Part shown: positions 1 through 64,000 of the stretch, in pieces | How positions within the stretch are numbered: position 1 is the stretch's first letter | Layout of the letters: every line of letters begins with the position of its first letter | Origin: an uncultured Gammaproteobacteria bacterium | GTDB lineage: Bacteria; Patescibacteriota; Microgenomatia; JALYQM01 | Direction of reading: 5' to 3' | Assembly: GCA_964525495.1 (NCBI GenBank) | Contig: CAZGHS010000001.1 | Location: 10,863 to 74,862, forward strand | Length of the DNA stretch: 64,000 bases | The notes under the pieces: model-generated | What the model saw: the letters and a program-made list of their open reading frames with translations, nothing else | Databases searched by the model: none | What the model was told of the DNA's origin: nothing | Program-made: the position numbers and the translations under genes

Positions 1-1745
1 ACACCGAAGCACGCTGCTTCTCTCCCGCGGACAAAGTTGAAAACACACGCTCACCATTCACACTCTCTTTAGACAAGTTACCACCTGATGCACTTAGTAA
101 AGTATTAACCCATTCCAATCGGGATTTTCTATACGACCTTAATAGCTCTAATACTCTCGGATTAAAAATAACTTTTTCACCTTTAGTATGCTTTTCAAAT
201 TCAGCCATGAGCAAGCTGTCAGACATGTTGATACCAACCTCCCATTGCATTCGTTCATAATCATCATCACTCTCAAAGGCGACTTCTTGCAGTTCAAACT
301 CTCGTTTGAAAACATCAACCAGTTGGTCTGATGAATTAATTACATCGGGAGCAATATAAGTAATTCGCTCTGAAATTCGGGATGGATTATCGAGAGTATG
401 AATGTTTTTACCTTGACCATTCTCAACAATATACAAATCTCCCTCATGCTCAGAGAAGTGCATTAATCCTGCTAATAGACTAGATTTACCCAATCCAGAC
501 TGCGCTTTAAGTACAACAACCTCTCCACTTGATACCACAACGTTAACAGGTGGCAACTCAGTATGTTTCCCGTCTGGTAATACTGTCTTAAAATCTCTAA
601 CAATTAAACCGCTTTCAATAGGAGCTTCTTCTAAATCTACACTTCCAGCTTTATCTATATGCTCTTTCCATCTCTTTTCTGTCAAAATAAATTTATCAGA
701 GCTAATCAAGCCAATAAGTTTTTGCGTAAATTCAATACTCCTTCTACTATCTTCACGAGCGCGTTGTTGTGTTAACGCACCATTTAATCCCGTAAGACCA
801 TAACGTAATCCATTTAAGTTCGCAAAGAGATTACCAGCACTGTTGCCCAATAAAAGACCAATTGTAATTATCTCATCAGCTCTAGAGATAGTATTGTTTC
901 TATCAGTCATTCTAATATGCTCTCCTGCTACCCTTCGCAAATATCCAACAACCCCAGCACTCTGCCCCGCTCTATTTTGAGCTGCACGATTCTTATTACT
1001 TTCCTTATAAGTCATTTCACCAAAGGGAAAAGAAGCAAACCCTAACGCAGCAGTAAGAGCTGCTAATCCATAGTTCTCGTATCCTGCCATTGCAGCAGCA
1101 CATGCAACAGGTAATATTCCGTTTGACATACGAGATAAGTTAGGCTCGGCTAGTTCAGCAAGATAAACTCCATTAGGTAAACTTTGAATTGAACGAATTT
1201 CATCATCTGCAAATCCTGCTTGTTTCAATTGCGCATTAAAAACATTTTGATATGGCCTAATGAGTTGTAATTTATCAGTTAACAATAAACGCCATTCAGA
1301 ACCAACTTCATTCTGTGTATGATACTTAATAAGCTCGCTTCCAATTTTTACTGCAAAACCAGCAGCACCAACTGCTTTAGTTGGGCTTGCATCAGATACA
1401 CCCCAAGTAGCTGTCGCAATTCCACCAATTCTACTAAATGTAGCAGCAGCAAGGAGTAACCGCCTATTTGCAATCTTTCGAGCTAAATCAAAATCTCCAC
1501 CAACTTCAATACATGCTATTGCAGGCAATTGATATTCTGAGCATACTAAGTCATCAATGAAAAAAGCTGCCTTATCTGCAATTGTAGCCTCTACTCCTAA
1601 CACCGCTAACTTATCAGCTACACCATCATATCTTTCCCTTAGCTTAGTCATTGGATATTCTGCTTGAACATCACGCCGAAGAGTATAAGGGTCTACACCT
1701 TCAGTTCTGCAATATTTCATTAAATCTGAGCTTAATTCTGCATGC
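1..1745 (-). CDS. Partial CDS running off the window start: roughly 370-aa N-terminal domain of unknown function followed by an ABC-type ATPase domain
   Basis: Translating the reverse strand from the ATG at 1745 gives MHAELSSDLMKYC... The translation contains a Walker A P-loop (LKAQSGLGKSSLL) and, near coordinate 1, the ABC signature LSAGEKQRAS. No stop codon occurs before the window edge. It is absent from the ORF track, presumably because it is truncated. Confidence 0.55.
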
Positions 1746-2100
1746 ATACATTTATCACAAAAAGTAAAACTATAAAGCGAAATTATACTCTTTTATCCTA
1801 TAGTATTCAAGTGGTAAAGCACAGGGCAAACTATGTAACCAAAAATGGGAGAGACACATATAGCCCTAAAAATAACATGGGTTTCCCCCCGACCTCTTTT
1901 GTAGTCAAAAATTATATAATATATGGTTAAATTGAGGGATAAGAAGCTCTTTGAATATCAACAAGAAGCGGTCGCCAATTATGGATTGTTTCAACTAATT
2001 GATTTAATGTATGATTCGAAATAAGACTAAGGTAGTCCACAGCAAAAATCCTGCCACTTTTGTCATTGTTTTCTTCTATCCTTCCAATTATCATGAGGAT

Positions 2101-2352
2101 ATGACTTCGCCAGATCTACAACAAATAAGCGATATTGTGGAGAGAATTGTAAATCGAGCAATTGAACCTCTTATCAAAAATTCGGGGGAACACACTGCAA
2201 TTTTAAATCAACATACGGCAAAGCTTGACCATCTCACAACTATAACTGATGAACATAGCGAAACTCTTTTAAGAATTGAAGGCGATATTCAAGAAATGAA
2301 AGAAGAAACCAATAAACGCCTCGATAAAATCGAAAATCATATCTGGAAATAA
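2101..2352 (+). CDS. Small coiled-coil hypothetical protein. Track ORF begins at 2011; the start is more likely the internal Met at about 2101
   Basis: ORF 2011..2352. Heptad-like charged sequence (LDHLTTITDEHSETLLRIEGDIQEMKEETNKRLDKIENH). No recognisable domain. Confidence 0.3.
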   Translation: MTSPDLQQISDIVERIVNRAIEPLIKNSGEHTAILNQHTAKLDHLTTITDEHSETLLRIEGDIQEMKEETNKRLDKIENHIWK

Positions 2353-2372
2353 CCTGATGATATACTCTCCCA

Positions 2373-3434
2373 ATGTTTCAGGAAACCTCGCACAATCTAC
2401 ACTTACTTCCCAACCTACCCTACCAATGGATCAAAGATCATCCTGTACACCTTAAATCAGATAGAAGATATAGAGAACTTCTCCAAGCAAAACCCACCAA
2501 AAAATTATCCATCATCATCCCTTTTAGAAACGAGCTCCGCTCAGTTGAATCATTCCTCGTCGCATTAGATATGGCAAAAATACATTCTTATCCCATGCCT
2601 ACAACACTAATCTTTGTGCAAAATGGTTGCACAGATGGCACAGATAAAGTACTTACAAATTGGATACATGTTAAAAACAGTACCCGGCAAACACAAAATT
2701 TAGAAATTCTCCACCTCACAACACCGATAGAATCAAAAGCAAATGCATTAAACATCGCAAACGAAGTTGCCTTACAATCAAATAGCGATATTGCAATCAG
2801 TCTAGATATGGACAACTACTGCGATATCAACACAATTCCAGAGCTGTACTTAGCGCTTTCCCAGTCAGATGCCTCGCTTATCACTGGTACAACCATTACA
2901 CAGCCACGACGGATACCGAGAGGAAAATTAAAGGACATATGTATTCAGTACACATGCTTCAATCCCAAAAAAGATGAAGCGGTAGTAAACGGAATGGTCC
3001 AAGCATGGAAACCGCGGGATATAAAGGATATTGGTGGCTTCCCTCATGTTATTGGGGAAGACTACGCAACAGGATTATTACTTCGCAGTCAAGGAAAAAC
3101 TCATCGCAGATTGCCAGAAGCCAAAGTATGGGGATATAGGGCAAATACTTTCGAAGATAAATTCAAACAATTAGTGCGCGGGCAACGAAGTCTCATACAA
3201 CTTCGCGAGCTTTATCCCCACCTCAGAGATCAAATTCAAAACGATATGCCAGCAACTAATAATTTACTTAATCAGGTTACTGCACATTGGCACTGGGCGT
3301 CCAAAAACTACAAACGCATACCCTTTGCCCTTATTAACATGCCTATTATCTGGGCTGCTCAATATCAAGCAAAAAGACAACATCAAGAAGATCCTTACGT
3401 AAAAACCTGGACTCAAATCGAATCGACAAGATAG
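2373..3434 (+). CDS. Family 2 glycosyltransferase (GT-A fold)
   Basis: Characteristic GT2 N-terminus KKLSIIIPFRNE, a downstream DxD-like SLDMDNYCD, and a length of 353 aa. Confidence 0.6.
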   Translation: MFQETSHNLHLLPNLPYQWIKDHPVHLKSDRRYRELLQAKPTKKLSIIIPFRNELRSVESFLVALDMAKIHSYPMPTTLIFVQNGCTDGTDKVLTNWIHVKNSTRQTQNLEILHLTTPIESKANALNIANEVALQSNSDIAISLDMDNYCDINTIPELYLALSQSDASLITGTTITQPRRIPRGKLKDICIQYTCFNPKKDEAVVNGMVQAWKPRDIKDIGGFPHVIGEDYATGLLLRSQGKTHRRLPEAKVWGYRANTFEDKFKQLVRGQRSLIQLRELYPHLRDQIQNDMPATNNLLNQVTAHWHWASKNYKRIPFALINMPIIWAAQYQAKRQHQEDPYVKTWTQIESTR

Positions 3435-3555
3435 AAATAAAAAAAGCGCCACTTTGCAATGAGATTAATCATCACATCATGGCGCACGATCATGCAAACA
3501 CACTCGAATAGACATTCTCGACGAATATCATTCAAACGCATTCACACCATACAGG

Positions 3556-3810
3556 CTAGTTATCGTATCCACAGTCAGGACAATAAACGTGGGTGTCTCC
3601 TCCTCTATCGTTATACCTTCGAGAATTCGGATGCTTACACCGCCGCTGCAATTGCTTGATCCGAATCCCGATCACTTCTATCTCCTCCTTCAGCGGAGCC
3701 ATTCGTTCTCTGACAGCGTCAGCTTGTTTCTTTAATTCCTTTACCTTATCTGAAATCTCATTCTGACTCACAGATGCCTCCTTCTTAATCCTGATATCCA
3801 CAGTCGTCAC
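3556..3810 (-). CDS. Coiled-coil plus C-terminal zinc-ribbon miniprotein (paralog A)
   Basis: C-terminus RRCKHPNSRRY...CPDCGYDN. The N-terminal region is charged and helical. Confidence 0.45.
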   Translation of the reverse strand: MTTVDIRIKKEASVSQNEISDKVKELKKQADAVRERMAPLKEEIEVIGIRIKQLQRRCKHPNSRRYNDRGGDTHVYCPDCGYDN

Positions 3811-3997
3811 AGATATTCCCTACTTCACCCATCGCTGAGTACTTCCGCATATTTGGGTGAGAGCATCGTCGGATAAGTACGTTCCAATGTGCGTGCTGAA
3901 TCGCTATTTCACCTTCAAGCGCACGAATCCTCCCCCGGATCTGTTCCTTTTCCTTACGAATCGCAATCTGTGAATTGGGTTTGCGAGACATAGTCAT
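3785..3997 (-). CDS. Coiled-coil plus C-terminal zinc-ribbon miniprotein (paralog B), tandem to and overlapping paralog A
   Basis: C-terminus RRCSHPNMRKY...CDDCGYQD shares the motif C-x-HPN-x-R-x-Y...C-x-DCGY with the downstream paralog. Confidence 0.45.
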   Translation of the reverse strand: MTMSRKPNSQIAIRKEKEQIRGRIRALEGEIAIQHAHWNVLIRRCSHPNMRKYSAMGEVGNICDDCGYQD

Positions 3998-4197
3998 GTC
4001 CTTTCTGCCTGTATTTGAAAAGAGCGAAAATAGGAATCAGAATCAACTTCTGGGCCTATTTGTAGCCAATTCTTAGTTTACGTAATATTTACATTAACTA
4101 TCCACATGTTACAACAACAAACTTAAATGTCAATAACGTATTTTATACGTTTACTATTTAACAAAAGCGGAGTATACTAGTCAAAAAGGAGCAAGTT

Positions 4198-4815
4198 ATG
4201 TCTAACTCAATCTACCTCAACAGCCGTGTAGCGATCGACGTCGTTATATTCACTATTCTCGAAGAAAAGCCTCAGGTCCTCCTCCTCAAGCGTCACAAAG
4301 AACCGTTTCAAGGCAAGCTTGAGCTCCCTGGTGGATTGCTTATAGAAAATGAAACCGCTGAACAAACTCTCCAGCGTAAGCTTGGTGAAATTACCAACAC
4401 AAATAACACTCACTTTAACCAATTCCATACGTTTACGAACCCAGTTCGAGATCCTCGAGGTCGCACAATTTCTATTGGATTTCTTGCACTCGTAAATTCA
4501 GAAAAAATGAGCTCGGACTGTGACTGGCATGATGTTAATAATCTTCCCGAATTAGCATTTGATCATGCCGAAATTATTCAATCAGCCTCAAAATATTTAA
4601 AAGAGAATCTAAATCTTCAATTCCTTAAGAGCTATATGCCTATTTACTTCCCACTCAACTCACTTCAAACAGTTTATGAAGTAATACACAATGAAAAATA
4701 TGACAATCGCAACTTCCGAAAGCAGCAGCTAGCGTCCGAAAACATAGTCGAAACAGATAAGCTCGAAAAAGACGTAAAACACCGCCCAGCCAAATTATAT
4801 CGATTTAAAGAATAA
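4198..4815 (+). CDS. NUDIX hydrolase domain protein with a C-terminal extension (NrtR-like architecture possible)
   Basis: Nudix box GGLLIENETAEQTLQRKLGEITN (G-x5-E-x7-REuxEExGu pattern). 205 aa with about 70 aa beyond the Nudix fold. Confidence 0.6.
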   Translation: MSNSIYLNSRVAIDVVIFTILEEKPQVLLLKRHKEPFQGKLELPGGLLIENETAEQTLQRKLGEITNTNNTHFNQFHTFTNPVRDPRGRTISIGFLALVNSEKMSSDCDWHDVNNLPELAFDHAEIIQSASKYLKENLNLQFLKSYMPIYFPLNSLQTVYEVIHNEKYDNRNFRKQQLASENIVETDKLEKDVKHRPAKLYRFKE

Positions 4816-4859
4816 TAACCTATAGTATTTACAAATACCTTAGTCCATGATATAATCAC

Positions 4860-5460
4860 TAGTACCTTTTAAGTAAATTTTGAGGCTAATACACTCAATT
4901 CCTTTCCTTAAAAGTTTGAGCGTTACGCTCAAATCTGTCCCTTAACAGTAAAGATAGAGAATATCTCTTACCTCAAAATCTACAATCTCCTTACAGATTG
5001 GCTATACCCCGCCTGCACTCAATTACTTGAGTCTATACGGGGAATAGTCAATTTTATGCTGCAAATGCAGCAGGGAGAACTCAGTGTCTACGAGAATTGT
5101 GACAACTACACCATCTTCTGGAGTAGTTATCCAAGATTCCCATGGGCGGTTTCTAAACGGACGAGACAGATGGCAACCAAAACAATCCGCCGAATTCGCG
5201 TTTGTCCATCCCGAAGGAAAGCTCAGTCAGAGTGAACCTTGGGTCACAAACGCAGCCTGGATTTTCCCAGCACGCCATGTTCCCCACCAAGGAACACTCA
5301 TTACAGGAAGCCGAAAAGCATTTGGAACATAGTAGAGTCCGAGGGTAAGAGAAACAGACAGCACTTTTTGTGCGTTCAGGCGACCGTTGTTTACAACGTC
5401 CTCGCGTGCACCGCCTGAAGTCTGTCTCTTACCCTCTATCTTTACTGTCTTTTCTAAAAA
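4860..5460 (+). ncRNA. Candidate large structured RNA of unknown class; strand assignment tentative
   Basis: A roughly 700 nt gap between CDSs with clearly higher GC than its surroundings. 4945-4959 (acagtaaagatagag) is perfectly complementary to 5434-5448 (ctctatctttactgt). A 16-bp extended hairpin pairs 5341-5358 with 5421-5436 and has nested inner hairpins (ttcaggcg/cgcctgaa; cgttgt/acaacg). Further local hairpins: actcaa/ttgagt near 5011-5030, gttcc/ggaac near 5279-5295, ttgagcg/cgctcaa at 4915-4933. A -10-like gatataat sits near 4847 and a U-run follows the closing helix. The track ORFs inside this region look spurious. Confidence 0.45.
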
Positions 5461-5524
5461 TCTCACCACTATTGCATTTCTCACTCTTTAGCGACATAAT
5501 AGCTTCTGTATACAGGAGGTTCCT

Positions 5525-6268
5525 ATGCAAATTCGCATACGTACAATATTATTCGCAATTATTCCATTACTCGCACTCACTCTCACCATTTCCTCAGCAT
5601 CAGCTGAAGAATCAACACTTCGCACCAACACATCAAACAGAACAGCAAAACCAACCTTAGAAGATTTTCCAGAACGAAATATGGAAAAAATGCGCACTCA
5701 AGAATTGCGTATAGCCAGCAAAGCTAGCGATATCAAAGCTCGACAGGAAAAAATAGCAACGCGCACTGGAGACATGAAAGAAAAGCGAGAAGAACTCGCA
5801 TCCAGAGCGGCACAAATGCGCGAAGATCGTTGCAAAATGCTCAACGAACGAAACACTCTTCTCCTCACTCGATACGAAAATAACAAGGTTCGACACATTG
5901 CTGAATACCAAAACGTTAAGAAAAAAGTTGAAGAACTAGTTGCTCGACTCAAGACAGATGGCAAAGATACAACCAAACTCGAAGCAGATCTTCGCCAACT
6001 CGATGTGCTTATCAAAAAAGCTAGTGATGACTACACTGCATTCATAACAGCGCTCAAAGATACCAAAAACTATACCTGCGGCAAATCTGAAGGCGCTTAT
6101 GCAGATGCCCTCAAAAAAGCTATGGATAAACTAATGCTCGCACGCCAAAGCTTACTGGCTGTCCGCACATATTACCAAACAACTATCCGACCAGACATAC
6201 TAGCAATCAAAGGAACACGTCCAGCTAGCTCAGCATCACCTATTGGAGATACAACTAATACTCAATAA
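5525..6268 (+). CDS. Secreted coiled-coil protein with a signal peptide
   Basis: N-terminal hydrophobic signal MQIRIRTILFAIIPLLALTLTISSASA followed by long charged helical sequence. A Shine-Dalgarno ggagg lies 8 nt upstream. Confidence 0.5.
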   Translation: MQIRIRTILFAIIPLLALTLTISSASAEESTLRTNTSNRTAKPTLEDFPERNMEKMRTQELRIASKASDIKARQEKIATRTGDMKEKREELASRAAQMREDRCKMLNERNTLLLTRYENNKVRHIAEYQNVKKKVEELVARLKTDGKDTTKLEADLRQLDVLIKKASDDYTAFITALKDTKNYTCGKSEGAYADALKKAMDKLMLARQSLLAVRTYYQTTIRPDILAIKGTRPASSASPIGDTTNTQ

Positions 6269-6285
6269 AACCTGGAGGACTATTT

Positions 6286-6555
6286 ATGAAAAAAATCGCA
6301 ATTATTATTTCAGCATTTGTACTGACCCTAACCTTAGCAGGTTGCACTCCTAAAACTCCCGCAGCAACTAACGAAACCAATGTAGATGTTGATCAAAGCT
6401 CAGACACTACGATCAACGCAACAGGCTCAGCTTCTGCATCATCGATGCCATCGTTCGCACCTACAACAGATCAAGATGTTAAATCCATGGACACTATGAT
6501 GGACAAAGTAAACATGAATGACTATTCAGATAAGTCACTCGAAGATTTAAAATAA
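6286..6555 (+). CDS. Small lipoprotein
   Basis: Signal peptide ending in a lipobox-like LAGC followed by Thr/Ser/Asp-rich sequence. SD ggagg upstream. Confidence 0.5.
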   Translation: MKKIAIIISAFVLTLTLAGCTPKTPAATNETNVDVDQSSDTTINATGSASASSMPSFAPTTDQDVKSMDTMMDKVNMNDYSDKSLEDLK

Positions 6556-6565
6556 CTTAGTTGAA

Positions 6566-6598
6566 AATAAACTAAAAGCCGCCTATTTCTCAGCGGCT
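6566..6598. terminator. Bidirectional intrinsic terminator between convergent genes
   Basis: aaaagccgc-ctatttctca-gcggcttttttt: a GC stem flanked by an A-run on one side and a T-run on the other. Confidence 0.6.
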
Positions 6599-7770
6599 TT
6601 TTTTGTACCAAACACATATGCTGCAAGCAACGTAGCTATAGGCACAGCCAAAATCAATGCAGAGCTTCCCACAACAGTGCGAATTATCTCCTCAACCAAC
6701 TGTTCGCTATTTAATGTGATCCACAAAGGTTGTTGATCCTTGTTCGCCGTAAACAACAAGAACAATGGCAACGAGCTACCTGCATACGCCAGGAAAAGCG
6801 TATTTACCAACGAAGCTATATGCTCGTGCCCTATCGAGATTCCCCGCTTATACAGCTCAGCAATACTCAACGCAGGATTAGCTTTATGAATCTCCTCCAC
6901 CGACGCAGTCTGGGCAGTAGTAATGTCATCAAGCACACCCAAAGTTCCGATCAAAATTCCACCAAGCAATAATCCTTGCAAGTTCATCCGTCCCAGCGGT
7001 CCCAACTGCAAGAAAAATGCTTCTTCTGTCCCCAACCCGGTTAACTTTGTCGCCGTAACAGCCACATAGGCCAAAATGGTCGACAAACCTAAAGTAATCA
7101 GTGTACTGATCAGCGCCAACGTCGTCCGTTTATTAAACCCATGAGCCAGATACAACGACACAAACGCAATCGCTAGTAATCCGATCAATGTGATCACAAA
7201 GGGATTCTTGCCATCTAGTATCTGGGGAATCATGAACTGCGCAATTACCAGAACGCTTACACTCAATCCAAGCAAAGACATTATTCCTTTTTTACGTCCA
7301 AACAAAAGGATCAAAAACACAAACCCCAAAGTTAAATACAAAAGCGGATGCAGACGATACCGATCAATGATCACATACGAACTCTCACCGGCTAGTGTAG
7401 TCTTAGTCAAAACAATTCGCTCGCCCTTAGAAACCTTTACACTCGTCGTAACAGCTTGGATATGTCCTTGATCAACAGTTACCGTCTTGCCTTTATCTGC
7501 CCCATCCAGGAGCCGCACAGCCAGCACCTGATACTCTCGTACGTACCCACCAATATCTTCAGTACCTTCCTTAGTTATCCCTACAACCAGTCCAGTATAA
7601 AATTCATCCTTAGGAAACTGGTACAACACTTCACTAGATTCAGAAGCCATCATAGGTTCTAAATCAACCGGTGTTGAGTCTTGCGCAGACACACTCCCCG
7701 TAAATACAATAAGTGAAAGACAAAACGCCACGCTCCACGCACAAACTGTACGAATCAAAGAAATAATCAT
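6583..7770 (-). CDS. Polytopic membrane protein with an N-terminal extracytoplasmic domain (YibE/F-like topology)
   Basis: Signal/TM at the N-terminus, a roughly 130-aa soluble domain, then six or more hydrophobic helices. The family assignment is tentative. Confidence 0.4.
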   Translation of the reverse strand: MIISLIRTVCAWSVAFCLSLIVFTGSVSAQDSTPVDLEPMMASESSEVLYQFPKDEFYTGLVVGITKEGTEDIGGYVREYQVLAVRLLDGADKGKTVTVDQGHIQAVTTSVKVSKGERIVLTKTTLAGESSYVIIDRYRLHPLLYLTLGFVFLILLFGRKKGIMSLLGLSVSVLVIAQFMIPQILDGKNPFVITLIGLLAIAFVSLYLAHGFNKRTTLALISTLITLGLSTILAYVAVTATKLTGLGTEEAFFLQLGPLGRMNLQGLLLGGILIGTLGVLDDITTAQTASVEEIHKANPALSIAELYKRGISIGHEHIASLVNTLFLAYAGSSLPLFLLFTANKDQQPLWITLNSEQLVEEIIRTVVGSSALILAVPIATLLAAYVFGTKKAAEK

Positions 7771-7787
7771 ACACTAAGTATATCAAT

Positions 7788-8285
7788 ATGACAGCAAATA
7801 CTCATCACTCAAAGGGATTCACACTCATCGAAATACTAATTACAATCTCAGTTTTCGCGATCATAGCTGGAGCAGTCCTCTTGGCCATTAATCCTGCCAA
7901 ACTCATCCGTGAATCACGTTTAAATATCACAAAAGCCAACCTCAACCAGATTATTAAAGCCGCTCAAACCTACATGGCCGAAACGGGCAGACTACCACCA
8001 GATGCTAACAGAAACATTCCGGCAGAGTTCATGCCTCAACTTGGTGCAGGGCCATGGCCAAACGGTCCATTTCCTGGTTCTATTTACGACTGGGACAATT
8101 GGGAAAACAACACTTGCTGGGACGGTTCAACTGGAATAATTCAAATAACCTTGCGTGAAGTAGACCACTATAACAGTCAAGAAAACTATAATCTCTATAT
8201 GACAATGCGGGGTGAAGGAATTCCTCACTGCGATAATTCAGCAGAACGAGGTGAGTGCTTAAACTGTGTAAGTAGATATCCTTAA
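7788..8285 (+). CDS. Type IV pilin-like (prepilin) protein
   Basis: Class III signal KGFTLIEILITISVFAIIAGAVL, which is the prepilin peptidase cleavage/methylation motif (G|FTLIE). Confidence 0.65.
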   Translation: MTANTHHSKGFTLIEILITISVFAIIAGAVLLAINPAKLIRESRLNITKANLNQIIKAAQTYMAETGRLPPDANRNIPAEFMPQLGAGPWPNGPFPGSIYDWDNWENNTCWDGSTGIIQITLREVDHYNSQENYNLYMTMRGEGIPHCDNSAERGECLNCVSRYP

Positions 8286-8288
8286 AAA

Positions 8289-8711
8289 TTACTGGCAATC
8301 ATGACAAAGTCCGTAGAACTCGAGCATATGCTCTTTGACCTGAAATTTATTATTCCGCTTAATCTGTGACTCGATATCACTCAAATTCTCTTCCAGCACA
8401 ACATCCTCGATCTTCTGACAACTCTGACACACGAGATGATGATGATGCTCAAGATGAGCTAGTTCATACCGCTTCTTCTCCTCACCCAGATCAATCTCAG
8501 CAACAATCCCTTGTTCCATCAAAAAATATAGTTCACGATAAACGGTAGTCTTATTTGGCTCCAAATCCTTTTTTCGAAACGACTCCAGTATCTCCTGTAC
8601 AGCCAAAGGCTGACTGGACGCAAAAAAAACTTCGAGCAGGCCCACCCGATATCTAGTCGACTTAACACCCTGTTCCTTCAGATAATTCATCGCTTCTAAA
8701 GCTGTTTTCAT
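8289..8711 (-). CDS. Fur family metal-responsive transcriptional regulator
   Basis: 140 aa with a winged-helix N-terminus, an HHHH...C-x2-C motif (EHHHHLVCQSCQ) and a C-terminal CHDCQ. Confidence 0.7.
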   Translation of the reverse strand: MKTALEAMNYLKEQGVKSTRYRVGLLEVFFASSQPLAVQEILESFRKKDLEPNKTTVYRELYFLMEQGIVAEIDLGEEKKRYELAHLEHHHHLVCQSCQKIEDVVLEENLSDIESQIKRNNKFQVKEHMLEFYGLCHDCQ

Positions 8712-8762
8712 ACTCTCATTTTAACATAATCGGCATAGCAGATAGCCAATTGGAGGTCAGGA

Positions 8763-9482
8763 ATGTATGCTAATAATATGATTGCTCGGTTAAATCCATT
8801 AATCGCACTACTCTTTCTACTACCAGCTTTAGTGCTAGGAAACGCCGCATTCGGAGCGTATCAAGAAGCAAGCCAAAAAGTAATACAGGACCAAGGGTCA
8901 TCTTACCGCATTTTTAACGGAGTTACGTTCAAGACGTTTGACAAAAAAATACTCGAAGAGCCTGCGTCGGCTAATCCTAATTCATTCCTAATCCCATTTC
9001 ATCAAACTATAAGAAATGACTACGAGAGCAGCCTAGAATTAGGAAAATACTACCAAGGCACTCAGACCAATCTCACAATTTTTTACGGTGTTCTCGCCCT
9101 AATAGCAATCTTACCCGCTATTGCTACATATGTACTTAATATAGTTAAACTAGAAGGGAATATACTTACTATCAAAACTTTTTTGCCAAGTAGGTACAGG
9201 TCATCGATACAGTCTTCACCAAACCTGTCACTAGATATTTTTTCAATCAGCGAGATAAAGGTTATTCGTACAACACCATTCACAGATCCCATCAGTAGTA
9301 TTGAAAAAACAAACTGGAGAGATCTTCTGGAACTCAGTACGAACATGCACCAAAAAGCGTATATTAACCTCTTTTTAATTCCCGGAGCTAAACATATTAT
9401 TCACACTATCCTTACCAAACGTTCAGAAATCCCACTAACATTCTCTAAGAACTCCTTGAGAGATAACCTAAAAAACATATAA
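8763..9482 (+). CDS. Hypothetical membrane/secreted protein
   Basis: N-terminal signal/TM region and an internal hydrophobic helix. No recognisable motif. Confidence 0.4.
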   Translation: MYANNMIARLNPLIALLFLLPALVLGNAAFGAYQEASQKVIQDQGSSYRIFNGVTFKTFDKKILEEPASANPNSFLIPFHQTIRNDYESSLELGKYYQGTQTNLTIFYGVLALIAILPAIATYVLNIVKLEGNILTIKTFLPSRYRSSIQSSPNLSLDIFSISEIKVIRTTPFTDPISSIEKTNWRDLLELSTNMHQKAYINLFLIPGAKHIIHTILTKRSEIPLTFSKNSLRDNLKNI

Positions 9483-9701
9483 AAACAAAATCGGCACCGA
9501 AGAATAGTTGTATGAATCACTTCAAGACCTTAGCGTCATTACTATAGGCATGATACCACAAGAATCTCAACACAATCTTAGACTGGAAATATAGCCTATA
9601 ATATGATATAATATGCCGAATAATTTGTACTTAAGTATGAACTATTTACGCTTACGAATTATGCACCTTAAAACCATGCAAAAAGCAAAATTATACCTAG
9701 A

Positions 9702-9742
9702 GGGTAGCATTTAGGGCATTTTTAATGCCTTAGATGTTACCC
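9702..9742 (+). repeat. Perfect 19-bp RNA-type hairpin with three G.U pairs
   Basis: gggtagcatttagggcatt-ttt-aatgccttagatgttaccc. Every position pairs, three of them as G.U wobbles that are only valid on the + strand transcript. Confidence 0.5.
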
Positions 9743-10052
9743 TTTAACCGCTACAAGTAAGTGAGGTCTTTCATGGCCATTAAACCGATAGCTGTACTTC
9801 CAGCCGGCTCTACCCTCTTCTCCAGGAATCGATTTGTTCAACAATGGCCGCGGGATATACCCACACAGGCAACAATAATAGCAGTATCTCAAGTTGCCAA
9901 TGTGAAATTCCGATGTGATAACGAAAGCGACTTACTCGACATTTGTAACGTTATTTTAAGAGCTGGTGTCAGAGAAATGCTGTGGTACTACTACATCGCT
10001 CCACGAGCAATAACAGCATAGCAAAATAATTTTGTTTACCATGGTTTCCATC

Positions 10053-10103
10053 GAAGAGAAGTATGCGATATCACACATCCCATACCAAACATACTTCTCT
10101 TCC
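10053..10103. repeat. 13-bp perfect inverted repeat at the 3' end of the 10105..11199 gene; possible terminator hairpin
   Basis: gaagagaagtatg ... catacttctcttc separated by 24 nt and ending 2 nt before the stop codon of the minus-strand gene. Confidence 0.4.
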
Positions 10104-10104
10104 C

Positions 10105-11199
10105 CTAGTCACAATATTTATAAAGTACAGGAACTGTACATCCCATCCCCTTACATACTTCATCAGAATATTTTTTATTAAGTTCAGCATAAACTTTACA
10201 CATATCATCACCTTTATTACGATACAAACACTCAATAACTGGTTGCACGTTAGGACAACTACCACATCCTCCGTGCTGAAACCCTGTCATACTACATGAC
10301 ACAGGCATAGCAGTGGGTTTAGGAGTCGGAGTAGCAATAACTGGTTGATATACATCTACTACCTCATCATCCTTCAGTGTACTTGGATATTTCCTTAAAT
10401 AAGCAGTAAAGATTCGACTCATATCTGTTTTTACTTTATTCCCACTAACATAAACAACATAATTTCCACTTACCCATACATACCGATCTCCAAACTGACC
10501 TTCCTTAACCACATATACTATATCTTTACCAATTTTTGTTTTCTTGGCTGGATCATTAAATAGATTAAGTAAACTCATCATCTCTTTTATTGTTTTATCT
10601 CTGTCTGGACGCTCCTTTACCTGAACACTAGCTATTGGAGATCCTGAATCAAGAAGAGAGTAGCCAACAGAATAGTCCATTCCTCCTAAATATGCAGGGT
10701 ATGCATAAAAACTATCAATTTGCAAATTAAATCCATACAATATGAATATCTGTTCAACACTTTTACCGCTATTCTGCTTAAACTCCATATTAAAGGCACT
10801 AATTAACTTAAACTGATTTATAGCAAATGCAATGAAGGACTGAATCATGGGCACAAAACAAATTATTAAAATAACAATCAAGAATTTCTTTAATTTCTGA
10901 GGATCAAAGCGCCGCATAAACGAAAAAATAATGCAGGCATAAACATACAGCAAGGCAGTATTCCCAATAACACCTGCAGTTTCGTTAATCCTACCAACTG
11001 AGATGTAAACAGGTAAAAAAATAAATGTGAATATATTTGCTAAAGTTATGAAAATACTACTAGAACATCCTAAACTGAGTGCACAACTAAACATCATTCC
11101 TAGTGAAAAAATGTTCACATAGTTAGCCAAAATACATAAAATTATGAAAATAAGTATTGTAAAAAACGTGGGTTTAAAGAATGAAACAAGCCTATTCAT
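10105..11199 (-). CDS. Polytopic membrane protein with a Cys-rich C-terminal extracytoplasmic domain
   Basis: Five or more hydrophobic helices in the N-terminal half. The C-terminal roughly 70 aa contains 10 Cys (CSMTGFQHGGCGSCPNV...CKGMGCTVPVLYKYCD). Confidence 0.5.
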   Translation of the reverse strand: MNRLVSFFKPTFFTILIFIILCILANYVNIFSLGMMFSCALSLGCSSSIFITLANIFTFIFLPVYISVGRINETAGVIGNTALLYVYACIIFSFMRRFDPQKLKKFLIVILIICFVPMIQSFIAFAINQFKLISAFNMEFKQNSGKSVEQIFILYGFNLQIDSFYAYPAYLGGMDYSVGYSLLDSGSPIASVQVKERPDRDKTIKEMMSLLNLFNDPAKKTKIGKDIVYVVKEGQFGDRYVWVSGNYVVYVSGNKVKTDMSRIFTAYLRKYPSTLKDDEVVDVYQPVIATPTPKPTAMPVSCSMTGFQHGGCGSCPNVQPVIECLYRNKGDDMCKVYAELNKKYSDEVCKGMGCTVPVLYKYCD

Positions 11200-11402
11200 A
11201 CAACTTATATTCAGTATGAAGACTATTTTAAAAAATTACCAGATCGAAAAACGCTTATAATCTGTGGGCAATGTTGTCTCAAAATGGAACACAATCTCCC
11301 CTTTTCTACTTAGATTACACACTACTTTTCAAAGACAAAATATCGCTCTACCTTCCGTAACATACGCTGGATAGCAAAGATTCTATCTATACCAATAATA
11401 AA

Positions 11403-11897
11403 TTGGAACACAATAAAGTGTTACTTGCCATACCAAAGCACTTTGATAAGATAGTGGTAATAATCATTAAAGCTGCTGAGGAGCTTATTATGTCTGAACA
11501 AGGTGAAGCACCACAACCAATTCTCGAAGAAGTAAAAATAGATCAATCATCTCATCCAAATAGTTTATTGGTTGATGTAAAAGGCGAACAAGCCCAAGTA
11601 GAGGATTTTATCAAGCAAACTTTATACAAAATTAGAGCGCGCGAGATACCTCCCACTAACGATACGGAATCTACAAATCTGCGACTTGATATCGATGACT
11701 TATTTGAGCAACAACGAGAAGATATCGACAAATATTTCAAAGGAGGGCAACCTTACAATCCCTACATCGGTACAAATTGGGAAATACGTGCATATGTACG
11801 AAGAGAGCGTCAACAGCCTGGAATTTATCACCTTAATTTCTACGATAATGCCAGTATGCAGCGAGTAAAATCTGACGGTCTTGAAATAGCGGAATAA
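11403..11897 (+). CDS. Acidic hypothetical protein (island cargo)
   Basis: 164-aa ORF rich in Glu/Asp with no motif. The start may be the internal Met (MSEQGE). Confidence 0.35.
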   Translation: MEHNKVLLAIPKHFDKIVVIIIKAAEELIMSEQGEAPQPILEEVKIDQSSHPNSLLVDVKGEQAQVEDFIKQTLYKIRAREIPPTNDTESTNLRLDIDDLFEQQREDIDKYFKGGQPYNPYIGTNWEIRAYVRRERQQPGIYHLNFYDNASMQRVKSDGLEIAE

Positions 11898-11950
11898 CCA
11901 ACTTTATTTCAAGCATATTATTCTCGCAAATAGTCTGTTAAAATCCAGCC

Positions 11951-13057
11951 ATGAGCTGGGACTTACCAATACCACCAGAAAGCAAGTATGCCTATTCTGA
12001 ACCAATTACAATTCGAGATGGCTCGTGGGGACATTTATGCGTTAAGGTAGGATACGTAAAACAACATCCAGAGAAACGGGTAATTCGATTAGAAAAAAGA
12101 TGGAAAGCAGACGGCGGTATTTATAAAGAAGAAAAATTTAATATTAAAGATGGTGACGACTGGATACAAATTAGACAAGCAGTGGAAAGGTTATGGCCTG
12201 AATTAGAATCGGCCCCTACTGCAACAGAGATTGACCAAGCTATTCATAAAGTAAGTAAAGAAACACAGTTACTTGAACTTCTTTCAAAATATCCTGAAAT
12301 ACTTAGCCAAATACCTCAAAACGCAGATATCTTATCAATGCCCGAAGAACATAAAGAAGCATTAAAACGACTACTTACAGCAGGTGGACAAATCGCTAAT
12401 GCAGTTATTAGCAAATTAGCAGAACAACCGATAGATGACATTGCTCAATTCGTAAAGCTACTTGAAGAGTTAAAACTCTCTACTATAAATTCTCTCGTCA
12501 CACACGTTACTTCCAGAACCAAATTCATTGAGATGTTTGAGAAAGCCATACATAACGAAGAATCTTATGAACGTAGAGGGCATAATTCCATCCATAATCT
12601 GTTAAAGGTAAATATGTGGCTGGTTAATCATAATTACGCTATCCTTCATGATGACGAAACATTAAGAAATATCATTCATTCCCAATGGGACAAAATTGCA
12701 GATGAAGAAGATTTAGACACGAGGCCAGATTTTTTATGCATGGTTGATCCATTCGCAAAAGAAAACGGTATCAAGAAACTGGTTATTATTGAAATAAAGC
12801 GGCCTACAGTAAAAATAAAACTAAAGCATATAGACCAAGTTATGGGATATAGGACTATCCTACATAATCATTCTGGGAAACCAATCACTGACTTTTCTTG
12901 TTATATTGTAGGTAAGGAAATCGATTCAAAATTGCAGCTTAATGATATGTCCAATTCTGGCTTCATTGTTAAAACGTATACTGATTTCATAAGTGAAGCA
13001 CGACATTTTTATCGAGAATACATCAAGATTATTGAATCTGAATCTTATGCTTTCTGA
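11951..13057 (+). CDS. PD-(D/E)xK nuclease-like protein, resembling DUF4263/Shedu-type defense nucleases
   Basis: C-terminal catalytic-core pattern TRPDFLCMVDP...KKLVIIEIKRP (a D, then an E-x-K on a hydrophobic strand) preceded by NMWLVNHNYAIL. The N-terminal 250 aa has no recognisable motif. Confidence 0.45.
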   Translation: MSWDLPIPPESKYAYSEPITIRDGSWGHLCVKVGYVKQHPEKRVIRLEKRWKADGGIYKEEKFNIKDGDDWIQIRQAVERLWPELESAPTATEIDQAIHKVSKETQLLELLSKYPEILSQIPQNADILSMPEEHKEALKRLLTAGGQIANAVISKLAEQPIDDIAQFVKLLEELKLSTINSLVTHVTSRTKFIEMFEKAIHNEESYERRGHNSIHNLLKVNMWLVNHNYAILHDDETLRNIIHSQWDKIADEEDLDTRPDFLCMVDPFAKENGIKKLVIIEIKRPTVKIKLKHIDQVMGYRTILHNHSGKPITDFSCYIVGKEIDSKLQLNDMSNSGFIVKTYTDFISEARHFYREYIKIIESESYAF

Positions 13058-13589
13058 CGAAACAAAGACTACTCAATACCAAACAAATCCAACCGAGAAA
13101 CAAATCAAGACGACAAATAATATACTTGCAGGAGAACAAAGCGTTGGGCAAGCCATGAGAAACGCAGGATATTCTACGACATCTTCATTGAACCCAGGTA
13201 AGAATTTCATGGAAGCTAAGGGAACAAAAACTTACTTATCCCGTCTTGATCTAAAATCAAGAATTAAATTCAATATGTGTACTGTAGATCGCGCATTAGA
13301 AGTATTCATGGAGGCTTTAGAGGCGAAAAAGTACATACCGTTTCGTGTTGTTAATGAAGGCAACAAAGTAATTTATAAAACTCAATCAGTTCCCGATCAC
13401 GACATAAGAATACGTGCCGCTGATAAACTATTAAAGCTACATAGCGTGGAGAACCTACAACCTGAAAAAGAATCATCACACTCACAGACACTAACACAGG
13501 AAGAGATTGACGATTTTAATAAGAAATTCCTTCGATTTATAGAAAGTGGAGAATTTAGTTCTACAGTAATTAGCAAATCACAATCCTAA
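13047..13589 (+). CDS. Terminase-small-subunit-like HTH protein (track ORF starts at 12993; internal Met start assumed)
   Basis: NILAGEQSVGQAMRNAGYSTTSS resembles the AGYS-containing N-terminal HTH of phage small terminase (Terminase_2-like). The call is weak and rests on a short motif. Confidence 0.3.
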   Translation: MLSDETKTTQYQTNPTEKQIKTTNNILAGEQSVGQAMRNAGYSTTSSLNPGKNFMEAKGTKTYLSRLDLKSRIKFNMCTVDRALEVFMEALEAKKYIPFRVVNEGNKVIYKTQSVPDHDIRIRAADKLLKLHSVENLQPEKESSHSQTLTQEEIDDFNKKFLRFIESGEFSSTVISKSQS

Positions 13590-13612
13590 TTCAACAATGA
13601 TAAAATCCCTGT

Positions 13613-14350
13613 ATGCTGGGAGTTGAAGTACCTAATGGTATTGAAGAATGGACTTATGATAAAGTAAAATACTTTCTTCTTTTTCATACCGCAGGTACAC
13701 ACCTGTTGGTTAAGAATCTTCGAGAGAAATATAAATATAACTCTAAAAAAAGAACAATTTTTGAGCGAAAATTGCGTTCATCAATTCATAATCAAAACTT
13801 AGAAAGAGAATTGGAAGACGTAGTAAATGAACTGGGAATTGGCCGTGCTTTTGTTGATTATTCGCTATTAAATGACACGATTGACGAAGAGTTTCTTGAT
13901 TCCGTTTCTCTCCCCATCTTCATCGCTACTTCGGTAAGTCATTTAACAAGCGGTTTTTTTATAAAAGTAGACCAAAAAACGACACTTACCACAGTGCAGG
14001 AATCATTCAACGAGATACAAAAGTTAATGATTCACTACAACAAATTCATTCAAAAAAAGAAGAACTACTACGCTCCTGCCAAAAAGGAAGCTCCACTAAA
14101 TAATCTATCAAAGTCTGTTGAGATAGCCTTACTTATAGAGAAAGAGTTAATTCAAGGAAAATCTGTAACAGAAAGCATTGGTACAGTAGCCGACATGATC
14201 TACCCTGTAGAAAACGAAACAGAATTACAAAAAAAGACGACAGCAGAAAAAGTTCAAGAACGCTACTACGAAGTACTTCGTTATTATCACATTCCTACTC
14301 CACTGCAATTCAAAAAACTTGCGTCTAAATACGCTCCTTCACGGAAGTAA
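13613..14350 (+). CDS. Hypothetical protein (island cargo)
   Basis: 245-aa ORF with no recognisable motif. Followed by hairpins at 14391-14440. Confidence 0.4.
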   Translation: MLGVEVPNGIEEWTYDKVKYFLLFHTAGTHLLVKNLREKYKYNSKKRTIFERKLRSSIHNQNLERELEDVVNELGIGRAFVDYSLLNDTIDEEFLDSVSLPIFIATSVSHLTSGFFIKVDQKTTLTTVQESFNEIQKLMIHYNKFIQKKKNYYAPAKKEAPLNNLSKSVEIALLIEKELIQGKSVTESIGTVADMIYPVENETELQKKTTAEKVQERYYEVLRYYHIPTPLQFKKLASKYAPSRK

Positions 14351-14456
14351 AAAAATTCCAGATAAAGCTACTCTATACATACTCTCAATGCTGGGAAGTT
14401 GAGCGTATAAGAAGACCCTTATTCCCAGCAGTAAGGGTCTTTCTATATGAGCAACA

Positions 14457-14618
14457 ATGAGTAAGCCTAAAAGAAGAACCAGTCCAAATAAGCAAGAAGC
14501 GCCACAAAATGCAGCATTAGAAGACAAAATGCGTGCATTTGCTAATCAAATTATTGATGTGATTTTAGATGACTACAAGCAAGGAAAAATGAAATATAAT
14601 AAGCTCAAAGGAAAGTAA
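14457..14618 (+). CDS. Unannotated 53-aa basic ORF immediately upstream of the serine recombinase (candidate excisionase/RDF or regulator)
   Basis: ATG at 14457 to TAA at 14616-14618 encodes MSKPKRRTSPNKQEAPQNAALEDKMRAFANQIIDVILDDYKQGKMKYNKLKGK. The stop is 3 nt before the recombinase ATG. It is below the 60-aa cutoff of the track. Confidence 0.3.
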   Translation: MSKPKRRTSPNKQEAPQNAALEDKMRAFANQIIDVILDDYKQGKMKYNKLKGK

Positions 14619-14620
14619 CT

Positions 14621-16339
14621 ATGCTGGAAAAAGCCGTTGCGGCAATGCGTGTCTCATCAACAAAACAAGGTCAAACAGGAGATAGCCCAGAAAGACAAAA
14701 GGAGCGCATCCTACACTACTCGCGCAAACATGGATATGAAATAGCGAAATTCTTTGAATTGTGGGAATCAGCATCAGGAGAGAATCAACCATTACAAAAA
14801 GTAATTGATTATTGTAAGAATCCTGACAATAAAATTAAAGCGATCTTAATTAACTCCATAGACCGATTTACACGCGGCGGATCATTCTTATATGACTCTT
14901 TGCGTTCACAGCTCACAAAATATGGGATAAAGTTAGTTGATACATACGATGTGATCGGGAATGAAAAAGTAAACACTTTAGAGCAATGGGGTGTAAGTTA
15001 TCCAAAATGGTCAGAATTTAGCCCTTCGAGAAAAAATGAAATACTTGCTGCCGAAGATGCAAAAGATGAAATGCGAACTATGCTCACTCGAATGATTGGA
15101 GCTGAAATAGATTATGTAAGGAAAGGCTATCGAGTAAGAGCTGCCCCACCTGGATATATGAACACTAAGGCAGATACAGAGCATGGAATACGATATATTT
15201 TAACTCCTCACCCCAAAGAGTCCGAATGGTTCTACAAAATATTTGAGCTTCGTGCTATGGGTAATTTCTCCGATGATGAAATCGTAGACGAAGTAAACGC
15301 ATTAGGGTTTAGAACCCGCCAGCGCCGCATACGCGACCCGCAAAACAATCAAAGAATCATTGGATACACGGAAGGCAAACCCCTAACAGTCAAAGACCTA
15401 AAACGATACATCCAAATGCCAATCTACTGTGGCGTTAATAATGAGAAATGGCTTTTAGGAGTGCCTGTTAAAGGTAAATTCCCTGGCATCGTATCAATAG
15501 ATATGTGGAATCAAGCAAATCGGGGGAAGTTTACGATTATAGAAGAAGGCGACAATGTTCAATTATATAAAGGTACGCCGCCTGAATGGCAATTAACAAA
15601 ACAAAAAGATAATCCTATTTTTCCTTATAAAAAATATGTTCTCTGTCCTATTTGCAGAAAACCGCTTCTTGGAAGTTCATCCTCAGGAAGACTAAAAAAA
15701 GGATATGGTGGATATCACTGTAGTCGTGGACACAAATACTTTAGAATACCCTTAAAGACATTCAACAAAACAATCGAAACCTTTGTACAGAAATTACATT
15801 TCAGTAAAACCTTCTCCAAAAGATTTCAAGAAATACTTCTCGAAGAGTGGCATAAGCGTAAACTACAAGTTGGAAACGACAGCATTAAGTTAGAAGAACG
15901 AGTTTTGGAGCTAAAACACACAGCTCAAAATATTACACGAAAGATTATAGACACATCATCAGATACAGTGATGAAAGCCTTAGAGGCAGAACTTGAAAAG
16001 GTAGAAAACGAAAAGGCTGCTGCGATATACATACTTAATAAAAAGGAATCGGAAGAGTTGGACATTGAAACCGTGATTGGCTATCTCAAATACTTTATGG
16101 AACACTTAGAGGATTTGGTATTAAATGACTCTAAACCCATACAACAGGCTGCCATTTTTGGACTACTTTTTGAGGAGCCACCAACCTACCAAGAACTAAA
16201 AAATGGAACACCAAGATTAAGCTGTCTATTTGAGCTAAACAAGAAGTTCAAATCTTCAAAAACTATCACTGTGGGCAACAATGGACTCGAACCATTGACC
16301 TCGGTCTTATCAGGACCGCGCTCTAACCACCTGAGCTAG
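14621..16339 (+). CDS. Large serine recombinase (resolvase/invertase-type catalytic domain plus recombinase domain plus zinc ribbon)
   Basis: N-terminal AMRVSSTKQGQTGDSPERQ has the catalytic Ser context, though SSTKQ departs from the typical S-x-x-Q spacing. 572 aa. CPICRKP...YHCSRGH zinc ribbon, then a C-terminal coiled coil. The last roughly 22 codons read antisense through tRNA-Ile. Confidence 0.8.
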   Translation: MLEKAVAAMRVSSTKQGQTGDSPERQKERILHYSRKHGYEIAKFFELWESASGENQPLQKVIDYCKNPDNKIKAILINSIDRFTRGGSFLYDSLRSQLTKYGIKLVDTYDVIGNEKVNTLEQWGVSYPKWSEFSPSRKNEILAAEDAKDEMRTMLTRMIGAEIDYVRKGYRVRAAPPGYMNTKADTEHGIRYILTPHPKESEWFYKIFELRAMGNFSDDEIVDEVNALGFRTRQRRIRDPQNNQRIIGYTEGKPLTVKDLKRYIQMPIYCGVNNEKWLLGVPVKGKFPGIVSIDMWNQANRGKFTIIEEGDNVQLYKGTPPEWQLTKQKDNPIFPYKKYVLCPICRKPLLGSSSSGRLKKGYGGYHCSRGHKYFRIPLKTFNKTIETFVQKLHFSKTFSKRFQEILLEEWHKRKLQVGNDSIKLEERVLELKHTAQNITRKIIDTSSDTVMKALEAELEKVENEKAAAIYILNKKESEELDIETVIGYLKYFMEHLEDLVLNDSKPIQQAAIFGLLFEEPPTYQELKNGTPRLSCLFELNKKFKSSKTITVGNNGLEPLTSVLSGPRSNHLS

Positions 16340-16345
16340 TCGCCC
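16272..16345 (-). tRNA. tRNA-Ile (anticodon GAT)
   Basis: The reverse complement is GGGCGACTAGCTCAGGTGGTTAGAGCGCGGTCCTGATAAGACCGAGGTCAATGGTTCGAGTCCATTGTTGCCCA. The cloverleaf is complete: acceptor 7 bp, D-stem GCTC/GAGC, anticodon stem CGGTC/GACCG with loop CTGATAA, T-arm AATGG-TTCGAGT-CCATT. Confidence 0.8.
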
Positions 16346-16398
16346 TTAGTAAACTCGCTAGATTATAATACAATCGACCTACCCTGTCGAGATAGACC

Positions 16399-17958
16399 CT
16401 ACCTGACAAAAAACTTCCACCAAGCCTTCCGCGGCTGTACGGAAGTATGCGCCAACTCCCCGTATCCCAAACTCGCAGCATATTCCTCTTCGGTTTGAGG
16501 TGGAATATAGCGTGCCAGTATCTCCCCATCCTCTTCCTCAAGTATCAATTGTCCAGGGTTCAATAGCCCACAATGATGTGCGCCTCCAGCTCCCCCAAGC
16601 ATCTTCTGGTAGGCTCCCACACACGCAAATACCACGAGCTGATCATCAGCATCAGGCAGGACTACAAATTTCTCCTCAGCATTTTTTGAGGGATATCTCC
16701 CGTCGGAGTCACACGTCAGATCTCCCAGCACATATCGAGATGATGTCTCGTTACCATTATTACCAGCCAATACAGGAAATTTCTTTTTCGTAATAAACAT
16801 ATCGGGTAGCTCTGCCATCAAACCACCATCCACGATAGCCCATCGTAAATCACCTTCATTGTCACTCACAGAATTATGCTTACGCTGCAAAACCCGATGC
16901 ACGAGGAATCCAGATTCATCAGTCAAAAAGCTCCCAAACTCAAATACCACAATGGGCGCCTCACAACCATACTCTACTGCCATCCGATTAATACCACTCA
17001 ACAAACGCTGTAGATACACATCATAGTCATACCCGGAAGCGAGCGGAGGAATCCCCCCACCCACGTTCAGATACTGCAGACTCGGATATTGTTTCTTCAA
17101 TTCAAAATATTTTTCAGCACCATACAACAAAGACATGACCAATTCATCGATCGGCACAACTTCAGCTGCAGACACCATCATATGCAACATTTTCAGCTGC
17201 AAATTTTCCGCCTTATCCACTACCCGAGCCACTTCACTTATCTCATCCCACGACATACCATGTCGCGACACACCTCGAGCCAGATGCTCATCATCATGAA
17301 CAATGCCAAACTTCATCCTCAAACCCACATCCATCGTGCCGTTATCTATCTGCTCCGCAAAATATTCTACTTCACCAGCATCCAAGATCGGCATAATATG
17401 AAAGCCAAGTTTAAAAAGCTTCACTATATATTCAGCGTACAAATAAGGCAAAGGGACAGTCGCCTGACCATCATTCACAAAAGTAATTCCAGTACTGGCA
17501 TTGTCCTGATCCGATACCTGAGAGAGAACAGGAAATTTAAATCCATTACAGATAATTGGAAGGCCATAACCTATCAGTCCTTTTTGGTGCAGCTGAAGAA
17601 TATGTACCAGATCCTGAGCAGAGCTTGTCTCAGCAAGCCACCCTTCCCTATATGCATTCAATACATAAGACAAAGCCATATTAGCTTTAGACGCATAAAA
17701 CAACGCAAAATCACCGGTATATTCAACATCTTTAGCAATCTCGCGAATCTTTTCCCGCCAATACACCGCCCGTTGCTTCATAATGCCCATATCGTGGATC
17801 TCAAGCGGAGTACCATATTTTGCAACCGCGTCCTTCACCCGCAACTTATTTATCCACAGATCACCGTGCTCATCGTATCTCAGATAATCTCGCAGATGGC
17901 TGCCAGACAAAAAGTTCTGAATTTCAGACACATAGGATTGAGATGGAGAGAGTTTCAT
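16399..17958 (-). CDS. PLP-dependent decarboxylase of the Orn/DAP/Arg decarboxylase (alanine-racemase fold) family
   Basis: KYGTPLEIHD then FYASKANMA (the YAxKAN PLP-lysine motif) and a Gly-rich region. 519 aa. Confidence 0.55.
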   Translation of the reverse strand: MKLSPSQSYVSEIQNFLSGSHLRDYLRYDEHGDLWINKLRVKDAVAKYGTPLEIHDMGIMKQRAVYWREKIREIAKDVEYTGDFALFYASKANMALSYVLNAYREGWLAETSSAQDLVHILQLHQKGLIGYGLPIICNGFKFPVLSQVSDQDNASTGITFVNDGQATVPLPYLYAEYIVKLFKLGFHIMPILDAGEVEYFAEQIDNGTMDVGLRMKFGIVHDDEHLARGVSRHGMSWDEISEVARVVDKAENLQLKMLHMMVSAAEVVPIDELVMSLLYGAEKYFELKKQYPSLQYLNVGGGIPPLASGYDYDVYLQRLLSGINRMAVEYGCEAPIVVFEFGSFLTDESGFLVHRVLQRKHNSVSDNEGDLRWAIVDGGLMAELPDMFITKKKFPVLAGNNGNETSSRYVLGDLTCDSDGRYPSKNAEEKFVVLPDADDQLVVFACVGAYQKMLGGAGGAHHCGLLNPGQLILEEEDGEILARYIPPQTEEEYAASLGYGELAHTSVQPRKAWWKFFVR

Positions 17959-18072
17959 AAATTAGAGCTCAATAAGTTCACAATATAACAATAAACTATT
18001 AAATCATTTTTCTACAATATGCATCTACAAAATCTATTGCGATAATTAAAAAAACAACATACTCTTAAAGAG

Positions 18073-19248
18073 ATGGTAAAAAACAAAGAGATCGACCCTA
18101 CTGTCTATTTACTTGTTATTGCGTTTACAATAATACTCAGTATTGCCGTAATTGCAATGTCTAAGTCAGATGTTCTATCAATACTAAAAAACAGCGTCTT
18201 CCCACCTCCATCACCGAGCCCCATCGCAATTATCGATACAGATACTACCTATCCTCTCGAACTCCGAGTACTAGGAATCGGATTAAATCCCAGCCAAAGC
18301 GGCAAAGATATAGCTACCACATATTTCTCCGATCGGATGAATAACTGGAGCGCAAGCTATACCGAAGACTATATTTTTGACACCACCGCAGAATCACTCA
18401 GAAAAGTCACACATAACACTATCAACCCAAGTATTATTAAGAAAATAGAGATCGACGAATTTCCTACATATAAAGAAGGATATTCCTTCACCGTAGCCAA
18501 CTACGATCAATGCGTTTTTGGCCAACCAGGCTTTTCCGCTTCACTCTGCGAAAACAAGAAAAAACAGTTCGATACCATCACCTGGCTCAAAACAAACCGA
18601 ATATGTGAACAGGCTAATGAAACCAACGCTGATCAGATCTGGTTAATTGCTCCACCATATATCACGACCTACGAAAGCTTCATGATCGGCCCTGACACCA
18701 CTTACCCAGTCAATGGAGCAGAATTCATAATGGAAGAATGCAACAAGAGCTATCTCGTAATAACAGGAACATACGAACGCCCAGAACCAATGCTTCATGT
18801 ACTTGGTCACATTGTCGAAGCAACTATGGCACACATCACCAAAGAATGGACGAGCGGTGATCGATACAAACACTGGGTATATTTCTCAGCAGTCACAAGA
18901 TACCAAACTCCATACAGCGGCGCTCTGAATACATTACAATGCGGCAATGCTCATTTTCCAGCCAACGCTTCCAAAGCATACGACTACTCCAACAAAAAAG
19001 TCATGAATGTAAACTGCAGTGACTGGGAAAACTTTCCAAACTATACTTATGAAGAGCAATCAATCGACTGTTCTGTGTGGAACTGCACCGAGATTGGCTG
19101 GCACGAATACTGGTTAAGCAGCTTACCTCATCGTCCTGGTTCATCTGGCATAAATTGGAAGGGCGGCGCACTCAAACCGTTCAAAAACAACTGGTGGTAT
19201 TACATCCTCTACCCTGAAAACACAATCGCAGTAGTCAAGCAAACATAA
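18073..19248 (+). CDS. Secreted/membrane-anchored Cys- and Trp-rich hypothetical protein
   Basis: N-terminal TM helix, then a roughly 350-aa domain with many Cys, Trp and N-x-S/T sites. No catalytic motif identified. Confidence 0.4.
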   Translation: MVKNKEIDPTVYLLVIAFTIILSIAVIAMSKSDVLSILKNSVFPPPSPSPIAIIDTDTTYPLELRVLGIGLNPSQSGKDIATTYFSDRMNNWSASYTEDYIFDTTAESLRKVTHNTINPSIIKKIEIDEFPTYKEGYSFTVANYDQCVFGQPGFSASLCENKKKQFDTITWLKTNRICEQANETNADQIWLIAPPYITTYESFMIGPDTTYPVNGAEFIMEECNKSYLVITGTYERPEPMLHVLGHIVEATMAHITKEWTSGDRYKHWVYFSAVTRYQTPYSGALNTLQCGNAHFPANASKAYDYSNKKVMNVNCSDWENFPNYTYEEQSIDCSVWNCTEIGWHEYWLSSLPHRPGSSGINWKGGALKPFKNNWWYYILYPENTIAVVKQT

Positions 19249-19288
19249 ATATTCCCTGATTCCGCTATTCAAGATATAATACACGCTT

Positions 19289-20320
19289 ATGAGTCCAGAC
19301 AAACTCCAACGCATTAGCGTCATAGTAAATGAGCATTCAGGCAGTGGAAATAATAATGAACTTATCAGACAAGCTACAGACGGCATGCCAAACGTCAGGC
19401 AGCACGATTTCCATACAGAATTCAAACCAAATAAAGACAACGTCAGAGCCCAAATATATTTAGAAAGCGACGTAATTCTCTCCGGATCAGGAGACGGTAC
19501 CTGCGGATACATCTGGACACAATCACTAAATAGGCAGCAAGAGCCGCGAGGTGAAATCGCCTACGGTCTATTACCTAACGGTGGAGAAAACGTACTTGCC
19601 CACTTCACAACAGGCAGACGCAGATATGACAGAAACAAAGTAAAAAACATAAGACAAATAATTCAAGAAATTAGTCAAGGAAATTACACAACCAAACAAA
19701 TAGAACCGGCGATTATCACAACTGATCAAAACGATAAAGCAGATATCTTCTGGCAATTTGGTGCAGGTGATGGCCAACTGATGGATATACTGCTAGGACA
19801 GGTCGAAGCATGGCGTCCTCGTGTGCAACAAAAACACTTACGCAAACTATTAGCCGGAGTTACTTCGGCAATACACCTCAACTATAGCCCACAACATCCA
19901 CTACATATTAAATTGGGGCAGACACAGTTAGAGGCATATGAAATAGCCCACGTAAGTAAGAACTTTCCGCAACTCGCTCACTGGGATATGCGAGGAACAG
20001 ACAATAGTTTCTTACTGTATGTAGCAGATCGGTATCACAAATTTCCTCGAATCCGAGGTGCTTTGGCAGCAATGGATGCAACAGCAATAAGCTTTCAAAA
20101 ACAACGACGCATGCCTATAAATCCACCATTTAAAACACTACTGTATCGAGAGTGGAACGACGCGCTCACCGTATATGCCGCTGAACGGCAAACAATTCTT
20201 ATACAAGACTCCGAAATTAAATCTGCGAATAAAGGTGAGATTGCACCGTGGAAACATGTTACATTCGATCCAGAGGCTTGCAACAAATCGCTTCGTATTC
20301 TGCAGATGAACCAAACTTAA
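19289..20320 (+). CDS. Diacylglycerol-kinase-catalytic-domain (DAGK_cat, YegS/BmrU-like) lipid kinase
   Basis: ISVIVNEHSGSGNNNE (N-terminal nucleotide-binding strand) and VILSGSGDGTCGY (GGDGT-like motif). 343 aa. Confidence 0.5.
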   Translation: MSPDKLQRISVIVNEHSGSGNNNELIRQATDGMPNVRQHDFHTEFKPNKDNVRAQIYLESDVILSGSGDGTCGYIWTQSLNRQQEPRGEIAYGLLPNGGENVLAHFTTGRRRYDRNKVKNIRQIIQEISQGNYTTKQIEPAIITTDQNDKADIFWQFGAGDGQLMDILLGQVEAWRPRVQQKHLRKLLAGVTSAIHLNYSPQHPLHIKLGQTQLEAYEIAHVSKNFPQLAHWDMRGTDNSFLLYVADRYHKFPRIRGALAAMDATAISFQKQRRMPINPPFKTLLYREWNDALTVYAAERQTILIQDSEIKSANKGEIAPWKHVTFDPEACNKSLRILQMNQT

Positions 20321-22371
20321 CGTGCGTACATACTTACAATTTGAGTCAACTTACGCTGCGGCATTCCAGCCTTCAGATACGGAACATGCGCTATGATAGT
20401 TAATTTTTCTTGAGATCGCGAAAAAGCGACTGTCAAAATCTTAAGCACTTCATCGCCCTTCATTTTTTTCTCATCAAGCATGATACTTGGCCGCTCTGGA
20501 GGAGCATCAGTCGTATCGAAAATTATCACTCGTTTTTCTCTTCCCTGAAATGTATGAATAGTCCCAATTTCTACACCAAATATTTTTAAATCTCGAAAAC
20601 GCTTCTTCAAAGCAGATACCTGTGCCCTATACGGACTAATAATCCCAATATCCTGAACATCATAGCTATAAAGTAAATCCTTAACATACTGCATTATCAC
20701 TTCAACATGCACCAGATTTAAACGAGAACTCCCACCACTTTTTTTCTGCTCCCGCTCACATATTGGATTAAATTCTTGTGTATTAATAACCACAACAGCA
20801 TCGCGAATGGTGTCATTCTTAGCATTCAAAATCATTCCCCGATAAAAATGTTTGCTCACCAGCTCAGACAATTGATACGGCATACGATACTGTGTATCCA
20901 AAAATGTCACATGATCCTGTCTATCCTGCCATCGATACAAATCATCAACGACCTCAGCTCCAGACGCGCACATAAAAATATCTCGTCCGAGCCACTTTTT
21001 CGTTTCGCTTGTCTCAACTTGTGCGATAGGTGGCAACTGTTGCGGATCTCCTGCCACAACTACATGAGACTTTGCGATACTTGAGGCAAGAGCTACCAAA
21101 GGCAAAGGAGCCATACTCGCCTCTTCAATTATTACCGCATCAAAACGCAGTTTCTTAAACACTTCATCAGTCGCGAGCTTTGCCAGCGTAGTAAATACCA
21201 CATATTTTTTAGCCAAATAATCTCCGGCATCAACTTTTTTCTCACGATCCAACATTTTCTTTATTACATCGACTCCACCCAATTTTTGAATCGACGCTTC
21301 TATCTCCTTCAATTCATGCTCGATCATTTCTTCCGAAGGAAACGATCCAACCATAGTGATAACATACTCATCAAGCTGAGTTACTTTATCAACAATCTTT
21401 TGCTGTTCATCCAGTAAAGCTTGCTTTGTGGTCTTGGCTTTCCGTATTTTCGTTTCAATCTTTTCAGCTTCCAGTATCAGATCCCTTTTTTCATTAAAAA
21501 TATACCTTGCCTCTTCCAAAGATTTCTTTCTATCCATCATAGTTTTTAATTGTGCTCGTTCGCTTTTATCTGACTGCTTCATCGCTGTCGATTGCTCAAA
21601 GAAACTAAATTCTCGCAGACGTATACCTTCAACAGCATTTAATAACGTCATAGTGTATCGAGTAGTAATCTGTTGCAAGTCCGCATTCGACATCCCCTGT
21701 TCTAATCCGATCTTCAAAAACGCAGCCAAAGCGTTATCCACGGCTCTGTTTGCATGCGATACTACCAGGACACGTTTTCCCTGAGACGCCAACGCATACA
21801 TTATCATGCTCAATGTTTTAGTTTTTCCCGTTCCCGGCGGTCCCCAGATAAAGGATACAGGAAAAGATAAAGCATTCTGTATTGCAGACAGTTGTGCCGG
21901 ATTTGGTGGTGTCAAAAAGTCAAAGTCGAGGGATTCTTGCTGAGTTGGTTTGAAATTACCACCATAAAACAATCCATCAGTTAATTCCAAAGAAAACTCT
22001 TTTGGCTTCTCTTCCAGATATTTCAATCGATCGATAATCTTCAGATACAACGCCGAAATATCCTCTTCCACTACAGCTTCGCCCACAGTCTCCCCAATAT
22101 TCTCACTCAAGATAAGCGTGACGTATTGCCCTTCAGTGGCCAATACAGATCCCGCTACTTCTTTTCCTTGGGTATACAGAGTGATAGGTGTATCTTCAAA
22201 AAGTCTGCGTTCTTCAGCAGTTTCAAACAAATAACGAAAATAATTATCCTCATTCGCTTTCATCATTCCGTTATACACACTGATCGATCGCCCGATCTTC
22301 CGCTCACGAATATAGGCAAGTTCTTGCTCAACAGCCGTGATCATTTCAGGCAAATCCTTTAAAATAGTCAT
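20317..22371 (-). CDS. Superfamily 1 helicase, Upf1/DNA2-like (AAA_11/AAA_12)
   Basis: Walker A GPPGTGKTKT, Walker B VIIEEASM, and the QYRMPYQL motif typical of Upf1-like helicases. Confidence 0.7.
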   Translation of the reverse strand: MTILKDLPEMITAVEQELAYIRERKIGRSISVYNGMMKANEDNYFRYLFETAEERRLFEDTPITLYTQGKEVAGSVLATEGQYVTLILSENIGETVGEAVVEEDISALYLKIIDRLKYLEEKPKEFSLELTDGLFYGGNFKPTQQESLDFDFLTPPNPAQLSAIQNALSFPVSFIWGPPGTGKTKTLSMIMYALASQGKRVLVVSHANRAVDNALAAFLKIGLEQGMSNADLQQITTRYTMTLLNAVEGIRLREFSFFEQSTAMKQSDKSERAQLKTMMDRKKSLEEARYIFNEKRDLILEAEKIETKIRKAKTTKQALLDEQQKIVDKVTQLDEYVITMVGSFPSEEMIEHELKEIEASIQKLGGVDVIKKMLDREKKVDAGDYLAKKYVVFTTLAKLATDEVFKKLRFDAVIIEEASMAPLPLVALASSIAKSHVVVAGDPQQLPPIAQVETSETKKWLGRDIFMCASGAEVVDDLYRWQDRQDHVTFLDTQYRMPYQLSELVSKHFYRGMILNAKNDTIRDAVVVINTQEFNPICEREQKKSGGSSRLNLVHVEVIMQYVKDLLYSYDVQDIGIISPYRAQVSALKKRFRDLKIFGVEIGTIHTFQGREKRVIIFDTTDAPPERPSIMLDEKKMKGDEVLKILTVAFSRSQEKLTIIAHVPYLKAGMPQRKLTQIVSMYAR

Positions 22372-22374
22372 AAA

Positions 22375-23097
22375 GTGAAGTTTACTTCAAATGATATAAT
22401 CAAAACAATGAACAATCCTCGAGATCTTCTTGAAAAAGCACTTCGTTTACAAGAATCTAACAAGCCAATTGAAGCATTAAACATAGAGAATCAAGCATTA
22501 CTAGAATTCGCTCAAGCAAGTGACACAGCAGGATTCGCAGAAGTTACTGTCTTAAGATCCAAGACACTCAAACATCTCTACCAACAATCAGACAATAAGA
22601 ATTATCTTATTCTCGCTCGTGCAGAAGCGCAGGGATCAGTGGAAATTGCTGAGAATTCATCAGATAAATATGCTTCCGCGATTCCATACTTTGTATTAGC
22701 CCAATTGCATGAAGCACTTGAAGAATATCCACCAGCAAAAATTGCCTATCAAAAATCTCTTGAATACCTTCCGCATGCACCTCAACCAAAACACAATAGA
22801 AAATCTGTTAAAGCAGACATTGAAGGACATTTAGCATTTTGTGAATTTAAATCTGGAGAGAAAGATGGTTTGCAAAAAGCACTATCCGCACTCATAGCAC
22901 TCGAAGCGTCTGACGACGCAGATTCTTACGAATATAATGTCTGGCTCACAGGCGCTCATATGAGAATAGCATCGATATACCATCAACTAAACAATCCTCA
23001 ACAAGCGCAAACACATGTAGACAAAACAAGAGAAATTATCAAAAGCGACGAGCGTCTTATCCTCCGTAAAAGCCAGCTAGAAAAAATGACAAATTAG
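22375..23097 (+). CDS. Hypothetical helical-repeat protein
   Basis: 240 aa, helical and TPR-like in composition. No catalytic motif. Confidence 0.35.
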   Translation: MKFTSNDIIKTMNNPRDLLEKALRLQESNKPIEALNIENQALLEFAQASDTAGFAEVTVLRSKTLKHLYQQSDNKNYLILARAEAQGSVEIAENSSDKYASAIPYFVLAQLHEALEEYPPAKIAYQKSLEYLPHAPQPKHNRKSVKADIEGHLAFCEFKSGEKDGLQKALSALIALEASDDADSYEYNVWLTGAHMRIASIYHQLNNPQQAQTHVDKTREIIKSDERLILRKSQLEKMTN

Positions 23098-23101
23098 AGA
23101 G

Positions 23102-23839
23102 CTACATAAACCCATTCTCAGCCAAACTCAAAAAAGAATTCTTCGCCACAATCACATGATCCACCACAGATATACCCATTATCACACCAGCATCAACCAA
23201 TCGCTTAGTGATCTCAATATCATCATCACTCGGATCACACACTCCAGACGGATGATTGTGTGAAACTATCACTTGCGCCGCATGTCGGCGTATCGCTGCT
23301 TCAAACGTCTCGCGTGGGTGAATAATATTCGCAGTCAAAATCCCCACCGCAATCACATCCATACCCAAGAATTTATTCCGCACATCGAAGGACAAAACCA
23401 CAAAATGTTCCTTAGATTCCTGAGAAATTTTAGATTTAACCAAGCGATACACATCCGACGGCTTCATCACTACTTCATTATCATCAAGTCGCACAGCGCT
23501 CACGCGCCTCACAATCTCTAAACACGCTTTCAACTGAGTCGACTTCGCAACACCCAAGCCCCGCATCTTCTGAAGATCCGCAATCGAAGCATTCAAAATA
23601 TTTTCTAGAGATCCAAAATGGGATAAAAGTTTCTGCGCTGTAACAAGCACCGATTCGCCCTGAATACCACGTCCTAACACCAATGCCAAAAGTTCCTGAG
23701 AAGACAAAGCCTCTGCACCATGCGCAATCATCCGTTCACGAGGTCGTTCGTTCTGGGGCAGATCACGTACAGTAAAACTAGAACTCATTTTTTCTTTGAA
23801 ATCAAAATTATACCGATCAAGATCAACGCAACCGGCCAA
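23102..23839 (-). CDS. radC: RadC-family JAB/MPN domain protein
   Basis: JAMM motif HNHPSG and an N-terminal HhH-like region. 245 aa. Confidence 0.75.
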   Translation of the reverse strand: MAGCVDLDRYNFDFKEKMSSSFTVRDLPQNERPRERMIAHGAEALSSQELLALVLGRGIQGESVLVTAQKLLSHFGSLENILNASIADLQKMRGLGVAKSTQLKACLEIVRRVSAVRLDDNEVVMKPSDVYRLVKSKISQESKEHFVVLSFDVRNKFLGMDVIAVGILTANIIHPRETFEAAIRRHAAQVIVSHNHPSGVCDPSDDDIEITKRLVDAGVIMGISVVDHVIVAKNSFLSLAENGFM

Positions 23840-24294
23840 AAATCTTCCATGTCAAAGAATCCAAATCCAATATTAGAATTTCGCAAAAGGAAAAATACAC
23901 CAAAGACAATCAGTATAAGTGCAAAGACTCCACCACTACTATTTGCCGGTCCTTGGCCCGTCACAGACTGTACAACCTTTGTTGCCTTCTCTTTCATATC
24001 TGTAACCACATCACCAAGTCTATCGGCTGATGCGGTATCTGCATCGGCTTCTTCAGGCATCACGATCCAAAGCAAAATATAAACCAAAATCCCAGATCCA
24101 CCCATTAACGTAAACAACACGAATGCGATACGAATAATACTTGGATCAATTTCAAAATACTCGGCAAGTCCAGCGCATACACCTGCAATCATTTCATTCT
24201 TTTCAGAACGATATAATCGCTTTTTAGGCACCTGTTTCTCTTCTGTTTCCATATATCCGCTCCTCCTAAAAAGAGTATATCCCCTATCAATCAT
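23785..24294 (-). CDS. PspC-domain membrane protein
   Basis: MIAGVCAGLAEYFEIDPSIIRIAFVLFTL is a PspC-domain signature. Two TM helices. Confidence 0.6.
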   Translation of the reverse strand: MIDRGYTLFRRSGYMETEEKQVPKKRLYRSEKNEMIAGVCAGLAEYFEIDPSIIRIAFVLFTLMGGSGILVYILLWIVMPEEADADTASADRLGDVVTDMKEKATKVVQSVTGQGPANSSGGVFALILIVFGVFFLLRNSNIGFGFFDMEDFWPVALILIGIILISKKK

Positions 24295-25113
24295 CTATAC
24301 AACAATATCCCCAACAGACAGCTCCAAGATTTTTGAAGCATTGGCACCTTGCACCGTGATTTCCAAGAATCGCTTATCCTCAATACCTGAGCTTCCGATC
24401 ATTACAGCTTTCTCTCGATCAGGCACATCCTTCAATCGAGCATAGCATCCGAGTTTTCCAATTTCAGTTTCAAGTGAAGAATCTGCTTTAAAGCCAACTT
24501 CTTCCGGCAATATCGTTGTCTTACAGTTTCCAAAATTATCTACAAACCACACAGCCAGTGGCGCATCAATTACTTCATCAACCGACATAACTTCGGCAGG
24601 CACTTCTCCACCCTGCACCAAATAAGCACCGACGCGAGGAGTGAAATCAAAACTACGGAACTGAGTAGTCTTCACATGCTCTGAGACTTCTTTACTGACC
24701 ACACCTTTTACAGCCAAATGATCCATTACTGTCGGCACATCCATGACATGAATCTCTTTAGCAACTCCAAGTTTCTTTACCAAAGACAAAGCCAAACCAT
24801 CAATCGAAGAAATAACCAACGTCTCCTTATACCAAAAATATCCAAACGGAGTTCCGTTAGGCCATTTCTTACCCTTTCCATGCCTATGAGCTACGTTAAC
24901 CAACACTACACCCTTCCGACCTTCAGCTGCATCAAGTACATCGATCAGACAACCTGCTGCTTCCAATTCAGCGCTCGTAAATTCTTCATTTATATTCAAT
25001 TCATGAGTCACACCAACAAAAGTAGGGTTAATACCCAAAAGTGAGGCTACTCGAGTACTCTGGCGACCTATTGCGTCATAATCCTGACAGTCGTTAATAA
25101 TTGTGCAAAACAT
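24295..25113 (-). CDS. DUF62 family protein (SAM hydroxide adenosyltransferase / fluorinase-chlorinase family)
   Basis: N-terminal TIINDCQDYDAIGRQSTRV and a C-terminal region with IGSSG...LEITVQGANAS match the two-domain DUF62 pattern. 272 aa. Confidence 0.55.
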   Translation of the reverse strand: MFCTIINDCQDYDAIGRQSTRVASLLGINPTFVGVTHELNINEEFTSAELEAAGCLIDVLDAAEGRKGVVLVNVAHRHGKGKKWPNGTPFGYFWYKETLVISSIDGLALSLVKKLGVAKEIHVMDVPTVMDHLAVKGVVSKEVSEHVKTTQFRSFDFTPRVGAYLVQGGEVPAEVMSVDEVIDAPLAVWFVDNFGNCKTTILPEEVGFKADSSLETEIGKLGCYARLKDVPDREKAVMIGSSGIEDKRFLEITVQGANASKILELSVGDIVV

Positions 25114-25255
25114 ATTTGCTCCTTTCTTATCTAAAACTAAAAAAGCCTCCCGATTACTCTGGAGGCTGCTATTTCTACATCAAATGATGTGATTAGGCAC
25201 CCCTCCTAGCCGGAAGGCTTCGCATACCCATCATGTTGTTTATAACTAACATAGG
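25114..25255 (-). promoter_or_regulatory. Promoter, roughly 130 nt structured leader and intrinsic terminator upstream of the DUF62-pspC-radC operon; candidate riboswitch or attenuator
   Basis: On the minus strand there is a -35 TTGCTT, a 17-nt spacer, a -10 TATTAT, and then a leader with P1-like AUGAUG/CAUCAU enclosing GGUAUGCGAAGCCUUCCGGCUAGGAGGGGUGCCUAAUCA. A hairpin AGCCUCC-AGAGUAAUCG-GGAGGCU plus a U6 run follows, 30 nt before the start codon. GGAGG in the leader can pair alternatively with CCUCC of the terminator. Confidence 0.45.
25137..25168 (-). terminator. Intrinsic terminator inside the leader (minus strand)
   Basis: agcctcc/ggaggct stem with a U-run downstream on the minus strand. 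It sits between the promoter and the start codon rather than after a gene. Confidence 0.55.
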
Positions 25256-25482
25256 CTCATAATACTACAACACCGCTACAAAAGCAAAATTCAAAGCAGG
25301 TTTGCAAAAAAGCCTATAGAATGATAACATGCGTCTTGTTTTCCTAATTGCAGCCAAATGCTGAGTTTTAAGAAAACATGAACCTTAACACGATTTGTGA
25401 TTCATTTTCCCTTACTTTATAGTCTCTTTAAGCCGATATAGTCATATCGTTTTCAAGGGGCTATAAAGTCAATCGCAACAAC

Positions 25483-25899
25483 ATGAAAGGGGCTGCCACA
25501 ATCATGGACGACACAGTCGAAACCTCACAGCAGGCAAGAGCAATCAAATTTGTACGTGAACGACTCAGTGAAGCGAGAAAAAAAGGAGTGTCTGTAGACG
25601 AACTAACTCAAACGGTCGGCACGCAATTTCCTGAGATCGTGGGCCGTAAATTCGGACCGGTCCTCGTCGGAGTTAGGGCACGAAAACATGAGGGCCGATA
25701 TTATCTCTCTGAGTACTTTCCCACCACGCCACCACCAGCCGAGCCTTCAGTCCGAAACTACGAACTACCCTCAATGTCAGTTACAGTAAAAGAAGGCAGA
25801 AAAAAGATCTACGAAGGGCCCGCCAGCAAGGTTACAATCTATCCGCCTGGACACAATAACAACAACACACCACCCACTCGGCGGCGCGGCAGCAAATAG
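25483..25899 (+). CDS. Hypothetical basic protein
   Basis: 138-aa ORF with no motif. The C-terminus is Pro/Arg rich. Confidence 0.35.
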   Translation: MKGAATIMDDTVETSQQARAIKFVRERLSEARKKGVSVDELTQTVGTQFPEIVGRKFGPVLVGVRARKHEGRYYLSEYFPTTPPPAEPSVRNYELPSMSVTVKEGRKKIYEGPASKVTIYPPGHNNNNTPPTRRRGSK

Positions 25900-26036
25900 G
25901 AACGCAAATCGTAATTCGTAGAAAAAAACACTACAGTCCGGTAATTCATTACTTGGAAGGTCGTGTCGAATAACTACGAATCGGGGGATATGCAATATAC
26001 TTAAAAAGTATAAAACATATCCCCTTAGATATATTG

Positions 26037-26110
26037 TCGGAGCGAGAAGACTTGAACTTCCAACCTCTTGCACCCCATGCAAGCGCGCTAGCCAATTGCG
26101 CCACGCCCCG
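26037..26110 (-). tRNA. tRNA-Pro (anticodon GGG)
   Basis: The reverse complement is CGGGGCGTGGCGCAATTGGCTAGCGCGCTTGCATGGGGTGCAAGAGGTTGGAAGTTCAAGTCTTCTCGCTCCGA. Acceptor 7 bp, D-arm GCGC/GCGC, anticodon loop ATGGGGT with G37, T-loop TTCAAGT. Confidence 0.8.
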
Positions 26111-26169
26111 ATTTCACACCATATTATACCATCCAAACACGCTTTCTTTAGTTCGACTGTGTTACTATT

Positions 26170-27105
26170 ATGAGTATGTCAATTCTAGAAAAAGCCACCG
26201 ATGCAAGACAAACAGAGCTTTGGTCGGTATTCATGCAAAAACTCGGCTGGACCGTAGAAGAGATCGATGGCTACTACGTATTCATCAGAAAAATCCCCTT
26301 ATTCAATCATGCACTTATCAAAATCCAACACAGCCGCGGAGTTCCACCACTCGATAAAATCGAAGAAATTGCCAAACGAAATAATGCCCTCTTTGTACTC
26401 ATAGAACCAACCTCTATTGGCTACACTGAAGACCTTTACAAAAAAAACGGCTATATGCGCTCCAAAATGAAAACTGCATATTCAGCGAACATTCTCATCG
26501 ACTTAGTAAAAACCGATCAAGAAATACTTGAATCATTCTCAGAAAACGCCCGTAGAAATATTAAAAAAGCTGAAAAAGCAGGCATCACCATTTCCGAAAA
26601 TTTAACAGACGACAACTCATACCAACACAAAGTAGATATGTTCTACGAACTTCACAAAATGGTCAGCGTCAAAAAAAAATTCTATATCCACCCCTACAGC
26701 GAATTCACTGCTAAAGCCGAAGCTTTTAAAGACAACGGCTTCTTTCTCTTTGCATTTCAAAAGGGCGAACAAAAACCCGTCGGAGCGATCTGGTTCGGGG
26801 AAAAAGACAAAACGGTATACTATATAAACACAGGCATGAACGAAGAAGGTTACGCCAAAAACGCCAATTATCTCCTACTCTGGGAAGGCATTAAAATTGC
26901 TAAACAAAAAGGATTAGAAGTACTAGATTTTGAAGGAATTTTCGACGAACGAAACAAACAAGAAAATAAAAAATGGAAAGGATTTACTGAGTTCAAAAAG
27001 AAATTCCATGGTGAAACAATCTACTACCCTCCTTCATGGATAAAAATTTATAATTTACCGTATAAAATTCTCTACATATGCGTCTCCTCGATCCTCCGAT
27101 CATAG
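26170..27105 (+). CDS. FemAB-family aminoacyl/peptidyl transferase (GNAT-like)
   Basis: C-terminal NYLLLWEGIKIAKQKGLEVLDFEGI resembles the conserved FemABX block. 311 aa. Confidence 0.5.
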   Translation: MSMSILEKATDARQTELWSVFMQKLGWTVEEIDGYYVFIRKIPLFNHALIKIQHSRGVPPLDKIEEIAKRNNALFVLIEPTSIGYTEDLYKKNGYMRSKMKTAYSANILIDLVKTDQEILESFSENARRNIKKAEKAGITISENLTDDNSYQHKVDMFYELHKMVSVKKKFYIHPYSEFTAKAEAFKDNGFFLFAFQKGEQKPVGAIWFGEKDKTVYYINTGMNEEGYAKNANYLLLWEGIKIAKQKGLEVLDFEGIFDERNKQENKKWKGFTEFKKKFHGETIYYPPSWIKIYNLPYKILYICVSSILRS

Positions 27106-27854
27106 TTGCCTATATAGTCTTCTTAGCTTTATGCATACTCTTCGTATACAAAACACGTATACCAATAGTCAAAAAGTATAAATCCGAACTAAACAAATTT
27201 ATTGACGTGCGCAAAAACAAACTTGGCGAACTATATATGACGCTCAACGGATATACACAAGGCATCGAGGTAAAAAAAGGCTTACAAAACACCGCTATAG
27301 ACAAGTCATACTGGTATTTCTGCGCTAACTCAATCACCGAATTTTGTAAAAATATTGAGAAACCTAAAGTTCTCCTCCTTGGACTCGGTGCCGGAACTGT
27401 CCCTCATATAATAAACAACGTGAATCCCAACATCGAAATGACAGTTGTCGAATACGATCCTGTAGTGATTCAAGTCTGCAAAGACTACTTTCGACTCAAT
27501 GATCTCACTAACACACATGTCATAAACGCAGACGCATTTGAGTTTGTTAAACAAATCCCAGATACACTTTACGACGCAGTACTCATAGATCTTTTTATCA
27601 GCGAAGCACCCTACCTCTCACCTCAGAGCCAAAGCTATAACTTTATCGCCGATGTAGACAAGCTCGTCAAGAAAGACGGTTGGTTTGTCTTAAATCGTCC
27701 TGCTAACGACGCATTCGCTAAAGCAGACCAGAAAAAATTCATGGAGCTTGTAAAGAAAATCTTCAAAGAATACAAAGAAAACGAAATTATTGACCCACGC
27801 AATTACTACAACTATATTATCGAGGCCAAATATTTTCAGCCCGGAATAACATAA
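27078..27854 (+). CDS. Membrane-anchored spermidine-synthase-like (PABS fold) methyltransferase-family protein
   Basis: N-terminal TM helix, then LLLGLGAGTVP...VVEYDPVVI...DAVLIDLF, which is the spermidine/spermine synthase pattern. Confidence 0.5.
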   Translation: MRLLDPPIIVAYIVFLALCILFVYKTRIPIVKKYKSELNKFIDVRKNKLGELYMTLNGYTQGIEVKKGLQNTAIDKSYWYFCANSITEFCKNIEKPKVLLLGLGAGTVPHIINNVNPNIEMTVVEYDPVVIQVCKDYFRLNDLTNTHVINADAFEFVKQIPDTLYDAVLIDLFISEAPYLSPQSQSYNFIADVDKLVKKDGWFVLNRPANDAFAKADQKKFMELVKKIFKEYKENEIIDPRNYYNYIIEAKYFQPGIT

Positions 27855-28783
27855 ATAATAGTGTGCACAATTATCGCCCAGATTATCACGGTCGTAAGAA
27901 GCGGTTTATCCGACAAAAGCATGCGCTCTGGCGACTCCCCTTCTTTCTTCTCATAAATAAGATACAAATACCGCATCACACCATAGATCACAAACGGAAT
28001 CGTTGCCATGAACCATTTCGTATCATCCACTCGAGGTGTCAAACTATAGAAAAACTGACTAAAAAACCCGTTAGGTGTGATACGCGGCTGCTGAAATGCG
28101 AAAAGCGCGTACGTCATCCAAGTAGCAGTCGCAAACATAGTAGTGTAAGCATGCAACAAAGACTCGGGATAATGACTCAGAGTCGACCTTACCTTGGCCA
28201 CAGGTGCAGATTCAGCATATCCCTGCAATAAAGTTGCCTCAGCCCGTCGTTTACCGATAGCAATGAACAGCGCAAACGCAGCCACACACATCAAAAACCA
28301 GATATTAAGATGAGTTCCAATCACCCAAATACCAGCATAAATCCGCAATAAAAATCCCGAAGCAATGGCCAAAACGTCAAGAATAATAATATTCTTCAAG
28401 TAATGCATATACGAAAATTGCAAAAGAAAATATGCAATAACCGCAAGGAAAAAGCGTTGTGACAACAAATACGAAGAAACTAAGGCAACAATAATGAAAA
28501 TCACACCAAGAATCGTTGCTAATTGAACAGATAACTGACCTGAAGCAATAGGCCGCTTCTTCTTAAAGGGATGCAGACGATCCTTAGGCGCATCCACAAT
28601 ATCATTAAAGATATAAACAGCTGACGTCGCAAGTGAAAACAAAAGAAAAGCCTGAGTAACGATCGAAAAATCAGACAAAACATACAGTCGTGCACTAAAA
28701 ATCAAACCAGCATAGATAGTGAGGTTCTTAAGCCATTGTCGTGGCCTTATTGTTTTGACGATTGCAACGAACGTCTTATCCAT
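27836..28783 (-). CDS. UbiA-family prenyltransferase, decaprenyl-phosphate phosphoribosyltransferase (DPPR synthase)-like
   Basis: FNDIVDAPKDRLHPFKKKRPIASGQLS matches the ND-x2-D-x3-DR-x-HP-x-K-x2-RPIA-x-G block of DPPR synthases. Eight or more TM helices. Confidence 0.6.
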   Translation of the reverse strand: MDKTFVAIVKTIRPRQWLKNLTIYAGLIFSARLYVLSDFSIVTQAFLLFSLATSAVYIFNDIVDAPKDRLHPFKKKRPIASGQLSVQLATILGVIFIIVALVSSYLLSQRFFLAVIAYFLLQFSYMHYLKNIIILDVLAIASGFLLRIYAGIWVIGTHLNIWFLMCVAAFALFIAIGKRRAEATLLQGYAESAPVAKVRSTLSHYPESLLHAYTTMFATATWMTYALFAFQQPRITPNGFFSQFFYSLTPRVDDTKWFMATIPFVIYGVMRYLYLIYEKKEGESPERMLLSDKPLLTTVIIWAIIVHTIIYVIPG

Positions 28784-29829
28784 AACATGCTAACAGAAAA
28801 TACGATCAGCACACCAATAAAAGCAAACAACTTACTCTGACTATTAATCTGTAATGTGAGTATACCTAATAAAGCGCATATTAGCCAATAGAAAAAAGCA
28901 ATTCTCCGCTTTGACCACCCTAGATCCAGCAGATAATGGTGCAAGTGTGTACGATCACTCTTCATGGGGTTTTTCTTATGTGCCAAACGCCGCGAGAACA
29001 CCCACAACGCATCCAGTATTGGGATAGCCAGCACAATGATCGCAATGGCAAACTTTGCACCAGACAAAATCGCAAGCACAGCAATCATAAATCCAGAAAA
29101 CGTAGAACCTCCAAATCCGGGCATTATTTTTTGAGGATACGATGAAAAAATAAGGAACCCGGCGAACGCACCCGCGGCAATAAAAGCCAGCAGAGCCGTC
29201 GGCTCAGAAAGTCGATCGTAACGCAGTGAAGCAAATCCAAGTATCGTCAAGGTAACCACAGCAATTCCTGCATTCTGCCCATCCACACCAGACGACCAAT
29301 TAACCACGTTCATCATAGATACAATCCAAAAAATCGCCACCACATCTGCCCATACCACTATCGTATGCAACCCGTCCCAGAAGTAGAGTGGGATTACCCA
29401 TTCATTCAACAAAATCACCCCACCCAAAGGATTCGTCACATAACTCACGCCAATACCAAACCCCACGACAATCAAGGCAAAAAGAAACATCAAACCCAAC
29501 CGCAATTTTGGCGAAAGATCATATTTATCATCGATCACGCCCATCACCACGATACACAGACCAGCCAAAAATATACCGGTCAGGTGTTTTACCCAATCAG
29601 TACTCTCAATAAACGAAAACTGAAATCCAAATATTAACAGACTTGCAAAAAGCGTTGCCAAATATACTGGCGCCCCTCCTGCACGAGGGATCGGCGTACT
29701 ATGCAAAATCGCGCCATGCTTTCGTTTTGGATCGTCTACAAATCCATATTTAAAAGCCAAATAAATAGTAATTTTTGTAAAAATTAGTGCGAGTAAAAAA
29801 GCTAGTGAAAATCCTAAAAAATATGCCAT
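28747..29829 (-). CDS. Polyprenyl-phosphate N-acetylhexosamine-1-phosphate transferase (WecA/MraY family)
   Basis: MMNVVNWSSGVDGQNAG resembles the N-x2-N-x2-DG-x-DGL motif. Polytopic. 360 aa. Confidence 0.6.
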   Translation of the reverse strand: MAYFLGFSLAFLLALIFTKITIYLAFKYGFVDDPKRKHGAILHSTPIPRAGGAPVYLATLFASLLIFGFQFSFIESTDWVKHLTGIFLAGLCIVVMGVIDDKYDLSPKLRLGLMFLFALIVVGFGIGVSYVTNPLGGVILLNEWVIPLYFWDGLHTIVVWADVVAIFWIVSMMNVVNWSSGVDGQNAGIAVVTLTILGFASLRYDRLSEPTALLAFIAAGAFAGFLIFSSYPQKIMPGFGGSTFSGFMIAVLAILSGAKFAIAIIVLAIPILDALWVFSRRLAHKKNPMKSDRTHLHHYLLDLGWSKRRIAFFYWLICALLGILTLQINSQSKLFAFIGVLIVFSVSMLWIRRSLQSSKQ

Positions 29830-29838
29830 GTATATTGT

Positions 29839-30261
29839 TTAAGCGAACCACAATTTCACAGTAATCACAAGATTCATGCTATTCCAAACAGCCAAAAGGC
29901 TCATCAAAGCACATACAGAAATAGTCCCACCCAAAATACGAGCTGTCAGCGGCTCATTTTTAAAGGTAATAAGAGATAAGGCGTAATTAACAAGGAAAAA
30001 TATAGTAAGTAATCCTGGCTGAAGCCAGATGAGATTTCTCATAGCCAACTGATCCACCCCCCAAGTGCGCTGCAAAAACAACGGAATCTCTGGAGGCAGT
30101 GAAGAAAAATTTATCCAGACCAGCAAAAAATTCAATAAAATAAGCAGGAAAGCTACAATAAAACTAACATTGGATATGCGGTCATTAAACTGATAATCAG
30201 CGACCACTGGTAACAACCGAGCAGTATTTGGCTTCAATGATTTAAAAAACTGTTTCTTCAT
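29839..30261 (-). CDS. Small integral membrane protein
   Basis: 140 aa with four predicted TM helices. No motif. Confidence 0.35.
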   Translation of the reverse strand: MKKQFFKSLKPNTARLLPVVADYQFNDRISNVSFIVAFLLILLNFLLVWINFSSLPPEIPLFLQRTWGVDQLAMRNLIWLQPGLLTIFFLVNYALSLITFKNEPLTARILGGTISVCALMSLLAVWNSMNLVITVKLWFA

Positions 30262-30274
30262 ACGTCTAGTATAA

Positions 30275-32080
30275 CTAACTTCCCACTCGCAAAATATCCA
30301 AAAACGCTTCTTGGGGAATACTTACTCTACCTATCTCTTTCATCTTCGCCTTACCCTTTTTCTGCTTATCCAAGAGCTTATTCTTACGTGTCACGTCACC
30401 TCCGTACAATTTTGCAATCACATCTTTACGAAAAGGAGCAATAGTTTCCCGTGCAATTATTTTCCCCCCGATTGCCGCCTGTAGCGCAATCGCAAAGTTT
30501 TGACGAGGTAACACATCTTTTAACTTTTCAACAATATTTCGTCCGAAACTCTCCGCCTTAGATTTAACCAACACGTACGACAGTGCATCAATAATCTCCC
30601 CCGCCACCATAATATCCATTCTGACAACCTCAACCTCTTTAAAATCAGTCAGTTCATAATCCATTGACGCATACCCCGACGTTGAAGATTTTAGTTGATC
30701 ATAGAAATTCACAACCAATTCAGATAATGGAATATCGTACAAAAGCTTTACCTGACTTGCTAAATATGTTTGATCAACCAACACTCCCCGATGCTCTTGG
30801 CACAACTGCATCACAGCTCCTACATAGTGTTGTGGACTGATCAAAGTTACGCGAGTCCACGGCTCAAGCACCAACGCTTGTGAAGGAATCTCTGAAGGAT
30901 TTTTAATTTCCTCATCATTAAGAATATAACCAACACTTGGAGTCGTCACAATCACATCAATACCAAACTCACGCTGTAAACGATCGTGTGTAATTTCAGC
31001 ATGAAGTAATCCTAAAAAGCCGCAACGAAAACCATGACCCAAAGCCTTCGAGGATTCCTCAGTGAAATACAACGAAGAATCATTTAACTTTAACTTATAC
31101 AACGCATCTTTAAGATCAGCAAAATCGTCAGAACTAATTGGGTACAAACCGGTAAACACCATTGGTTTCATCTCTTTGTACCCTGCTAAAGCGCCTACTT
31201 GAGATTTCCAATCTAACGATCGGAGATTAAGACTAGAACCGTCCTTTAGCTGCGATCCAATAATAGTGTCGCCTACTCGCCCCAAACCTACGTCCTTTAA
31301 ACCAGTCGCAAGATATCCTACCTCACCCGCACGTATTTCGGTACTTTTAGTCATCCCTGGTGTAAAATACCCCAACTCCAAAACATCAACACCTACTTCG
31401 GTATTAAAAAATCGCACAAAGTCTCGATCGTTGAATACGCCATCAAACACCTTAATCGAGCAAACCACACCTTTATATGAATCATAAAAAGAATCAAAAA
31501 TGAGAGCTCGAGAATACGACACGTTGCTATCGCGAGGTGCAGGCACCCGCTCAATAATCGCTTTTAAAATATCCTCAATGCCAATACCAGTTTTTCCTGA
31601 CGCCTCGATCATCTCTGATTCTAAAAATCCAAATGAGTCTGCAAGTTCTTTAGCTACTCTTTCTGGTTCAGCAGCGGGCAAATCAACTTTATTTAAAACT
31701 GGAATAATCGTCAGCTTATTTTCCAATGCCTGAGTTAGGTGTGATAATGTTTGTGCTTGCACACCCTGTGTTGCATCAACCAAAAGCAAAGCACCTTCGC
31801 ACGAAACAAGTGAGCGTGAAACTTCATACGAAAAATCTACATGTCCAGGAGTATCGATCAAATTCAGAATATATTCTTCACCTTTGTATGTATATTTCAT
31901 TCGCACCGGTGTAAGCTTCACGGTAATACCACGCTCGCGCTCAATATCCATTGAATCCAAAAGCTGCTCCTGCATGTCTCGCTTTTGCACAGTACCAGTG
32001 TACTCAAGCAAACGATCAGCTAAAGTAGATTTTCCGTGATCAATATGGGCAATAATACAAAAATTACGAATATGAGCCAT
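30275..32080 (-). CDS. lepA: Elongation factor 4 (LepA)
   Basis: N-terminus IRNFCIIAHIDHGKSTLADRLL (G1 motif), DTPGHVDF, 601 aa, and the C-terminal LepA-specific region. Confidence 0.9.
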   Translation of the reverse strand: MAHIRNFCIIAHIDHGKSTLADRLLEYTGTVQKRDMQEQLLDSMDIERERGITVKLTPVRMKYTYKGEEYILNLIDTPGHVDFSYEVSRSLVSCEGALLLVDATQGVQAQTLSHLTQALENKLTIIPVLNKVDLPAAEPERVAKELADSFGFLESEMIEASGKTGIGIEDILKAIIERVPAPRDSNVSYSRALIFDSFYDSYKGVVCSIKVFDGVFNDRDFVRFFNTEVGVDVLELGYFTPGMTKSTEIRAGEVGYLATGLKDVGLGRVGDTIIGSQLKDGSSLNLRSLDWKSQVGALAGYKEMKPMVFTGLYPISSDDFADLKDALYKLKLNDSSLYFTEESSKALGHGFRCGFLGLLHAEITHDRLQREFGIDVIVTTPSVGYILNDEEIKNPSEIPSQALVLEPWTRVTLISPQHYVGAVMQLCQEHRGVLVDQTYLASQVKLLYDIPLSELVVNFYDQLKSSTSGYASMDYELTDFKEVEVVRMDIMVAGEIIDALSYVLVKSKAESFGRNIVEKLKDVLPRQNFAIALQAAIGGKIIARETIAPFRKDVIAKLYGGDVTRKNKLLDKQKKGKAKMKEIGRVSIPQEAFLDILRVGS

Positions 32081-33735
32081 TATTTAGCCTCCTCAACCGT
32101 CTCAGTCAGCTTCACTTCATCACTCTTCATCTGGAATCCCTTAAGCCGTCCCTGAATATATGCAATCACCATTAACGCTTCTCTTACCTTGAGCAGGCGA
32201 GTCAAAAGAAGATACATTATCATACCACACCCACCCGCTATTCCCGTAAGAACAAGCAAATTAACAGTTCGTGTAGTGTCAAACACCACTTGGTCTAGAC
32301 CAATCATCACGCGATGCAAAATAACAGCCATGACAAACGCTGCACCCATCATACGCAAAAAAGGAGAGAAGAACTCTTTTGACCACAACCCACCTGTCCG
32401 CCTATCGAGCAAGAAAAACATAAGTATTGCTGAAAAACTACCACCCACCGTGCTAGACAACCCCAAAACCCACACATCCAAATGCAACACAAACACACCA
32501 ATTATGCTAATAAAAATATCCAAAGCCAATCCTACAAGCACAATTTTTAATGGAGTAGACGTATCGTGAATTGCATAATAAGCACGCATAAGCATCACTG
32601 AAATCGCCTCAGCAACGAGTCCCACCGCAAGCCATGCAACAGTCATACCAGTTAACACCGTCGCATCCCAGTTAAATTGATCTGCTCCAAAAGCCAAACG
32701 CACAACAGGAATACGCAAAACAACCAAAATAGCGGCTGCAGGAAAAATCATAAAAATAACCTGATGAATCGACGTAACAAGCGTTTTAACAAATCCCTGC
32801 TTGTCTCCTTGCGCATCAAGCTTAGCCAACACAGGCAGAACAGCCTGAGCCATAGTCGCAACAAAAAGTCCAACCGGAACTAGATAAAGTTGTTGTGCCA
32901 GGGTCAACATAGTGACACTTCCTACAGAAATAATTGAAGCCAAAGATAAGTTGAAAGTAGTTCGAAGTTGCTCTCCTGCGATCGCAATAGTACGGGGAAT
33001 CATTAAAGTCCACACTTCCCTCACGCCTTTTTGAAAAAAATCACTTGACCACCGCAAACGAAATCCCACCTTATACGCCAAAGGCAGCTGAACAATCACA
33101 TAAAACAACGCACCTAGGAAAACACCATACACCACACCATCAATTCCCAACACAGGTGTTAAGAATATAATCCCGATGATAATACCCACGTTATAAAGCA
33201 CCCCGCTCAGAGCAGGAATCAGAAAATGCTTAAATGTCTGTAAAACGCTCGTAAGCAGTCCGCCTATCACAAAGAGAAATTGAGCACCAAAAAGCATACG
33301 AGAAAGCGTAATCATCTCTACACGCTGATGATCTTCAAACCCGGGAGCAATAACAGTCGAAATTGCCGGAGCAAAAATAATCGCAACGAGTGAAACAGCT
33401 CCGAACAAAACCATGCCCAGAGAAAGCAGTCCTTCTGCAAAATGAAACGCCTTATCAGTGCCTTCAGACTCCTTTATACGCGAAAAAACCGGGATAAACG
33501 CGACGGACAGGGCACCAAAAATCAGCAAGTTGTAGACCATATCAGGCAAACGAAAGGCTGCAAAATAGACTGCCGCTTCCTCAGGGGTGAAGTATTGAGC
33601 TAGCAAACGAGACCGCAGTAGCCCCAAAATACGCGAGATAGCCACTGTCGCCATAAGCACAGTAGCAGCACCCAAAATACTACTTTGGCGCGACAAAAAG
33701 ATGTTTTTCCCGTTTTTAAGAATTCTGTTTACCAT
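32080..33735 (-). CDS. murJ: Lipid II flippase MurJ (MviN)
   Basis: 551 aa with 14 TM helices. The N-terminus has the typical MurJ pattern SSILGAATVLMATVAISRILGLLRSRLLAQYF. Confidence 0.8.
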   Translation of the reverse strand: MVNRILKNGKNIFLSRQSSILGAATVLMATVAISRILGLLRSRLLAQYFTPEEAAVYFAAFRLPDMVYNLLIFGALSVAFIPVFSRIKESEGTDKAFHFAEGLLSLGMVLFGAVSLVAIIFAPAISTVIAPGFEDHQRVEMITLSRMLFGAQFLFVIGGLLTSVLQTFKHFLIPALSGVLYNVGIIIGIIFLTPVLGIDGVVYGVFLGALFYVIVQLPLAYKVGFRLRWSSDFFQKGVREVWTLMIPRTIAIAGEQLRTTFNLSLASIISVGSVTMLTLAQQLYLVPVGLFVATMAQAVLPVLAKLDAQGDKQGFVKTLVTSIHQVIFMIFPAAAILVVLRIPVVRLAFGADQFNWDATVLTGMTVAWLAVGLVAEAISVMLMRAYYAIHDTSTPLKIVLVGLALDIFISIIGVFVLHLDVWVLGLSSTVGGSFSAILMFFLLDRRTGGLWSKEFFSPFLRMMGAAFVMAVILHRVMIGLDQVVFDTTRTVNLLVLTGIAGGCGMIMYLLLTRLLKVREALMVIAYIQGRLKGFQMKSDEVKLTETVEEAK

Positions 33736-33856
33736 GAAGATTAAACTAATCGGATAGCTAGAAGCATCATATCATCTTTTATTATTCCAGGCATCTAGAA
33801 TGCCCACAAACACCCCCTTGCTCAAAATCTGGTCCCTATGGTATTATTCTCACCAT

Positions 33857-34198
33857 ATGCCGATACTAAAGAATGCAATCAAGAAAATGCGCCAAGATAA
33901 AAAGCGCACAGAAGCTAATAAATCAAAGCGAACACGTATGCGAACTGTTATGAAAACAGCACGCATAGATATGACACCTGAAGCTATTGCCAAGGCATAT
34001 AGTGCGCTAGATAAAGCAGCAAAAAAGCACTTAATCCACAAAAAGAAGGCTGATCGTCTCAAGTCTCGCTTAGCGTTAGCTATTGCTCGAATGACAGGCG
34101 AAGCAAAGGTTGAAGAAGCTCCAAAAGCTAAAAAGGCTGCTAAACCAGCTAAGAAGGCTACGAAGAAAACAACCAAAAAAGCTACAAAAACAGCCTAA
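33857..34198 (+). CDS. rpsT: Ribosomal protein S20 with a Lys/Ala-rich C-terminal tail (start assumed at the internal Met; track ORF starts at 33800)
   Basis: ILKNAIKKMRQDKKRTEANKSKRTRMRT... matches the S20 signature. Confidence 0.75.
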   Translation: MPILKNAIKKMRQDKKRTEANKSKRTRMRTVMKTARIDMTPEAIAKAYSALDKAAKKHLIHKKKADRLKSRLALAIARMTGEAKVEEAPKAKKAAKPAKKATKKTTKKATKTA

Positions 34199-34304
34199 AC
34201 GTTGCACAAAGACAATTTTAACTTCCTATATCTAGATCAAATATTCCGAAGTGTATTATTTCGTAGTGATTGTCCCTCTGGACTCTTTGTACCATCAAAG
34301 CTTA

Positions 34305-34967
34305 TCACTTCGTAACTTTCAGAATAAACTGCTCTAGCAAAACCTCAGGTATTCCCTCACCAGTTTTCATCTGCACATCCATTTGCAGCAACTGATAATA
34401 TATCCGGCGCAGCTCTTCAAACGAAAATTTATTCTTAGCTTCCATAGCTTTTTTCTGAACAAACCCTGAAGCATTTTCTGGCACAATTACATTCCGAAAC
34501 TGCCATACAAGCATTGTGAGCAAATAAATTGGCTCCTGTTTTGCTTTTATCAAACGCAAATATTCCATCAATGCCAACTTCCTATTCCGACTCACCACAG
34601 CGTCCAAAAACGGAAATATCGTCAGATCAACTTTCTCATCAAACAATTCGACCTCGCCCTTGAGATCCTTGGCCAATTGCATCAACCCGTCATTAGCCCG
34701 CAACTTTTCACCCATCCAGACGATCAAATCAACATCCGAACTTGCAAGTTTCTTACCATCAAACTGCTTCGCATCCAGCTTACCTTCCACCACGACCGCT
34801 TGCTTATCTCCAAACATAGAAACAGTAGAAAACAACAACGGGAATTGAGAATAATCAATCTCTTTTGAAACAAGACTTTGGATAGCGTCCGCGGAATACT
34901 GGCTTTTTAACTGTTCAAGCCGCAAGCGACTAGAAACAACATCAGCTCCATGCAAAATATATATCAT
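34305..34967 (-). CDS. Short DNA polymerase III delta subunit (HolA)-like protein
   Basis: N-terminus MIYILHGADVV and a C-terminal helical domain pattern (LLTMLVWQFRNV). Only 220 aa. Confidence 0.4.
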   Translation of the reverse strand: MIYILHGADVVSSRLRLEQLKSQYSADAIQSLVSKEIDYSQFPLLFSTVSMFGDKQAVVVEGKLDAKQFDGKKLASSDVDLIVWMGEKLRANDGLMQLAKDLKGEVELFDEKVDLTIFPFLDAVVSRNRKLALMEYLRLIKAKQEPIYLLTMLVWQFRNVIVPENASGFVQKKAMEAKNKFSFEELRRIYYQLLQMDVQMKTGEGIPEVLLEQFILKVTK

Positions 34968-34969
34968 AG

Positions 34970-36283
34970 TTAATTCGTCTTTGGTGTCGCAGAACTACTT
35001 GCTTCATGAGGTGGTTGTTCGCTCACAGTAATCCATTGTTTTATTGTGCTCTGCACGACACTCCAATCACTCGCACCAGCTTTAGGAACAAGCACATACG
35101 CTCCGTTATACACTGACCTATCCACAGGCAGTATCAGCAAGGCATCTACACCTTCCGCTGAAATCGAATGACTTTGAATTGTAGCGTCCTTCGATTTCTG
35201 GAAAAGTTTAAAAAACTCACCATATTCTACAGGTTCAATATCTGTTTCAATACTGCTGCCGAAGTTATTAAGCAACGGCCCTACCTTAGCAGGATTAAGA
35301 AGCGTTTCGCTGGATAATAATTTCTCTTTTATACCTGAAATAACTTTCTCTTGTCGACGCGAGCGTGCAAAGTCACTTCCTTCACCGTTTGTACCATGTC
35401 GTGAGCGGACAAATTTCAAGGCTGTTTTCCCATCAAGAGTCAACGGACCAGTTTTAAATGCTAATGTCTCATAACGACAAGGATACGGTTCTACATTCTC
35501 GGGAATAGGACTATTATTCGCATCAACCAATTTCTTTACAACAATCTCGCCGCTCTCGCTCGCAATTTTCTCTTCGATCTCTTTGTTTCCACACATATCT
35601 CGCTCACGACCAGATATTGGATACATGCCATCCGTGAATGCAGTATCCACAGTTATGTCTATCCCACCAAGCAAATCAATTGCTCTCTCAAAGCCACCAA
35701 AATCTACACGCAACGCATAGTGAATCGGCATACCAGTCATTCGTCCCAATTCTTCCTTAATCTGATTCAGGCCTTGTTTATCTCCCTTTTCAAAACCATA
35801 CGCATATACTGCATTCAGCTTTGAACGTGTACTTGGCACCCAAATATCTCGAGGAAACGGGATCAATACAGCATTACCATTTTTAATATTGATACTCGCA
35901 ACAATCATCGTATCAGTTAGGTACGGACCATCATGTCCTTGTCCACCAATACCAAGCAAAGCAATATTCACACGTCCATCATCATTTTTGACCTGAGGAT
36001 CTTTATTTGCGACAAATGAAACAACAGCATTAGGCGCTTTAGCCAAATCTCCGGCGGATACTTTTAATCCCGAAAGAAACGAGTAAGCATAATAACCAAC
36101 AACACCAACCAGGAATATAACCGTAGCAGTAACAATCAACCACCACTTAGGACGAATAGCCATAACCCCACTCGCAGCACGATGCTGCTTCTGAAGCTGT
36201 GCAGCTTCTTTTTTATGATCGACATTAACGTAACGCATGAAGCATCTCCATGAAACTCGAAGGATCGTTTGAAGCAGATCCAA
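34970..36283 (-). CDS. LytR-CpsA-Psr (LCP) family cell-envelope phosphotransferase
   Basis: TM anchor, then VNIALLGIGGQGHDGPYLTDTMIVASI...LIPFPRDIWV, the LCP core. The start is likely an internal Met because it overlaps tpiA. Confidence 0.7.
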   Translation of the reverse strand: MDLLQTILRVSWRCFMRYVNVDHKKEAAQLQKQHRAASGVMAIRPKWWLIVTATVIFLVGVVGYYAYSFLSGLKVSAGDLAKAPNAVVSFVANKDPQVKNDDGRVNIALLGIGGQGHDGPYLTDTMIVASINIKNGNAVLIPFPRDIWVPSTRSKLNAVYAYGFEKGDKQGLNQIKEELGRMTGMPIHYALRVDFGGFERAIDLLGGIDITVDTAFTDGMYPISGRERDMCGNKEIEEKIASESGEIVVKKLVDANNSPIPENVEPYPCRYETLAFKTGPLTLDGKTALKFVRSRHGTNGEGSDFARSRRQEKVISGIKEKLLSSETLLNPAKVGPLLNNFGSSIETDIEPVEYGEFFKLFQKSKDATIQSHSISAEGVDALLILPVDRSVYNGAYVLVPKAGASDWSVVQSTIKQWITVSEQPPHEASSSATPKTN

Positions 36284-36887
36284 TCAATACACCCGCAATA
36301 GTCGGATGGTTCATAAAGGAAGCAATATTTGAAGAGTTAACACTTCCACCATATAATCCTTGCATATCTCCTATAGAAGGCAAAATCCCTATTCTTTCTC
36401 CTGCAGTCGCCGCATCAATTGCATTTCCAGTTCCAATCGCACTTACTGGTTCCCACGCAAAGACCTTCACTTCCTTGGGAATCACATCATGCTCATCACG
36501 AACAAGCACAATAGGCTTTATCTTACATCGGACACACTGCTCTACTTGTTTAGCAATATCTTCATTTGTTTCATTTTTCAATGACCGTCGCTCAGAGTGA
36601 CCAACCAACGCATACGCAGCGATACCTTCAAGCATAAAAGCAGCGACTTCGCCGGTATAAGCACCAAGCTCATAGAGCGACACAGTTTGAGCCCCTACTT
36701 GAATTGGATAGTGTGCATGCATAATATGCTTTGTTACTGCATCCAGAGCAACAAAGGGAGGGCACACAATTATTTCATAATCCTCAAACTCAGCAAGCTG
36801 AGGACCAACAACATCAAGCCACTCAATACAAGCATCGATATTCTTTGTGCACTTCCAGTTCGCAATAATATATTTTTTATCTGACAT
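36225..36887 (-). CDS. tpiA: Triosephosphate isomerase
   Basis: ANWKCTK, VGHSERR, and AWEPVSAIGTGNA. Confidence 0.8.
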   Translation of the reverse strand: MSDKKYIIANWKCTKNIDACIEWLDVVGPQLAEFEDYEIIVCPPFVALDAVTKHIMHAHYPIQVGAQTVSLYELGAYTGEVAAFMLEGIAAYALVGHSERRSLKNETNEDIAKQVEQCVRCKIKPIVLVRDEHDVIPKEVKVFAWEPVSAIGTGNAIDAATAGERIGILPSIGDMQGLYGGSVNSSNIASFMNHPTIAGVLIGSASNDPSSFMEMLHALR

Positions 36888-36895
36888 GGGAATAG

Positions 36896-37162
36896 TTATT
36901 TAATATATGATTCTAATTTACTCTTAAATTCAGACTTTGGTACATAGCCAATCATGCGAGCCACTTCTTGACCATCCTTCATCACAACATAAGTAGGGAT
37001 GCTCATAACTCCAAACTCAGCAGAACGCTCAGTTTCTGCATCAACGTCAATTTTTTCAAATGTCAGCTTACCTTTCAACTCTTCTTCCACTTCGTGCAAA
37101 ATTGGATCCATAGCCTTACAAGGTCCACACCAATCAGCATAAAAATCTAAAACGGTAATCAT
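36896..37162 (-). CDS. trxA: Thioredoxin
   Basis: WCGPCK active site, about 88 aa from the internal Met. The track ORF extends to 37198. Confidence 0.8.
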   Translation of the reverse strand: MITVLDFYADWCGPCKAMDPILHEVEEELKGKLTFEKIDVDAETERSAEFGVMSIPTYVVMKDGQEVARMIGYVPKSEFKSKLESYIK

Positions 37163-37307
37163 AAAAATCCTTTCCAGCCTCACAAAAAACAAGGCCACAT
37201 CTGTCCATGCCTATACCTCTAGATTATACACTATGGCGCCATTACACAAGCTCAAAAACTCAATCAAAGTCTATACAAAGATAAAATAATCATGTATTAA
37301 TTTACTC

Positions 37308-39401
37308 ATGTCCCAACTTCTTTCCGATCTCAATCCTACCCAACAAGAAGCCGTCCAAGCCACCGATGGACCAGTACTAATTCTTGCTGGAGCTGGATCG
37401 GGAAAAACACGTGTACTTACCTATCGTACAGCATATCTCATGACCGAAAAGCATATTCCCGGCAATAATATTTTGATGGTAACCTTCACCAACAAAGCCG
37501 CCGGAGAAATGAAAGATCGCGTCAAAAAACTCCTCGCAGAATACTATCCAGTTGAAATCGAACGCATTACCCTTCCGTTTGTAGGAACGTTTCACTCATT
37601 CTGTTCACGACTGTTACGCATCGAGGGAAAACATATTGGACTTTCGCCAAACTATATGATTTATGATGCGGACGACCAGAAAACTCTGATCCGCAATATC
37701 TTAAAAGGCATGGAATTGGATCTAAAAAAAGTAAACCCAAACGCCATCCATGCAATCATCTCCCAAAGCAAAAACGAAAATATATCTGCACTCGAATACA
37801 GCCAAGTAGCCAAAGGACCCTATCAACAAGTCGTAGCTCAAGCATACGCAGAATATGAAAAAAAACTCAAAGAAACAAGTGCCCTAGATTTTGATGATCT
37901 ACTCATTTACAGCATCGAACTTTTACGAAATGTTCCAGCAGTGCTCGAAAAGTACCAAGAGATTTTTAAATATATTATGGTCGACGAGTACCAAGATACC
38001 AACCATATTCAATACACACTCACAAAATTGCTGTCAAAAAAATACCACAACATTTGTGTAGTTGGCGACATGAGCCAGTCTATATATAAATTCCGCGGAG
38101 CAGACATTCGCAACATCATGGCCTTTGAAAAAGATTATCCAACAGCCCAAACCTATGCGCTCGAAGAGAACTATCGGTCTACACAATTCATACTCGATAC
38201 AGCAACCTCGGTAATTAGTAAAAACACGGGACATAAGGTCCTCAAACTATTCACCAATAACCCCTCAGGACTACCAGTTACGCTCTACGAAGCACAAAAT
38301 GAAGTCGACGAAGCCTACTATATTCTTCGCCAGGTTTTAAACAACGAATACCTTTACAAAGATGTTGCCATACTTTATCGCACCAACGCTCAATCTCGAA
38401 CTCTTGAAGAAGCCTTTATCAAAAGCGGCATTCCTTACAAACTTATTGGTGGACTCCGTTTCTACGAACGCAAAGAGATTAAAGATTTGCTCGCGTATCT
38501 GCGAGTCTTTGTAAACCCTATCGACTCTGTGTCCATGGAACGTCTCACAAAAATAGGCAAAACTAAACTCAAAAAATTCCTAGATTTTCAAAACCAATAT
38601 CAGCAAACAGTTGAATCACTCAAAGAAGTAACACAAGCAGAAGCAGCTAAACCAAAGCCCGATGAAAATCTCCAGTTTGATTTCTCCGAAGAAGAAAAAA
38701 AAGCCGATATCGTCCCAGTAGAAACAGCACAAGAGGTCACACAAAACATTCTCGAAAACGACGTCTACTCCCCATCTCCACTCACACTACATTCCACCAT
38801 AGATATTCTAGAAAAAGTAATTGAGATCACAGATTATATCGACTATATCGACGACGGCACAGAACAAGGAGCAGGGAGAGTCGAAAACATAAAGGAATTA
38901 AAAACGGTTGCATCTCAGTATCCACATCTCGATCAATTTCTCGAAGTCGTCACACTTCTCGAAGGCCCTGAAACAATTTCCGGTCGCCACCGAGCAGAAA
39001 CCGAATTCAATGCTGTTACCATGATGACGCTTCATGCAGCCAAAGGTCTCGAGTTTAAACATGTATTTATTGTCGGATGGGAAGAAGGTCTATTCCCGCA
39101 CTCTCGAGCATTACTCGACAATAGCGAACTAGAGGAAGAGCGTCGCCTCGCCTATGTAGGTATCACACGAGCCATGCAAGATCTCTTCCTTACGTACACT
39201 ATCAACCGAAATATCTATGGCACGTCACAATCGTCTGTAATATCCCGATTCATTGCTGACATACCTGAGAGTCTACTTAAGTTCGAAAACGCCTACTCAG
39301 GAGCCTATGGCGGCTCAGGTAAGCAAAATTCATCATATAAGCAAAAAGTTCAGTTCTACGCCGATCAAATAGACAAGTTTAATGACGATATTACTTGGTG
39401 A
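37308..39401 (+). CDS. UvrD/PcrA/Rep-family ATP-dependent DNA helicase
   Basis: GAGSGKTRVLTYR (motif I), VDEYQDTN (motif II), 697 aa. Confidence 0.85.
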   Translation: MSQLLSDLNPTQQEAVQATDGPVLILAGAGSGKTRVLTYRTAYLMTEKHIPGNNILMVTFTNKAAGEMKDRVKKLLAEYYPVEIERITLPFVGTFHSFCSRLLRIEGKHIGLSPNYMIYDADDQKTLIRNILKGMELDLKKVNPNAIHAIISQSKNENISALEYSQVAKGPYQQVVAQAYAEYEKKLKETSALDFDDLLIYSIELLRNVPAVLEKYQEIFKYIMVDEYQDTNHIQYTLTKLLSKKYHNICVVGDMSQSIYKFRGADIRNIMAFEKDYPTAQTYALEENYRSTQFILDTATSVISKNTGHKVLKLFTNNPSGLPVTLYEAQNEVDEAYYILRQVLNNEYLYKDVAILYRTNAQSRTLEEAFIKSGIPYKLIGGLRFYERKEIKDLLAYLRVFVNPIDSVSMERLTKIGKTKLKKFLDFQNQYQQTVESLKEVTQAEAAKPKPDENLQFDFSEEEKKADIVPVETAQEVTQNILENDVYSPSPLTLHSTIDILEKVIEITDYIDYIDDGTEQGAGRVENIKELKTVASQYPHLDQFLEVVTLLEGPETISGRHRAETEFNAVTMMTLHAAKGLEFKHVFIVGWEEGLFPHSRALLDNSELEEERRLAYVGITRAMQDLFLTYTINRNIYGTSQSSVISRFIADIPESLLKFENAYSGAYGGSGKQNSSYKQKVQFYADQIDKFNDDITW

Positions 39402-39838
39402 AGATATACATCCACACCATCTAACTTCTTAATTTCTTCTACAGTAAACCAACCAAATGTATCATGCTCTTCTGGGTCAAGTTGTACATCGCCACGAATA
39501 CTCCCTATATAGGTAAGCCTAACGACATGCTTACCAGGCACTTTTAATATATCTTGTGCTGCAATTAATTTAGGTGCATCAACAAGATCGAGTTTAACTT
39601 CTTCCCGAATCTCACGTCTCAAATTCTCGATCAACGGTGTTCCTGGAGTAATTCTACCTCCAATAATGTCCCACAAATTAGTTATATCCGGATATTTCTC
39701 TTGAATACGATGCAAAAGTAAATACTTACCATCCTGATTCTTCAACAAAACCTTCACGCCAACCTGCAATTGAATATCCATAGTAGTAGTATACAAAAAA
39801 GGGCAAAGATCACTCTTCACCCTTCTAGTTAATTTCAA
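39365..39838 (-). CDS. NUDIX hydrolase
   Basis: Nudix box GGRITPGTPLIENLRREIREEVKL. Confidence 0.65.
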   Translation of the reverse strand: MKLTRRVKSDLCPFLYTTTMDIQLQVGVKVLLKNQDGKYLLLHRIQEKYPDITNLWDIIGGRITPGTPLIENLRREIREEVKLDLVDAPKLIAAQDILKVPGKHVVRLTYIGSIRGDVQLDPEEHDTFGWFTVEEIKKLDGVDVYLHQVISSLNLSI

Positions 39839-39845
39839 ATTAAAT

Positions 39846-41414
39846 TTATCTCGCTGTCGCTACTGCCCTAGTTTCTCGTATTACAGTAACCTTTATCTGA
39901 CCAGGGAAGTTCTTCAAGCGTACTTCCAATTCTTTAGCTATTTTCTTGGACAGCATTACCGCTTCGGAATCATCAACATGTGATGACTTCACAAGCACAC
40001 GCAACTCACGTCCAGCCTGCACTGCAAATACTCGATCAACCTTATCTTTACCCGCAATATCGTAAACAGTATCTTCTTCCATTCGCAATCGATCTATATA
40101 TTCCTGAACGCTCTCATGTCGCGCTCCAGGGCGTGATCCAGAAATCGCATCAGCGATATAAACGATCATAGATTCAACTGATGAAAACGGTTCATCCTCA
40201 TGGTGTTCAGCCACCGCACGAATAACTTTTTCTGGAAACCGGTGCTGCTTCAGCAATTTCACACCAAGTTCAATATGTGTACCTTCTTCGTCCTGAATAA
40301 TCTTTCCAATATCATGGAAGAGACAGGCCAGCTTCACAATATCAACGTCAGCCCCAACCTCTTTTGCGATCGCAACACCAATCTTGGTTTCTTCTAGTGT
40401 ATGCGTAATCATGCTCTGACCATATGAGAATCTATGCTTAAATCGTCCAAGCATATCCACCATTTCAAACGGCAAATTATATACACCCACAGATGCACAC
40501 AATTTCTCTCCCTCTTCACGCATCAGTTTCTCTTCTTCTTTACGAGTTTTCTCTACAATCTCCTCAATCTTAATTGGCTGAATACGTCCATCAGCCATCA
40601 AACGCTCAAGTGATTTCTTCGCAATCGCACGTCGCACGCTATCAAAGCTAGATAGCAATATTTCACCGGGAGTTTCATCAATCTCAACATCAACACCTGT
40701 AGCCATTTCAAACGCACGGATATTTCGTCCTTCTTTACCAATGATTCTTCCCTTCATATCCTCATCCATTAGCTTGACTCGCGTCGCAGTATACTCTGGA
40801 ACATAGTCGGTAGCTCCATGAAGCATTGCGGTCACTACAATATCTTTTGCCTTCTCTTCTGCTGTTATTTTCGCTTCAGTCTCAGCTTCACGTACCTTCT
40901 TCGCAATCTCATCCTTCAAGCTCTTCTCAGTAGCTTCCATGATAATTGCCTTTGCCTCGTCTCGTGTCATCTGTGCAGCTCGCTCGAGCTTTGCTAAAGC
41001 CTCAGCCTTAACTTTCTCAACATCCGCTACTTTTGCATCCAAGTCAGTCTGCTTATTGATCAAGTTCCCTTCGCGAGTTTCTACAGCACTGAGCTTCTTA
41101 TCCAAAGATTCCTCTTTTTGCTGCAATCGTGATTCGAGAGCTAAAAAGTCCTTTCGAGCTTGTCGGATCTCTTCTTCAGCTGTTTTCTTGATCTTGTAAG
41201 CTTCATCCTTTGCTTCAAGAACAATCTCTCGAGCCTTCTGAGTAGCTTCCGTTATAGCATGGTCATTAGTAATAGCTGACTGCTGAACAGGAGCAGTTTG
41301 AGCTGATTCAACAGGCTGTTCGGTCGGAGCACTCTTTCGGTTCTTTTCGCGATATACGACAAAACCGATCGCTCCAGCCAACCCAACACCCAAAATGAGG
41401 GTTAGTAAATCCAT
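39846..41414 (-). CDS. rny: Ribonuclease Y
   Basis: N-terminal TM, a long coiled coil, a KH domain (GKEGRNIRAFEMATGVDV), and an HD domain (LFHDIGK). 522 aa. Confidence 0.85.
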   Translation of the reverse strand: MDLLTLILGVGLAGAIGFVVYREKNRKSAPTEQPVESAQTAPVQQSAITNDHAITEATQKAREIVLEAKDEAYKIKKTAEEEIRQARKDFLALESRLQQKEESLDKKLSAVETREGNLINKQTDLDAKVADVEKVKAEALAKLERAAQMTRDEAKAIIMEATEKSLKDEIAKKVREAETEAKITAEEKAKDIVVTAMLHGATDYVPEYTATRVKLMDEDMKGRIIGKEGRNIRAFEMATGVDVEIDETPGEILLSSFDSVRRAIAKKSLERLMADGRIQPIKIEEIVEKTRKEEEKLMREEGEKLCASVGVYNLPFEMVDMLGRFKHRFSYGQSMITHTLEETKIGVAIAKEVGADVDIVKLACLFHDIGKIIQDEEGTHIELGVKLLKQHRFPEKVIRAVAEHHEDEPFSSVESMIVYIADAISGSRPGARHESVQEYIDRLRMEEDTVYDIAGKDKVDRVFAVQAGRELRVLVKSSHVDDSEAVMLSKKIAKELEVRLKNFPGQIKVTVIRETRAVATAR

Positions 41415-41443
41415 ATAATCCTTTCAGTGTGGATGAAGAGATA

Positions 41444-41470
41444 CAAAAAAGCACACTATATGTGCGCTTA
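41444..41470 (-). terminator. Intrinsic terminator downstream of recA-recX (minus strand)
   Basis: The minus strand reads AAGCGCACAUAUAGUGUGCUU followed by UUUUUU. Confidence 0.6.
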
Positions 41471-41631
41471 CGATGAAATAACATGATCTATAGATCTTTT
41501 AAGCTCAAATCCCAGGTTTGAATATGTAAAACTCATGTCAAAATATTTCATTACGAGAACCTCTTAAACCACCGATATAACAAATTGAACAATAAATATG
41601 ATCGTTTTAATTACAAACGTCTAAGTGTATT

Positions 41632-42171
41632 TTAGCGCCTTGACAAAAGCTCGTCAACGACTCGCTTAATAAGAGGTAGTTCAAACCCTTTTCGACCTAA
41701 AGACATAGACAACTTGTACCTCGCTTCTTTGATCTCGAGGTGTTCATATTTCCTTAAATTCTTTTCACCTAATTTAAGAGCAGAGCGAAAAAGAACTCCC
41801 TCGCTCTGCTCAGAACTAGCATTTTCATCAGCTATAATTTCTTCAAACATCTCGTCTATTAACTCTTTATCAATACCTTTTTGCAAAAGCTCCATCGCTA
41901 TTAATACTTTTCCCCGCGGCTTGGAACGAAGTCTACTTGAAATCCATTCTCGAGCGAAATTACGATCGTTCAGAAAACTCTCACGCTTTAACTGAGCAAC
42001 AACACGATCCTCTATTACCAACCAGTTCACCTCACTCGCATCTCCAAGATGACGCTGCTCTTGCTTGATCCACTCTTGAAGCTTGGTCCGAATCTCTTTT
42101 TCACTGCGCATTCGTATTCCCAAAAAACGTAGACAACTTTTATATAGCTTTTTGAACAACAATTCATCCAT
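41632..42171 (-). CDS. recX: RecX-like regulatory protein
   Basis: 179-aa helical-repeat protein immediately downstream of recA in the same orientation. Confidence 0.55.
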   Translation of the reverse strand: MDELLFKKLYKSCLRFLGIRMRSEKEIRTKLQEWIKQEQRHLGDASEVNWLVIEDRVVAQLKRESFLNDRNFAREWISSRLRSKPRGKVLIAMELLQKGIDKELIDEMFEEIIADENASSEQSEGVLFRSALKLGEKNLRKYEHLEIKEARYKLSMSLGRKGFELPLIKRVVDELLSRR

Positions 42172-42179
42172 AATAAGTA

Positions 42180-43301
42180 TTATGCTTCTGCCGACTCACC
42201 TTCTGCACCATCCTCATTATCTTCCTGTCCCACGACCATCTCAGCTCCTTTACCTTCCTGCTTTTTCCATTCCACAATAATCTGATCATAAATTTTCTGA
42301 CACAATGCAGGATCAGCCTTCAAGGTCTCTTTTGCAGCCTCTCTACCTTGTCCAAGTAAAGCGCCTTCATATTTATTAAACGATCCCGACTTTTGAATGA
42401 CATTTAGCTCAATACCTACATCAAGCAAGCCGCCTTCATAAGATATGCCTTGCTCATCCATATCAAACTCTGCAACACGGAAAGGTGGTGCTACTTTATT
42501 TTTAACAACTTTTACTCTATGACGAGAACCAATTACCCGATCCCCTGGTCCTTTTATATTCTCAATTTTACGAATATCCATACGAACAGATGCATAAAAT
42601 TTTAGAGCCATACCACCAGTGGTTGTCTCAGGATTACCAAACATCACACCTATCTTTTGGCGTAACTGATTAGTAAAAATCATAATTGTTTTGGATCGAT
42701 TAATAACGGCAGTTAATTTACGCAAAGCTTGGGACATTAAACGTGCCTGTACTCCCATGGTCGCATCACCCATCTCACCTTCAATTTCGCTTCGTGGCAC
42801 AAGTGCAGCAACTGAATCAATAATAAGAACATCAACCCCACCTGACCGAATCAAAGTTTCTGCAATCTCTAACGCTTGTTCACCTGTATCTGGCTGAGAG
42901 ATCAAAAGATTATCAAGATCAACACCGATATTTTGTGCACGTACAGGATCCAAAGCATGTTCAGCGTCAATAAAGGCAACCGTACCTCCTCGTTTCTGTG
43001 ATTCAGCGAGAATATGCAAACAAACAGTTGTTTTACCTGAAGCCTCAGGGCCATAAATTTCAATAATTCTTCCTTTAGGAATACCACCAACTCCCAATGC
43101 CAAATCCAAAGCAATAGACCCTGTCGGAATTACTTCAACTTGCATGGCTTGTTGCTCACCAAGTTTCATAATCGAACCCTTACCATATGATTTTTCAATC
43201 TGTTGCATTGCACTCATCAAAGCTTGCATCTTGGCCGCTTGATTCGATTCTCCAGATAAATTTTCTACAGGGGTATCTGCTTTCGCAGCTGCTTTTGCCA
43301 T
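42180..43301 (-). CDS. recA: Recombinase RecA
   Basis: GPEASGKTT Walker [12 protein letters not shown], and the L2-loop region. Confidence 0.9.
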
Positions 43302-43399
43302 ATCGCGATCCTTTCTTCCCTCGTCATAAAATTGGCGAGTTAAAACAGTAAATATAACTCGAGACTACCCGAACAATACCCAAAATACAAGAGGAGAAA

Positions 43400-43732
43400 T
43401 TAGTGATTAAGAAGATCAATTTTTACAGCCATCACAAAATCATTTATAGACAACCCACTAATAGCATGAGTTGTTAACGTAAATCGGACTTTATTCCAAT
43501 CATGGATATATATATCTGGATGATGTCCCTCTTTTTCTGCCACCTTAGCGACTTTATTAACAAATTCCAGTACGTCTTTAAAATTCTCAAAACGAAATTC
43601 TCGCAATAACTGAACATCATCAATAACTTGCCAGTCTTTAACCTGCTCTAAGTACTTTTCAAATTCTTCCCGCTTTAAGGGTTCAATATCGCCTTCACAA
43701 GGAACACATTTTTTATCTTTCAACAGAGACAT
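43400..43732 (-). CDS. Pterin-4a-carbinolamine dehydratase (PCD/DCoH)
   Basis: EGHHPDIYIHDWNKVRFTLTTH matches the PCD signature. Confidence 0.7.
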   Translation of the reverse strand: MSLLKDKKCVPCEGDIEPLKREEFEKYLEQVKDWQVIDDVQLLREFRFENFKDVLEFVNKVAKVAEKEGHHPDIYIHDWNKVRFTLTTHAISGLSINDFVMAVKIDLLNH

Positions 43733-43746
43733 ATAAAAAGTATAAC

Positions 43747-44421
43747 TTATTTTCGTGCAATAATATAAACAGGAACAGTATGTGGCGGAAGTTTCATCGA
43801 AAACATATTTCTATAAAACAAATCATCTAACTGTTCTGCCGAGGCAAAACCATTCTCTCTCATAATTCCAGCTAACGTCTTAGCGCTGGTTATCTGACCC
43901 ACGCCATTTTTCATTTTCCACATTACTGTATCAGCAGGAAAAATCGGCCACAGAAAAACTCCTCCTGGTTTCAATACTCGCTTTACTTCGTCGAGCATTA
44001 CATACAGTCCATCCTTTTTTATATATCGATTTGCCCAGACACTCGTCACACCATCAAACGAATTTGCCGCAAAAGGTAACGGCTTATTGAAATCACATAT
44101 TACTCGCTCTATATGCTGATTCTGTAAACGAATATGCTCCAGCACTGTTTCATTTATATCTCCAGCGCACACTTTATATCCACGCTTATACAATTCTCGT
44201 GAAATGATTCCAGTACCTGCACCCAAATCCAAAATATAGGGGTGCGCATCATGAACAGGAACATTGACTTCAAATAAATCAGCAATATGCCGTCCCAATA
44301 ATCCTCTACCCCAAAAAGTTCGAACTAAAGCTTCATACGCTTGCGCGTCCTTATAATTATCATGAAAGACAATTCCATGTGCTTCACGAAACAATCGACC
44401 AAATTTATGCAAGAGACCCAT
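43747..44421 (-). CDS. Class I SAM-dependent methyltransferase
   Basis: Motif I LDLGAGTGIIS and a post-I acidic residue. Confidence 0.6.
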   Translation of the reverse strand: MGLLHKFGRLFREAHGIVFHDNYKDAQAYEALVRTFWGRGLLGRHIADLFEVNVPVHDAHPYILDLGAGTGIISRELYKRGYKVCAGDINETVLEHIRLQNQHIERVICDFNKPLPFAANSFDGVTSVWANRYIKKDGLYVMLDEVKRVLKPGGVFLWPIFPADTVMWKMKNGVGQITSAKTLAGIMRENGFASAEQLDDLFYRNMFSMKLPPHTVPVYIIARK

Positions 44422-44493
44422 ATAGGAATAATACCAAACTCTATTGACAAAGGGAATTCATCTCTTCTACAGTACTAGATAAGGGGACCCTTT

Positions 44494-45804
44494 ATGGATC
44501 AAACAACAAAAACGCCGCTTGCTACACCAACAGAAACACCAATTACTCAAACTCAAAAAGAATCAACTCTGAATTCAGTACAACCTGAAAAAAAATCTTA
44601 TTTAGTGCTAGGAATTGCTCTTGTTGTTGGTGGATTGGCAGTAGGAATCCTCGGAGGTTGGGCACTCACCAGTTTCACTTCAAATCAACAGATCACAACT
44701 ACATCGGCAAATCAGTCACAGGAATCTACACTATCAGGTGATCCATTTGTAATAGGCATGATCGTACCATTAACAGGTGACGGTGCATCATATGGAACAA
44801 ACGCCAAAGAGATTGCGCTCATGACAGAAAAAGAGCTCAATAACAAGGATGGCATTGGCGGGCGCCCTATCAAGTTCATTTTTGAAGATGGTCAATGCAT
44901 GGGCGACAATGCTAAAAATTCCGCTACCAAATTAATAAACGAGGATAAAGTAGATCTTCTTTACGCAGGTGAATGTTCAGATGAAGTATTAGCGGCAGCA
45001 CCGATTGCTCAGGAGAAAAAAATCATTTCGATATCTACAGGCGCAACGAATCCAAAAGTAAGTGAGCTCGGTAAATATGTGTTTAGAACTGCCCTTTCCG
45101 ATGAAGTTGGAGGTCGTGTGGCAGCTAAGTATGCGCTAGACAAGATGAATTCTAAAACTGCAGCAATAATAGTAGAAAATACAAGCTATGCGCTTGGACT
45201 AAGAGATGTTTTTAATGAAGAATTCACCAAACTAGGTGGAAAAGTTTTATATAGTACAGTGTTTGAAACAGGTGAAACAGATTTCGTTACAACAGCCGAA
45301 GCGGTAGCAAAGGCAAATCCAGATCTCGTATATATTATTCCCCAAACCCCTATTCCAGGAGTTCTGGCTATTAAAGCAATCCGCGAGAAGCAACCAAAAG
45401 TCGCGTTCTTAACTGCAGAAGTATTACTCGCCCGCGATGAAATTGAAAAGCACGGAAAAATCCTCGAAGGCCTCATCGGAATGGAAGCCTACTTCGATGC
45501 TGAAAGCGAAGGATATAAACAACTCAAAGACAAATTTGTAAAAGAGTATGGTCGAGACGTCGCGTATCCTACAGACTTAGTTGAAATTCATGATTTTATT
45601 TACCTCTACAAAGCAGCCTATGAATCAGTAGGATCAAACGATACAGACAAGATATCAGAATATATGTACAGCCTAAAAGACTGGAAAGGCACGGCAAGCA
45701 ATCTAACATTTAACAAACAAGGCGATATTATTTCTAAGAAATACGGTATCTATAAAATTACAAATAATACAGCGAACTTGATTGAAACCTACGCTACACA
45801 ATAG
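44494..45804 (+). CDS. Membrane-anchored LivJ-type (type I periplasmic binding fold) ligand-binding protein
   Basis: N-terminal TM anchor, then the Peripla_BP_6-like pattern (IGMIVPLTGDGASYG...EDGQC). Paralogous to 48100..49275. Confidence 0.6.
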   Translation: MDQTTKTPLATPTETPITQTQKESTLNSVQPEKKSYLVLGIALVVGGLAVGILGGWALTSFTSNQQITTTSANQSQESTLSGDPFVIGMIVPLTGDGASYGTNAKEIALMTEKELNNKDGIGGRPIKFIFEDGQCMGDNAKNSATKLINEDKVDLLYAGECSDEVLAAAPIAQEKKIISISTGATNPKVSELGKYVFRTALSDEVGGRVAAKYALDKMNSKTAAIIVENTSYALGLRDVFNEEFTKLGGKVLYSTVFETGETDFVTTAEAVAKANPDLVYIIPQTPIPGVLAIKAIREKQPKVAFLTAEVLLARDEIEKHGKILEGLIGMEAYFDAESEGYKQLKDKFVKEYGRDVAYPTDLVEIHDFIYLYKAAYESVGSNDTDKISEYMYSLKDWKGTASNLTFNKQGDIISKKYGIYKITNNTANLIETYATQ

Positions 45805-45813
45805 AATCATGAC

Positions 45814-48096
45814 ATGCCAAACAAAATCCATATATCATTTCGCAACAAGTTACTACTGCTGCTACTTACAATATCGGTAGTTCCTCTTCTACTCGTCGCG
45901 TATATCGTTTCAAGCACCGTACAAGATCGTTATCGAGAAACATTAGCAAAGTCATTCGAAACCAATGTTGAATACAGGGAAAAAATACTAAACTACTATC
46001 TCGAAGGAAACAAAGAGTGGATAAGAAGTATCGCAGCGCAAGATATTTTCCTCGCTGAAATGGAGAAATATAACGCAGGAGAAACATATTCAGAAAACAA
46101 AATATTTGCTTCCCTCGTATCACTCCGTCGTGAGAATCAGTTTATAGATAAAATATATATTGCCGATATTGACGGAAAAATCATTTCATCAACCACAACT
46201 GATGACAATGAAAAAATTATAGAAAATTTTAGTGAATTTAAGCATATAACACAGCGTGGCTCTTACTATCAAAAAATCAAAACCACTCCGCAAGGTAAGC
46301 GAATTGTTACACTAACCACCCCTTTTATAAAAAGAAACGATGGCGAGATTATTGGCTTATTAATAGCAGAATATAATGCCAGTGTTGTAAAGTCATTAAT
46401 CGACGGAAGTCTCTACGAATCTCGCTCCATCAACCAAGAGAGTACCTCCTCACTCGGAAACACATTTATCATCGACGAAGATGGGTATATTCTAACCAGC
46501 ATTACCGGGACAAACATTCAAAAGACGCCTAAAACGCAACCGATCCAGCTATGTCAGTTAGGTAGCAACGCTGCCTCCGGTTACTGGATCAATAAGGAAG
46601 GCAAAGAAGTATATGGGTCATATAAATGTAATCAAATCGACAACATGAAGTTTACCTATATAGTCGAAGAGGAGTCCTCCAAAGCATTTACCATTAGCGA
46701 CAACGTGCGTAATACAATTTTCATGGTGACGTTAACGGTGGCTGTATTGTTAATCATCGCCACAATTACAACAGCAGGATCGGTGACACGACCAGTAAAA
46801 AAGCTTGCTCACGGGGCTCAAGAATTCGGTAAAGGTAACTTTACATATGCACTTGATGTAAAAACCGGTGACGAATTAGAAGAGCTAGCAGACTCATTCT
46901 CAGAAATGGCAAAACAAATCAACGGATCTATTAATAGTCTTAAACAGCAGGAAGATAAATTAAATAAAATAAACCAAGAATTGGAAACAGAAAAAGAAAC
47001 TATCTCAGCCGAGAGAAATAAGTTAGAAGTAATTATTGCAGGAATTACCGACGCAGTTATTGCGTTAGATATGAATCGCAAAATCGTAACAAGCAACAAA
47101 GCAGCCCAAGAATTAATTGGTCTGAGCGCAGATGAAATGCTTGGAAAGAATATTGCAGATCTTATTAAGCTCGAAGATGAAAGTGGCGAAGTTGTTCCAG
47201 ACACCTACAGTCCAATACGAAAAGACGATTTTGAAGGCGTAATTTACAAAAATGACGAATTAGAGCTTAAGCCTTTTAGAGCGAAAACCACCAAAGTAAA
47301 ATTAATTACTGGAAAAATCAAGGAAGCAGTCAGCGTAAACTTAGGATGCATCCTGACAATACACGACAAAAGTAAAGAAGCCGAATTAGAAGAAATGAAA
47401 TTAGACTTCGTATCGATGGCAGCACACGAGCTACGCACCCCAATCACATCGATCAGAGGATATGCAGGCCTCCTTGGGGAAGAAGTCGAAGAATTTAACG
47501 ATCCCAGAACAAACGATTGGAAGACACTAATTAGCAGAATATCGGTAAGCGCAGAACAGCTACTGGCACTCGTAGAAAATCTGTTAAACGTAACAAAAAT
47601 TGAAAAAGGAATCTTGAGTATCACCTGTAAAAATGAGAACTGGAAGGAGTGCGTACAAGAAGTATCTGAGGTATTTAAGGAACGAGCTATAAGCAAAGAA
47701 ATCAAGTTAACCGTCAAGGAAACAGACGAAGCAATCACTGCGTATGTCGATAAACTACGCATAAACGAAGTATTATCCAATCTTATATCCAACGCGATTA
47801 ACTATACACAAAACGGAGGCAATGTGACAGTCGAAGCGCATTTGTCAGCAGATGGGAACTGGATTGAAACATCAGTTGCAGATAACGGTAAAGGTATCCC
47901 AAAATCTGCTCAAGGTCACTTATTCGAAAAATTCTTCCGAGTTGCGGGTCCTCTCGAACAAGGCTCTAAAGGAAATGGTCTCGGACTATATATTTCCAAA
48001 TCGATAGTTGAGATGCATGGCGGAAAAATATGGGTTGAATCTGACGAAGGCAAAGGTGCAAAATTTACATATACTATACAAAGGGCTACAACATAA
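45814..48096 (+). CDS. Sensor histidine kinase with extracytoplasmic Cache-like domain, HAMP, PAS, HisKA and HATPase
   Basis: Two TM helices flank a roughly 270-aa extracellular domain, followed by a coiled coil. H-box FVSMAAHELRTPITSI. N, G1, G2 boxes (NAINYT, DNGKGI, GLGLYIS). Confidence 0.8.
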   Translation: MPNKIHISFRNKLLLLLLTISVVPLLLVAYIVSSTVQDRYRETLAKSFETNVEYREKILNYYLEGNKEWIRSIAAQDIFLAEMEKYNAGETYSENKIFASLVSLRRENQFIDKIYIADIDGKIISSTTTDDNEKIIENFSEFKHITQRGSYYQKIKTTPQGKRIVTLTTPFIKRNDGEIIGLLIAEYNASVVKSLIDGSLYESRSINQESTSSLGNTFIIDEDGYILTSITGTNIQKTPKTQPIQLCQLGSNAASGYWINKEGKEVYGSYKCNQIDNMKFTYIVEEESSKAFTISDNVRNTIFMVTLTVAVLLIIATITTAGSVTRPVKKLAHGAQEFGKGNFTYALDVKTGDELEELADSFSEMAKQINGSINSLKQQEDKLNKINQELETEKETISAERNKLEVIIAGITDAVIALDMNRKIVTSNKAAQELIGLSADEMLGKNIADLIKLEDESGEVVPDTYSPIRKDDFEGVIYKNDELELKPFRAKTTKVKLITGKIKEAVSVNLGCILTIHDKSKEAELEEMKLDFVSMAAHELRTPITSIRGYAGLLGEEVEEFNDPRTNDWKTLISRISVSAEQLLALVENLLNVTKIEKGILSITCKNENWKECVQEVSEVFKERAISKEIKLTVKETDEAITAYVDKLRINEVLSNLISNAINYTQNGGNVTVEAHLSADGNWIETSVADNGKGIPKSAQGHLFEKFFRVAGPLEQGSKGNGLGLYISKSIVEMHGGKIWVESDEGKGAKFTYTIQRATT

Positions 48097-48099
48097 TAT

Positions 48100-49275
48100 A
48101 TGAAAAATCACAAACATCTTTTCATAACCATTATTGTTGCATCAATCGCAACTGCATCTGTGTGGCTCCTCCTCTTAAATCAAAGTACCCAAAGCGCAAA
48201 TACTGTACTGCAGAAAAAGACCATCAAAATTGGCGGGATCCTTCCACTATCTGGAGACGCTGCCTCCGGGGGCATTCCCCTACAACAAGCGGCCGAAGTC
48301 GCAGTCAAAGAAATAAACAATGCAGGAGGATTACGCGGAAAATTAATTGAAACTATATGGGAAGATGGCCACTGCGAGAAAACTAGCGCAAAAATTGCTG
48401 CCGAAAAATTGTTGAATCAAAACGATATAGATTTCCTGATTGGTGGAGCTTGCTCTGATGAATTTCTTGTCTCAGCCCCTCTTGCCCAACAAAAAAACAT
48501 ATTAAGTTTTACCCCATCAGCTACTAGTCCTCAAATAAGTTTGCTCGGTGAAAATATTTTTAGAACAACTCCTTCAGATAGCTTAGCGGGCAAAGCTGCA
48601 GCACAATATGGCTACACAAAATTAAAATCCCGCAGAGTCGCTCTCATTAGCGAAGACAAAGATTTCACCACCAATCTAAAAGAAGAATTCAGAAAAGAAT
48701 ATCTGAAATTAGGCGGTGCTGTGGTATATGAAATAGTTTTCAAAACCGGAACTAATGAGTTTGACACAATAGCAAATGCAGTAAAAGCAGCTAAGCCAGA
48801 TCTCATATACCTCGTGCCACAAACTGAAAGTCCTGGAGTCTTAGCAATCAAATCCATAAAGCAAACATTACCGACCACAAATATTATGACGGGAGAAATA
48901 CTTTTACAAAGACAAACGGTTACAGAACAGGGTACTATCCTTGAAGGCATCACTGGAATTGAATTATATTACGACGAGACAAACCCAAAAACAAAACATC
49001 TACTCGATACATACAAATCGGAGTATGGCGTCGCCGCTCCCTATCCAGCTTATATGACTGGCATGTATGATATTTTTTATCTTATAAAAGAAGCCTACGT
49101 AAAAACCGATGGATCAACAGAAAAAATGGCAGAATATCTTCACCAATTAAATAACTGGCCTGGTGCTGTGGGAGAGTTATCCTTCGACAAAAATGGTGAT
49201 CCTGTACTTAACTACAGTATTAGAAAAGTAAAGAATAAGCAGACTGAATTAATAGAGATATACCGTCCTCAATAA
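48100..49275 (+). CDS. Second membrane-anchored LivJ-type binding protein (paralog)
   Basis: IGGILPLSGDAASGG...EDGHC. Same architecture as 44494..45804. Confidence 0.6.
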   Translation: MKNHKHLFITIIVASIATASVWLLLLNQSTQSANTVLQKKTIKIGGILPLSGDAASGGIPLQQAAEVAVKEINNAGGLRGKLIETIWEDGHCEKTSAKIAAEKLLNQNDIDFLIGGACSDEFLVSAPLAQQKNILSFTPSATSPQISLLGENIFRTTPSDSLAGKAAAQYGYTKLKSRRVALISEDKDFTTNLKEEFRKEYLKLGGAVVYEIVFKTGTNEFDTIANAVKAAKPDLIYLVPQTESPGVLAIKSIKQTLPTTNIMTGEILLQRQTVTEQGTILEGITGIELYYDETNPKTKHLLDTYKSEYGVAAPYPAYMTGMYDIFYLIKEAYVKTDGSTEKMAEYLHQLNNWPGAVGELSFDKNGDPVLNYSIRKVKNKQTELIEIYRPQ

Positions 49276-50364
49276 CTATTTAAGTATATCAATACTACTT
49301 TGCTTCATCGAGTCTAAGATTTTTGTAGATTCGACTCCCTGTGCCAAACGCACTTGTCCATACTTTTCAATAATAATTGGAACATAAGCTACGTCGACAA
49401 GCTTTTTGTTATTAAAAACATACTTCCCTATTACACCTTCTTTTGTTTCCCGTGACCACTCCTGGTCAAATATAAAATTGCCATGCGCATACGCAATAAA
49501 CCCTTGCTTATATTGTTCAACACTTTGAACCCAATGGGGGTGATTTCCCATAACAAAATCAGCGCCATTATCAACAAAAAAATGCCCAAGATCAATCGGA
49601 TCATCCGGTGCTATCCCTGCAGCTCGCTGCGGAAAATAAGTATACTCTTTCCCCCAATGAACTGAGACAACGACAACATCAACCATTTTCTTCAGCGCGT
49701 TTAGTTTCTCAGCAACAAGAGGCTTATTCACTTGTGGTCCAACGGCATTTATAGCAAAAATACCCAAGCGCATATCGTTAACTGTCGTAATCAGCGGTTC
49801 GTCAAATGTAACACTCTCAATATTCGCATCCAATAAATGAGAAATCGTTTCTTTCTTCCCCTGTAACCCATGATTCAAAATATGGTTGTTCTCTAAAGTA
49901 GCAATTGATATACCAGCGTCACTCATAGCCTGTGCAAACAATGGCTGCCCACAAAACACCATTCCTTCAGTATGATGAGGGCAACTAGCTATTAACGGAG
50001 CTTCTAAATTAGTAATAGTAATATCACCTGAGGAGAAGAGTCCGGGAATATGCTCGAAGGGAAAGTTTACACCAAGTCGTCGAATTTTATTATCCGTTAC
50101 GCGCGCAGGAATAATATCCCCGGTTGCCATAATTACGCTTGAGTGAGGGTCATCTAGCACTTCGGAATCTGAAAAAATCGACTCAATAGTTAGTGGTTCA
50201 AAAGACACAGCTAACGGTGTCGCGACTGCTGCATCAACTTTCTCCACAACAAGCGGCTCTCCAGCATTATAGAATGGAGTGGGCGAAAGTGCTCGAAATA
50301 AAGCAACTCCGCCAATTAAAGTGAAGGCAAGTCCACTAAAAAAAATAAGAATTTTTTTTATCAC
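49276..50364 (-). CDS. CapA/PGA_cap family metallophosphoesterase-like protein
   Basis: N-terminal anchor, then GDIIPARV, NLEAPL, LENNHILNHG, and MGNHPHWVQ blocks typical of CapA. Confidence 0.6.
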   Translation of the reverse strand: MIKKILIFFSGLAFTLIGGVALFRALSPTPFYNAGEPLVVEKVDAAVATPLAVSFEPLTIESIFSDSEVLDDPHSSVIMATGDIIPARVTDNKIRRLGVNFPFEHIPGLFSSGDITITNLEAPLIASCPHHTEGMVFCGQPLFAQAMSDAGISIATLENNHILNHGLQGKKETISHLLDANIESVTFDEPLITTVNDMRLGIFAINAVGPQVNKPLVAEKLNALKKMVDVVVVSVHWGKEYTYFPQRAAGIAPDDPIDLGHFFVDNGADFVMGNHPHWVQSVEQYKQGFIAYAHGNFIFDQEWSRETKEGVIGKYVFNNKKLVDVAYVPIIIEKYGQVRLAQGVESTKILDSMKQSSIDILK

Positions 50365-50367
50365 AAG

Positions 50368-50838
50368 TTATTTTTGAATAATAACGGGCGCTATGAATAA
50401 ATCTTTAGTAACTTCAACAAAACTTGGATTAATAGGAATTAAGTCAGCATCTTGTAACGTACTCTCAGCATTCGACTCTAAATATGCAACCTCAGCATCA
50501 GAGTAATTGGAAGGAGAAGCAACTCGAATTTGATACTTGCCGGCAGGTACACTTTCAATAACTGCCGTACCAATATCGTTGACCAAAGCACTTCGAACAA
50601 AATCGTCTTCAAAATTTGCGAGTTCGATTCGTAGATTCCGCTCACCACTTCCTAAAATTCCATATTTCTCTGGAAAATATGGAAGAGCTTTAGCTACTTT
50701 TATCTCTACCCTATATGCAGATTTAAATTGAGCTTCTTGAAAAAGTGCCGCAGAAAGATTTCGCATGCCAAGATATATTTCCGGCAAATACCACACAAAA
50801 GCTATCGCTAAAATAAATGGAAAAACTCTCCTCAACAT
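50368..50838 (-). CDS. Hypothetical secreted protein
   Basis: N-terminal TM/signal. No motif. Confidence 0.35.
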   Translation of the reverse strand: MLRRVFPFILAIAFVWYLPEIYLGMRNLSAALFQEAQFKSAYRVEIKVAKALPYFPEKYGILGSGERNLRIELANFEDDFVRSALVNDIGTAVIESVPAGKYQIRVASPSNYSDAEVAYLESNAESTLQDADLIPINPSFVEVTKDLFIAPVIIQK

Positions 50839-50852
50839 AACGTACTTTAAGA

Positions 50853-51950
50853 CTACCGATTAGCAACAGCTTCGTCAACTATGGATTTAATCCGTAAGTT
50901 AAATTTGGAGCGAGAAAAGTCTGATGCACGTAACCGACATGCCTCAGGATTAAATTTCATCGTACTAAAACGCTGTAAAGCCCCTACTACAGCATCAACT
51001 GTCTGCTGTTCAAAGAAAATACCCGTTTGTCCATCCACTACAGATTCACAAACACCACCCTTGGCATAAGCAATAACTGGTTTTCCCCACGCCATCACTT
51101 CAAGAGGCGCTAACCCAAAATCTTCAAAACCTGGAAAAATAAGGCCTTTAGACTGAGCAATCAGAAGATTTCTCTTCGTATCATCAACGTACCCAACAAA
51201 CGTAATAGTTTCCCCTGCAATACTTTCCAAATATGACCGTTCGCTACCTTCACCCACAATTACTAACTTTACTTTCAATTCATTACAAGCACGAACAGCT
51301 AAATCTACTCGTTTAGATCGTACAAGTCGAGATAAACATATAAAATAATCACTACTGCTCGAATACACCTTGGCAAACTCTTTCTGTTCGGGGACATCAA
51401 CAAACGAATAAATTACAGTTGCTTTTCGCTTATAATAACTCGCCATGCGATCTGCAGTAGTATGTGAATTAGTAAGTAATCGATCAATACGCTGTACTGC
51501 AATATATTCATGGTTCCGCAAAAAAGATTTTTGGAACATACTCACTAATGAACTCTTTATAGATCTCTTCTGCTCATCTAGAAATCCATAGAGTGTTTGC
51601 GCAGGAGTATGCATATAGCTGATATGAACAACCTGAGGAGGACAAATCACAAACTTGGAGAAAATAACGTCCGAGGTGATTACAACATCGTACGATGACA
51701 AATCGAGCCGTTCCATCACCGACACCAGGTACGGCGCATAAATTTGAGGGTATACATCAATTTTTGGCAAAGATGATGCGACACTGGTTATCCGTAACCC
51801 TTTCCAATGCGCAGGAAATTTCGTGTGGTCATACGTCAAAGTATAAATATCCACTTGGTTATCAAAACATAACGCCAATGCTTCCAAAAAACGTTCTGCA
51901 CCACCATATTGAGTCAAAAAATCATGAACGAGCGCTATCTTCATAAACAA
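50853..51950 (-). CDS. GT4-family (GT-B) glycosyltransferase
   Basis: E-x7-E region FGLAPLEVMAWGKPVIA and Rossmann-like halves. Confidence 0.7.
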   Translation of the reverse strand: MFMKIALVHDFLTQYGGAERFLEALALCFDNQVDIYTLTYDHTKFPAHWKGLRITSVASSLPKIDVYPQIYAPYLVSVMERLDLSSYDVVITSDVIFSKFVICPPQVVHISYMHTPAQTLYGFLDEQKRSIKSSLVSMFQKSFLRNHEYIAVQRIDRLLTNSHTTADRMASYYKRKATVIYSFVDVPEQKEFAKVYSSSSDYFICLSRLVRSKRVDLAVRACNELKVKLVIVGEGSERSYLESIAGETITFVGYVDDTKRNLLIAQSKGLIFPGFEDFGLAPLEVMAWGKPVIAYAKGGVCESVVDGQTGIFFEQQTVDAVVGALQRFSTMKFNPEACRLRASDFSRSKFNLRIKSIVDEAVANR

Positions 51951-52755
51951 TCTCTTTAATCGCAGTAATATGAATACCTGCGCCAGGCAAAAACCAAAAT
52001 AATCGTGATTCCCAGAACCAAATCCACGATATACTATTTTTTATCCAACGTAAAACGAAAACTCCACTGCGTGAACCCTCCGCATCCAAAGATCCTTCCA
52101 AAGAGTTTTCAATTTTTTTCCCAGATAAACTGAGCAATAGGTAGTAAAAAAGGTCACCAATCTGATTAAGCAAGTGACAACTCCATCGTACTTCAATTAT
52201 CCGCAGTCCAGCATCCTGACACATAATTTCAACTGCATTACGCGTTAGTTTTTGTATATGCCCGGCTGTCTTTTCTTTTAAATTAACCCCCACAGCATTT
52301 AACAATCCATGCAGACTAAATATCTCCCCTTCACAAGGCACATATGCATGAAATAGTCCACCATTATCCAACACGCGAACAGATTCTTTAATACATGTAG
52401 CCGGATCCACAACATGCTCCAATACATCGAAAAAACACACAACAGAAAAAACAGAAGAATTATACGGCAGAGATTCTGCCGGTCCTTCGACTAAATGCAA
52501 TTGAGGAAAATGTTCTGAACCATATCGAATAGCAGCTCGCCCAATGTCAACTCCATACAGTTCAAGTTCGGGAGAATATCTCTGTATTCCAAGCAGATTT
52601 CCACCTGCACCGCAACCAATTTCCAACAGCTTTCCTATACGATTCTTAAGATGAGGAATAAAATAAAAAAACCGCAATCCTGCTAAACAGAAGGGAGATA
52701 TCTCAGGGATAACGGTACCCCACACTTTAGTTTCATAGTCAAATTGATAACTCAC
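51922..52755 (-). CDS. Class I SAM-dependent methyltransferase
   Basis: LLEIGCGAGGNL motif I. Confidence 0.6.
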   Translation of the reverse strand: MSYQFDYETKVWGTVIPEISPFCLAGLRFFYFIPHLKNRIGKLLEIGCGAGGNLLGIQRYSPELELYGVDIGRAAIRYGSEHFPQLHLVEGPAESLPYNSSVFSVVCFFDVLEHVVDPATCIKESVRVLDNGGLFHAYVPCEGEIFSLHGLLNAVGVNLKEKTAGHIQKLTRNAVEIMCQDAGLRIIEVRWSCHLLNQIGDLFYYLLLSLSGKKIENSLEGSLDAEGSRSGVFVLRWIKNSISWIWFWESRLFWFLPGAGIHITAIKEIVYEDSARS

Positions 52756-53285
52756 AATTCGTAGAACTCCAAACTCAGTTCTTTTAATTTTTCAACGTCG
52801 TCGTATTTATGGTCATTACCTGGAATCTCGTGAAGTCGGTAATCAATAACGTTCTTTGAAATAAGAAGTTCGTCTAAATCTTTAGCAGACATTGCCGGAT
52901 CTGACTCCTGCTGAATAAAAAGCGTCGGAACGTGATAATTAGTTAACCAATTATCAATATCATAACCCCGTTCCTTCCCCCACAGTACTGGAGTACCAAC
53001 AAAAATGCACACTTCTGGATCCAACACACCTTCAAAAATTCCATACAGAGTAAGTAAAACTCCAGCAGATTTTGCAAATATAACGTACTTATCAAACTCT
53101 TGAACAGTAGCGGTAAGCTTCAACAATTCAGCGTCCAAATCAATCTCAGACTCCTCATCTCCGTTCCACCAATGATCATAGTAAAGAACTGCTGTATGAG
53201 GAAAAATACCTTGAAAGGCTCCATCTACACGGTCCACCCACACTTTATCTGACTTACTGTTTCCTGGCAACAAAATTAGGTTCAT
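52752..53285 (-). CDS. Hypothetical protein
   Basis: 177 aa with no motif. Translationally coupled to the upstream methyltransferase. Confidence 0.35.
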   Translation of the reverse strand: MNLILLPGNSKSDKVWVDRVDGAFQGIFPHTAVLYYDHWWNGDEESEIDLDAELLKLTATVQEFDKYVIFAKSAGVLLTLYGIFEGVLDPEVCIFVGTPVLWGKERGYDIDNWLTNYHVPTLFIQQESDPAMSAKDLDELLISKNVIDYRLHEIPGNDHKYDDVEKLKELSLEFYEL

Positions 53286-53347
53286 ATCTCACCATTATAC
53301 CCTATCAACACCTTCCTATTTAGTACCCAACTCGATATACTCTACCC

Positions 53348-54997
53348 ATGACACAACATGCTGATCAAGGCGGTTATTATGAAGACGATGATGTTAAAGA
53401 AGAAAAGCATCTCCAGCACGACGTCGAACCAAAATCCCAGCGTGTAACAACAATCATCACTCTCGTAGTTCTTATAGTAATTGCCCTCACTGCACGATTA
53501 ATATACCTCTTTCTCGTAGCCAATCCTGACAATCCAGGAGCTGGTTGGTTTGGAGACTCCTATCACCATTGGCAAATAGGATATCTCACAAAAGAAATTG
53601 GACTAAGCCAAGGATTTCTGCGCGTCTGGGATTTAAAAGGTATGGACCTCTTTTGGGGAGCACTCCATCCACTTACACTTGCATTCGCCTTTAGCATTAC
53701 CGGTAACGATTCAATGGCATTAGCACGCGCTATCACTTGTATCGCCGGAGCTATATCAGTCGGACTAATTTACCTTATTGGAAGAAAATATTGGAATAAT
53801 ACTGTTGCAATCATGGGAGCGCTCTTTGCAGCGCTGTGTTCAATTATCATTTTCAATGATGCAACTGGCATGGTTGAACCTCTTGGTATCCCCTTCCTAC
53901 TTGCCGGAGTATATTTTTGGCCTCGTAAGTCACTACTATCTGGCTTGTGCTTCGGCATTGCACTCACGACTCGCTCAGAATATTGGATGTACAGCATCGG
54001 TTTAATTTTCGTCTATACGATATGGGATCGCATGGCGCACATGGATAAAAAAGTACTTTTGTGGCTTGGATTGTTCATAATTCTCGTTCCATATATGAAA
54101 TATCTACTGGATTATACCGGCAATCCTGTATACCCTTTTTATCAAAACTTTTTCAAAAACATAGCAGGCGAATGGCAATATAAAAAAGTACTAGAACCCG
54201 CAGATCTTCAAGGCCAGCTTACGTTTAGAATCATATTAGCTATCACCACACTAGCCACTGTCATAACACTCTGGAAGAGGCCGCGCGGATGGCAATTCCA
54301 CCTGCTCGGTCAAGGAAACTGGCTCTTCTTAGGATTAACATTTGGTGTATCAAACTATATTAAGAGCTGGGCAGATTATGTCTGGGTAGTCAGATTTATG
54401 CTCTTCCCCTATACCTATCTCGGAGTCGTAATAGCAATTGCACTTTTCTATACGTTCCGGGAAAGGCTCTCAGGAGGACTTAAATCTACATATACAGTCG
54501 TAGCTGCCGCCACTTTCATACTTTTCATAGGAACTACTCATCTCGCATGGCAAGAGATAAATAAATATTATGAACCAACCAACAAAACATGGAGTTATGT
54601 ACAAGAAGTAGCCACAAAGATGAGTACGGGGTACAAAGGAGGAAAAATCCTTTTACCAGAAGGTAATCCAGACTTAACGTATGCCTTAGTTACATTCCAT
54701 GGAGTGGAAGGCAAAGACATGCTAAGCCAAATGTACGATCCGATCGGATATGCCAGCCAAAATGGCCTAAACGCTGTCGAAAACTGGAACAATGTCGACC
54801 CATTTAGTAAAGAAGGCTTAACCTTTAAGGAAGAAGTTCGTGACTATCTCAAAACCAATAAAGTGCAATACATTATCACTTATGGGAGCTTCCCTCGATA
54901 TAATGTATTAGTGGAAACCGAACCAACGTGGTTCAGCGTTGCAGTTCCACTCTCAGAAAACTTTATTGCTCTCCATGTGAATCAAGACAATCTTTAG
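53348..54997 (+). CDS. Polytopic membrane protein, GT-C-fold glycosyltransferase-like (ArnT/PMT/Emb-like architecture)
   Basis: Eleven or more TM helices in the first 400 aa, then a roughly 150-aa soluble C-terminal domain. Acidic residues sit in the first extracytoplasmic loop. Fold assignment is tentative. Confidence 0.4.
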   Translation: MTQHADQGGYYEDDDVKEEKHLQHDVEPKSQRVTTIITLVVLIVIALTARLIYLFLVANPDNPGAGWFGDSYHHWQIGYLTKEIGLSQGFLRVWDLKGMDLFWGALHPLTLAFAFSITGNDSMALARAITCIAGAISVGLIYLIGRKYWNNTVAIMGALFAALCSIIIFNDATGMVEPLGIPFLLAGVYFWPRKSLLSGLCFGIALTTRSEYWMYSIGLIFVYTIWDRMAHMDKKVLLWLGLFIILVPYMKYLLDYTGNPVYPFYQNFFKNIAGEWQYKKVLEPADLQGQLTFRIILAITTLATVITLWKRPRGWQFHLLGQGNWLFLGLTFGVSNYIKSWADYVWVVRFMLFPYTYLGVVIAIALFYTFRERLSGGLKSTYTVVAAATFILFIGTTHLAWQEINKYYEPTNKTWSYVQEVATKMSTGYKGGKILLPEGNPDLTYALVTFHGVEGKDMLSQMYDPIGYASQNGLNAVENWNNVDPFSKEGLTFKEEVRDYLKTNKVQYIITYGSFPRYNVLVETEPTWFSVAVPLSENFIALHVNQDNL

Positions 54998-56504
54998 AAA
55001 CATAATAAATATAGACAGTATCTTGATACGCTAAACTTTTTTCAAATACTTTTCGTAATTCAAAACAACTTGGATTATCCAACCGATAGTTCAATAACAT
55101 AACGCCTTCGCCGCCAAGGTGCGCTAAAGAGCGCCTAACCACCTCGCTTTGATCAATTGCCTGCCGATCCGTGTTCATAACCACATAAGTACCTACAGTG
55201 TCACTACGAGGATAATATAAATGCCTATTTAAATATATTGCGATAGGAGTCATCGCATAGTCAAAATCCACACTGATAGGCAGTCTGTCGAGTTGCGAAG
55301 TCTTTAAATAATCTGAGACATCCTTACTCGTCATGAATGGTTCATTAAAATCTGCATAGTACGCATAGATTCCACAGACAAAATGTACCGAAAGCAACAC
55401 AGTAAAAAACGGCGGGAATATTCGATTTACTGCCTTATACATTTTTTCAGATCGAACAGACAAACCATCTTCTCTCTCGGGATAAAAACTTCTTAGCCAC
55501 ACGATACATATAAAAAGAATAAAAAAGAAGCCATAATGACGGACCGCTCCATAGTAAGTGGTATAAAATAACAAAAACAACACACTCGCCGCACCCAAAT
55601 ATAACCCTAGTAACACTCGCCTCTTAACAAGCAAAAGACACGAATACAAAATAAACAAGCCAACTAATCCAATCGCAATACCAATCGAAACATACTGCGT
55701 AGTCGAAAGTGATTCAGTGTTCTGAACCGGCATAACAATATTTGTATTCCAAAAATGAAGTCCGAAGTGAGGAATTGGTATCATCCCACGCCAAACCATC
55801 AAACTAGATAGAGCCACCCTCTGTAAATCAAAGTGGGTATACGAATCCAAGGTATAACTACGATCAACGGGCGGCAATAATTTAAGCAGCGCAGTACCAC
55901 TCAAGGATACAAAACAGAATAAAGAGATCACTAATATTCGCCAATCAACTTTTTTGCGATATATCCATATATATTCACCAAACAAAAAACAACCCAAAAC
56001 AAGCGAAAAAAGAAATCCAACTGGCGAAGTCTGCCCTAACAATCCCACAATCAAAGCAGTGAGATATAATCGTCGAAACCGTTGCGCATACCAAGCACAA
56101 TATATAAAGAGAAGCAAAACAGTCAAACCATAGTTCCGGCTTATAACGGCATATTCAAAAAAAACAAAGTAACCAAAAATAAATAAAATCTTATCGAGCA
56201 ATCGAAAAGGTGCATATCGACAAAAAACTACAATTCCAATCAAAGCAATGGCTATATGAGCCAGTTGCATATAGTAAAAATTGTCAGTAATCCGAGTTAC
56301 TCCAAACAGGATCGAATACCACATCATAGGGTGCGCTTCATATGTTAGATTCTGATAAAGGTTGACCAACGAGCTGCTATCTCGCGCAAAAAGCCAGCCA
56401 TGCGCTTCTTCATACCACAATTCATGTCGAGGCAATAGCAAAACAAGAAGAAAAAACCAAATACCTACAATGATATAAACAAAATATTTTCTAAAATTAC
56501 CCAT
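54963..56504 (-). CDS. Polytopic membrane protein, possibly a second GT-C-like glycosyltransferase or polymerase
   Basis: 513 aa. About 12 TM helices, then a C-terminal soluble domain. Confidence 0.35.
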   Translation of the reverse strand: MGNFRKYFVYIIVGIWFFLLVLLLPRHELWYEEAHGWLFARDSSSLVNLYQNLTYEAHPMMWYSILFGVTRITDNFYYMQLAHIAIALIGIVVFCRYAPFRLLDKILFIFGYFVFFEYAVISRNYGLTVLLLFIYCAWYAQRFRRLYLTALIVGLLGQTSPVGFLFSLVLGCFLFGEYIWIYRKKVDWRILVISLFCFVSLSGTALLKLLPPVDRSYTLDSYTHFDLQRVALSSLMVWRGMIPIPHFGLHFWNTNIVMPVQNTESLSTTQYVSIGIAIGLVGLFILYSCLLLVKRRVLLGLYLGAASVLFLLFYTTYYGAVRHYGFFFILFICIVWLRSFYPEREDGLSVRSEKMYKAVNRIFPPFFTVLLSVHFVCGIYAYYADFNEPFMTSKDVSDYLKTSQLDRLPISVDFDYAMTPIAIYLNRHLYYPRSDTVGTYVVMNTDRQAIDQSEVVRRSLAHLGGEGVMLLNYRLDNPSCFELRKVFEKSLAYQDTVYIYYVSKDCLDSHGEQ

Positions 56505-56531
56505 ATAAACTATGCTAGAATACTATTCTAG

Positions 56532-58220
56532 ATGAAAACGCTTGGTATCAATCCTTTTAGTCATGACGCAAGTGTTGCACTCTGTGTCGATGGAAAAATT
56601 ATAGCAGCTGTTACACAAGAGCGTTTTGACAGGATAAAACACAGCACCCAAATTCCTCGAGAGGCACTAGAATTCTGCCTCAAGCAAGGAGATATCTCGG
56701 ACATAAACCAACTCGAAAGCATCGGATTCACGTTTAACTTTCTACATTGGAAAATCATTTGGCACCTACTCGACACCCTCTCCCCGATTCTGCCATCACA
56801 AATAGTAACTCCTTTTTTAAAAAATAAATCTCATCTCTGGAATATTATTAAGATTTGGCATCTCTTAAGAAAAGAGCAAAACTATAAAGGTAAGGTAATA
56901 TTCCTAGAGCATCATCTATGTCATGCAGCATCGGTATACTTTGCATCTCCTTATTCTGACTCAGTAATTATTACTGCCGACGGCAAAGGAGAAATCGCCA
57001 CCACCTGCATTTATGAAGCCGATCAATCAAATATCAAGAAAAAACTTCAGATTAATCATCCAGATTCTATCGGCATCCTGTACTCTCTTGTTACCGAATT
57101 TCTAGGATTTAAACAACTATGTGACGAAGGAAAAATCATGGGGCTCGCACCATACGGAAACAATTCATTAGTAGATTCAATGAAAAAACTTATTCGACTT
57201 GAGGATGGGTTCTCCATTAATATGAACTATTTTCAGCAGGATATTTTCAGCCGATTATCTTTCAGTGAAAAATTTTACGATATATTCGGAAATAAACGTA
57301 AAAAGGATGAAGAACTCACCCAGCACCACAAAAACATAGCCTTCGCAATACAGGCACTAACAGAAAAAATTATTCTCCATATTGTTGCGGTCTCGAAGAT
57401 GCGAACTGAGTCCTCGAACCTCTCGATGGCAGGAGGAGTTATTCTTAACAGCGTAACAAACGGTAAAATTCTTGAATCCAATTTCTATAAAAATGTATAT
57501 TTCTATCCTGCTGCAGGTGACGACGGCACTGCAGTCGGTGCTGCATTTCTAACCTACTATCAAAACAATACCTCTAAACAAAACATTATTGAGAACAGCT
57601 CACCTTATCTTGGACCAGAAATATCAGAGTCAGACATTCTAGCAGAATTAGCAAAACGAGGAATCAAATACACAAAATCAGAAAACATTGCGCATGAAAC
57701 CGCGAAACTTCTCGCACAAAACAAATTTGTCGGGTGGATACAGGGAAAGGCAGAGTTTGGACCGCGCGCGTTAGGCAATCGCTCGATCCTCGCCGATCCG
57801 CGCAATCCCCATAACAAAGATCGACTTAACGCGACTGTCAAATTTCGTGAAAGCTTCCGACCGTTCGCTCCATCAATCTTGGAAGAAGAGGCAACAAAAC
57901 ATTTCAAATCAGATGGAATTAACTCACCGTATATGATCGTTACCTACGATGTAGTCAAGGACAAACAAGACAAAATTCCTGCGGTTACACATATCGACAA
58001 GACGGCCAGAATACAAACGGTTAACAAACAACAAAACGAAAGATACTACAACTTAATAAGCGAATTTAATAAATTAACAGGAGTTCCTGTTTTACTCAAC
58101 ACAAGTTTCAATCGTATGAATGAACCAATTGTAAATTCAGCTGAACAAGCAGTTACCTGCTTTCTAGAATCTGGACTTGAAGTCCTCGCAATGGGAGATT
58201 ATCTAATACTTAAAGATTAG
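56532..58220 (+). CDS. NodU/CmcH-family carbamoyltransferase
   Basis: N-terminus LGINPFSHDASVALCVDGKIIAAVTQERFDRIKHS and the C-terminal YrdC/HypF-like half. 562 aa. Confidence 0.75.
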   Translation: MKTLGINPFSHDASVALCVDGKIIAAVTQERFDRIKHSTQIPREALEFCLKQGDISDINQLESIGFTFNFLHWKIIWHLLDTLSPILPSQIVTPFLKNKSHLWNIIKIWHLLRKEQNYKGKVIFLEHHLCHAASVYFASPYSDSVIITADGKGEIATTCIYEADQSNIKKKLQINHPDSIGILYSLVTEFLGFKQLCDEGKIMGLAPYGNNSLVDSMKKLIRLEDGFSINMNYFQQDIFSRLSFSEKFYDIFGNKRKKDEELTQHHKNIAFAIQALTEKIILHIVAVSKMRTESSNLSMAGGVILNSVTNGKILESNFYKNVYFYPAAGDDGTAVGAAFLTYYQNNTSKQNIIENSSPYLGPEISESDILAELAKRGIKYTKSENIAHETAKLLAQNKFVGWIQGKAEFGPRALGNRSILADPRNPHNKDRLNATVKFRESFRPFAPSILEEEATKHFKSDGINSPYMIVTYDVVKDKQDKIPAVTHIDKTARIQTVNKQQNERYYNLISEFNKLTGVPVLLNTSFNRMNEPIVNSAEQAVTCFLESGLEVLAMGDYLILKD

Positions 58221-59681
58221 TTACAAACTAACCTGCTTAATTTTATACTCAAAAATCGATTTATCTTCCTTATTATCAATAAAATTCTGTGCTAACTGAA
58301 AAGCCATTTCGATACTATTATCCGAGTTGTTATACCGAAATATTCCAGTTCTTCCCAGCAAATAGACATCATCACTTTCCAAGTATTGCACGACCTGTTG
58401 CAACCGCTCTTTGTAATCCAAATCATATACAGGATACGCATACCGTATTCGCTTCACAAAAGTCCCTAATACCTTGTCGAGAGCAAACAATTTAATCCGA
58501 TCCCCAGCCTCTACGCACTCCTGAGATAATTGTTCATCGCTTTTATTCCATGTCTCATCACCAAAATAACAGGTAATATCTAAACAAACACAGGTTTTGC
58601 CAGCAGGTGCCATCTTTTTTGACCAATTTGTAAATTCCACAGATCGATTAAATGGAATATCTTTATCGGGAAAATACATCCAATGATCATTGGAAACACG
58701 ATCCTGATCCAAAAACACATAGACAAAAATAATATCCATATACTTGGTCTGTTTTAATAAACTCTCTATCTTTTCGCTCTTTTTCTCTTGCAAGTCATAC
58801 AACAACTTGAGAGGTACAGTAGAAACAAGAGAATCATACGGAACAACCTGTTCCACGTTATCTTTCACATACACAACTTCATGTTTTTCTTTTCGGATCT
58901 CTTTTACCAAAGCTCTCAGGGTTACTTCTCCTCCATGCACTTGTAAATCGCGAGCAAATGCATCCGGCACTTCTTGAATACCGTCATCCGGATAATAAAA
59001 CTCTCCCCCATCCGGTGCGAGAGAATCATCTTCAAGATCATATCGAAAAAAATTAAATGAAATAAGTTTTTGTACTGCGCGCTTAATTAATTTCTGTAAA
59101 TTCTCACCGCTAAAGCGCGCATCTGCCCAATCTGCAGAGATTTCACCCGGATCCATTCCCCAAATTTTTGAGGTGTATCGGTAGCACATAATTTCATACA
59201 ATTTTGGACCGTAGTAATACAAAAACCAGTCCTTATATGATCGTACATTCCGAGCCTTACCTCGCAGTTTAAATCTATTCCACAAATAATCTACGCCACA
59301 CAAAAAAGCTTCATGCAACGGCATCGCACCAAACAAATTATCTAACTCGAAAGGATATTTAAGATACTTATTATATAAATAAATACGACTCTTCTTGATG
59401 TGCGTCTTCATCTCCAAGCCAGGAAGTGAATGTATAACATCGAGCAACTCTTTGTTTTTTGTATGAAACCTATGCGCTGAGAAGTCCAATAAGTACCCAT
59501 CGTGCTCCATCGTGCGACTCAATCCACCTACCACATTCTCCTTTTCCAATACCAATACAGATTTACCGCTCTTTGCAACTTTCCACGCAAACGAAAGCCC
59601 TGCAACACCCGCGCCTAGTACGATAAAGTCATACTTCTTTAGTTCCATTGTGTTAAATACTCCTTCAAACACTCTTGCCAA
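58221..59681 (-). CDS. FAD-dependent UDP-galactopyranose-mutase-like flavoenzyme
   Basis: Dinucleotide-binding KKYDFIVLGAGVAGLS...VLVLEKENVVGG and the AHRFHTKN block, comparable to the Glf AH-x-FHT motif. 486 aa, longer than bacterial Glf. Confidence 0.5.
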   Translation of the reverse strand: MARVFEGVFNTMELKKYDFIVLGAGVAGLSFAWKVAKSGKSVLVLEKENVVGGLSRTMEHDGYLLDFSAHRFHTKNKELLDVIHSLPGLEMKTHIKKSRIYLYNKYLKYPFELDNLFGAMPLHEAFLCGVDYLWNRFKLRGKARNVRSYKDWFLYYYGPKLYEIMCYRYTSKIWGMDPGEISADWADARFSGENLQKLIKRAVQKLISFNFFRYDLEDDSLAPDGGEFYYPDDGIQEVPDAFARDLQVHGGEVTLRALVKEIRKEKHEVVYVKDNVEQVVPYDSLVSTVPLKLLYDLQEKKSEKIESLLKQTKYMDIIFVYVFLDQDRVSNDHWMYFPDKDIPFNRSVEFTNWSKKMAPAGKTCVCLDITCYFGDETWNKSDEQLSQECVEAGDRIKLFALDKVLGTFVKRIRYAYPVYDLDYKERLQQVVQYLESDDVYLLGRTGIFRYNNSDNSIEMAFQLAQNFIDNKEDKSIFEYKIKQVSL

Positions 59682-60514
59682 GAACGCATAGTATACAGAT
59701 TTTGCTCCATCAAGCGCTTATTAACAAGTTTTTCAGAAACTGGCCGAGGCGCATGATACTCTTTCGCAACAAAGTCGGAAGAAACTTTGTGCAATACAAT
59801 ATCGTCACGCTGCAATTCTTTCAAGATATACTCGGCAACATCATAGCGACTCGCACACCCCTCGCAAACACTGTGATACAAACCGTACGATTCTTTTTCT
59901 ACGACATTAAAGATATTTTGAACTAAGTCATAAGTGTATGTCGGAGTTCCAAATTTATCGTCAACTACAAATAATTCTTTCTCTCCATTTTTAATCTTCT
60001 TAAGCAACTTATTAACAAATTTCTTATCCTTTTTCTCCCCGCCACCCATCATCCAGCCAGCTCGAAATATATAATGTTTAGTGTATTGTGCAACCAATTG
60101 CTCAGCAGCATATTTGGTCTTGCCATATGCATTAATTGGATTAGGCGTATCTTCTTCCATATATGCATCCTGATCCCCATCAAAAACTCCCGCAGTAGAG
60201 ATATGAACCATAGGAACGTCAAGCGCTTTGCAGGCATTCAAAACATTCTGCGTTCCAAGCATATTAGTTACATGCGCTTCTTTAGGATGCAACTCACAAT
60301 ACTCTACATCAGTCAAAGCGGCCAAATGCACCACGATGTCTGGCTCAAATGTATGTATTTGACGCGTTGTAAGATCCGAATCCCGCACATCACCATACTC
60401 TAAAAACGTATCATTTACATCAATATCAGTAGCAAAAAAATTATCAGAATTTTTGAGGCGATGATAAAATGCTTCCCCAAGCATTCCACCACAACCAGTT
60501 ATGTAAACACGCAT
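59639..60514 (-). CDS. SDR-family NAD(P)-dependent sugar reductase/epimerase, RmlD (dTDP-4-dehydrorhamnose reductase)-like
   Basis: MRVYITGCGGMLG Rossmann motif. 291 aa. Y-x3-K catalytic pair. Confidence 0.6.
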   Translation of the reverse strand: MRVYITGCGGMLGEAFYHRLKNSDNFFATDIDVNDTFLEYGDVRDSDLTTRQIHTFEPDIVVHLAALTDVEYCELHPKEAHVTNMLGTQNVLNACKALDVPMVHISTAGVFDGDQDAYMEEDTPNPINAYGKTKYAAEQLVAQYTKHYIFRAGWMMGGGEKKDKKFVNKLLKKIKNGEKELFVVDDKFGTPTYTYDLVQNIFNVVEKESYGLYHSVCEGCASRYDVAEYILKELQRDDIVLHKVSSDFVAKEYHAPRPVSEKLVNKRLMEQNLYTMRSWQECLKEYLTQWN

Positions 60515-60571
60515 ACGAGGTAGTGTACCGACACGGAAACCTATTTACAAGCCGTATCAAACTCATTTACT

Positions 60572-61435
60572 ATGCTCTGTATGTCTGAATTTTCTGCTCA
60601 CACCCAATGGCAAGCTGAACTCTACGACGAACATCCACCTCTCAACCCTTTTGAGAAACTTCATCGTGAAATCGGTTTCGCTCTTGTTTGTCGCCCTAAA
60701 GATCTAGCTACAAAAAACTACCTCGAACAATTCAAGGTCAACGATCAAACCAAAATCCTTGACATGGGATGCGCCTCAGGATTTCTGCTCCAGCGAATCA
60801 GCAAAACATTTGGCTCCCAAGGAACAGGAATAGATGTGTCAAAAGTACTTATCGACAAAGCAAAGCAAGAAGATCCCAATAACCAATACTTTTTGGCCGA
60901 CGCATCCAAACTACCATTTCCAGACAACACCTTCGATCTTGTAACCAGCTTTGATAACCTCGAACATATTCAAGAATACAAAAAAGTAATTAAAGAAATG
61001 GTACGAGTATTAAAACCAGGCGGAACGATACTACTCAACACTATTAACAAACACAACCGTTTTACGTTCGACTGGCTCCTGGAAAAACTTGGCAGCGACT
61101 ATCATATGCGACGCGCTGGCCATGTTAAGGAGCTTTTTTTCGACCCTCAGGATATAAAAGTACTATTTGAAGAAGCAGGTTTAGAAAACACTAAAATCCG
61201 ACTGTTTGATGCTACATTTATTTTGATTATGGATTGTGCCTTATACATATTCCTCATGGCAATAGAGAAACTAGCAAATGTTACAAATAGTTATCATAGA
61301 TTAGGGCGAATATCCCTTACTATTACTAATATCGCAAGTAAACTCTCATTACCAGTACTCGAAAAATGTGATACAGTTATTATTAAACACGGGTTTTCCA
61401 ACGCGTTTTTCCTAACTGGAGTAAAAAGCAAATAA
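60572..61435 (+). CDS. Class I SAM-dependent methyltransferase
   Basis: ILDMGCASGFLL and LKPGGTILL. Confidence 0.6.
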   Translation: MLCMSEFSAHTQWQAELYDEHPPLNPFEKLHREIGFALVCRPKDLATKNYLEQFKVNDQTKILDMGCASGFLLQRISKTFGSQGTGIDVSKVLIDKAKQEDPNNQYFLADASKLPFPDNTFDLVTSFDNLEHIQEYKKVIKEMVRVLKPGGTILLNTINKHNRFTFDWLLEKLGSDYHMRRAGHVKELFFDPQDIKVLFEEAGLENTKIRLFDATFILIMDCALYIFLMAIEKLANVTNSYHRLGRISLTITNIASKLSLPVLEKCDTVIIKHGFSNAFFLTGVKSK

Positions 61436-61447
61436 ACTAAAAACAAT

Positions 61448-62356
61448 ATGTTACCTGCCCTCAAAAGACTTTATTTAGAAAAAGGCGCGCTCGGCGTGCT
61501 CGAATGGATTTACGACAAAAAACGGTTTTTTCCCGTAAAGCTAGTTCTCAAGACAATCTTTAAAGTCTTTCCCTATGAACATATTCTGCGAACAACTGCA
61601 AAATATAACCAATCCATTCCAAGCAAGGGATTCGTAAAAAGTACTCAAACCTATATAAAGAACTTTAATATAGATATAAAGCAAATCAACTCATTCGATA
61701 TCAATGGACCATGCCTCATATTTGGAAACCATCCTACAGGACTAGATCCATTTATTATCGCCTCGTGCCTCAAGCGTGATGATGTATATATTGTCGCCGA
61801 CAACTATCAGCAAAGAAAGGGAACGTTTATAGGCCAACACGTAATTCCTATTTTCTACTCACGCACTCAGAAAAACCTAGAGAATCGAGGATTCCTGAAC
61901 TCTATAGGATTTTACGCCATGCGGCAATTGACAGGCTATGAAGAATACGAAACAGTAAAAAAACAAAACCAGGTAACGATTCAAACCGCAGCCAAGCTTT
62001 TAATGGACGGACATGTAGTTATAATTTTTCCGGATGGCGGAAGTAACAATCCGGAGTTATGGTATAACGGAATTGGAGAAATTATTAAGCGAACGGTAGA
62101 TAGAGAAAATAAAATCAAGTTGTTTGCGGCCAACATTCAAGGCATTTCATCATTCAAACTATGGAGGCATTTTCTATTCAACCGCAAAAAATATCTACAA
62201 AGCCACCCTGCTCACGTAGTAATTTCACCACAACTCACTTTAGCAAGTTTATGTATCGAATCTCACCAAGAATCACGAGAAATTACAGAACGATTAAGAT
62301 CTGAATATAAAGCAAATAAACTGTGGCACCCGAACTACGCCTACCAACAAGCTTAA
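61448..62356 (+). CDS. PlsC-like acyltransferase
   Basis: H-x4-D motif in FGNHPTGLDP. Confidence 0.55.
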   Translation: MLPALKRLYLEKGALGVLEWIYDKKRFFPVKLVLKTIFKVFPYEHILRTTAKYNQSIPSKGFVKSTQTYIKNFNIDIKQINSFDINGPCLIFGNHPTGLDPFIIASCLKRDDVYIVADNYQQRKGTFIGQHVIPIFYSRTQKNLENRGFLNSIGFYAMRQLTGYEEYETVKKQNQVTIQTAAKLLMDGHVVIIFPDGGSNNPELWYNGIGEIIKRTVDRENKIKLFAANIQGISSFKLWRHFLFNRKKYLQSHPAHVVISPQLTLASLCIESHQESREITERLRSEYKANKLWHPNYAYQQA

Positions 62357-62357
62357 T

Positions 62358-63650
62358 ATGAAAATTGCGCTATTTCACCTTTCCTTTCTCTATTCTGGAG
62401 GAGGAGAAAAACTAGTTCTAAAAGAGATCGAACTTCTTACACAAGCCGGTCATACAGTCGATTGTTACGCGCCACTAATCGATCCAGAAGAATGCTTTCC
62501 AGAAATAATCAAAAAATACAACATTAAAGAAATAATAAAAGGCACCACCAAAATTTTTCTCGGAAAACCAGAACTTGGGGTAGCCTTCACTTGCTTACTA
62601 TTCCCGTTTATTGCATTTAAATTTAGAAAATACGACACCATTATTGGAGCCAATCAGCCAGGACCGCTTTTTGGTTGGATACTCAAAATACTTCTTAGAA
62701 AGCCATATATTGCATATATTGCTCAACCAACCCGGCTTATATATCCTCGCCCTATTGATAGAGAAGTAGGATTGAGATTTAAATCCAAAATGAATTTCTT
62801 TCCGCACGTAGCAAACATACTACGCCCGTTTATCTACTGGCTCGACCTCAAGAGTATTACCAGCGCACACACTCTTTTTACAAACGGCGAGTACATGAAA
62901 GAAATAATTGAACAGATTTATGGCAAAACAGCTACCATCTGTCATCCAGGAGCAAAATGGGACTACAAAATGAGTTTTCTAAAACAGAACAAACAAAACT
63001 CAATAACAATAAATAATAATACATACCCCACTCCGTATATCTGCCTGACAAATAGACATTTTCCTCAAAAAAAGTTCGAATATGCAATAGAGGCAATCCG
63101 TCATTTAGATCATAAAATACCGGTATTAATTGCGGGTAAAGAAACCTACTATACTCAGTCTCTCAAAAAACTAGTGCAGAGTTACCATCTCGAAGACCGT
63201 ATTCATTTTCTAGGATATGTGAGTGAAACAGATATCGAGATTCTATATAAAAACAGCTCACTCTATCTCTACACTGCGATCGAGGAAGATTTCGGCATGG
63301 GCATAGTTGAGGCAATGGGTTACGGCATACCAGTCATAGCAATAAATCGAGCAGGACCATCTAAAATAATCACACACAACCATAACGGATTTCTAGTCGA
63401 ACCAGATGATCACAAAGCAATGGCCTCGACCATAAAAAAATGTTTAAACAATAGAGAACTAGTTCTTAAAATTGGAAAAAACGCAGTCCATACCATACGA
63501 AAGAATTATTCCTGGGGAAATCACGCAAATATTTTGGGAAATACACTAAAATCAATCGCAAATACGAATCACAAAACTGATTCAAAAACTTCTTTATACC
63601 GCGCCGTCATAAATTCTCGCTTAACGTTCGAAGGTAAAACCATTTCATGA
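62358..63650 (+). CDS. GT4-family glycosyltransferase
   Basis: EEDFGMGIVEAMGYGIPVIA E-x7-E block. Confidence 0.7.
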   Translation: MKIALFHLSFLYSGGGEKLVLKEIELLTQAGHTVDCYAPLIDPEECFPEIIKKYNIKEIIKGTTKIFLGKPELGVAFTCLLFPFIAFKFRKYDTIIGANQPGPLFGWILKILLRKPYIAYIAQPTRLIYPRPIDREVGLRFKSKMNFFPHVANILRPFIYWLDLKSITSAHTLFTNGEYMKEIIEQIYGKTATICHPGAKWDYKMSFLKQNKQNSITINNNTYPTPYICLTNRHFPQKKFEYAIEAIRHLDHKIPVLIAGKETYYTQSLKKLVQSYHLEDRIHFLGYVSETDIEILYKNSSLYLYTAIEEDFGMGIVEAMGYGIPVIAINRAGPSKIITHNHNGFLVEPDDHKAMASTIKKCLNNRELVLKIGKNAVHTIRKNYSWGNHANILGNTLKSIANTNHKTDSKTSLYRAVINSRLTFEGKTIS

Positions 63651-64000
63651 TGATCTATAGGACGAGTAATCAACGTTCGCAGCAATTCAGCAGCTGATTC
63701 TACCCCATCCGTTGGTTTAAAAATTACACATTCGGTTAGATTGTTCAATAGCTCATCTGCCCCTGCCCCGTCAGCAAGCATTACTTTCTGTGTACCACTC
63801 GCAATAGCTTCGAAAGGAACCATAGTACATCCTTCGCCGTAAGAAGAAGGGTGTATCAATATCTGAGACCGCGCATACACAGATACCAATTCATGCTTCT
63901 CTACAAAACCCAAAAAAACCACACGATCACTGCAACGATCAATGCATAAATTACTCACATCGCCACTCCCCGCAAAAACCAAATAGAGTTGCGGATTGGT
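63569..64000 (-). CDS. GT4-family glycosyltransferase, partial (N-terminus beyond the window end); 3' end overlaps the convergent gene by about 80 nt
   Basis: LVFAGSGD and EGCTMVPFEAIASG blocks. The reading frame stays open to position 64000. Confidence 0.55.
   Translation of the reverse strand, partial: TNPQLYLVFAGSGDVSNLCIDRCSDRVVFLGFVEKHELVSVYARSQILIHPSSYGEGCTMVPFEAIASGTQKVMLADGAGADELLNNLTECVIFKPTDGVESAAELLRTLITRPIDHHEMVLPSNVKREFMTARYKEVFESVL

Follow-up and report, generated by a model that had tools for sequence, protein, structure and literature searches.

Small Cys- or Cys/His-based zinc domains, some of them joined to long helices, are known from a number of described systems. The replication initiation controller YabA of Bacillus oligomerizes via a coiled coil and binds DnaA and DnaN through a C-terminal Cys/His zinc domain. 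The haloarchaeal CPxCG zinc-finger micro-proteins of the HVO_2753 type are tiny proteins with C-P-x-C-G knuckles and C4 sites, and their function is mostly unassigned. The B-ribbon (PF08271) of the archaeal and eukaryotic factors TFIIB and TFB is itself a protein-binding module, whose zinc ligands follow the pattern C-P-N-H-P-D-x15-C-P-E-C-G in the human protein. Proteins of the TraR/DksA type (PF01258), among them Orf73 of phage lambda, place a zinc globule behind an N-terminal long helix within about 70 aa. In TraR this globule is a C4 finger (CxxC-x17-CxxC) which is followed by a C-terminal helix. TraR-type proteins are encoded by stand-alone genes on plasmids and phages, and the phage homologues reprogram host transcription (PMC9239242). 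In Rad50, SbcC and LmuB a long coiled-coil helix runs into a C-P-x-C-G motif, and two CxxC pairs from two chains form the zinc hook. For LmuB the hook motif was described as 'CPxCG or similar' (PMC10586767), and the hook is needed for defense (bioRxiv 10.1101/2025.03.14.643221).

We analyzed a stretch of 64,000 nt of DNA (contig CAZGHS010000001.1, positions 10,863 to 74,862; called the window in the following), in which a first-pass annotation had noticed two small adjacent open reading frames. Both are present on the minus strand, at 3785–3997 (70 aa) and 3556–3810 (84 aa), and will be called gene A and gene B. The features of the locus are compiled in Table 1. The ribosome-binding site of gene A is located 7 nt upstream of the ATG at 3991 and only 1 nt upstream of the ATG at 3997; judged by the sequence, the former is the more likely start. 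For gene B a protein of 71 aa was predicted by two gene callers. Its N-terminus MSQNEI lines up with the N-terminus M-T-Q-E-E-I of the family described below, and the strong ribosome-binding motif AAGGAGG falls within the gap between the genes, past the stop codon of gene A (3785–3787). Since these three observations favor the GTG at 3771, gene B most likely starts there, so that A and B are most likely separated by 13 nt rather than overlapping. The overlap of about 25 nt reported initially is probably an artefact of taking the longest frame with its start codon, and the 84-aa form is probably not the one used. The JGI label of this longer form, 'coiled-coil DUF342 family protein', lacks a supporting Pfam match.

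Table 1. Sequence features of the A/B locus, in coordinates of the window.
Feature	Position	Strand	Remarks
Promoter-like site of the A/B pair	4106–4133	-	TTGACA-16 nt-TAACAT; consensus scan, 10/12; pattern match only
Ribosome-binding site of gene A	3999–4004	-	AAAGGA; seen in sequence
Gene A	3785–3991	-	68 aa (P0002); 70 aa with start at 3997
Ribosome-binding site of gene B	3777–3783	-	AAGGAGG; seen in sequence; 5 nt before GTG 3771
Gene B	3556–3771	-	71 aa (P0001); longest ORF 84 aa from GTG 3810
Long near-perfect hairpin, 3' UTR	3487–3553	-	directly after gene B
Intrinsic terminator	3435–3485	-	stem GCGCCAU...AUGGCGC (3485–3446), then UUUUUUUAUUU (3445–3435)

Since the pair is preceded by a promoter-like site and followed by an intrinsic terminator, A and B look like a single small operon, which contains two paralogues and nothing else. 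The promoter-like site is divergent from the one at 4150–4178 (plus strand) that belongs to the adjacent NrtR-like gene, a transcription-factor gene coding for a Nudix plus a winged helix domain, and a repeat search in the intergenic region (3998–4197) gave no operator-like repeat. The terminator was overlooked by a simple terminator scan due to its long loop. The RNA fold of 3425–3560 on the minus strand has an energy of -47.4 kcal/mol (z = -6.1), and the hairpin behind gene B possibly stabilizes the transcript. The setting of the pair is an ordinary bacterial chromosome, with PcrA, LepA, RNase Y and MurJ encoded in the window. The GC content of the pair (46.6% vs 40.0 ± 3.2% for the window) lies in the top 2.4% of same-size windows. 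Its flanks contain neither prophage genes nor attachment-site-like direct repeats. The case for a phage origin of this copy thus depends on the distribution of the family and on the modest GC shift. These exact two proteins are carried only by the source genome and one near-identical read assembly, and word-index searches with A and B recovered only the proteins themselves.

In both proteins a helix with charged heptad repeats precedes C-x-H-P-N...C-x-D-C-G-Y. Written in full, the shared motif is RRC-x-HPN-x-R-[KR]-Y ... C-x-DCGY, and its position behind a charged helix agrees with the first-pass annotation. In pairwise comparison (BLASTP: 36% identity, 21/59 identical residues, E = 5e-12) the similarity is far beyond chance. 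An exhaustive profile search of 1.84 billion representatives then yielded 147 clusters at E ≤ 1e-3, mostly of 60–70 aa with a typical length of about 64 aa, so that the family comprises at least 147 clusters at 50% identity. It was detected by this exhaustive search alone; library and word-index searches did not reveal it. The family consensus is C-x-H-P-[ND]-x14-15-C-P-D-C-G, and in 125 sequences the successive positions are conserved to 99% (C), 99% (H), 94% (P), 100% (C), 95% (D), 100% (C) and 85% (G). Gene A (E = 1.4e-24) and gene B (E = 2.4e-24) both match the family HMM. Judged from this conservation, which had been left open initially, A and B are real genes of a conserved family. Candidate zinc ligands are C43, H45, C61 and C64 in A (ribbon codons 3865–3788), where they follow a helix of approximately residues 8–42, and C45, H47, C64 and C67 in B (ribbon codons 3639–3559).

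The two proteins belong to distinct subtypes. Gene A has a 14-residue spacer with the loop 'YSAMGEVG' and is most similar to L185 (52% identity), gene B has a 15-residue spacer and is most similar to P0003 (44% identity), and for each of them dozens of proteins on other contigs are more similar than the neighbor is. According to these sequence relationships A and B are paralogues, yet their different subtypes speak against a recent duplication. The term tandem duplication used at first therefore applies only loosely. Two copies recur elsewhere, namely as a tandem pair in L183, as two copies in L125 and as the natural two-copy fusion P0116. In some relatives the N-terminus is extended and contains additional CxxC pairs resembling those of zinc fingers; Pfam gave no match for the extensions of the longer relatives.

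The structure of gene B was predicted by AlphaFold as a monomer with a pLDDT of 96.8. The model contains a helix (residues 3–44) and two strands (51–54 and 60–63), the latter with pLDDT values above 90. In both proteins the helix of about 40 residues shows an unbroken 3-4 heptad pattern (in B with a/d positions 10/13/17/20/24/27/31/34/38/41) and ends straight in the small ribbon. A proline is found at position 26 in the helix of B. Together with the 99–100% conservation of the ligands, the confident model supports the helical N-terminus and the C/H/C/C ribbon of the initial description. The fusion P0116, modelled without alignment, reached a pLDDT of 66, and this low confidence makes the model uninformative on helix packing.

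The ribbon had also been called non-canonical, which does not agree with the profile comparisons. Alignment of A2 with residues 1–60 of human TFIIB by hhalign gave a probability of 90.9% (E = 1.1e-6, 34 columns). The PDB chains 1dl6 and 1rly, which represent the TFIIB ribbon, matched the same part of the profile weakly at E of about 0.5. The two zinc knuckles of the TFIIB type, C-x(1-2)-[CH] and C-x2-C at a distance of about 15–17 residues, are present in both A and B. By its sequence pattern the ribbon thus matches the C/H/C/C arrangement of the B-ribbon, and the two short strands of the predicted structure may form a comparable small β-hairpin. Nevertheless, the family differs from TFIIB in several respects. 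Its first knuckle has one residue between Cys and His, whereas TFIIB has two, and its ribbon is C-terminal and fused directly to a coiled-coil helix. It lacks the B-reader, the linker and the cyclin-fold core, and it occurs in bacteria and phages, in contrast to the archaeal and eukaryotic TFIIB. Moreover, it stays below the Pfam threshold: PF08271 gave no hit for either protein at E ≤ 10, and the relatives P0044 and P0131 scored 12.9 and 17.5 bits at a gathering threshold of 29 bits.

None of the housekeeping or ribosomal families claims A or B in family libraries, PDB sequence searches or Foldseek. In Foldseek, the alignment with ribosomal zinc ribbons was limited to about 22 residues (E of about 0.6), and PDB and BFVD contained nothing at E < 0.1. 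No family of Pfam, NCBIfam, PHROG or PADLOC covers A or B; the matches were coiled-coil noise and sub-threshold hits. The summed E of 1e-11 for the designed poly-fingers 2i13 in the PDB profile search results from an alignment that combines a His from one finger with the CPECGK of the following one, and it was rejected as a repeat artefact because each stretch alone has an E above 0.5. The C2H2 pattern C-x2-4-C-x12-H-x3-5-H is found in neither A nor B. Otherwise, the PDB sequence searches returned designed coiled coils. Lar (PHROG 6795 / PF14354) gave E = 0.2 with PHROG 6795 and no Pfam match. YabA shares the order of N-terminal coiled coil and C-terminal zinc domain, but it is twice as long and has a flexible linker and another zinc motif. 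Kinship to YabA was rejected: PF06156 matched the coiled coil only (E = 0.04–0.09, far under cutoffs), and hhalign with the YabA sequence gave a probability of 0.7%. The Pfam scan also showed no significant HVO_2753-type similarity for A or B. The sub-threshold match of P0131 to HVO_2753_ZBP lies in its N-terminal extension, outside the family domain, and the haloarchaeal proteins differ by their C4 sites, the missing coiled-coil stalk and their lineages.

The loci of relatives were located by degenerate DNA motif scans. In IMG/VR 12 of the 27 motif matches were full-length family members. In 185,579 species-representative genomes only 1 of 39 matches was a family member, a comparison of phages with cells which is uneven, as the genome-collection scan covered patterns other than the 14-spacer one. 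Four different members served as tblastn queries for 50,697 deposited phage genomes, and none of them had a match at E ≤ 0.01. The family occurs mainly in uncultivated phages, in regions of DNA replication, recombination and early genes. Neighboring genes code for DNA polymerase A, helicases, a DnaC-like loader, SbcCD and a Holliday-junction resolvase, further ones for ligase, dNMP kinase, integrases, and portal and capsid proteins. An all-against-all BLAST of 49 non-redundant loci revealed no partner gene shared across them. The phage-borne nature of the family had gone unnoticed in the first-pass annotation.

We favor, with a probability of slightly more than one half (about 0.55), a phage-derived, self-contained operon for two subtypes of a protein that would present zinc-ribbon protein-binding knobs on dimerizing helices. 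The locus would then be a two-gene operon of probable phage ancestry within a bacterial chromosome. Each ribbon would bind one zinc ion through a Cys and a His at the end of the helix (C-x-H-P) and through the C-P-D-C-G knuckle 14–15 residues further on. The helices are expected to pair as a coiled coil, probably as an A/B heterodimer in this genome and as a homodimer in phages with a single copy. The regular heptads, the recurrent two-copy cases and the subtype difference between A and B give a hint in this direction at the sequence level. The exposed ribbons may serve as knobs which bind and tune an enzyme of nucleic-acid metabolism, and would not be DNA binders. The chromosomal pair could be a domesticated copy or the residue of a lost mobile element.

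The analysis defines an unannotated family of small proteins missing from Pfam, NCBIfam, PHROGs and PADLOC. Each protein of about 8 kDa has one predicted metal site and one helix, and the clear, confidently predicted architecture makes the family readily testable. If the ribbon is a knob for an enzyme of replication, repair, transcription or defense, the family would represent a compact new module of phage host takeover, and a small dimerizing zinc scaffold is a potential use. At present it is one among many phage families without an assigned function, and the chromosomal pair is more a curiosity than a surprise.

Among the other explanations, an RNA-polymerase-directed modulator fares best but is still unlikely. 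Here the ribbon would dock on the polymerase as the B-ribbon does on the dock domain and reprogram transcription during infection; alternatively, the helix with its acidic start (M-T-Q-E-E-I) would enter the polymerase channel in the manner of TraR, DksA and Gre. The match to the B-ribbon described above, weak as it is for the PDB chains, is consistent with the former, and a long N-terminal helix plus zinc domain in about 65–70 aa recalls TraR. Furthermore, the L183 member is encoded beside a late sigma factor and the L062 member adjoins rpoC. However, this neighborhood support is anecdotal, and TFIIB-type ribbons are generic and serve many partners. In bacteria, no equivalent of the TFIIB dock is known to bind B-type ribbons. 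TraR is unlike in sequence, and kinship to TraR/DksA was rejected: PF01258 was unmatched at E ≤ 10 and hhalign against TraR gave a probability of 3.4%. The C-terminal helix of TraR is absent as well.

We consider a small DNA-binding regulator or antitoxin-like protein, whose dimer would recognize a specific operator or neutralize a toxin, slightly less probable still. With pI values of 9.3 and 8.9, respectively, A and B are basic; they share the stretch RR-C-K/S-HPN-x-R-R/K and lie divergently to the NrtR-like gene. The additional CxxC pairs in some N-terminal extensions also fit this idea, as does the N-terminal segment of P0053, which resembles a winged helix by eye. In contrast to the two proteins of this pair, the family has a mean net charge of +0.3 ± 3.0 and its ribbon averages -1.0 (n = 125 sequences), which disfavors DNA binding by the family at the level of sequence. 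Nucleic-acid binding, as put forward in the first-pass annotation, is therefore not favored as a general function, and only the basic character of A and B makes it conceivable for this pair. The antitoxin suggested there found no backing either: the 49 loci contain no toxin-like or other conserved partner, toxin-antitoxin and defense models were unmatched apart from weak LmuB matches, and the N-terminal extensions are without a Pfam match.

These LmuB models were the only non-trivial library matches (gene B E = 2.5e-4) and raise the question of a zinc-hook decoy, which we regard as quite improbable. Helix and C-P-x-C-G would mimic the ascending coiled coil and hook of the Rad50 family (SbcC, Lamassu LmuB) and cap or disrupt hook-mediated dimerization, as a phage counter-defense or anti-SbcCD factor. 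Seven of 81 members match LmuB models at E < 0.01 (best 2.3e-5), always with residues 4–69 on profile positions 232–298 of 565, the apex region. Like the hook proteins, the family is found in a phage or defense context and is at times encoded beside SbcCD genes (L183). However, these scores are marginal, and coiled-coil composition accounts for most of them. Family members have neither an ATPase head nor a second, descending helix and end 2–4 residues past the motif. All four ligands reside in one chain, which is predicted to form a ribbon fold of its own, so that no CxxC of a partner is needed. In addition, the family HMM gave no match to the CPVC hook of the neighboring phage SbcC, and the Rad50 hook is absent from the best 60 of 149 PDB profile matches (E ≤ 10).

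A decaying remnant without present function in its host, cargo left behind by a phage or mobile element since lost, appears just as improbable as the decoy. The pair is an isolated island of raised GC content, its relatives are phage-borne, and both proteins are restricted to the source genome and its near-identical read assembly. On the other hand, neither frame is disrupted, every ligand is retained along with the heptad pattern, the ribosome-binding sites are good, and the pair has both its promoter-like site and a clean terminator. Two subtypes are, moreover, maintained side by side.

A role in NAD or ADP-ribose metabolism, in which the miniproteins work with or are controlled by the adjacent NrtR-type Nudix protein, seems very improbable. 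A related Nudix gene adjoins two of the three clearly cellular occurrences, the window and the Candidatus Uhrbacteria contig L079, where it codes for a fusion of Nudix and phosphoribosyltransferase; identity between the Nudix domains of these two cases amounts to 30% (E = 4e-8). Likewise, the L002 member overlaps a Nudix gene followed by an NAD-dependent ligase, the L202 member lies 2 nt downstream of such a ligase, and an ADP-ribosyl-glycohydrolase gene is located about 6 kb away in L008. But related Nudix genes are limited to the two cases, as the L002 Nudix is unrelated to both, and phmmer and a Nudix-box pattern search of the 49 loci gave no other NrtR-type neighbor. In the third cellular case (L062, beside rpoC) no Nudix-box ORF was detected nearby, and replication modules of phages often include Nudix and ligase genes. 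We give no more credence to a phage counter-defense or host-takeover factor acting by structural mimicry, in which a self-capped 'half zinc hook' (coiled-coil helix plus CPxCG) would disable Rad50-family machines such as Lamassu LmuB or SbcC by pairing with their hook-proximal coiled coil, and A and B would be a domesticated heterodimer.

The motif matches in the genome collection mostly represented the ribbon motif within unrelated larger proteins. Recurrent ORFs of 455 to 850 aa carrying CGHPY...CPDCG were found in MAGs of Solirubrobacterales and Conexibacteraceae; these presumably resemble MurT.

The first-pass annotation had described two adjacent small genes with a common motif, and this description was borne out. 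Longest open reading frames were located for the upstream gene A and the downstream gene B (table below), and both products carry RRC-x-HPN-x-R-[KR]-Y ... C-x-DCGY after a charged helical N-terminal part. A BLASTP comparison of A and B revealed 21/59 identities (E=5e-12). Thus, the two are genuine paralogues, and their common motif is no coincidence. The overlap claimed for the two genes probably does not hold, as 26 nt are shared only with the longest version of gene B. The sequence AAGGAGG precedes GTG 3771, two gene callers chose this start, and MSQNEI, the N-terminus of the resulting 71-aa protein (P0001), aligns with the family N-terminus M-T-Q-E-E-I. Therefore, gene B was taken as 3556..3771, which most likely leaves a gap of 13 nt between the genes. 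The 84-aa form is the JGI call (P0175). The probable start of gene A is ATG 3991, giving 68 aa (P0002); AAAGGA lies 7 nt before this codon versus only 1 nt before ATG 3997.

Features of the miniprotein operon, its neighbours and comparable loci
Feature	Position	Strand or orientation	Remark
Gene A, longest ORF	3785..3997	minus	70 aa
Gene B, longest ORF	3556..3810	minus	84 aa
Promoter-like site TTGACA-16-TAACAT	4133-4106	minus	upstream of gene A
Gene A stop codon TAA	3787-3785	minus	
AAGGAGG before gene B	3783-3777	minus	5 bases upstream of GTG 3771
Long near-perfect hairpin, ~25 bp	3553-3487	minus	between gene B stop codon and terminator
Classic terminator GCGCCAU...AUGGCGC + U7	3485-3435	minus	downstream of long hairpin
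Family-2 glycosyltransferase gene	2373-3434	convergent with operon	
NrtR-like gene	4198-4815	divergent from operon	Nudix domain + winged helix
NrtR-type Nudix neighbour, L079	6317-7264		Candidatus Uhrbacteria contig
SNF2 loci of Y-C-Y subfamily	L094 7245-9044; L142 3025-4848; L152 93-1748		

The promoter-like site and the hairpin with terminator indicate that A and B form a compact self-contained operon. The RNA 3' of gene B, comprising hairpin and terminator, folded with z=-6.1 versus shuffles. Genes elsewhere in the window are those of an ordinary bacterial chromosome (PcrA, LepA, RNase Y, MurJ, histidine kinase, Fur, YibE/F, pilin), and neither phage genes nor flanking direct repeats were seen around the pair in the window. 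With 46.6% GC, the pair lies ~2 standard deviations above the window mean of 40.0 ± 3.2% and ranks among the highest 2.4% of windows of its size. A 15-bp palindrome, ACGTATTTTATACGT, separates the promoter-like site of the operon from the divergent one of the NrtR-like gene (about 4136-4150), and the related ACGTAATATTTAC lies near 4078. Both are possible operators read by eye; the repeat search did not report them. A large minus-strand ORF of at least 597 aa at 2-1792 extends past the left end of the window. Thus, the apparently ORF-free first 2 kb are coding. The C-terminal part of this ORF looks ABC-ATPase-like in our own reading of the translation.

Scans of A and B against Pfam, NCBIfam, PHROGs and PADLOC yielded sub-threshold matches only, mostly to coiled coils, so that no known family claimed them in the profile searches proposed at first pass. 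Word-indexed searches of 5.8 billion proteins matched nothing but A and B themselves. In contrast to these searches, exhaustive HMMER with a profile of both paralogues, run against 1.84 billion cluster representatives, revealed 147 proteins at E<=1e-3, mostly of 60-70 aa, which confirms that the reading frames are conserved. None of the 39 relatives listed with precomputed annotation carried a Pfam domain, and tblastn with four different members against 50,697 deposited phage genomes gave nothing at E<=0.01. Conservation was determined from an alignment of 81 of the 147 relatives, enlarged to 125 sequences. The ribbon residues were C 99%, H 99%, P 94%, C 100%, P 86%, D 95%, C 100% and G 85%, and the helix showed a hydrophobic residue every 3-4 positions. 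The miniproteins are an undescribed, phage-associated helix-plus-ribbon family.

The surroundings of the relatives were typical of phage DNA, with runs of small unannotated genes and recognisable phage functions. These included mobility genes (integrases, resolvase), helicase and repair genes (SNF2 helicases, NAD-dependent ligase) and other phage genes (DUF5131, MazG, Thg1). A pooled scan of 150 neighbouring proteins from 14 loci matched replication and repair proteins (DNA polymerase A, helicase, DnaC-like loader, dNMP kinase, primase-polymerase, Holliday-junction resolvase, exonuclease, SbcC-like protein, uracil-DNA glycosylase) as well as KilA-N, portal and major head proteins. Degenerate DNA motif scans matched 27 IMG/VR contigs (full-length members in 12), 39 stretches of species-representative genomes (a full member in only one) and at least 120 metagenomic contigs (full members in 44). 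Among 49 non-redundant loci no gene family besides the miniprotein was common, save the SNF2 helicase beside the Y-C-Y-tail subfamily. This subfamily (C-x-HP-x-LP-x-R ... CPDCG-x3-YCY, with a C-terminal extension) has an SNF2-type DNA helicase as its direct neighbour on three contigs independent of each other. Neighbourhoods and the lack of a common companion thus point to a stand-alone phage gene, usually in an early or DNA-metabolism region. At L202 2705-5195, a full-length gene for NAD-dependent DNA ligase is followed, after 2 nt, by P0003, the nearest relative of B, and then closely by a phage capsid gene; the contig measures 208 kb.

Of the tandem duplication postulated at first pass the paralogy stands, but A and B are not mutual nearest relatives: B ranks 43rd among the matches of A, and A 56th among those of B. 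A belongs to a 14-residue-spacer subtype with the loop Y-S-A-M-G-E-x-G (best match 52% identity), B to a 15-residue-spacer subtype (best match P0003, 44%). The pair is a two-subtype operon of a phage-associated family in a bacterial chromosome. An adjacent pair also occurs in a T4-like phage fragment (L183, 5793-6208), after genes for late sigma factor, SbcD, SbcC, HNH endonucleases and an FmdB-type zinc ribbon. In P0116 two copies are naturally fused into one protein, and in contig L125 two copies lie 1 kb from each other. Inspection by eye shows mostly basic residues at the heptad e/g positions of B, and residues of alternating charge at those of A. In a parallel homodimer of B the basic residues would repel each other; the pattern may be compatible with A/B pairing.

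AlphaFold2 with the family alignment predicted B with a pLDDT of 96.8 as a single helix (3-44), short strands (51-54 and 60-63) and a C-terminal knuckle. The helix closes with the first Cys, which occupies a heptad 'a' position. Foldseek searches of PDB and BFVD with this model gave nothing significant; uncharacterised phage proteins and ribosomal zinc ribbons, the latter aligned over ~22 residues, ranked best. A PDB profile search weakly matched the TFIIB ribbon. When the family profile was aligned directly to the N-terminus of human TFIIB, the probability was 90.9% over 34 columns; C-x-HP[ND] fell on C-P-N-H-P-D, and CPDCG on CPECG. Thus, the ribbon shows the TFIIB-type C/H/C/C pattern, yet the family scores below the Pfam threshold for that family. 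The non-canonical C/H/C/C ribbon of the first pass is this TFIIB-type pattern. A summed PDB profile match to designed C2H2 poly-fingers, pairing the His of one finger with CPECGK of the next, was misleading, as each stretch alone had E above 0.5. TraR and YabA have the helix-plus-zinc-domain idea in common with the family, but profile comparison showed no relationship. A C-x-HP-[NY] ... CPDCG ribbon also lies inside unrelated larger proteins from IMG/VR (L025, L034, L035) and genomes (L043, L045, L067 and others), and is thus a more widely used module. The phage examples end in ...TEHSSTYRT-x-CPDCG-x-SHDSGD. ORFs of 455 to 850 aa with CGHPY...CPDCG in Solirubrobacterales and Conexibacteraceae MAGs presumably resemble MurT.

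The most conserved surface features, H-P-[ND], Y, M-G-E and C-P-D-C-G, sit in the ribbon. In the best reading, the zinc-stabilised ribbon would be a knob for binding proteins, carried by a coiled-coil stalk that dimerises, and would act on some enzyme of nucleic-acid metabolism; we infer zinc binding, dimerisation and target alike. Of the first-pass interpretation, the architecture partly survives. There is a marginal suggestion that the family mimics the zinc hook of LmuB, the Rad50-family protein of Lamassu defence. LmuB carries a CPxCG zinc hook (PMC10586767) that is needed for defence (bioRxiv 10.1101/2025.03.14.643221), and its profiles were the only recurring library matches; 7 of 81 members matched them (best E=2.3e-5), in every case over the coiled-coil apex. 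However, the family HMM did not match the hook of a neighbouring phage SbcC. Of the nucleic-acid binding proposed at first pass, a DNA-binding function is unsupported: the near-zero net charge across the family (+0.3 ± 3.0) and the slightly acidic ribbon argue against such a conserved role, although A and B themselves are basic, unlike the near-neutral family. An antitoxin function is unsupported by the 49 loci, where only the SNF2 case provides a common companion.

Besides the knob-on-stalk reading, two neighbours may offer leads. A related NrtR-type Nudix gene adjoins two of three clearly cellular copies, too few cases to judge; these Nudix neighbours, of the window and L079, are 30% identical (E=4e-8). 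The third cellular copy (L062) lies beside rpoC instead. The NAD-dependent ligase adjoins a family member in two other loci, numbers again too small to judge.

The ~700 nt at 4830-5530, which separate the NrtR-like gene from its next neighbour, contain no credible ORF and exhibit a GC of 0.47 versus about 0.39 in the flanks. An Rfam search of this region gave no match at gathering score or E<=1. Folding yielded -217 kcal/mol for the plus strand (z=-9.9 versus shuffles) and -240 kcal/mol for the minus strand (z=-8.3). The region is a candidate for a large structured non-coding RNA.

Follow-up and report, generated by a model that had tools for sequence, protein, structure and literature searches.

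Fold-back control of small-protein mRNAs is known mainly from the type I toxins of enterobacteria and Helicobacter. In Staphylococcus aureus, the 3′ UTR of the mRNA of a non-toxin gene, icaR, pairs with its own 5′ UTR, and this affects translation initiation and stability. To our knowledge, post-transcriptional regulation in Candidate Phyla Radiation (CPR) bacteria is almost unexplored. The hok mRNA has a long-distance stem between its 5′ and 3′ UTRs, together with an anti-Shine-Dalgarno (anti-SD) box that sequesters the ribosome-binding site (PMC9841398). The region described here comes from a CPR-type host and lies within a 64 kb stretch of DNA, termed the window, to which all positions refer unless another locus is named. 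The window has a GC content of 0.40 and codes for LepA, MurJ, a type IV pilin motif, FUR and YibE/F. Region 4828-5455 is probably a stand-alone (+) strand transcription unit that specifies a structured, 5′-3′ closed mRNA for an orphan small protein. This reading is based on UTR helices that recur in a diverged homologue while ORF-internal pairs do not, on a coding signature present in frame 0 only, and on a promoter footprint. The features are listed in Table 1.

Table 1. Features of the structured small-ORF unit and of a second unit of the same layout (positions in the window)
Feature	Position	Strand	Description
Promoter P1	4828-4856	+	TTTACA-17 nt-TATAAT, TGn extended -10; 11 of 12 consensus matches
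Leader, whole	4863-5083		76% identity to L082
Leader hairpin 1	4866-4914 (4866-4877/4903-4914)	+	In independent MFE folds of window and L082
Leader hairpin 2	4915-4933	+	TTTGAGCG-TTA-CGCTCAAA; only inner 4 bp kept in L082
Leader part	4919-5064		75-83% identity to L082
Long-range helix, 5′ arm	4945-4959	+	ACAGTAAAGATAGAG; perfect reverse complement of 5434-5448
Second long-range arm	4964-4974	+	TCTCTTACCTC; pairs with 5340-5352, GGGTAAGAGA; in MFE of both sequences
Anti-SD	4986-4991	+	UCUCCU; predicted pairing with SD 5073-5078 in 5′ UTR fold
Long leader hairpin	4995-5054	+	23 shared pairs in both independent folds
Unannotated ORF (centre)	5084-5332	+	82 aa, MSTRIVTTTPSSGVVIQDSHGRFLNGRDRWQPKQSAEFAFVHPEGKLSQSEPWVTNAAWIFPARHVPHQGTLITGSRKAFGT; GTG start, SD, conserved frame in L082; 57% nucleotide identity to L082, 45-67% in 60-nt windows
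3′ UTR branched hairpin	5341-5436	+	Outer stem 12 + 5 bp (5341-5359/5420-5436); z = -5.6
3′ hairpin, inner stems	5377-5383/5402-5408 and 5385-5389/5394-5398	+	
3′ part	5392-5479		92-97% identity to L082
Long-range helix, 3′ arm	5434-5448	+	Pairs with 4945-4959
U-rich tail	5449-5455	+	CUUUUCU; read from sequence
Promoter P2	5472-5500	+	TTGCAT-17-CATAAT; hexamers conserved in L082; right boundary of unit
Second unit, promoter-like site	9584-9612	+	TGGAAA-17-TATAAT
Second unit, long-range arms	9671-9694/10026-10047	+	Enclose 82-aa ORF
Second unit, perfect hairpin	~9696-9745	+	23 bp
Second unit, ORF	ATG 9773 to stop 10021	+	82 aa
Second unit, 3′ hairpin	10053-10102	+	13 bp

The structured region is flanked by an NrtR-like Nudix gene (4198-4815) and by the gene of a 247-aa secreted-looking protein (5525-6268). 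A preliminary description had presented the stretch as the longest non-coding one in the window and as GC-rich. Neither point holds as stated: a conserved 82-codon ORF lies inside it, and inter-ORF gaps of similar size are present at 3432-4161 and 9480-10107. GC enrichment is modest, 0.44 for the whole region against the window mean of 0.40; the leader has 0.38, and the value of 0.49 is confined to the ORF and 3′ UTR. At 3556-3997 on the (-) strand, two small ORFs, of 84 and 70 aa, are arranged in tandem with a slight overlap. Both combine a coiled-coil N-terminal half with a zinc-ribbon-like motif (HPN...CxDCGY) at the C terminus, no Pfam family matches either, and a 25-bp hairpin comes after the pair. 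Farther downstream, at 14621-16345, the window encodes a large serine recombinase of 572 aa with an N-terminal Resolvase domain. The 3′ end of this gene overlaps a tRNA-Ile(GAT) gene (16271-16345, - strand), and an integrated element may have its boundary here.

The NrtR-like protein, encoded on the (+) strand, consists of a Nudix domain and an NrtR winged-helix domain. Nearly all of its closest relatives (51-60% identity) come from MAGs of DPANN archaea (Woesearchaeota, Nanoarchaeota) and a few come from CPR bacteria; this suggests exchange of the gene between these episymbiont lineages.

Homologues of the region were sought via the syntenic loci of its two flanking genes. None of the 80 loci of NrtR-like Nudix relatives, mostly from DPANN archaea or other CPR, has the element. 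Searching with the downstream 247-aa protein produced relatives of graded similarity, among which one locus carries the element and three do not. The locus with the element, L082 (JGI 3300062822), is from a related CPR-type bacterium and is the closest relative by the 247-aa protein (85% amino-acid identity). Its positions 553-1253 align with 4822-5520 of the window and constitute a homologue of the whole region. L089, a contig from a second JGI sample, duplicates L082 at 99.7% identity. The sole difference between the two inside the element is a G to A change at L082 position 1153 (5420 in the window), by which a C-G pair of the 3′ hairpin becomes a C-A mismatch. Comparisons of covariation and dN/dS rest on two diverged sequences, those of the window and L082, and the statistics are thin because only these two exist.

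The ORF protein gave no match in a word-index look-up, and an exhaustive phmmer search of 1.84 billion representative proteins returned the L082 protein only. Look-ups in 90%-identity clusters yielded singletons only, and a metagenome scan with the invariant 20-mer TCTTACCCTCTATCTTTACT yielded two chance matches only. No homologue was found in a scan of viral contigs or by distant BLAST against plasmids and phages.

Position 4817, just 5′ of promoter P1, is where homology with L082 sets in, and synteny is broken immediately upstream. The NrtR-like gene is not syntenic in L082; in its place, upstream of the element, is an unrelated GC-rich segment (L082 150-530) with a 93-aa ORF (172-453) and a 17-bp terminator-like hairpin (465-528). 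In relatives at 47-59% identity, the slot upstream of the 247-aa gene holds RelB/YafQ genes or a 603-aa gene, without the element. In these more distant relatives the structured small-ORF unit is replaced by a RelB/YafQ toxin-antitoxin pair or by other genes (L083 87-371, L084 114-678, L085 1134-1697). The locus upstream of the 247-aa gene is thus a variable accessory slot.

Sequence identity between the window and L082, about 78% in the neighbouring genes, is distributed very unevenly over the element. The 3′ part is highly conserved although synonymous sites of the ORF are saturated, and the centre is the most divergent part (Table 1). The ORF at 5084-5332 is not called as a gene in the source genome record. 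An SD sequence, GGGAG at 5073-5077 (+), can be read 6 nt 5′ of the GTG at 5084; in L082 the GTG is at position 818 with AAGGAG 7 nt before it. The stop codons of the two ORFs are one codon apart. The product and that of L082 818-1069 align without gaps over 80 residues at 54% amino-acid identity, with 57% of nucleotides matching. Differences at the three codon positions number 31, 25 and 48, an excess at third positions. In frame 0, pS is 0.76 (saturated) and pN is 0.33; in the other two frames pS and pN are about equal, near 0.4. Under a null model with the same number of random substitutions, the frame stays open in 4% of trials, and 23.6 +/- 3 residues are identical as against 43 observed. 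The ORF has no indels relative to L082, read without gaps from GTG to GTG (the MAFFT alignment places one 2-nt gap at the start codon), versus eight in the UTRs. Its GC1/2/3 values are 0.57/0.53/0.36, and the GC3 of the genome is 0.37. The codon-usage score is positive in this (+) frame only, and no antisense frame is open across 5084-5332 in both the window and L082.

Thus 5084-5332 very probably encodes a protein, because the frame is free of indels, pS greatly exceeds pN in one frame only, identity exceeds that of the null model, and GC3 is host-like. The marks of a small-ORF gene, i.e. an indel-free frame, synonymous excess, an SD with a start codon and a host-like third position, are all found, on one diverged homologue. 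The gene belongs to a new family, whereas small-protein genes in structured mRNAs are as such already known.

The 82-aa protein has no match in sequence searches of Pfam, PHROGs, PADLOC, NCBIfam and PDB. As read from its sequence it is hydrophilic, with no hydrophobic stretch and no transmembrane helix. An AF2 model of mediocre quality (pLDDT 65) is beta-rich and has no meaningful structural neighbours. The product is an orphan, soluble and probably beta-rich. Between the window and L082 it diverges much faster than its UTRs and faster than the neighbouring genes.

The signals that flank the ORF point to an independent transcription unit. In L082, the hexamers of promoter P1 and their 17-nt spacing are identical, and 10 of the 17 spacer bases differ. 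Transcription would start at about 4863. Promoter P2 also has a changed spacer, in which the block CACTCTT reads GAAACAG in L082, and appears to serve the downstream 247-aa gene. As P2 is separate and conserved, the element is taken to be its own transcription unit and not the leader of the downstream gene. A scan found no canonical intrinsic terminator. The 3′ hairpin and the long-range helix, followed by the U-rich tail, probably form the 3′ end of the transcript. On the (-) strand, no conserved promoter-like site was found inside the unit when the window and L082 were compared, a consensus scan being weak evidence of absence.

At the RNA level, the 601-nt stretch 4860-5460 is highly structured. 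Its MFE is -200 kcal/mol, with z-scores against shuffles of -10.1 for the (+) strand and -8.4 for the (-) strand; by part, z is -7.7 for the leader alone and -5.6 for the trailer alone. Independent MFE folds of the window and L082 transcripts have 84 base pairs in common. Thirty-eight of these are within the leader, 19 within the trailer and 22 between leader and trailer, whereas within the ORF only five of the 71 pairs predicted in the window are shared. The 79 shared UTR pairs include four compensatory pairs and six with G-U. The structure that is conserved is thus that of the two UTRs, 5′ and 3′, of a probable small-protein mRNA.

The strength of the fold raises the question of whether the region is instead a genuine non-coding RNA of large size (about 500-600 nt) and of a new ornate class, with an incidental ORF. 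The very strong z-scores, a closing helix with nested hairpins as is typical of ornate RNAs, and the folding of the ORF segment alone beyond its shuffles (z = -2.4 in the window, -5.0 in L082) are in keeping with such an RNA, as are the orphan product and the uncalled gene. An RNA of this kind should, however, have no conserved frame and should keep its structure throughout the molecule. Here the central 250 nt differ by 43% without indels, the same 82-codon frame is open with the same start and stop region, the third-position and synonymous excess occurs in that frame only, GC3 equals that of the genome, and the central pairs are scarcely shared. Nor is there an Rfam match: cmscan of the whole window at gathering thresholds returned two tRNAs only, and permissive scans of 4700-5650 and of L082 540-1260, to E = 10, gave only chance matches with E > 0.1 to unrelated families. 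ARAGORN found no tmRNA. On this evidence a large non-coding RNA is unlikely.

RNase P RNA, tmRNA, ROOL and GOLLD, which the preliminary description had put forward as candidates, are ruled out along with other Rfam large RNAs, as no covariance model matches. Its statement that the RNA is unassigned to any class is borne out, since no Rfam family is matched in either copy, and the motif-like stretches it named, GGAAAG at 5216 and GGTAAGAG at 5344, are both present. Its suggestion of a divergent or novel large RNA survives in part. The region is conserved and highly structured with a long-range closing helix, but it is probably not a large non-coding RNA, given the conserved coding ORF and the unconserved structure of the centre. 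The outcomes that it had named as speaking against its proposal are largely what was found: no covariance-model match, an ORF conserved with a coding signature, and covariation limited to two UTR hairpins.

These two hairpins carry the compensatory changes. In leader hairpin 1, the pairs 4871/4909 and 4877/4903 change from A-U to G-C, and one U-A pair becomes U-G. In the inner stems of the 3′ hairpin, adjacent pairs change in opposite directions, G-C to A-U at 5382/5403 and A-U to G-C at 5383/5402; this nested hairpin had been noted before and exists, with an outer stem of 12 + 5 bp. The covariation looked for in a homologous locus is therefore present as four compensatory pairs, but it does not extend to the 15-bp helix. 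In the long leader hairpin (4995-5054), two G-U pairs are invariant, and one-sided changes from U-A to U-G and from G-U to G-C retain pairing. Such invariant and interconverting G-U pairs favour a (+) strand RNA over a (-) strand or DNA-level feature. A helix 4873-4885/4971-4983, predicted for the leader alone, was dropped, as it is not conserved in L082.

The pairing of 4945-4959 with 5434-5448, claimed from the outset, is confirmed as a perfect 15-nt complement. A perfect inverted repeat of 15 nt was reached in none of 300 dinucleotide shuffles of 4860-5460, in which the longest one measured 7-13 nt (mode 8). The helix is present in both the MFE and centroid structures. Both of its arms are invariant in L082, against a difference of 24% for the leader overall. 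For this helix, therefore, RNA-level and DNA-level selection are inseparable, and it provides no covariation evidence. Adjacent to it is the second long-range helix, of about 10 bp, which the two sequences share at 4965-4973 with 5342-5351. Two copies of the motif TCTCTTACC, at 4964 and 5425, can each pair with GGTAAGAGA at 5344, so that the pairing 4964-4974/5340-5352 competes with the local 3′ copy at 5425-5433.

Alternatively, the perfect and invariant 15-bp repeats could be sites that act as DNA: the ends of an inverton, in which the SD and ORF would flip while the promoter stays fixed, or terminal repeats belonging to a small mobile element. The repeat does flank a segment of 474 bp and leaves the promoter outside it, more distant relatives lack the element in this slot, and synteny ends immediately upstream. 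An inverton would have a site-specific recombinase close by and occur in both orientations in the population; there is no recombinase within 9 kb, and the four assemblies (the window, L001, L082 and L089) all have the one orientation. Target-site duplications are absent, as are further copies in the 64 kb or in the fetched loci, conservation runs well beyond the repeats, and the G-U pairs and compensatory changes of neighbouring helices point to selection on RNA. DNA-level sites are highly improbable. A retron, a group II intron and a MITE were likewise rejected, there being no reverse transcriptase, Rfam match, target-site duplication or second copy.

In the reading preferred here, that of a structured small-protein mRNA, the initiation region has predicted properties of its own. 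The SD of the window has a predicted unpaired probability of 0.02 in nascent, full-length and 3′-truncated transcripts alike. In L082 it is the start codon that is buried instead, with a predicted unpaired probability of at most 0.08. Occlusion of the initiation region would then be a shared outcome, reached in silico by different pairings in the two genomes. In the window the predicted occlusion of the SD is independent of the 3′ arm, as removal of the arm leaves the SD paired, and the idea that 3′ trimming frees the SD, as in hok, was rejected because it is not reproduced in silico.

The probable arrangement is as follows. A strong sigma-70-type promoter would drive a transcript of about 590 nt, in which a structured leader (about 220 nt) and a structured trailer (about 125 nt) flank the 82-codon ORF. 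Leader and trailer would be joined by the 15-bp helix and its neighbour of about 10 bp, which place the ORF inside a closed domain of about 475 nt, with the ribosome-binding region buried by local leader structure. The closed form may shield the mRNA ends and hold basal translation low, and expression would then need a trigger, for example processing, temperature, ribosome standby or a trans-acting RNA or protein. Perhaps the duplicated TCTCTTACC permits a switch between the local 3′ hairpin and 5′-3′ closure. A role of the closed mRNA in stability and translation gating is proposed tentatively and is open to considerable doubt; the gating mechanism is speculative because occlusion of the SD differs between the two genomes and does not depend on the 3′ arm in silico.

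A buried initiation region also brings to mind a type I toxin-antitoxin or abortive-infection-like module, in which fold-back and SD sequestration keep the mRNA inert, as in hok/Sok and aapA/IsoA, and the small protein is the toxin. The layout parallels that of the hok mRNA with its long-distance 5′-3′ UTR stem and anti-SD (PMC9841398), the initiation region is predicted to be occluded in both copies, and the duplicated TCTCTTACC makes alternative pairings possible. The RelB/YafQ genes found in the slot in relatives and the fast evolution of the protein fit as well. Such a module is nevertheless improbable here: the unit has no conserved antisense promoter, removal of the 3′ arm does not free the SD in silico, and the product, hydrophilic, 82 aa long and without a transmembrane helix or any PADLOC or Pfam match, is unlike typical type I toxins. 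Another unlikely reading is that the conserved UTR scaffold, with its 92-97% identity in the 3′ part, also has a function as RNA. The unit would then be a dual-function RNA, or a new fold-back-gated CPR toxin or defence cassette with a fast-evolving, non-membrane effector. Given a second unit of like layout 4.5 kb away, this would be a recurrent and so far undescribed form of packaging for small accessory genes in these reduced genomes.

A second small-ORF unit with the same layout is present 4.5 kb downstream, at 9584-10105 (+), with a fold z of -5.6 to -7.3 (Table 1). Paralogy of its ORF (9773-10021) with that at 5084-5332 was rejected, as the proteins are unrelated, and the second unit has no homologue among the fetched loci. 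Its presence hints that closed packaging of small ORFs is recurrent in this genome.

The region illustrates how the gene of a small protein, when unannotated and carried on a structured mRNA, can be mistaken for a large non-coding RNA. So far it is a lineage-restricted case, known from two diverged members. If the 5′-3′ closed architecture is functional, fold-back control of small-protein mRNAs would be extended to CPR bacteria, and an orphan, fast-evolving small protein would be flagged for study.

Several described systems resemble the unit in part. With ROOL, GOLLD, OLE, raiA, RNase P RNA and tmRNA it has in common a size of about 600 nt, a multi-branched fold, a long terminal helix and an intergenic location. 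It differs from all of them in having no covariance-model match and a protein-coding centre whose structure is not conserved. The predicted UTR-UTR pairing within one mRNA is also a property of icaR, to which the unit has no sequence relationship. The 3′ UTR of icaR pairs directly with the SD, whereas the long-range helix of the window lies about 115 nt upstream of the SD, which is masked by the local anti-SD.

The closest likeness in layout is to the hok/Sok and aapA/IsoA mRNAs. The unit differs from these in that no antisense RNA gene or promoter was found, in the lack of sequence or Rfam similarity, in a hydrophilic product of 82 aa as against a hok-type hydrophobic peptide of under 60 aa, in a predicted SD occlusion that is independent of the 3′ arm, and in its CPR-type host. 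Like them, however, it places a small ORF within an mRNA of about 0.4-0.6 kb that is highly structured, with a 5′-3′ UTR stem, an upstream box that masks the ribosome-binding site, and alternative pairings. In silico the likeness extends to both homologues: the 5′-3′ UTR helices are present in the MFE and centroid structures of each, and the SD in the window, or the start codon in L082, is paired.

Follow-up and report, generated by a model that had tools for sequence, protein, structure and literature searches.

A solitary predicted nuclease on a small serine-recombinase island of a Patescibacteriota bacterium, a probable divergent relative of Shedu

The window analysed here, 64,000 nucleotides of contig CAZGHS010000001.1 from an uncultured bacterium that GTDB places in Patescibacteriota, contains an island of low GC content (0.31-0.39 vs. 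0.42-0.50 in the flanks), and within it lies a complete gene for a Shedu-like nuclease (Table 1). The open reading frame list gives this gene exact boundaries, from an ATG to a TGA. Homologs of its product form about 96 clusters, the majority from CPR/Patescibacteria MAGs, and match it over the full length with E-values down to 1e-156; in an alignment of 43 sequences, which we refer to as the close family, the N-termini agree. The reading frame is therefore that of a genuine gene and no chance ORF. A second, word-indexed homolog search reached saturation inside the same family. Loci with at least 43% identity number only 7 among 185,579 species-representative genomes, and the wider clade of relatives comprises roughly 1,600 clusters at 50% identity; sets of 98-135 sequences from remote relatives were used for comparison. 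A tblastn search against 50,697 phage genomes gave zero matches, and a search of IMG/VR returned distant GHKL-type relatives only, with zero members of the CPR family.

Table 1. Coordinates of the features at the nuclease locus, numbered from the first nucleotide of the window.
Feature	Position	Strand	Basis
Upstream island ORF, 164 aa from TTG or 134 aa from ATG at 11491	11403..11897	+	No Pfam or PHROG match
Shedu-like nuclease gene, complete, 368 aa	11951..13057	+	Stop codon 13055-13057; ORF list, 96 homolog clusters, alignment N-termini
N-terminal domain, residues 1-81, beta-beta-beta-beta-alpha, PUR/PC4/Whirly-like, putative nucleic-acid sensor	11951..12193	+	AF2, Foldseek
Helical linker, residues 82-200	12194..12550	+	All-helical in AF2
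PD-(D/E)xK nuclease domain (predicted), residues 201-368	12551..13054	+	Domain-only AF2, Foldseek, hhalign
E207, candidate motif I glutamate	12569..12571	+	Invariant in 43 sequences; at least 90% in remote relatives
RPDFLC block with motif II D260	12722..12739	+	Invariant R258, P259, D260, F261, C263; aligns with SduA (K/R)LVDFLY
EIKRP block with motif III E281 and K283	12791..12805	+	Invariant E281, I282, K283, P285; aligns with SduA LIEIKTP
QVMGY block with motif IV Q296 and Y300	12836..12850	+	Q296, Y300 invariant; aligns with SduA TQVLTYK
Downstream island ORF, possibly terminase-small-subunit-like	13047..13589	+	Weak phrog_51 (TerS), E 5.7e-4
Island ORF, 245 aa	13613..14350	+	No Pfam, PHROG or PDB match
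Large serine recombinase, 572 aa, island integrase	14621..16339	+	Resolvase and Recombinase Pfam domains; phrog_95 integrase, E 6e-34
tRNA-Ile(GAT), sharp right-hand island edge	16271..16345	-	ARAGORN, Rfam

The island ends on the right at the tRNA-Ile gene, where GC content and GC skew shift abruptly, and its left edge is approximate, at ~11.2-11.4 kb or possibly ~9.1 kb. The recombinase with its Resolvase and Recombinase domains stands at the island edge; it carries an N-terminal RVSS catalytic motif, and its last 23 codons are the antisense strand of the tRNA gene. A search for att sites gave neither a convincing direct repeat nor another copy of the tRNA 3' end, and the absence of tRNA-derived repeats is expected because the integrase is a serine recombinase. 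A promoter and terminator scan performed no better than on shuffled sequence. The ORF upstream of the nuclease gene is matched by tblastn in none of the related loci, the two ORFs between the nuclease and recombinase genes gave no match in PDB searches, and none of the island ORFs has a methyltransferase match in Pfam. The first downstream ORF begins with an ATG inside the end of the nuclease gene (11 nt of overlap), which makes co-transcription of the pair likely.

An earlier note, made from the sequence alone, had the nuclease delivered by a mobile element. At this locus the low-GC island, the serine recombinase and the tRNA-Ile edge support that proposal, but homologs occur in unrelated contexts without common neighbours, so the gene is not bound to this particular element. 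Across 12 close-family loci the gene has no conserved neighbour, and a two-gene (KELShedu-like) system was rejected for the close family on this ground. The surroundings of homologs include serine recombinases, an IS200 transposase, T4SS genes, and R-M and Mrr genes; several homologs are found in ordinary chromosomal surroundings, e.g. between rplK and nusG or beside housekeeping genes, and one adjoins a Y-family polymerase and a LexA-like peptidase. The gene is solitary, its context is variable, and mobile or defence genes are often close by. These surroundings bear on the possibility that the nuclease works for the island and not for host immunity, e.g. in replication or recombination, in packaging interference, or in the post-segregational killing of cells from which the island is lost. 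The gene does lie mid-operon among island genes, with its stop codon overlapping the start of the possible TerS-like gene, serine recombinases recur near homologs, and the QxxxY motif of the protein is also found in RecB/Cas4-type recombination nucleases, to which there are weak Cas4 matches. We nevertheless judge such a role improbable, given that no other island gene accompanies any homolog, that several homologs occupy the plain chromosomal settings described above, and that there is no conserved antitoxin-like neighbour.

In the AF2 model, residues ~13-81 form a beta-beta-beta-beta-alpha unit (E13-15, E19-24, E27-36, E39-52, E58-65 and H68-81; pLDDT ~70) for which Foldseek finds Pur-alpha 3nm7 (prob 1.00, TMt 0.66) as well as T5 PC4-like 4bg7 and human PURA 8chu. 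The linker that follows has low pLDDT at residues 77-161 and high values from ~180, most of it being poorly modelled. Its distal part (about 155-200, LSTINSLVTHVTSR...FEK) already forms part of the conserved nuclease module: a phrog_6203 match spans residues 125-358 (E 6e-27), and a match to NF050001 spans ~155-362 in homologs. The earlier description of roughly 250 N-terminal residues without a recognisable domain is thus not supported, since ~13-81 match Pur-alpha/PC4-like folds, the helical linker comes next, and ~155-250 fall within the nuclease module. Among relatives of the protein, N-terminal modules are exchanged or added (Zn ribbon, GHKL ATPase, LRR-Roc-COR), and according to the Shedu literature they likewise vary among Shedu proteins.

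A domain-only AF2 model of the nuclease has a pLDDT of 90.3 and a pTM of 0.85. The structure prediction that the earlier note had proposed as a check reveals the alpha-beta-beta-beta-alpha-beta nuclease core, and inside it the D and ExK residues lie on, or next to, two beta-strands that follow one another (E261-265 and E276-282). Foldseek matches of this domain include EndoMS/NucS, MspJI, FokI, E. coli SduA 8ps5 and B. cereus Shedu 8ti8. The best of them is EndoMS 5gke (E 1.7e-3, prob 1.00, rmsd ~3.1 A over ~130 columns), and 8ps5 and 8ti8, at ranks 8 and 14, have the highest query TM-score, 0.48; the E-values are all weak (1.7e-3 or worse) and the SduA chains are not top-ranked. These models show a PD-(D/E)xK fold and a three-domain layout, and the protein is predicted to be a nuclease.

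The EndoMS match raises the question as to whether the gene could encode an endonuclease of the NucS/EndoMS type with a housekeeping role in DNA repair in these small-genome bacteria, which would also accommodate the weak NucS_C matches of some relatives (in the close family only 3 of the 43 members, best E 0.039) and the homolog beside the Y-family polymerase and LexA-like peptidase. However, outside the family it is EndoMS whose solved fold comes closest to our protein and to SduA alike, and the Shedu paper names it as the closest structural homolog of Shedu, making the match non-discriminating. Sequence identity to EndoMS/NucS (PDB 5GKE, 2VLD) is 12-14%, and those enzymes have another N-terminal domain and no long helical linker, whereas the N-domain here resembles PUR/PC4-like folds. 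Moreover, the genomic position varies, with mobile elements often close, and the accessory, patchy and mobile distribution, with only the 7 loci mentioned above at 43% identity or more, is unlike that of a repair gene. A housekeeping repair function is therefore very hard to credit.

The stretch that had been proposed to hold a D...ExK catalytic core reads DTRPDFLCMVDPFAKENGIKKLVIIEIKRPTVKIK and covers residues 256-290. The proposal is borne out by the 43-sequence alignment, in which R258, P259, D260, F261, C263, E281, I282, K283, P285, Q296 and Y300 are invariant, as are E207 and H215; positions invariant in the close family stay at least 90% conserved among the 98-135 remote relatives. For B. 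cereus Shedu, the Shedu paper gives the motif residues as E204, D249 (catalytic), E264/K266 and Q295, and the corresponding residues here occupy nearly equal positions (E207, D260, E281-K283 and Q296). All four PD-(D/E)xK motifs (I E, II D, III ExK, IV Q) are thus kept, with the motif I register offset by 4 residues in hhalign, which sets SduA E204 against residue 211, one helical turn from E207. IEIKxP and QVxxY blocks are common to both proteins. The invariant RPD...C signature, on the other hand, is the family's own, and compared with SduA the protein is about 12 residues longer around motif II and lacks an insert of ~16 residues that SduA has between motifs III and IV. The motif II loop itself reads HSQWDKIADEEDLDTRPD, vs. 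AYVGGKT.NDxGKLVD in SduA; the lysine-bearing GGK loop, which is required for DNA cleavage by B. cereus Shedu according to the Shedu paper, is missing from this region.

How close is the relationship to Shedu that the earlier note had suggested? The protein itself has no match to Pfam SduA_C/DUF4263 (PF14082; gathering threshold 27 bits) even at E<=10, and both PADLOC, with its SduA HMMs, and NCBIfam return 0 matches. Pfam HSDR_N_2 reaches E 0.1; an ELP3_N match (E 0.004, below cut-off) to a short helical stretch was rejected as noise. The profile search that had been recommended is answered differently within the close family, where 25 of the 43 members match SduA_C, all under the gathering score and at best with E 1.4e-5; HSDR_N and HSDR_N_2 match the 43 members about as well. 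One member, P0088, bears a precomputed PF14082 match. SduA_C is the commonest Pfam match among 98 remote relatives (43 matches, best E 2.9e-6), and PADLOC matches distant relatives at E ~1e-3 only.

A stronger signal comes from hhalign, which aligns the family with bona fide SduA over the full length (Prob 93.4%, E 2.4e-7, collinear 12-307 vs. 13-304) and over the nuclease domain only (Prob 96.0%, E 4.1e-9). Reversed and mismatched controls stay at 0.3% or less, and as comparators HsdR-N reaches 36-89% over the core only and Mrr 0.2%. A PDB sequence search with a superfamily profile has SduA 8ti8 as its top match; the same search with the protein alone returns nothing, and FliG-like matches of the family profile to the linker (E 0.03-0.045) were set aside as helical-repeat noise. 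Compared separately, the N-domain has no sequence signal against the SduA N-domain (Prob 0.3), the linker alone has none either, and PF21407 (the SduA N-domain) does not figure among the 25 Pfam families listed as matching the 43 members most. Homology to SduA is therefore claimed for the nuclease domain only, where profile comparison shows it, and the shared layout could be convergent. The suggested relatedness to Shedu thus stands for this domain (Prob 93-96%), but not in the form of a Pfam SduA_C, PADLOC or NCBIfam match of the protein.

The layout is nevertheless a known one. The Type 1A SduA of Bacillus cereus B4264 (PDB 8TI8) is likewise a single-gene system, of 380 aa vs. 368 aa here, and the order of parts is the same, i.e. 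a PC4/Whirly/PUR-like beta-beta-beta-beta-alpha N-domain, a helical linker and a PD-(D/E)xK nuclease, the likeness being structural only on our side, at a pLDDT of ~70. This arrangement (sPC4/Whirly-fold N-domain, helical linker, C-terminal nuclease) has been described for B. cereus Shedu, and Type 1A is the largest Shedu class; the idea of a new sensor-nuclease fusion consequently loses its ground. Unlike SduA, the protein falls below every curated SduA threshold, and its family comes mainly from CPR/Patescibacteria, which are not named among the main Shedu-bearing taxa in the text of the Shedu survey by Gu et al., whose catalogue comprises 7,687 proteins.

The strongest curated match of the family is to another group, the BbrUII/HgiDII restriction enzymes of NCBIfam NF050001, which match 37 of the 43 members (best E 5.5e-12) and do not match the protein itself. 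The CPR module and that of GHKL-type enzymes align with Prob 100% and E 6e-46 in hhalign. The module is nearer to the C-terminal domain of GHKL-type enzymes and to Zn-ribbon relatives than to SduA, and the distal linker and nuclease (residues ~125/155-362) have clearly homologous counterparts in BbrUII/HgiDII and other GHKL-ATPase-nuclease fusions, the group of phrog_6203. These data, together with MspJI and FokI among the top fold matches and an m5C methyltransferase directly upstream of one GHKL relative (L031; a separate complete R-M pair lies at L071), could indicate a solitary restriction endonuclease of the HgiDII/BbrUII lineage, sequence-specific or modification-dependent (Type IV-like, the N-domain reading DNA), and constitutively active instead of autoinhibited. 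We think this unlikely, though it is the most serious alternative. The NF050001 matches are confined to profile positions ~430-645 of 659, i.e. the C-terminal third, and are far under the 550-bit cut-off. GHKL-type proteins, of ~600-720 aa, carry a GHKL ATPase at the N-terminus and also a middle domain, whereas the protein described here has a PUR-like N-domain instead, and neither it nor the close family matches HATPase_c or HATPase_c_3 in Pfam. Characterised BbrUII/HgiDII members pair with an m5C methyltransferase for GTCGAC; tblastn with an m5C methyltransferase seed found none near our gene or its close homologs, and about 35 proteobacterial GHKL relatives have none within 8 kb. A sequence-specific enzyme without such protection would kill its host. 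Finally, HATPase_c_3 fusions are already counted as Shedu homologs by Gu et al., so that the restriction-enzyme label overlaps with a Shedu-type assignment more than it competes with it.

Type I R-M operons can have a defence gene embedded in them, the arrangement typified by PrrC, itself an anticodon RNase of unrelated fold. Zn-ribbon relatives of our protein (28-30% identity) sit between hsdS and hsdR in complete Type I R-M loci; the likeness to this arrangement belongs to them, since the gene described here has no R-M neighbours.

Taken together, we consider that the gene probably encodes a single-polypeptide Shedu-type sensor-nuclease from a divergent clade that is sister to canonical SduA, carried as island cargo and likely serving in defence. 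The C-terminal PD-(D/E)xK domain, with D260, E281, K283, Q296 and perhaps E207, would cut DNA with bound metal ions. The N-terminal PUR/PC4/Whirly-like domain may bind a nucleic-acid cue, e.g. single-stranded DNA or RNA, or DNA ends, and the helical linker would couple the two domains, with an oligomer presumably kept autoinhibited until the cue appears, by analogy with B. cereus Shedu. The nuclease would work alone, without a methyltransferase or other partner, and its gene may travel as cargo of small mobile islands, here one of ~5 kb that would be driven by the serine recombinase beside tRNA-Ile. Its putative role is to guard the host or the island from phages or other invading DNA. The gene thus adds a branch to an established type of immune nuclease instead of founding a new type of system, and the protein reveals no new mechanism.

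More tentatively, and with less than even confidence, the protein may represent an uncatalogued clade of single-gene immune nucleases that forms a sequence bridge between canonical Shedu (DUF4263) and the C-terminal domain of HgiDII/BbrUII GHKL-type enzymes. It might then be an innate sensor-nuclease of ultra-small CPR/Patescibacteria that defence finders miss, carried on a minimal ~5 kb serine-recombinase island that, with its possible TerS-like gene, may be phage-satellite-like. If confirmed, the Shedu-type design of a sensor domain and a PD-(D/E)xK nuclease would reach a clade of ~1,600 clusters (50% identity), CPR/Patescibacteria members included, and the C-terminal domain of HgiDII/BbrUII-type restriction enzymes, left without assignment in a 2008 survey, would gain a fold and a catalytic site. 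Current models catch this clade poorly: in the members scanned SduA_C always stays under its gathering score, the scanned relatives reach E ~1e-3 at best with PADLOC, and the NCBIfam matches of the close family are partial, with scores far short of the cut-off. Genes of this sort may therefore be undercounted when the defence systems of candidate-phyla bacteria are surveyed.

The gene under study is real, its reading frame lying on the + strand exactly at the position given in the earlier note, and the motif block quoted there, DTRPDFLCMVDPFAKENGIKKLVIIEIKRPTVKIK, spans residues 256-290. Its homologs form 96 clusters among 5.8 billion proteins, the best at E 1e-156, and most span the whole protein (360-372 aa). 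Candidatus Saccharimonadales and one Microgenomates-group MAG are among the named sources; in species-representative genomes, homologs also occur in Gottesmanbacteria, a Patescibacteria-group MAG, a few Actinomycetota MAGs and MAGs labelled Gammaproteobacteria. Rarity is marked: of the loci in 185,579 such genomes, only seven reach 43% identity. In a 43-sequence alignment of the target and its close homologs (the CPR family), F196, E207, G210, S213, H215, W223, R258, P259, D260, F261, C263, E281, I282, K283, P285, Q296, Y300, T342, Y343 and Y354 are invariant, R258, P259, D260, E281 and K283 of the quoted block among them. E207, H215, W223, R258, D260, E281, K283, P285, Q296 and Y300 are at least 90% conserved in 98-135 far more distant relatives.

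The proposed relationship to SduA_C/DUF4263 surfaces weakly in profile searches with the family and not with the target itself, which has no such match in Pfam and matches no family in PADLOC or NCBIfam. The target does have a sub-threshold Pfam match to HSDR_N_2 (E 0.1, residues 272-305) and matches phrog_6203, of unknown function, in PHROGs (E 6e-27; residues 125-358 on profile positions 390-626 of 644); a Pfam match to ELP3_N is spurious. Among the 43 family members, HSDR_N_2 matches 29, SduA_C 25 (best E 1.4e-5) and HSDR_N 21, every one below the gathering score. As all three are PD-(D/E)xK families, the protein belongs securely to that superfamily; Pfam by itself cannot settle which of its families is the right one.

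AlphaFold models the full-length protein, at a mean pLDDT of 71.9, as three parts: a beta-rich N-domain with strands at 13-65 and a terminal helix at 68-81 (pLDDT ~70), an all-helical linker that is poorly modelled from residue 77 to 161, and a C-terminal domain (pLDDT 78-95) with the alpha-beta-beta-beta-alpha-beta core that a nuclease of this kind should have. D260 starts strand 261-265, E281 lies on strand 276-282 and K283 is just past it; modelled alone, residues 176-368 reach a pLDDT of 90.3 and a pTM of 0.85. In Foldseek searches of the PDB, where all E-values were 1.7e-3 or weaker, the nuclease domain matched EndoMS/NucS (5gke, 2vld) first, then MspJI and FokI, with E. coli SduA 8ps5_A at rank 8 (prob 0.99) and B. 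cereus Shedu at ranks 14 (8ti8_D) and 19 (8ti8_A); the SduA chains led in query-normalised TM-score (0.48) and in alignment length, yet had a high rmsd. The N-domain in the full-length model matched Borrelia Pur-alpha (prob 1.00, target TM 0.66, 75 columns) as well as a phage T5 PC4-like protein and human PURA. The N-terminus is thus not the unrecognisable part of a novel fusion that had been supposed, and the layout is the commonest one among Shedu proteins.

In B. cereus Shedu (380 aa), a helical linker joins an N-terminal sPC4/Whirly beta-beta-beta-beta-alpha domain to a C-terminal DUF4263 PD-(D/E)xK nuclease with motifs I E204, II D249, III E264/K266 and IV Q295; the closest structural homolog of Shedu is T. 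kodakarensis EndoMS (5GKE), and Whirly-type N-domains define Type 1A, the largest Shedu class (Gu et al., bioRxiv 10.1101/2023.08.10.552793). The target corresponds in motifs (E207/D260/E281-K283/Q296), length, three-part layout and top structural match. A broad superfamily profile found 8ti8_A ('Shedu protein SduA') as its best, weak match among PDB sequences (E 0.021), collinear across linker, nuclease motifs and C-terminus. Published SduA fragments, used as seed, led to seven bona fide SduA proteins, all with PF14082 and some also with PF21407; one bears the name 'Shedu anti-phage system protein SduA domain-containing protein'. In profile comparisons with these by hhalign, the full-length CPR family scored a probability of 93.4% (E 2.4e-7; 12-307 vs. 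13-304), the wider superfamily 94.8% (E 5.4e-8) and the nuclease domain alone 96.0% (E 4.1e-9, 81 columns), as against 0.3% or less for reversed or mismatched controls. Since the N-domain and the linker alone gave no signal against SduA (0.3% and 0.7%), sequence homology to Shedu is limited to the nuclease domain, and the other two parts resemble Shedu in architecture and structure only. For the nuclease domain, profile alignment establishes the homology, which is the best among the comparators tested: the module of distal linker plus nuclease scored 36-89% with the HsdR N-terminal nuclease, over a core of only 49-67 columns, and 0.2% with an Mrr protein, and SduA vs. HsdR-N scored 0.1%. The target differs from SduA in lacking the GGK motif-II loop and the ~16-residue insert separating motifs III and IV, in having ~12 extra residues around motif II, and in that hhalign sets SduA E204 against residue 211, one helical turn off the invariant E207. 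The label 'Shedu-like' holds in a broad sense, although the protein falls below curated thresholds.

Scanned exhaustively with HMMER, 1.84 billion representatives gave 1,595 clusters at E≤1e-3, of which 572 reach E≤1e-10. They fall into three architectural tiers: the 368-aa CPR family, proteins that carry an additional zinc ribbon at the N-terminus (~380-410 aa), and longer proteins (~600-720 aa) that begin with a GHKL ATPase. Those of the last tier are frequent in Proteobacteria, on plasmids, where their only annotation is 'ATP-binding protein', and on viral contigs. One 1118-aa protein from the exhaustive protein search (P0247), the sole such case noted, joins the module to LRR-Roc-COR (ROCO GTPase) domains; such a coupling of sensor and effector is, to our knowledge, unusual in prokaryotes. 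Homology between the modules of the three tiers is unambiguous (hhalign Prob 100%, E 1e-46 to 1e-62), and all three are about equally far from SduA (Prob 92-96.5%), which makes the clade a sister group of canonical SduA_C. The strongest curated match of the CPR family is NCBIfam NF050001, 'BbrUII/HgiDII family restriction enzyme', which matches 37 of 43 members (best E 5.5e-12; residues ~155-362 on profile positions ~430-645), the target itself being filtered out. The C-terminal domain of HgiDII/BbrUII-type GHKL restriction enzymes, given no fold for R.HgiDII by Orlowski and Bujnicki (2008), is homologous to the module and is accordingly assigned to PD-(D/E)xK. Labels such as 'HgiDII-like' and 'Shedu-like' overlap rather than compete, because Shedu homologs fused to GHKL (HATPase_c_3) domains are already listed as Shedu by Gu et al. 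(bioRxiv 10.1101/2023.08.10.552793).

One GHKL relative (locus L031, 6684-8831) has an m5C methyltransferase directly upstream; ~35 others have none within 8 kb. Zinc-ribbon relatives (28-30% identity) sit inside complete Type I R-M operons (hsdM ... hsdS - nuclease - hsdR; L018 3155-12104, also L020, L023 and L027), an order resembling that of PrrC in the E. coli prr locus. By tblastn with an m5C methyltransferase, and by Pfam for the island ORFs, no DNA methyltransferase adjoins the target or its close homologs. This absence, with that of a GHKL domain, weakens the rival reading in which the protein is of the HgiDII lineage and works as a restriction-type enzyme that is constitutively active.

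The close family is solitary and often lies near mobile or defence genes. An all-against-all comparison of the neighbours at 12 close-family loci found no conserved partner, and the other island genes were found beside no homolog; this lack of synteny speaks against a nuclease for island maintenance. At two loci (L004 10001-11110, L005 4578-5687) a close homolog stands alone between rplK (L11) and nusG, breaking the otherwise highly conserved secE-nusG-rplKAJL cluster, with a small HTH_17/MerR-like gene nearby. Other homologs adjoin a Y-family polymerase and S24 peptidase with an Mrr gene nearby, lie downstream of T4SS genes, adjoin an IS200-type transposase, share an island with two serine recombinases, a tyrosine integrase and a complete Type II R-M pair, or occupy plain chromosomal neighbourhoods. 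Such a patchy, mobile distribution makes a NucS-like repair enzyme a weaker reading. One homolog is directly beside a serine recombinase and another within 6 kb of one; the large serine recombinases beside two different homologs (L071 891-12009, L072 4975-6882) are 45% identical, which may point to small recombinase islands of a recurring family as carriers of this cargo in CPR genomes.

Features of the nuclease island and its right edge
Feature	Position	Strand	Remark
Upstream island ORF	11403-11897	+	
Nuclease ORF	11951-13057	+	ATG to TGA, 368 codons
Possible TerS-like ORF	13047-13589	+	ATG (13047) overlaps nuclease stop codon
Island ORF	13613-14350	+	
Large serine recombinase	14621-16339	+	
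tRNA-Ile	16271-16345	-	

In the window, the nuclease belongs to a co-directional array (Table) that also includes a 53-codon ORF before the recombinase. GC content is low (0.31-0.39 vs. 0.42-0.50) and GC skew near zero from about 11.2-11.4 kb to 16270, with an abrupt right edge at the 3' end of the tRNA-Ile. No att-like repeats were found around the island, as expected with a serine recombinase as integrase. The recombinase ORF extends 69 nt into the opposite-strand tRNA-Ile; since its last 23 residues, TVGNNGLEPLTSVLSGPRSNHLS, are coded by the tRNA antisense, its C-terminus presumably crosses the island/host junction and would change on excision. The possible TerS-like ORF has a weak terminase small subunit match (phrog_51, E 5.7e-4) and an AMRNAGYS helix-turn-helix-like motif, a PDB search being uninformative; together with the recombinase it suggests that the ~5 kb island may resemble a phage satellite. 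To the left, ORF 10105-11199 (-), of very low GC (0.31), has no family matches, and its product is predicted to be a membrane protein whose C-terminus is Cys-rich. The ORF is flanked by imperfect 22-nt inverted repeats (9496-9517 and 11194-11215) and may be part of the island or a separate insertion. Near-zero skew also occurs at 45000-48100, covering + strand ORFs at 44494-49275, in a window whose skew is elsewhere strongly negative (-0.2 to -0.3); either a further block of acquired DNA or strand bias might account for it.

The best-supported reading is that the target is a divergent Shedu-like single-gene sensor-nuclease, carried as cargo of a small integrative island. Its PUR/Whirly-like N-domain would sense a nucleic-acid cue, the helical linker would couple the domains and probably restrain the enzyme, and the PD-(D/E)xK domain would cut DNA. 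Fold, motifs, nuclease homology, layout and the solitary distribution with its mobile or defence associations are established here; defence function, ligand, oligomeric state and autoinhibition we infer from the analogous Shedu proteins of B. cereus and E. coli. The finding matters chiefly because this clade, its CPR members included, escapes standard annotation and defence-finder models.

Follow-up and report, generated by a model that had tools for sequence, protein, structure and literature searches.

A candidate methionine-codon transcription attenuator in the leader of a divergent DUF62 gene from Patescibacteria

The window, that is, the whole 64,000-nt stretch of DNA that was analysed (contig CAZGHS010000001.1), carries on its minus strand a gene for a divergent DUF62-like protein followed by two further genes with Pfam matches:

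24295-25113, minus strand: divergent DUF62 / SAM hydroxide adenosyltransferase-like protein, 272 aa (Pfam and fold)
23785-24294, minus strand: PspC (Pfam match)
23102-23839, minus strand: RadC (Pfam match)

The start codon of PspC abuts the stop codon of the DUF62-like gene, and RadC lies downstream in 8 of 77 loci only, all of them in the near clade of the window, which rules out PspC and RadC as conserved targets of any upstream regulation; both are operon passengers found in that clade alone. The tRNA genes nearby are those for Pro, Ile, Ala, Thr, Val, Gln, Leu, Gly, and Ser, and no linkage to a tRNA-Met gene was found.

Relatives of known structure were recovered for the DUF62-like protein by fold search, as a sequence search for solved relatives returned a weak C-terminal match only (E = 0.003). 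An AlphaFold2 model of the protein (pLDDT 93.8) was compared with the PDB by Foldseek, in which the top 11 matches are all DUF62, (R)-SAM hydrolase, chlorinase, or fluorinase structures (E = 5e-12 to 3e-8), and the modelled protein is of the two-domain DUF62 type with the SAM-hydrolase fold. The protein shares 14-19% identity overall with those DUF62 proteins that have been characterised. In Pfam, the protein matches SAM_HAT_C only (E = 3e-7); this domain is likewise matched in 30 of 30 orthologue members, none of which matches SAM_HAT_N, the N-terminal domain being unrecognisable by sequence, and the NCBIfam (R)-SAM hydrolase equivalog gives 16 bits against a cutoff of 350. The residues D192-N-F-G-N196 are invariant and align with DRFGN of MJ1651 (the DxFGN motif). 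The activity predicted from the fold family would be the conversion of SAM and water to adenosine and L-methionine. An earlier note on this DNA, made from the sequence, had considered the three genes atypical targets for a riboswitch; for a methionine sensor, the DUF62-type enzyme would be a sensible target, as an enzyme of the SAM-hydrolase type releases methionine.

Upstream of the DUF62-like gene, the promoter and leader are composed of the following elements:

25287-25282, minus strand: -35 box TTGCTT, read from the sequence
25264-25259, minus strand: -10 box TATTAT, 6 nt 5' of the leader ATG
25252-25193, minus strand: leader ORF, MLVINNMMGMRSLPARRGA and a stop, 19 codons plus TAA (ATG at 25252, TAA ending at 25193)
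25234-25223, minus strand: putative regulatory Met codons 7, 8, and 10 (ATG ATG GGT ATG), inside the leader ORF
25219-25212, minus strand: region 1 (AGCCUUCC), pairing with region 2 or, alternatively, region 4
25210-25196, minus strand: region 2 (GCUAGGAGGGGUGCC), the 5' strand of the antiterminator, within the leader ORF just 5' of its stop codon
25191-25175, minus strand: spacer hairpin (CACAUCAUUUGAUGUAG), found by folding, which holds CAUCAU at 25189-25184
25170-25158, minus strand: region 3 (AGCAGCCUCCAGA), which pairs with region 2 in the antiterminator and with region 4 in the terminator
25166-25145, minus strand: stem of the intrinsic terminator GCCUCC-AGAGUAAUCG-GGGAGGC, followed by U6 at 25144-25139
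25125-25119, minus strand: Shine-Dalgarno sequence AAAGGAG of the DUF62-like gene, 3' of the terminator

The two promoter boxes are separated by 17 nt. The promoter that had been described on this strand is present, but its designation as an "extended -10" promoter does not hold, as the -10 box lacks a canonical TGn; moreover, the -35 box has only 3 of 6 consensus matches, for which reason the promoter is absent from the output of a consensus promoter scan. In a comparison of relatives, TTGCTw-17-TATTAT is kept in the closely related loci L098 and L103, and it is also present in L105, but there 9 nt 5' of the leader ATG. Of the 27 leaders in which a promoter of the sigma-70 type could be scored, 16 have the -10 box exactly 6 nt from the ATG, as does the window. 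So short a distance makes it probable that the leader ORF is leaderless or nearly so, and no Shine-Dalgarno sequence stands in front of its AUG. The ORF running from the ATG at 25252 to the TAA at 25193 had been overlooked in the earlier note.

The regions upstream of DUF62-like genes were compared across 98 orthologous loci from Patescibacteria genomes and metagenomes. A short Met-rich ORF with 3-6 clustered Met codons lies upstream of the DUF62-like orthologue in 45 of these loci; the leader is missing in about half of the orthologues, several of the loci without it having less than 100 nt of upstream sequence. The Met pattern is MMxM in the window and MMxMM, MMMxMM, or similar in other leaders, so that the AUG triplets repeat at 3- or 6-nt spacing. 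On the sense strand upstream of the orthologues, Met clusters occur at a density of 1.59 per kb, whereas elsewhere in the loci their density is 0.038 per kb, a 42-fold enrichment, with a single match on the antisense strand. Similarly, when all loci and the window were scanned on both strands for a Met-rich ORF of at most 40 codons with a terminator within 110 nt, 40 of the 42 matches were located directly upstream of a DUF62 gene.

In all, 46 unique leaders with ORFs of 14-32 codons were obtained. Their internal ATGs number 199 in frame against 8 out of frame, a disproportion inflated by the way in which leaders were selected, and Met makes up 20.4% of their internal codons as against 1.0% in the DUF62 orthologues, the leaders having been selected for Met clusters. 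The position of the stop codon is conserved while its identity varies (TAA in 25, TAG in 15, and TGA in 6 of the unique leaders). A 3-nt indel keeps the frame of the leader in L098 (MLVANNSMMDMRSLPARRGA) and likewise in L105 (MIKSVMMMGLMRSLPPRRGA). Apart from the Met cluster, neither the sequence nor the length (14-32 aa) of the peptide is conserved between clades; for instance, MMGMRSLPARRGA, MMEMMTS, and MMMAMMTLKNEGTFSHT have the Met cluster as their sole common feature. At the nucleotide level, the sequence outside the pairing arms differs wholly from clade to clade, yet no clade has lost the in-frame Met cluster or the start and stop codons. In a large subgroup, the residues after the Met codons are conserved as T-L-K/E-N-E-G, with the Leu codons synonymously exchanged among TTA, TTG, CTT, and CTC. 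From these frame, stop-codon, and indel patterns, the leader ORF looks translated.

The window leader can adopt mutually exclusive structures. Region 3 has the core GCCUCC and forms with region 4 (GGGAGGC and U6) the terminator stem-loop, the energy of which is -12.0 to -12.2 kcal/mol, whereas the duplex of regions 2 and 3 reaches -13.3 kcal/mol against -12.2 for the terminator; the hairpin of regions 1 and 2 amounts to -10.3 kcal/mol, and the duplex of regions 1 and 4 to -15.5 kcal/mol. As a free RNA, the leader has as its minimum-free-energy fold the extended structure combining the 1:4 and 2:3 pairings, and the 142-nt stretch folds better than 200 of 200 dinucleotide shuffles (z = -3.0). 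Several observations of the earlier note agree with this picture. Its terminator, placed about 30 nt before the start codon, has its stem end 31 nt and its U-run end 25 nt before the DUF62 ATG at 25113; its AGGAGG tract, proposed to sequester the 5' arm of the terminator, contains GGAGG (25206-25202), which can pair with CCUCC in that arm to give the 2:3 duplex; and the sequences AUGAUG (25234-25229) and CAUCAU (25189-25184) flank a GC-rich core of exactly 39 nt, as described. The AUGAUG that was taken for the 5' strand of a P1 stem consists of Met codons 7-8 of the leader ORF. The spacer hairpin is kept in L098 despite a change of CATCAT to CATCTT. Because the Shine-Dalgarno sequence AAAGGAG stands outside the alternative pairings and 3' of a terminator with a U-run, the arrangement argues for transcriptional control and against sequestration of the ribosome-binding site.

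A terminator follows the Met-rich ORF in essentially all loci that bear a leader. The window clade could not be aligned with profit, as region 3 falls out of register and the arms are almost invariant, yielding no useful count of covariation; this alignment was dropped in favour of an alignment-free complementarity test and an alignment of a 19-sequence subgroup. At 7 loci, the automatic terminator finder was wrong or blind, having taken the antiterminator or the 1:2 hairpin instead, and the terminators were set by hand. In the alignment-free test, the part of the ORF that runs from the last Met codon to the stop shows complementarity to the 5' arm of the terminator with a mean z of -3.0, and p <= 0.05 is reached in 30 of 42 unique leaders. 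The equivalent of region 2 is followed by the stop codon and begins 11-15 nt past the last Met codon, a distance close to the footprint of one ribosome. In the 19-sequence subgroup, 94.7% of the cells of the terminator are paired, with 6 double-changed pairs and a covariation score as high in none of 500 shuffles, while 84.6% of those of the antiterminator are paired, also with 6 double-changed pairs and a score matched in 1 of 500 shuffles; the columns of region 3 covary with both partners. In the window clade, covariation is weak, since the four arms (CCUCC / GGAGG) hardly vary, and the 2:3 complementarity of the window taken alone is not significant (z = -0.8), because its G-rich segment pairs with CCUCC even after shuffling. 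The largest subgroup retains a minimal 1:2 pairing (CCUU:AAGG), and its device appears to be essentially a three-region one.

The effect of a ribosome on the leader was modelled by constrained folding. With the ribosome placed at the stop codon, the probability of the terminator is at least 0.8 in 45 of 46 leaders, and with the ribosome stalled at some Met codon, it is at most 0.2 in 31 of 46; in the window, it is 0.00 at Met7 and Met8 and 0.99 at the stop. In equilibrium folding, a stall at Met10 of the window still allows the terminator (P = 0.87), and the untranslated RNA is predicted to take the read-through form with the 1:4 and 2:3 pairings (P = 0.04 for the terminator). Pure equilibrium folding fails where terminators bear long A/U extensions, in which case the terminator always wins; transcripts truncated before region 4 were therefore used as a proxy for co-transcriptional folding. 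On these, the median upstream pairing of the 5' arm of the terminator is 0.87 with the ribosome at the last Met codon as against 0.13 at the stop codon, the corresponding values for the window being 0.74 and 0.09.

It is quite likely, from sequence comparison and folding, that the leader acts as a transcription attenuator of the ribosome-mediated (leader-peptide) kind in which methionine codons serve as the sensor. In such a device, the transcript would begin about 6 nt past TATTAT, at or beside the AUG of the 19-codon leader ORF, the 3' part of which encodes region 1 (AGCCUUCC) and region 2 (GGAGGGGUGCC), with regions 3 and 4 further downstream. When charged elongator Met-tRNA is plentiful, the ribosome would reach the UAA and mask region 2, upon which the 3:4 terminator would form and transcription would end at about position 25139. 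When Met-tRNA is scarce, the ribosome would stall at the Met codons and leave region 2 free, which would then capture region 3 before region 4 is made; the antiterminator formed in this way would let RNA polymerase enter the DUF62-like gene, together with PspC and RadC in the window clade. If the enzyme is active as its fold family suggests, a shortage of methionine would thus lead to the release of methionine from SAM. A point against this attenuator is that a shortage of methionine would also limit initiation at the leader AUG.

The arrangement resembles the classical attenuators of Escherichia coli (trpL, hisL, leuL, thrL, pheL, and ilvL; Rfam Trp, His, Leu, and Thr leader families) in its short 5' ORF, where codons for a single amino acid are clustered, in its intrinsic terminator before the first structural gene, and in its overlapping 1:2, 2:3, and 3:4 pairings; in the proposed mechanism, it also shares the choice between antiterminator and terminator according to whether the ribosome is held at the regulatory codons or has reached the stop codon, as well as a regulated gene that plausibly supplies the sensed amino acid. 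It differs from them in that methionine would be the amino acid sensed, the leader ORF is apparently leaderless and has no Shine-Dalgarno sequence, the target is a predicted SAM-cleaving enzyme of the DUF62 type instead of a biosynthetic operon, and the hosts are Patescibacteria (candidate phyla radiation). Comparative surveys list trp, his, phe, thr, leu, ilv, and cys attenuators and assign methionine to S-box riboswitches (PMC1262725, PMC2965389). A further parallel is offered by the polycysteine short ORFs of mycobacteria, in which a leaderless ORF, as is probable here too, forms the first cistron, the run is likewise of a sulfur amino acid, and the ribosome stalled on it remodels the downstream RNA and switches on genes of cysteine metabolism (Canestrari et al., bioRxiv 10.1101/834739). 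Terminator hairpins were not found in those mycobacterial leaders (PMC1262725), whereas in the leader described here the ORF is followed by a canonical terminator with a U-run and only then by an unpaired Shine-Dalgarno sequence. The two systems also differ in amino acid and in phylum. With the SAM, SAH, and Met-T-box switches, the leader has in common a putative involvement in methionine/SAM homeostasis and the terminator/antiterminator output of a 5' leader, but it possesses no aptamer, T-box structure, Rfam match, or conserved ligand core, and its signal would be read by a translating ribosome. In the literature searched, no methionine-specific leader-peptide attenuator was found described, an absence that is no proof since many subscription-journal papers lay outside the search, and no paper describing leader-peptide attenuation in Patescibacteria was found there either.

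For genes of methionine and SAM metabolism, the known means of control are riboswitches, T-boxes, and protein regulators. With a slight lean in its favour, the leader may be put forward as the first methionine-specific ribosome-mediated attenuator, in which a leaderless Met-codon ORF, present in several lineages of Patescibacteria, would switch on a divergent DUF62 enzyme at low charged Met-tRNA; the DUF62 branch of the candidate phyla radiation would hence recover methionine from SAM for translation, instead of or besides the repair of (R)-SAM, the role that has been proposed for archaeal DUF62 proteins. If this is true, methionine would join Trp, His, Phe, Leu, Thr, Ile/Val, and Cys among the amino acids sensed by attenuators, an RNA regulatory mechanism would have been recognised in the uncultured, reduced-genome, and largely auxotrophic Patescibacteria, and a tight coupling of transcription and translation from leaderless mRNAs would be suggested in these organisms. 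The link of the leader to a SAM-hydrolase-like gene would provide independent evidence from genomic context and suggests a role of this poorly understood DUF62 branch in the methionine economy.

The opposite response could be obtained from the same parts if high methionine or SAM stalled the ribosome through the nascent peptide, in the manner of TnaC or plant CGS1, such that an excess would induce the SAM-degrading enzyme. The architecture of short ORF, terminator, and antiterminator would be identical, induction by substrate is sensible for an enzyme that degrades SAM, and the conserved T-L-K/E-N-E-G with its synonymous Leu codons could reflect selection on the peptide. Nevertheless, known arrest peptides require a conserved sequence, whereas the leader peptides have no likeness across clades but the Met cluster; a codon for a single amino acid that recurs in runs of 3-6 is the hallmark of hungry-codon sensing; and the residues after the Met codons overlap regions 1 and 2, so that RNA pairing explains most of their conservation. 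In tnaC, the system in which translation of a leader ORF likewise controls transcription of downstream genes and the target is also a catabolic enzyme, a conserved arrest peptide responds to free tryptophan and termination is Rho-dependent, whereas termination is intrinsic here. Ligand-dependent arrest is for these reasons an improbable account of the leader.

Two readings that dispense with the attenuator are very much less probable. According to one of them, the ORF would encode a functional Met-rich micro-protein (e.g., one for metal binding or redox chemistry), and the hairpin would sense nothing, serving either to terminate this gene or as a constitutive partial terminator. The conserved position and frame of the ORF would suit this, and terminated leader transcripts do act in trans elsewhere, as is reported for peTrpL (PMC7298713); however, the peptide is conserved neither in length (14-32 aa) nor in sequence beyond the Met cluster, the ORF invariably sits immediately before the gene for one and the same enzyme, and its conserved part, which is complementary to the 5' arm of the terminator, covaries with that arm, for which a free-standing gene would give no cause. 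A similarly slim chance attaches to an element independent of translation, in which a TRAP-like protein or a tRNA, as in a T-box, would bind the repeated AUG triplets and set the terminator. Proteins of the TRAP type do read repeated triplets, and the logic of terminator and antiterminator would apply equally; however, no T-box or other Rfam match and no linked tRNA-Met gene was found, and a binding site would need neither an upstream in-frame ATG at a fixed distance from the -10 box, nor an in-frame stop codon of varying identity just behind region 2, nor indels that preserve the frame.

There remains the metabolite riboswitch, in which P1 would close a 39-nt aptamer and a ligand-dependent fold would pick terminator or antiterminator. 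The earlier note, which headlined a riboswitch candidate while speaking of riboswitch or attenuator geometry, was right about a cis-regulatory leader with exclusive terminator and antiterminator and about the lack of a match to known riboswitch consensus sequences, and the two comparisons it proposed, an Rfam scan of the leader and a survey of the regions upstream of orthologues, bear on the riboswitch reading. Rfam 15 returned no family at the gathering score in the window and, at E <= 10 in positions 25050-25500, none except RcsR1 (E = 0.18), a match driven by the terminator; in 20 orthologous loci with a leader and 20 without, it returned no regulatory family but only tRNA and rRNA genes. 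The orthologues share a covarying terminator/antiterminator and a Met ORF instead of a conserved aptamer. Although the stem, the core, the terminator, and the AGGAGG:CCUCC alternative all exist, the fold beats all shuffles (z = -3.0), and CGUCAU in L105 might still pair with AUGAUG, the riboswitch has next to no chance and is largely refuted by the comparative data, because the 3' strand of P1 reads CATCTT in L098, a relative of 89% identity, and is missing from L099, L101, and L102 as well as from the large subgroup, where an A-rich unstructured spacer takes the place of CAUCAU; because the stems of the core are conserved while its loop varies (GGCU to ACCA in L105), the opposite of what an aptamer would show; because neither the window leader nor the 20 orthologous leader loci match a riboswitch family in Rfam; and because clades that differ wholly outside the arms keep the in-frame Met cluster, start, and stop. 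For riboswitch hunting, the case suggests caution: a leader may have structure, a terminator, and a "P1" and yet be a sensor that is translated, and a short ORF should be looked for before an aptamer is proposed. Other Met-codon clusters in the window (at 270, 2524, 6451, 8430, 17033, and others) lie within or antisense to long ORFs and are attributed to chance.

The element ahead of the DUF62-like gene most likely works as a leader-peptide transcription attenuator that senses methionine, and it recurs across Patescibacteria upstream of a divergent DUF62 enzyme. The promoter, leader and terminator described in the earlier note are real, all of their elements having been re-read on the minus strand, as follows:

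25287-25282, minus strand: -35 box TTGCTT, read in the sequence
25264-25259, minus strand: -10 box TATTAT, with a 17-nt spacer from the -35 box
25252 (ATG) to 25193 (end), minus strand: leader ORF of 19 codons, MLVINNMMGMRSLPARRGA followed by a stop, with its ATG 6 nt past the -10 box
25191-25175, minus strand: small hairpin
25166-25145, minus strand: intrinsic terminator stem GCCUCC-AGAGUAAUCG-GGGAGGC, with U6 at 25144-25139
25125-25119, minus strand: Shine-Dalgarno AAAGGAG
25113, minus strand: ATG of the 272-aa DUF62-like gene
23785-24294, minus strand: PspC, downstream of the DUF62-like gene
23102-23839, minus strand: RadC, after PspC

The 142-nt stretch folds more stably than 200/200 dinucleotide shuffles (z = -3.0). 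The proposed P1 stem, AUGAUG (25234-25229) and CAUCAU (25189-25184) enclosing 39 nt, is present as claimed, and the suggested AGGAGG-tract antiterminator is borne out in that GGAGG (25206-25202) is able to pair with CCUCC of the terminator 5' arm. The leader ORF reads ATG TTA GTT ATA AAC AAC ATG ATG GGT ATG CGA AGC CTT CCG GCT AGG AGG GGT GCC TAA; the 5' strand of P1 is thus formed by its codons 7 and 8, both Met, and codon 10 is likewise Met.

Orthologous loci were collected from genomes (17), from metagenomes (80) and around the closest homologues (9), and were searched within 300 nt upstream for a short ORF with at least three ATG in five consecutive codons. Such a Met-rich ORF is found in 45 of 98 loci, the window counted, and several others have less than 100 nt of upstream sequence. 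The unbiased test is the density of Met clusters, which is 1.59 per kb for the upstream sense strand and 0.038 per kb across the remaining locus sequence (both strands), with a single cluster on the antisense strand; the Met share of internal codons (20.4% versus 1.0% in the enzyme) and the internal ATG counts (199 in frame, 8 out of frame) in the 46 unique leaders are inflated by leader selection. When a hairpin/U-run within 110 nt is also required, 40 of 42 matches in all collected sequence immediately precede the DUF62-like gene. The sole other such match in the window, MTMMCIYSVC followed by a stop (16998-17030, minus strand), lies out of frame within a 519-aa ORF (16399-17958, minus strand) and was taken as chance.

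The unique leaders span 14-32 codons; for example, MKIYSVNMMEMMTS, MTHLKTTMMNMMSTP, MKKNSKKIMMGMMSTV and MTHVAFMMFMMATALPRA, each followed by a stop, and a large group of the form M..Q.R..MMMxMMTLKNEGTFSHT, also followed by a stop. A TnaC-like arrest of the nascent peptide by a ligand, in which excess methionine or SAM would be the inducer, is an unlikely account, because across clades the peptides have just the Met cluster in common. Among close relatives of the window, the leaders are MLVANNSMMDMRSLPARRGA (L098, whose protein is 89% identical to the window's), MIKSVMMMGLMRSLPPRRGA (L105), MFNSSMMMNLMRGLLTRRVV (L099) and MIISVSMMSMMMPPGGEV (L103), each followed by a stop, and the frame is preserved through 3-nt indels. 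The stop codon keeps its place in the alignment and varies in identity (TAA 25, TAG 15, TGA 6). Frame-preserving indels, a start codon fixed in frame and this variable stop all argue against the AUG triplets being read by a protein or a tRNA, for which the chance is very slim. At locus L104 (1030-1200), the leader is decayed to MFNVCM followed by a stop, without a Met cluster and with the CCUCC/GGAGG terminator kept; it may represent an attenuator whose sensor has been lost.

In the window, and likewise in 16 of 27 leaders with a scorable sigma-70-type promoter, exactly 6 nt separate the end of the -10 hexamer from the leader ATG; in 4 more the separation is 7 nt. No Shine-Dalgarno was found before these leader ATGs. 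This spacing, together with the missing Shine-Dalgarno, suggests that the leader ORF is probably translated from a leaderless mRNA.

Four regions form alternative pairings, namely a 1:2 hairpin, a 2:3 antiterminator, a 3:4 terminator and a 1:4 duplex, with region 2 lying within the leader ORF. In 42 unique leaders compared with dinucleotide shuffles, the sequence that begins at the last Met codon and extends slightly beyond the stop is complementary to the terminator 5' arm plus 8 nt upstream (mean z = -3.0; p <= 0.05 in 30/42), and pairing typically begins 11-15 nt past the last Met codon and finishes before the stop. A functional micro-protein followed by an unrelated terminator is therefore very improbable, since what is conserved in the ORF is precisely the strand pairing with the terminator arm. 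In the alignment of the largest leader subgroup (19 sequences), pairing reaches 94.7% in the terminator, with 6 double-sided pair changes (0/500 shuffles as high), and 84.6% in the antiterminator, also with 6 (covariation score equalled in 1/500 shuffles), and both drop sharply in slid controls; at the region-3 columns that the two helices share, U-to-C changes go together with A-to-G changes in both partners. The arms of the window's own clade are too invariant for covariation. In the same alignment (columns 25-36; e.g., L035:1047-1058), the post-Met residues T-L-K/E-N persist across different Leu codons (TTA/TTG/CTT/CTC), which reflects either peptide selection or upkeep of a weak pairing between regions 1 and 2 (CCUU:AAGG).

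Rfam 15 at gathering score returned only two tRNAs in the window, and a permissive scan of 25050-25500 gave a single sub-threshold match, RcsR1 (E = 0.18; 18.9 bits, cutoff 60), whose alignment rests on the terminator; 20 orthologous loci with the leader and 20 without it yielded zero regulatory families. The riboswitch proposed in the earlier note is thus extremely unlikely, given that no known RNA family matches the leader, that P1 is not conserved among relatives and that loops vary while stems are kept.

In the favored trp-type attenuator keyed to methionine, ample charged elongator Met-tRNA would bring the ribosome to the stop codon, where it would cover region 2, so that regions 3 and 4 would fold and transcription would end at ~25139; with scarce Met-tRNA, the ribosome would stall on codons 7-10, region 2 would capture region 3 and the operon would be transcribed. 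In equilibrium folding, the terminator probability is at least 0.8 in 45/46 leaders with a ribosome mask at the stop, and at most 0.2 in 31/46 for a stall at one or another Met codon; the window gives 0.00 for stalls at Met7 and Met8, 0.87 at Met10 and 0.04 for untranslated RNA, for which read-through is predicted. As a co-transcriptional proxy, transcripts cut before the terminator 3' arm were folded: the 5' arm is already paired upstream for a ribosome placed on the last Met codon (median 0.87; window 0.74) and free for one placed on the stop (median 0.13 paired; window 0.09). The window energies are -10.3 (1:2 hairpin), -13.3 (2:3 duplex), -12.2 (3:4 terminator) and -15.5 kcal/mol (1:4 duplex), and the free RNA prefers an extended 1:4 + 2:3 form. 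The ORF, its Met-codon cluster, the pairings with their covariation and the spacing are seen in the sequences, and translation of the ORF, its leaderless start, the direction of the response and the enzyme activity are inferred. The attenuator architecture is held with good confidence; a response to methionine starvation, serving methionine recovery from SAM, is favored by a narrower measure.

The closest kind of known system is the classical leader-peptide attenuator, all of whose sequence-level defining features the window element displays, although the amino acid differs (methionine here). The leaders catalogued in comparative surveys are trp, his, phe, thr, leu, ilv and cys, with methionine assigned to riboswitch control (PMC1262725; PMC2965389). 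No methionine-codon leader attenuator was found in the full-text literature searched, in which subscription journals are thinly covered and an earlier description is possible. In style, the nearest analogue is the mycobacterial polycysteine attenuator, a leaderless short ORF that acts via unmasking of a ribosome-binding site (10.1101/834739), whereas the window element has an intrinsic terminator upstream of an unpaired Shine-Dalgarno.

RadC lies downstream in just 8 of 77 loci with enough sequence, and the DUF62-like gene is therefore the conserved target. The sole Pfam match of this gene (24295-25113, minus strand) is the C-terminal domain of SAM hydroxide adenosyltransferase (DUF62; E = 3e-7); SAM_HAT_N recognizes the N-terminal domain in 0/30 members, and the NCBIfam equivalog score is far under its cutoff. 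A confident AlphaFold2 model (30 homologues as input; pLDDT 93.8) was compared with the PDB by Foldseek, and the best 11 matches all belong to the DUF62 superfamily (E 5e-12 to 3e-8, TM ~0.6-0.68, identity 14-19%), including TM 2zbv, MJ1651 '(R)-SAM hydrolase', PH0463, T. thermophilus 2cw5, the chlorinases ClA1 and SalL, and fluorinase. The protein belongs to a divergent branch, and its activity is putative; enzymes of the family convert SAM to adenosine and L-methionine (PDB entries; bioRxiv 10.1101/2025.08.29.672840). The N-terminal domain of the Patescibacteria branch has its own invariant residues (D8, C9, D11, R17, R21, N73, R77, W84, N86, Q151-F-R-S154), and its chemistry may differ from that of characterized SAM hydrolases. 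Homologues come from Patescibacteria MAGs that carry the labels Uhrbacteria, Falkowbacteria, Paceibacterota, Saccharibacteria and Colwellbacteria; for a few bins the label differs (e.g., 'uncultured Gammaproteobacteria', 'Pseudomonadales'), perhaps through an artefact of binning or labelling.

For RadC, the listed ORF has a TTG start and a 55-nt overlap with the PspC end (23785-23839, minus strand); an internal ATG (Met of ...KEKMSSSF...) is the more likely start. At L106 (1033-1200), a long inverted repeat with arms of ~38 nt (GCAAAAGGACAGAACAGTGGCATTTCGCAGCTCCGACT ... AGTCGGAGCTGCGAAATACCACTGTTCTATCCTTTTGC) separates the leader terminator from the DUF62 start and looks like an inserted MITE-like element. 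The DUF62-like gene often adjoins rRNA/tRNA genes, which lie upstream in L001, L031, L042, L063, L103, L076 and others and at 26036-26110 (minus strand) in the window; the tRNAs are Pro, Ile, Ala, Thr, Val, Gln, Leu, Gly and Ser, never Met. Most of the interval between the leader promoter and tRNA-Pro is occupied by a divergent 138-aa ORF without a Pfam match (25483-25899, plus strand), within which a terminator-like hairpin (25888-25866, minus strand) lies downstream of the tRNA.
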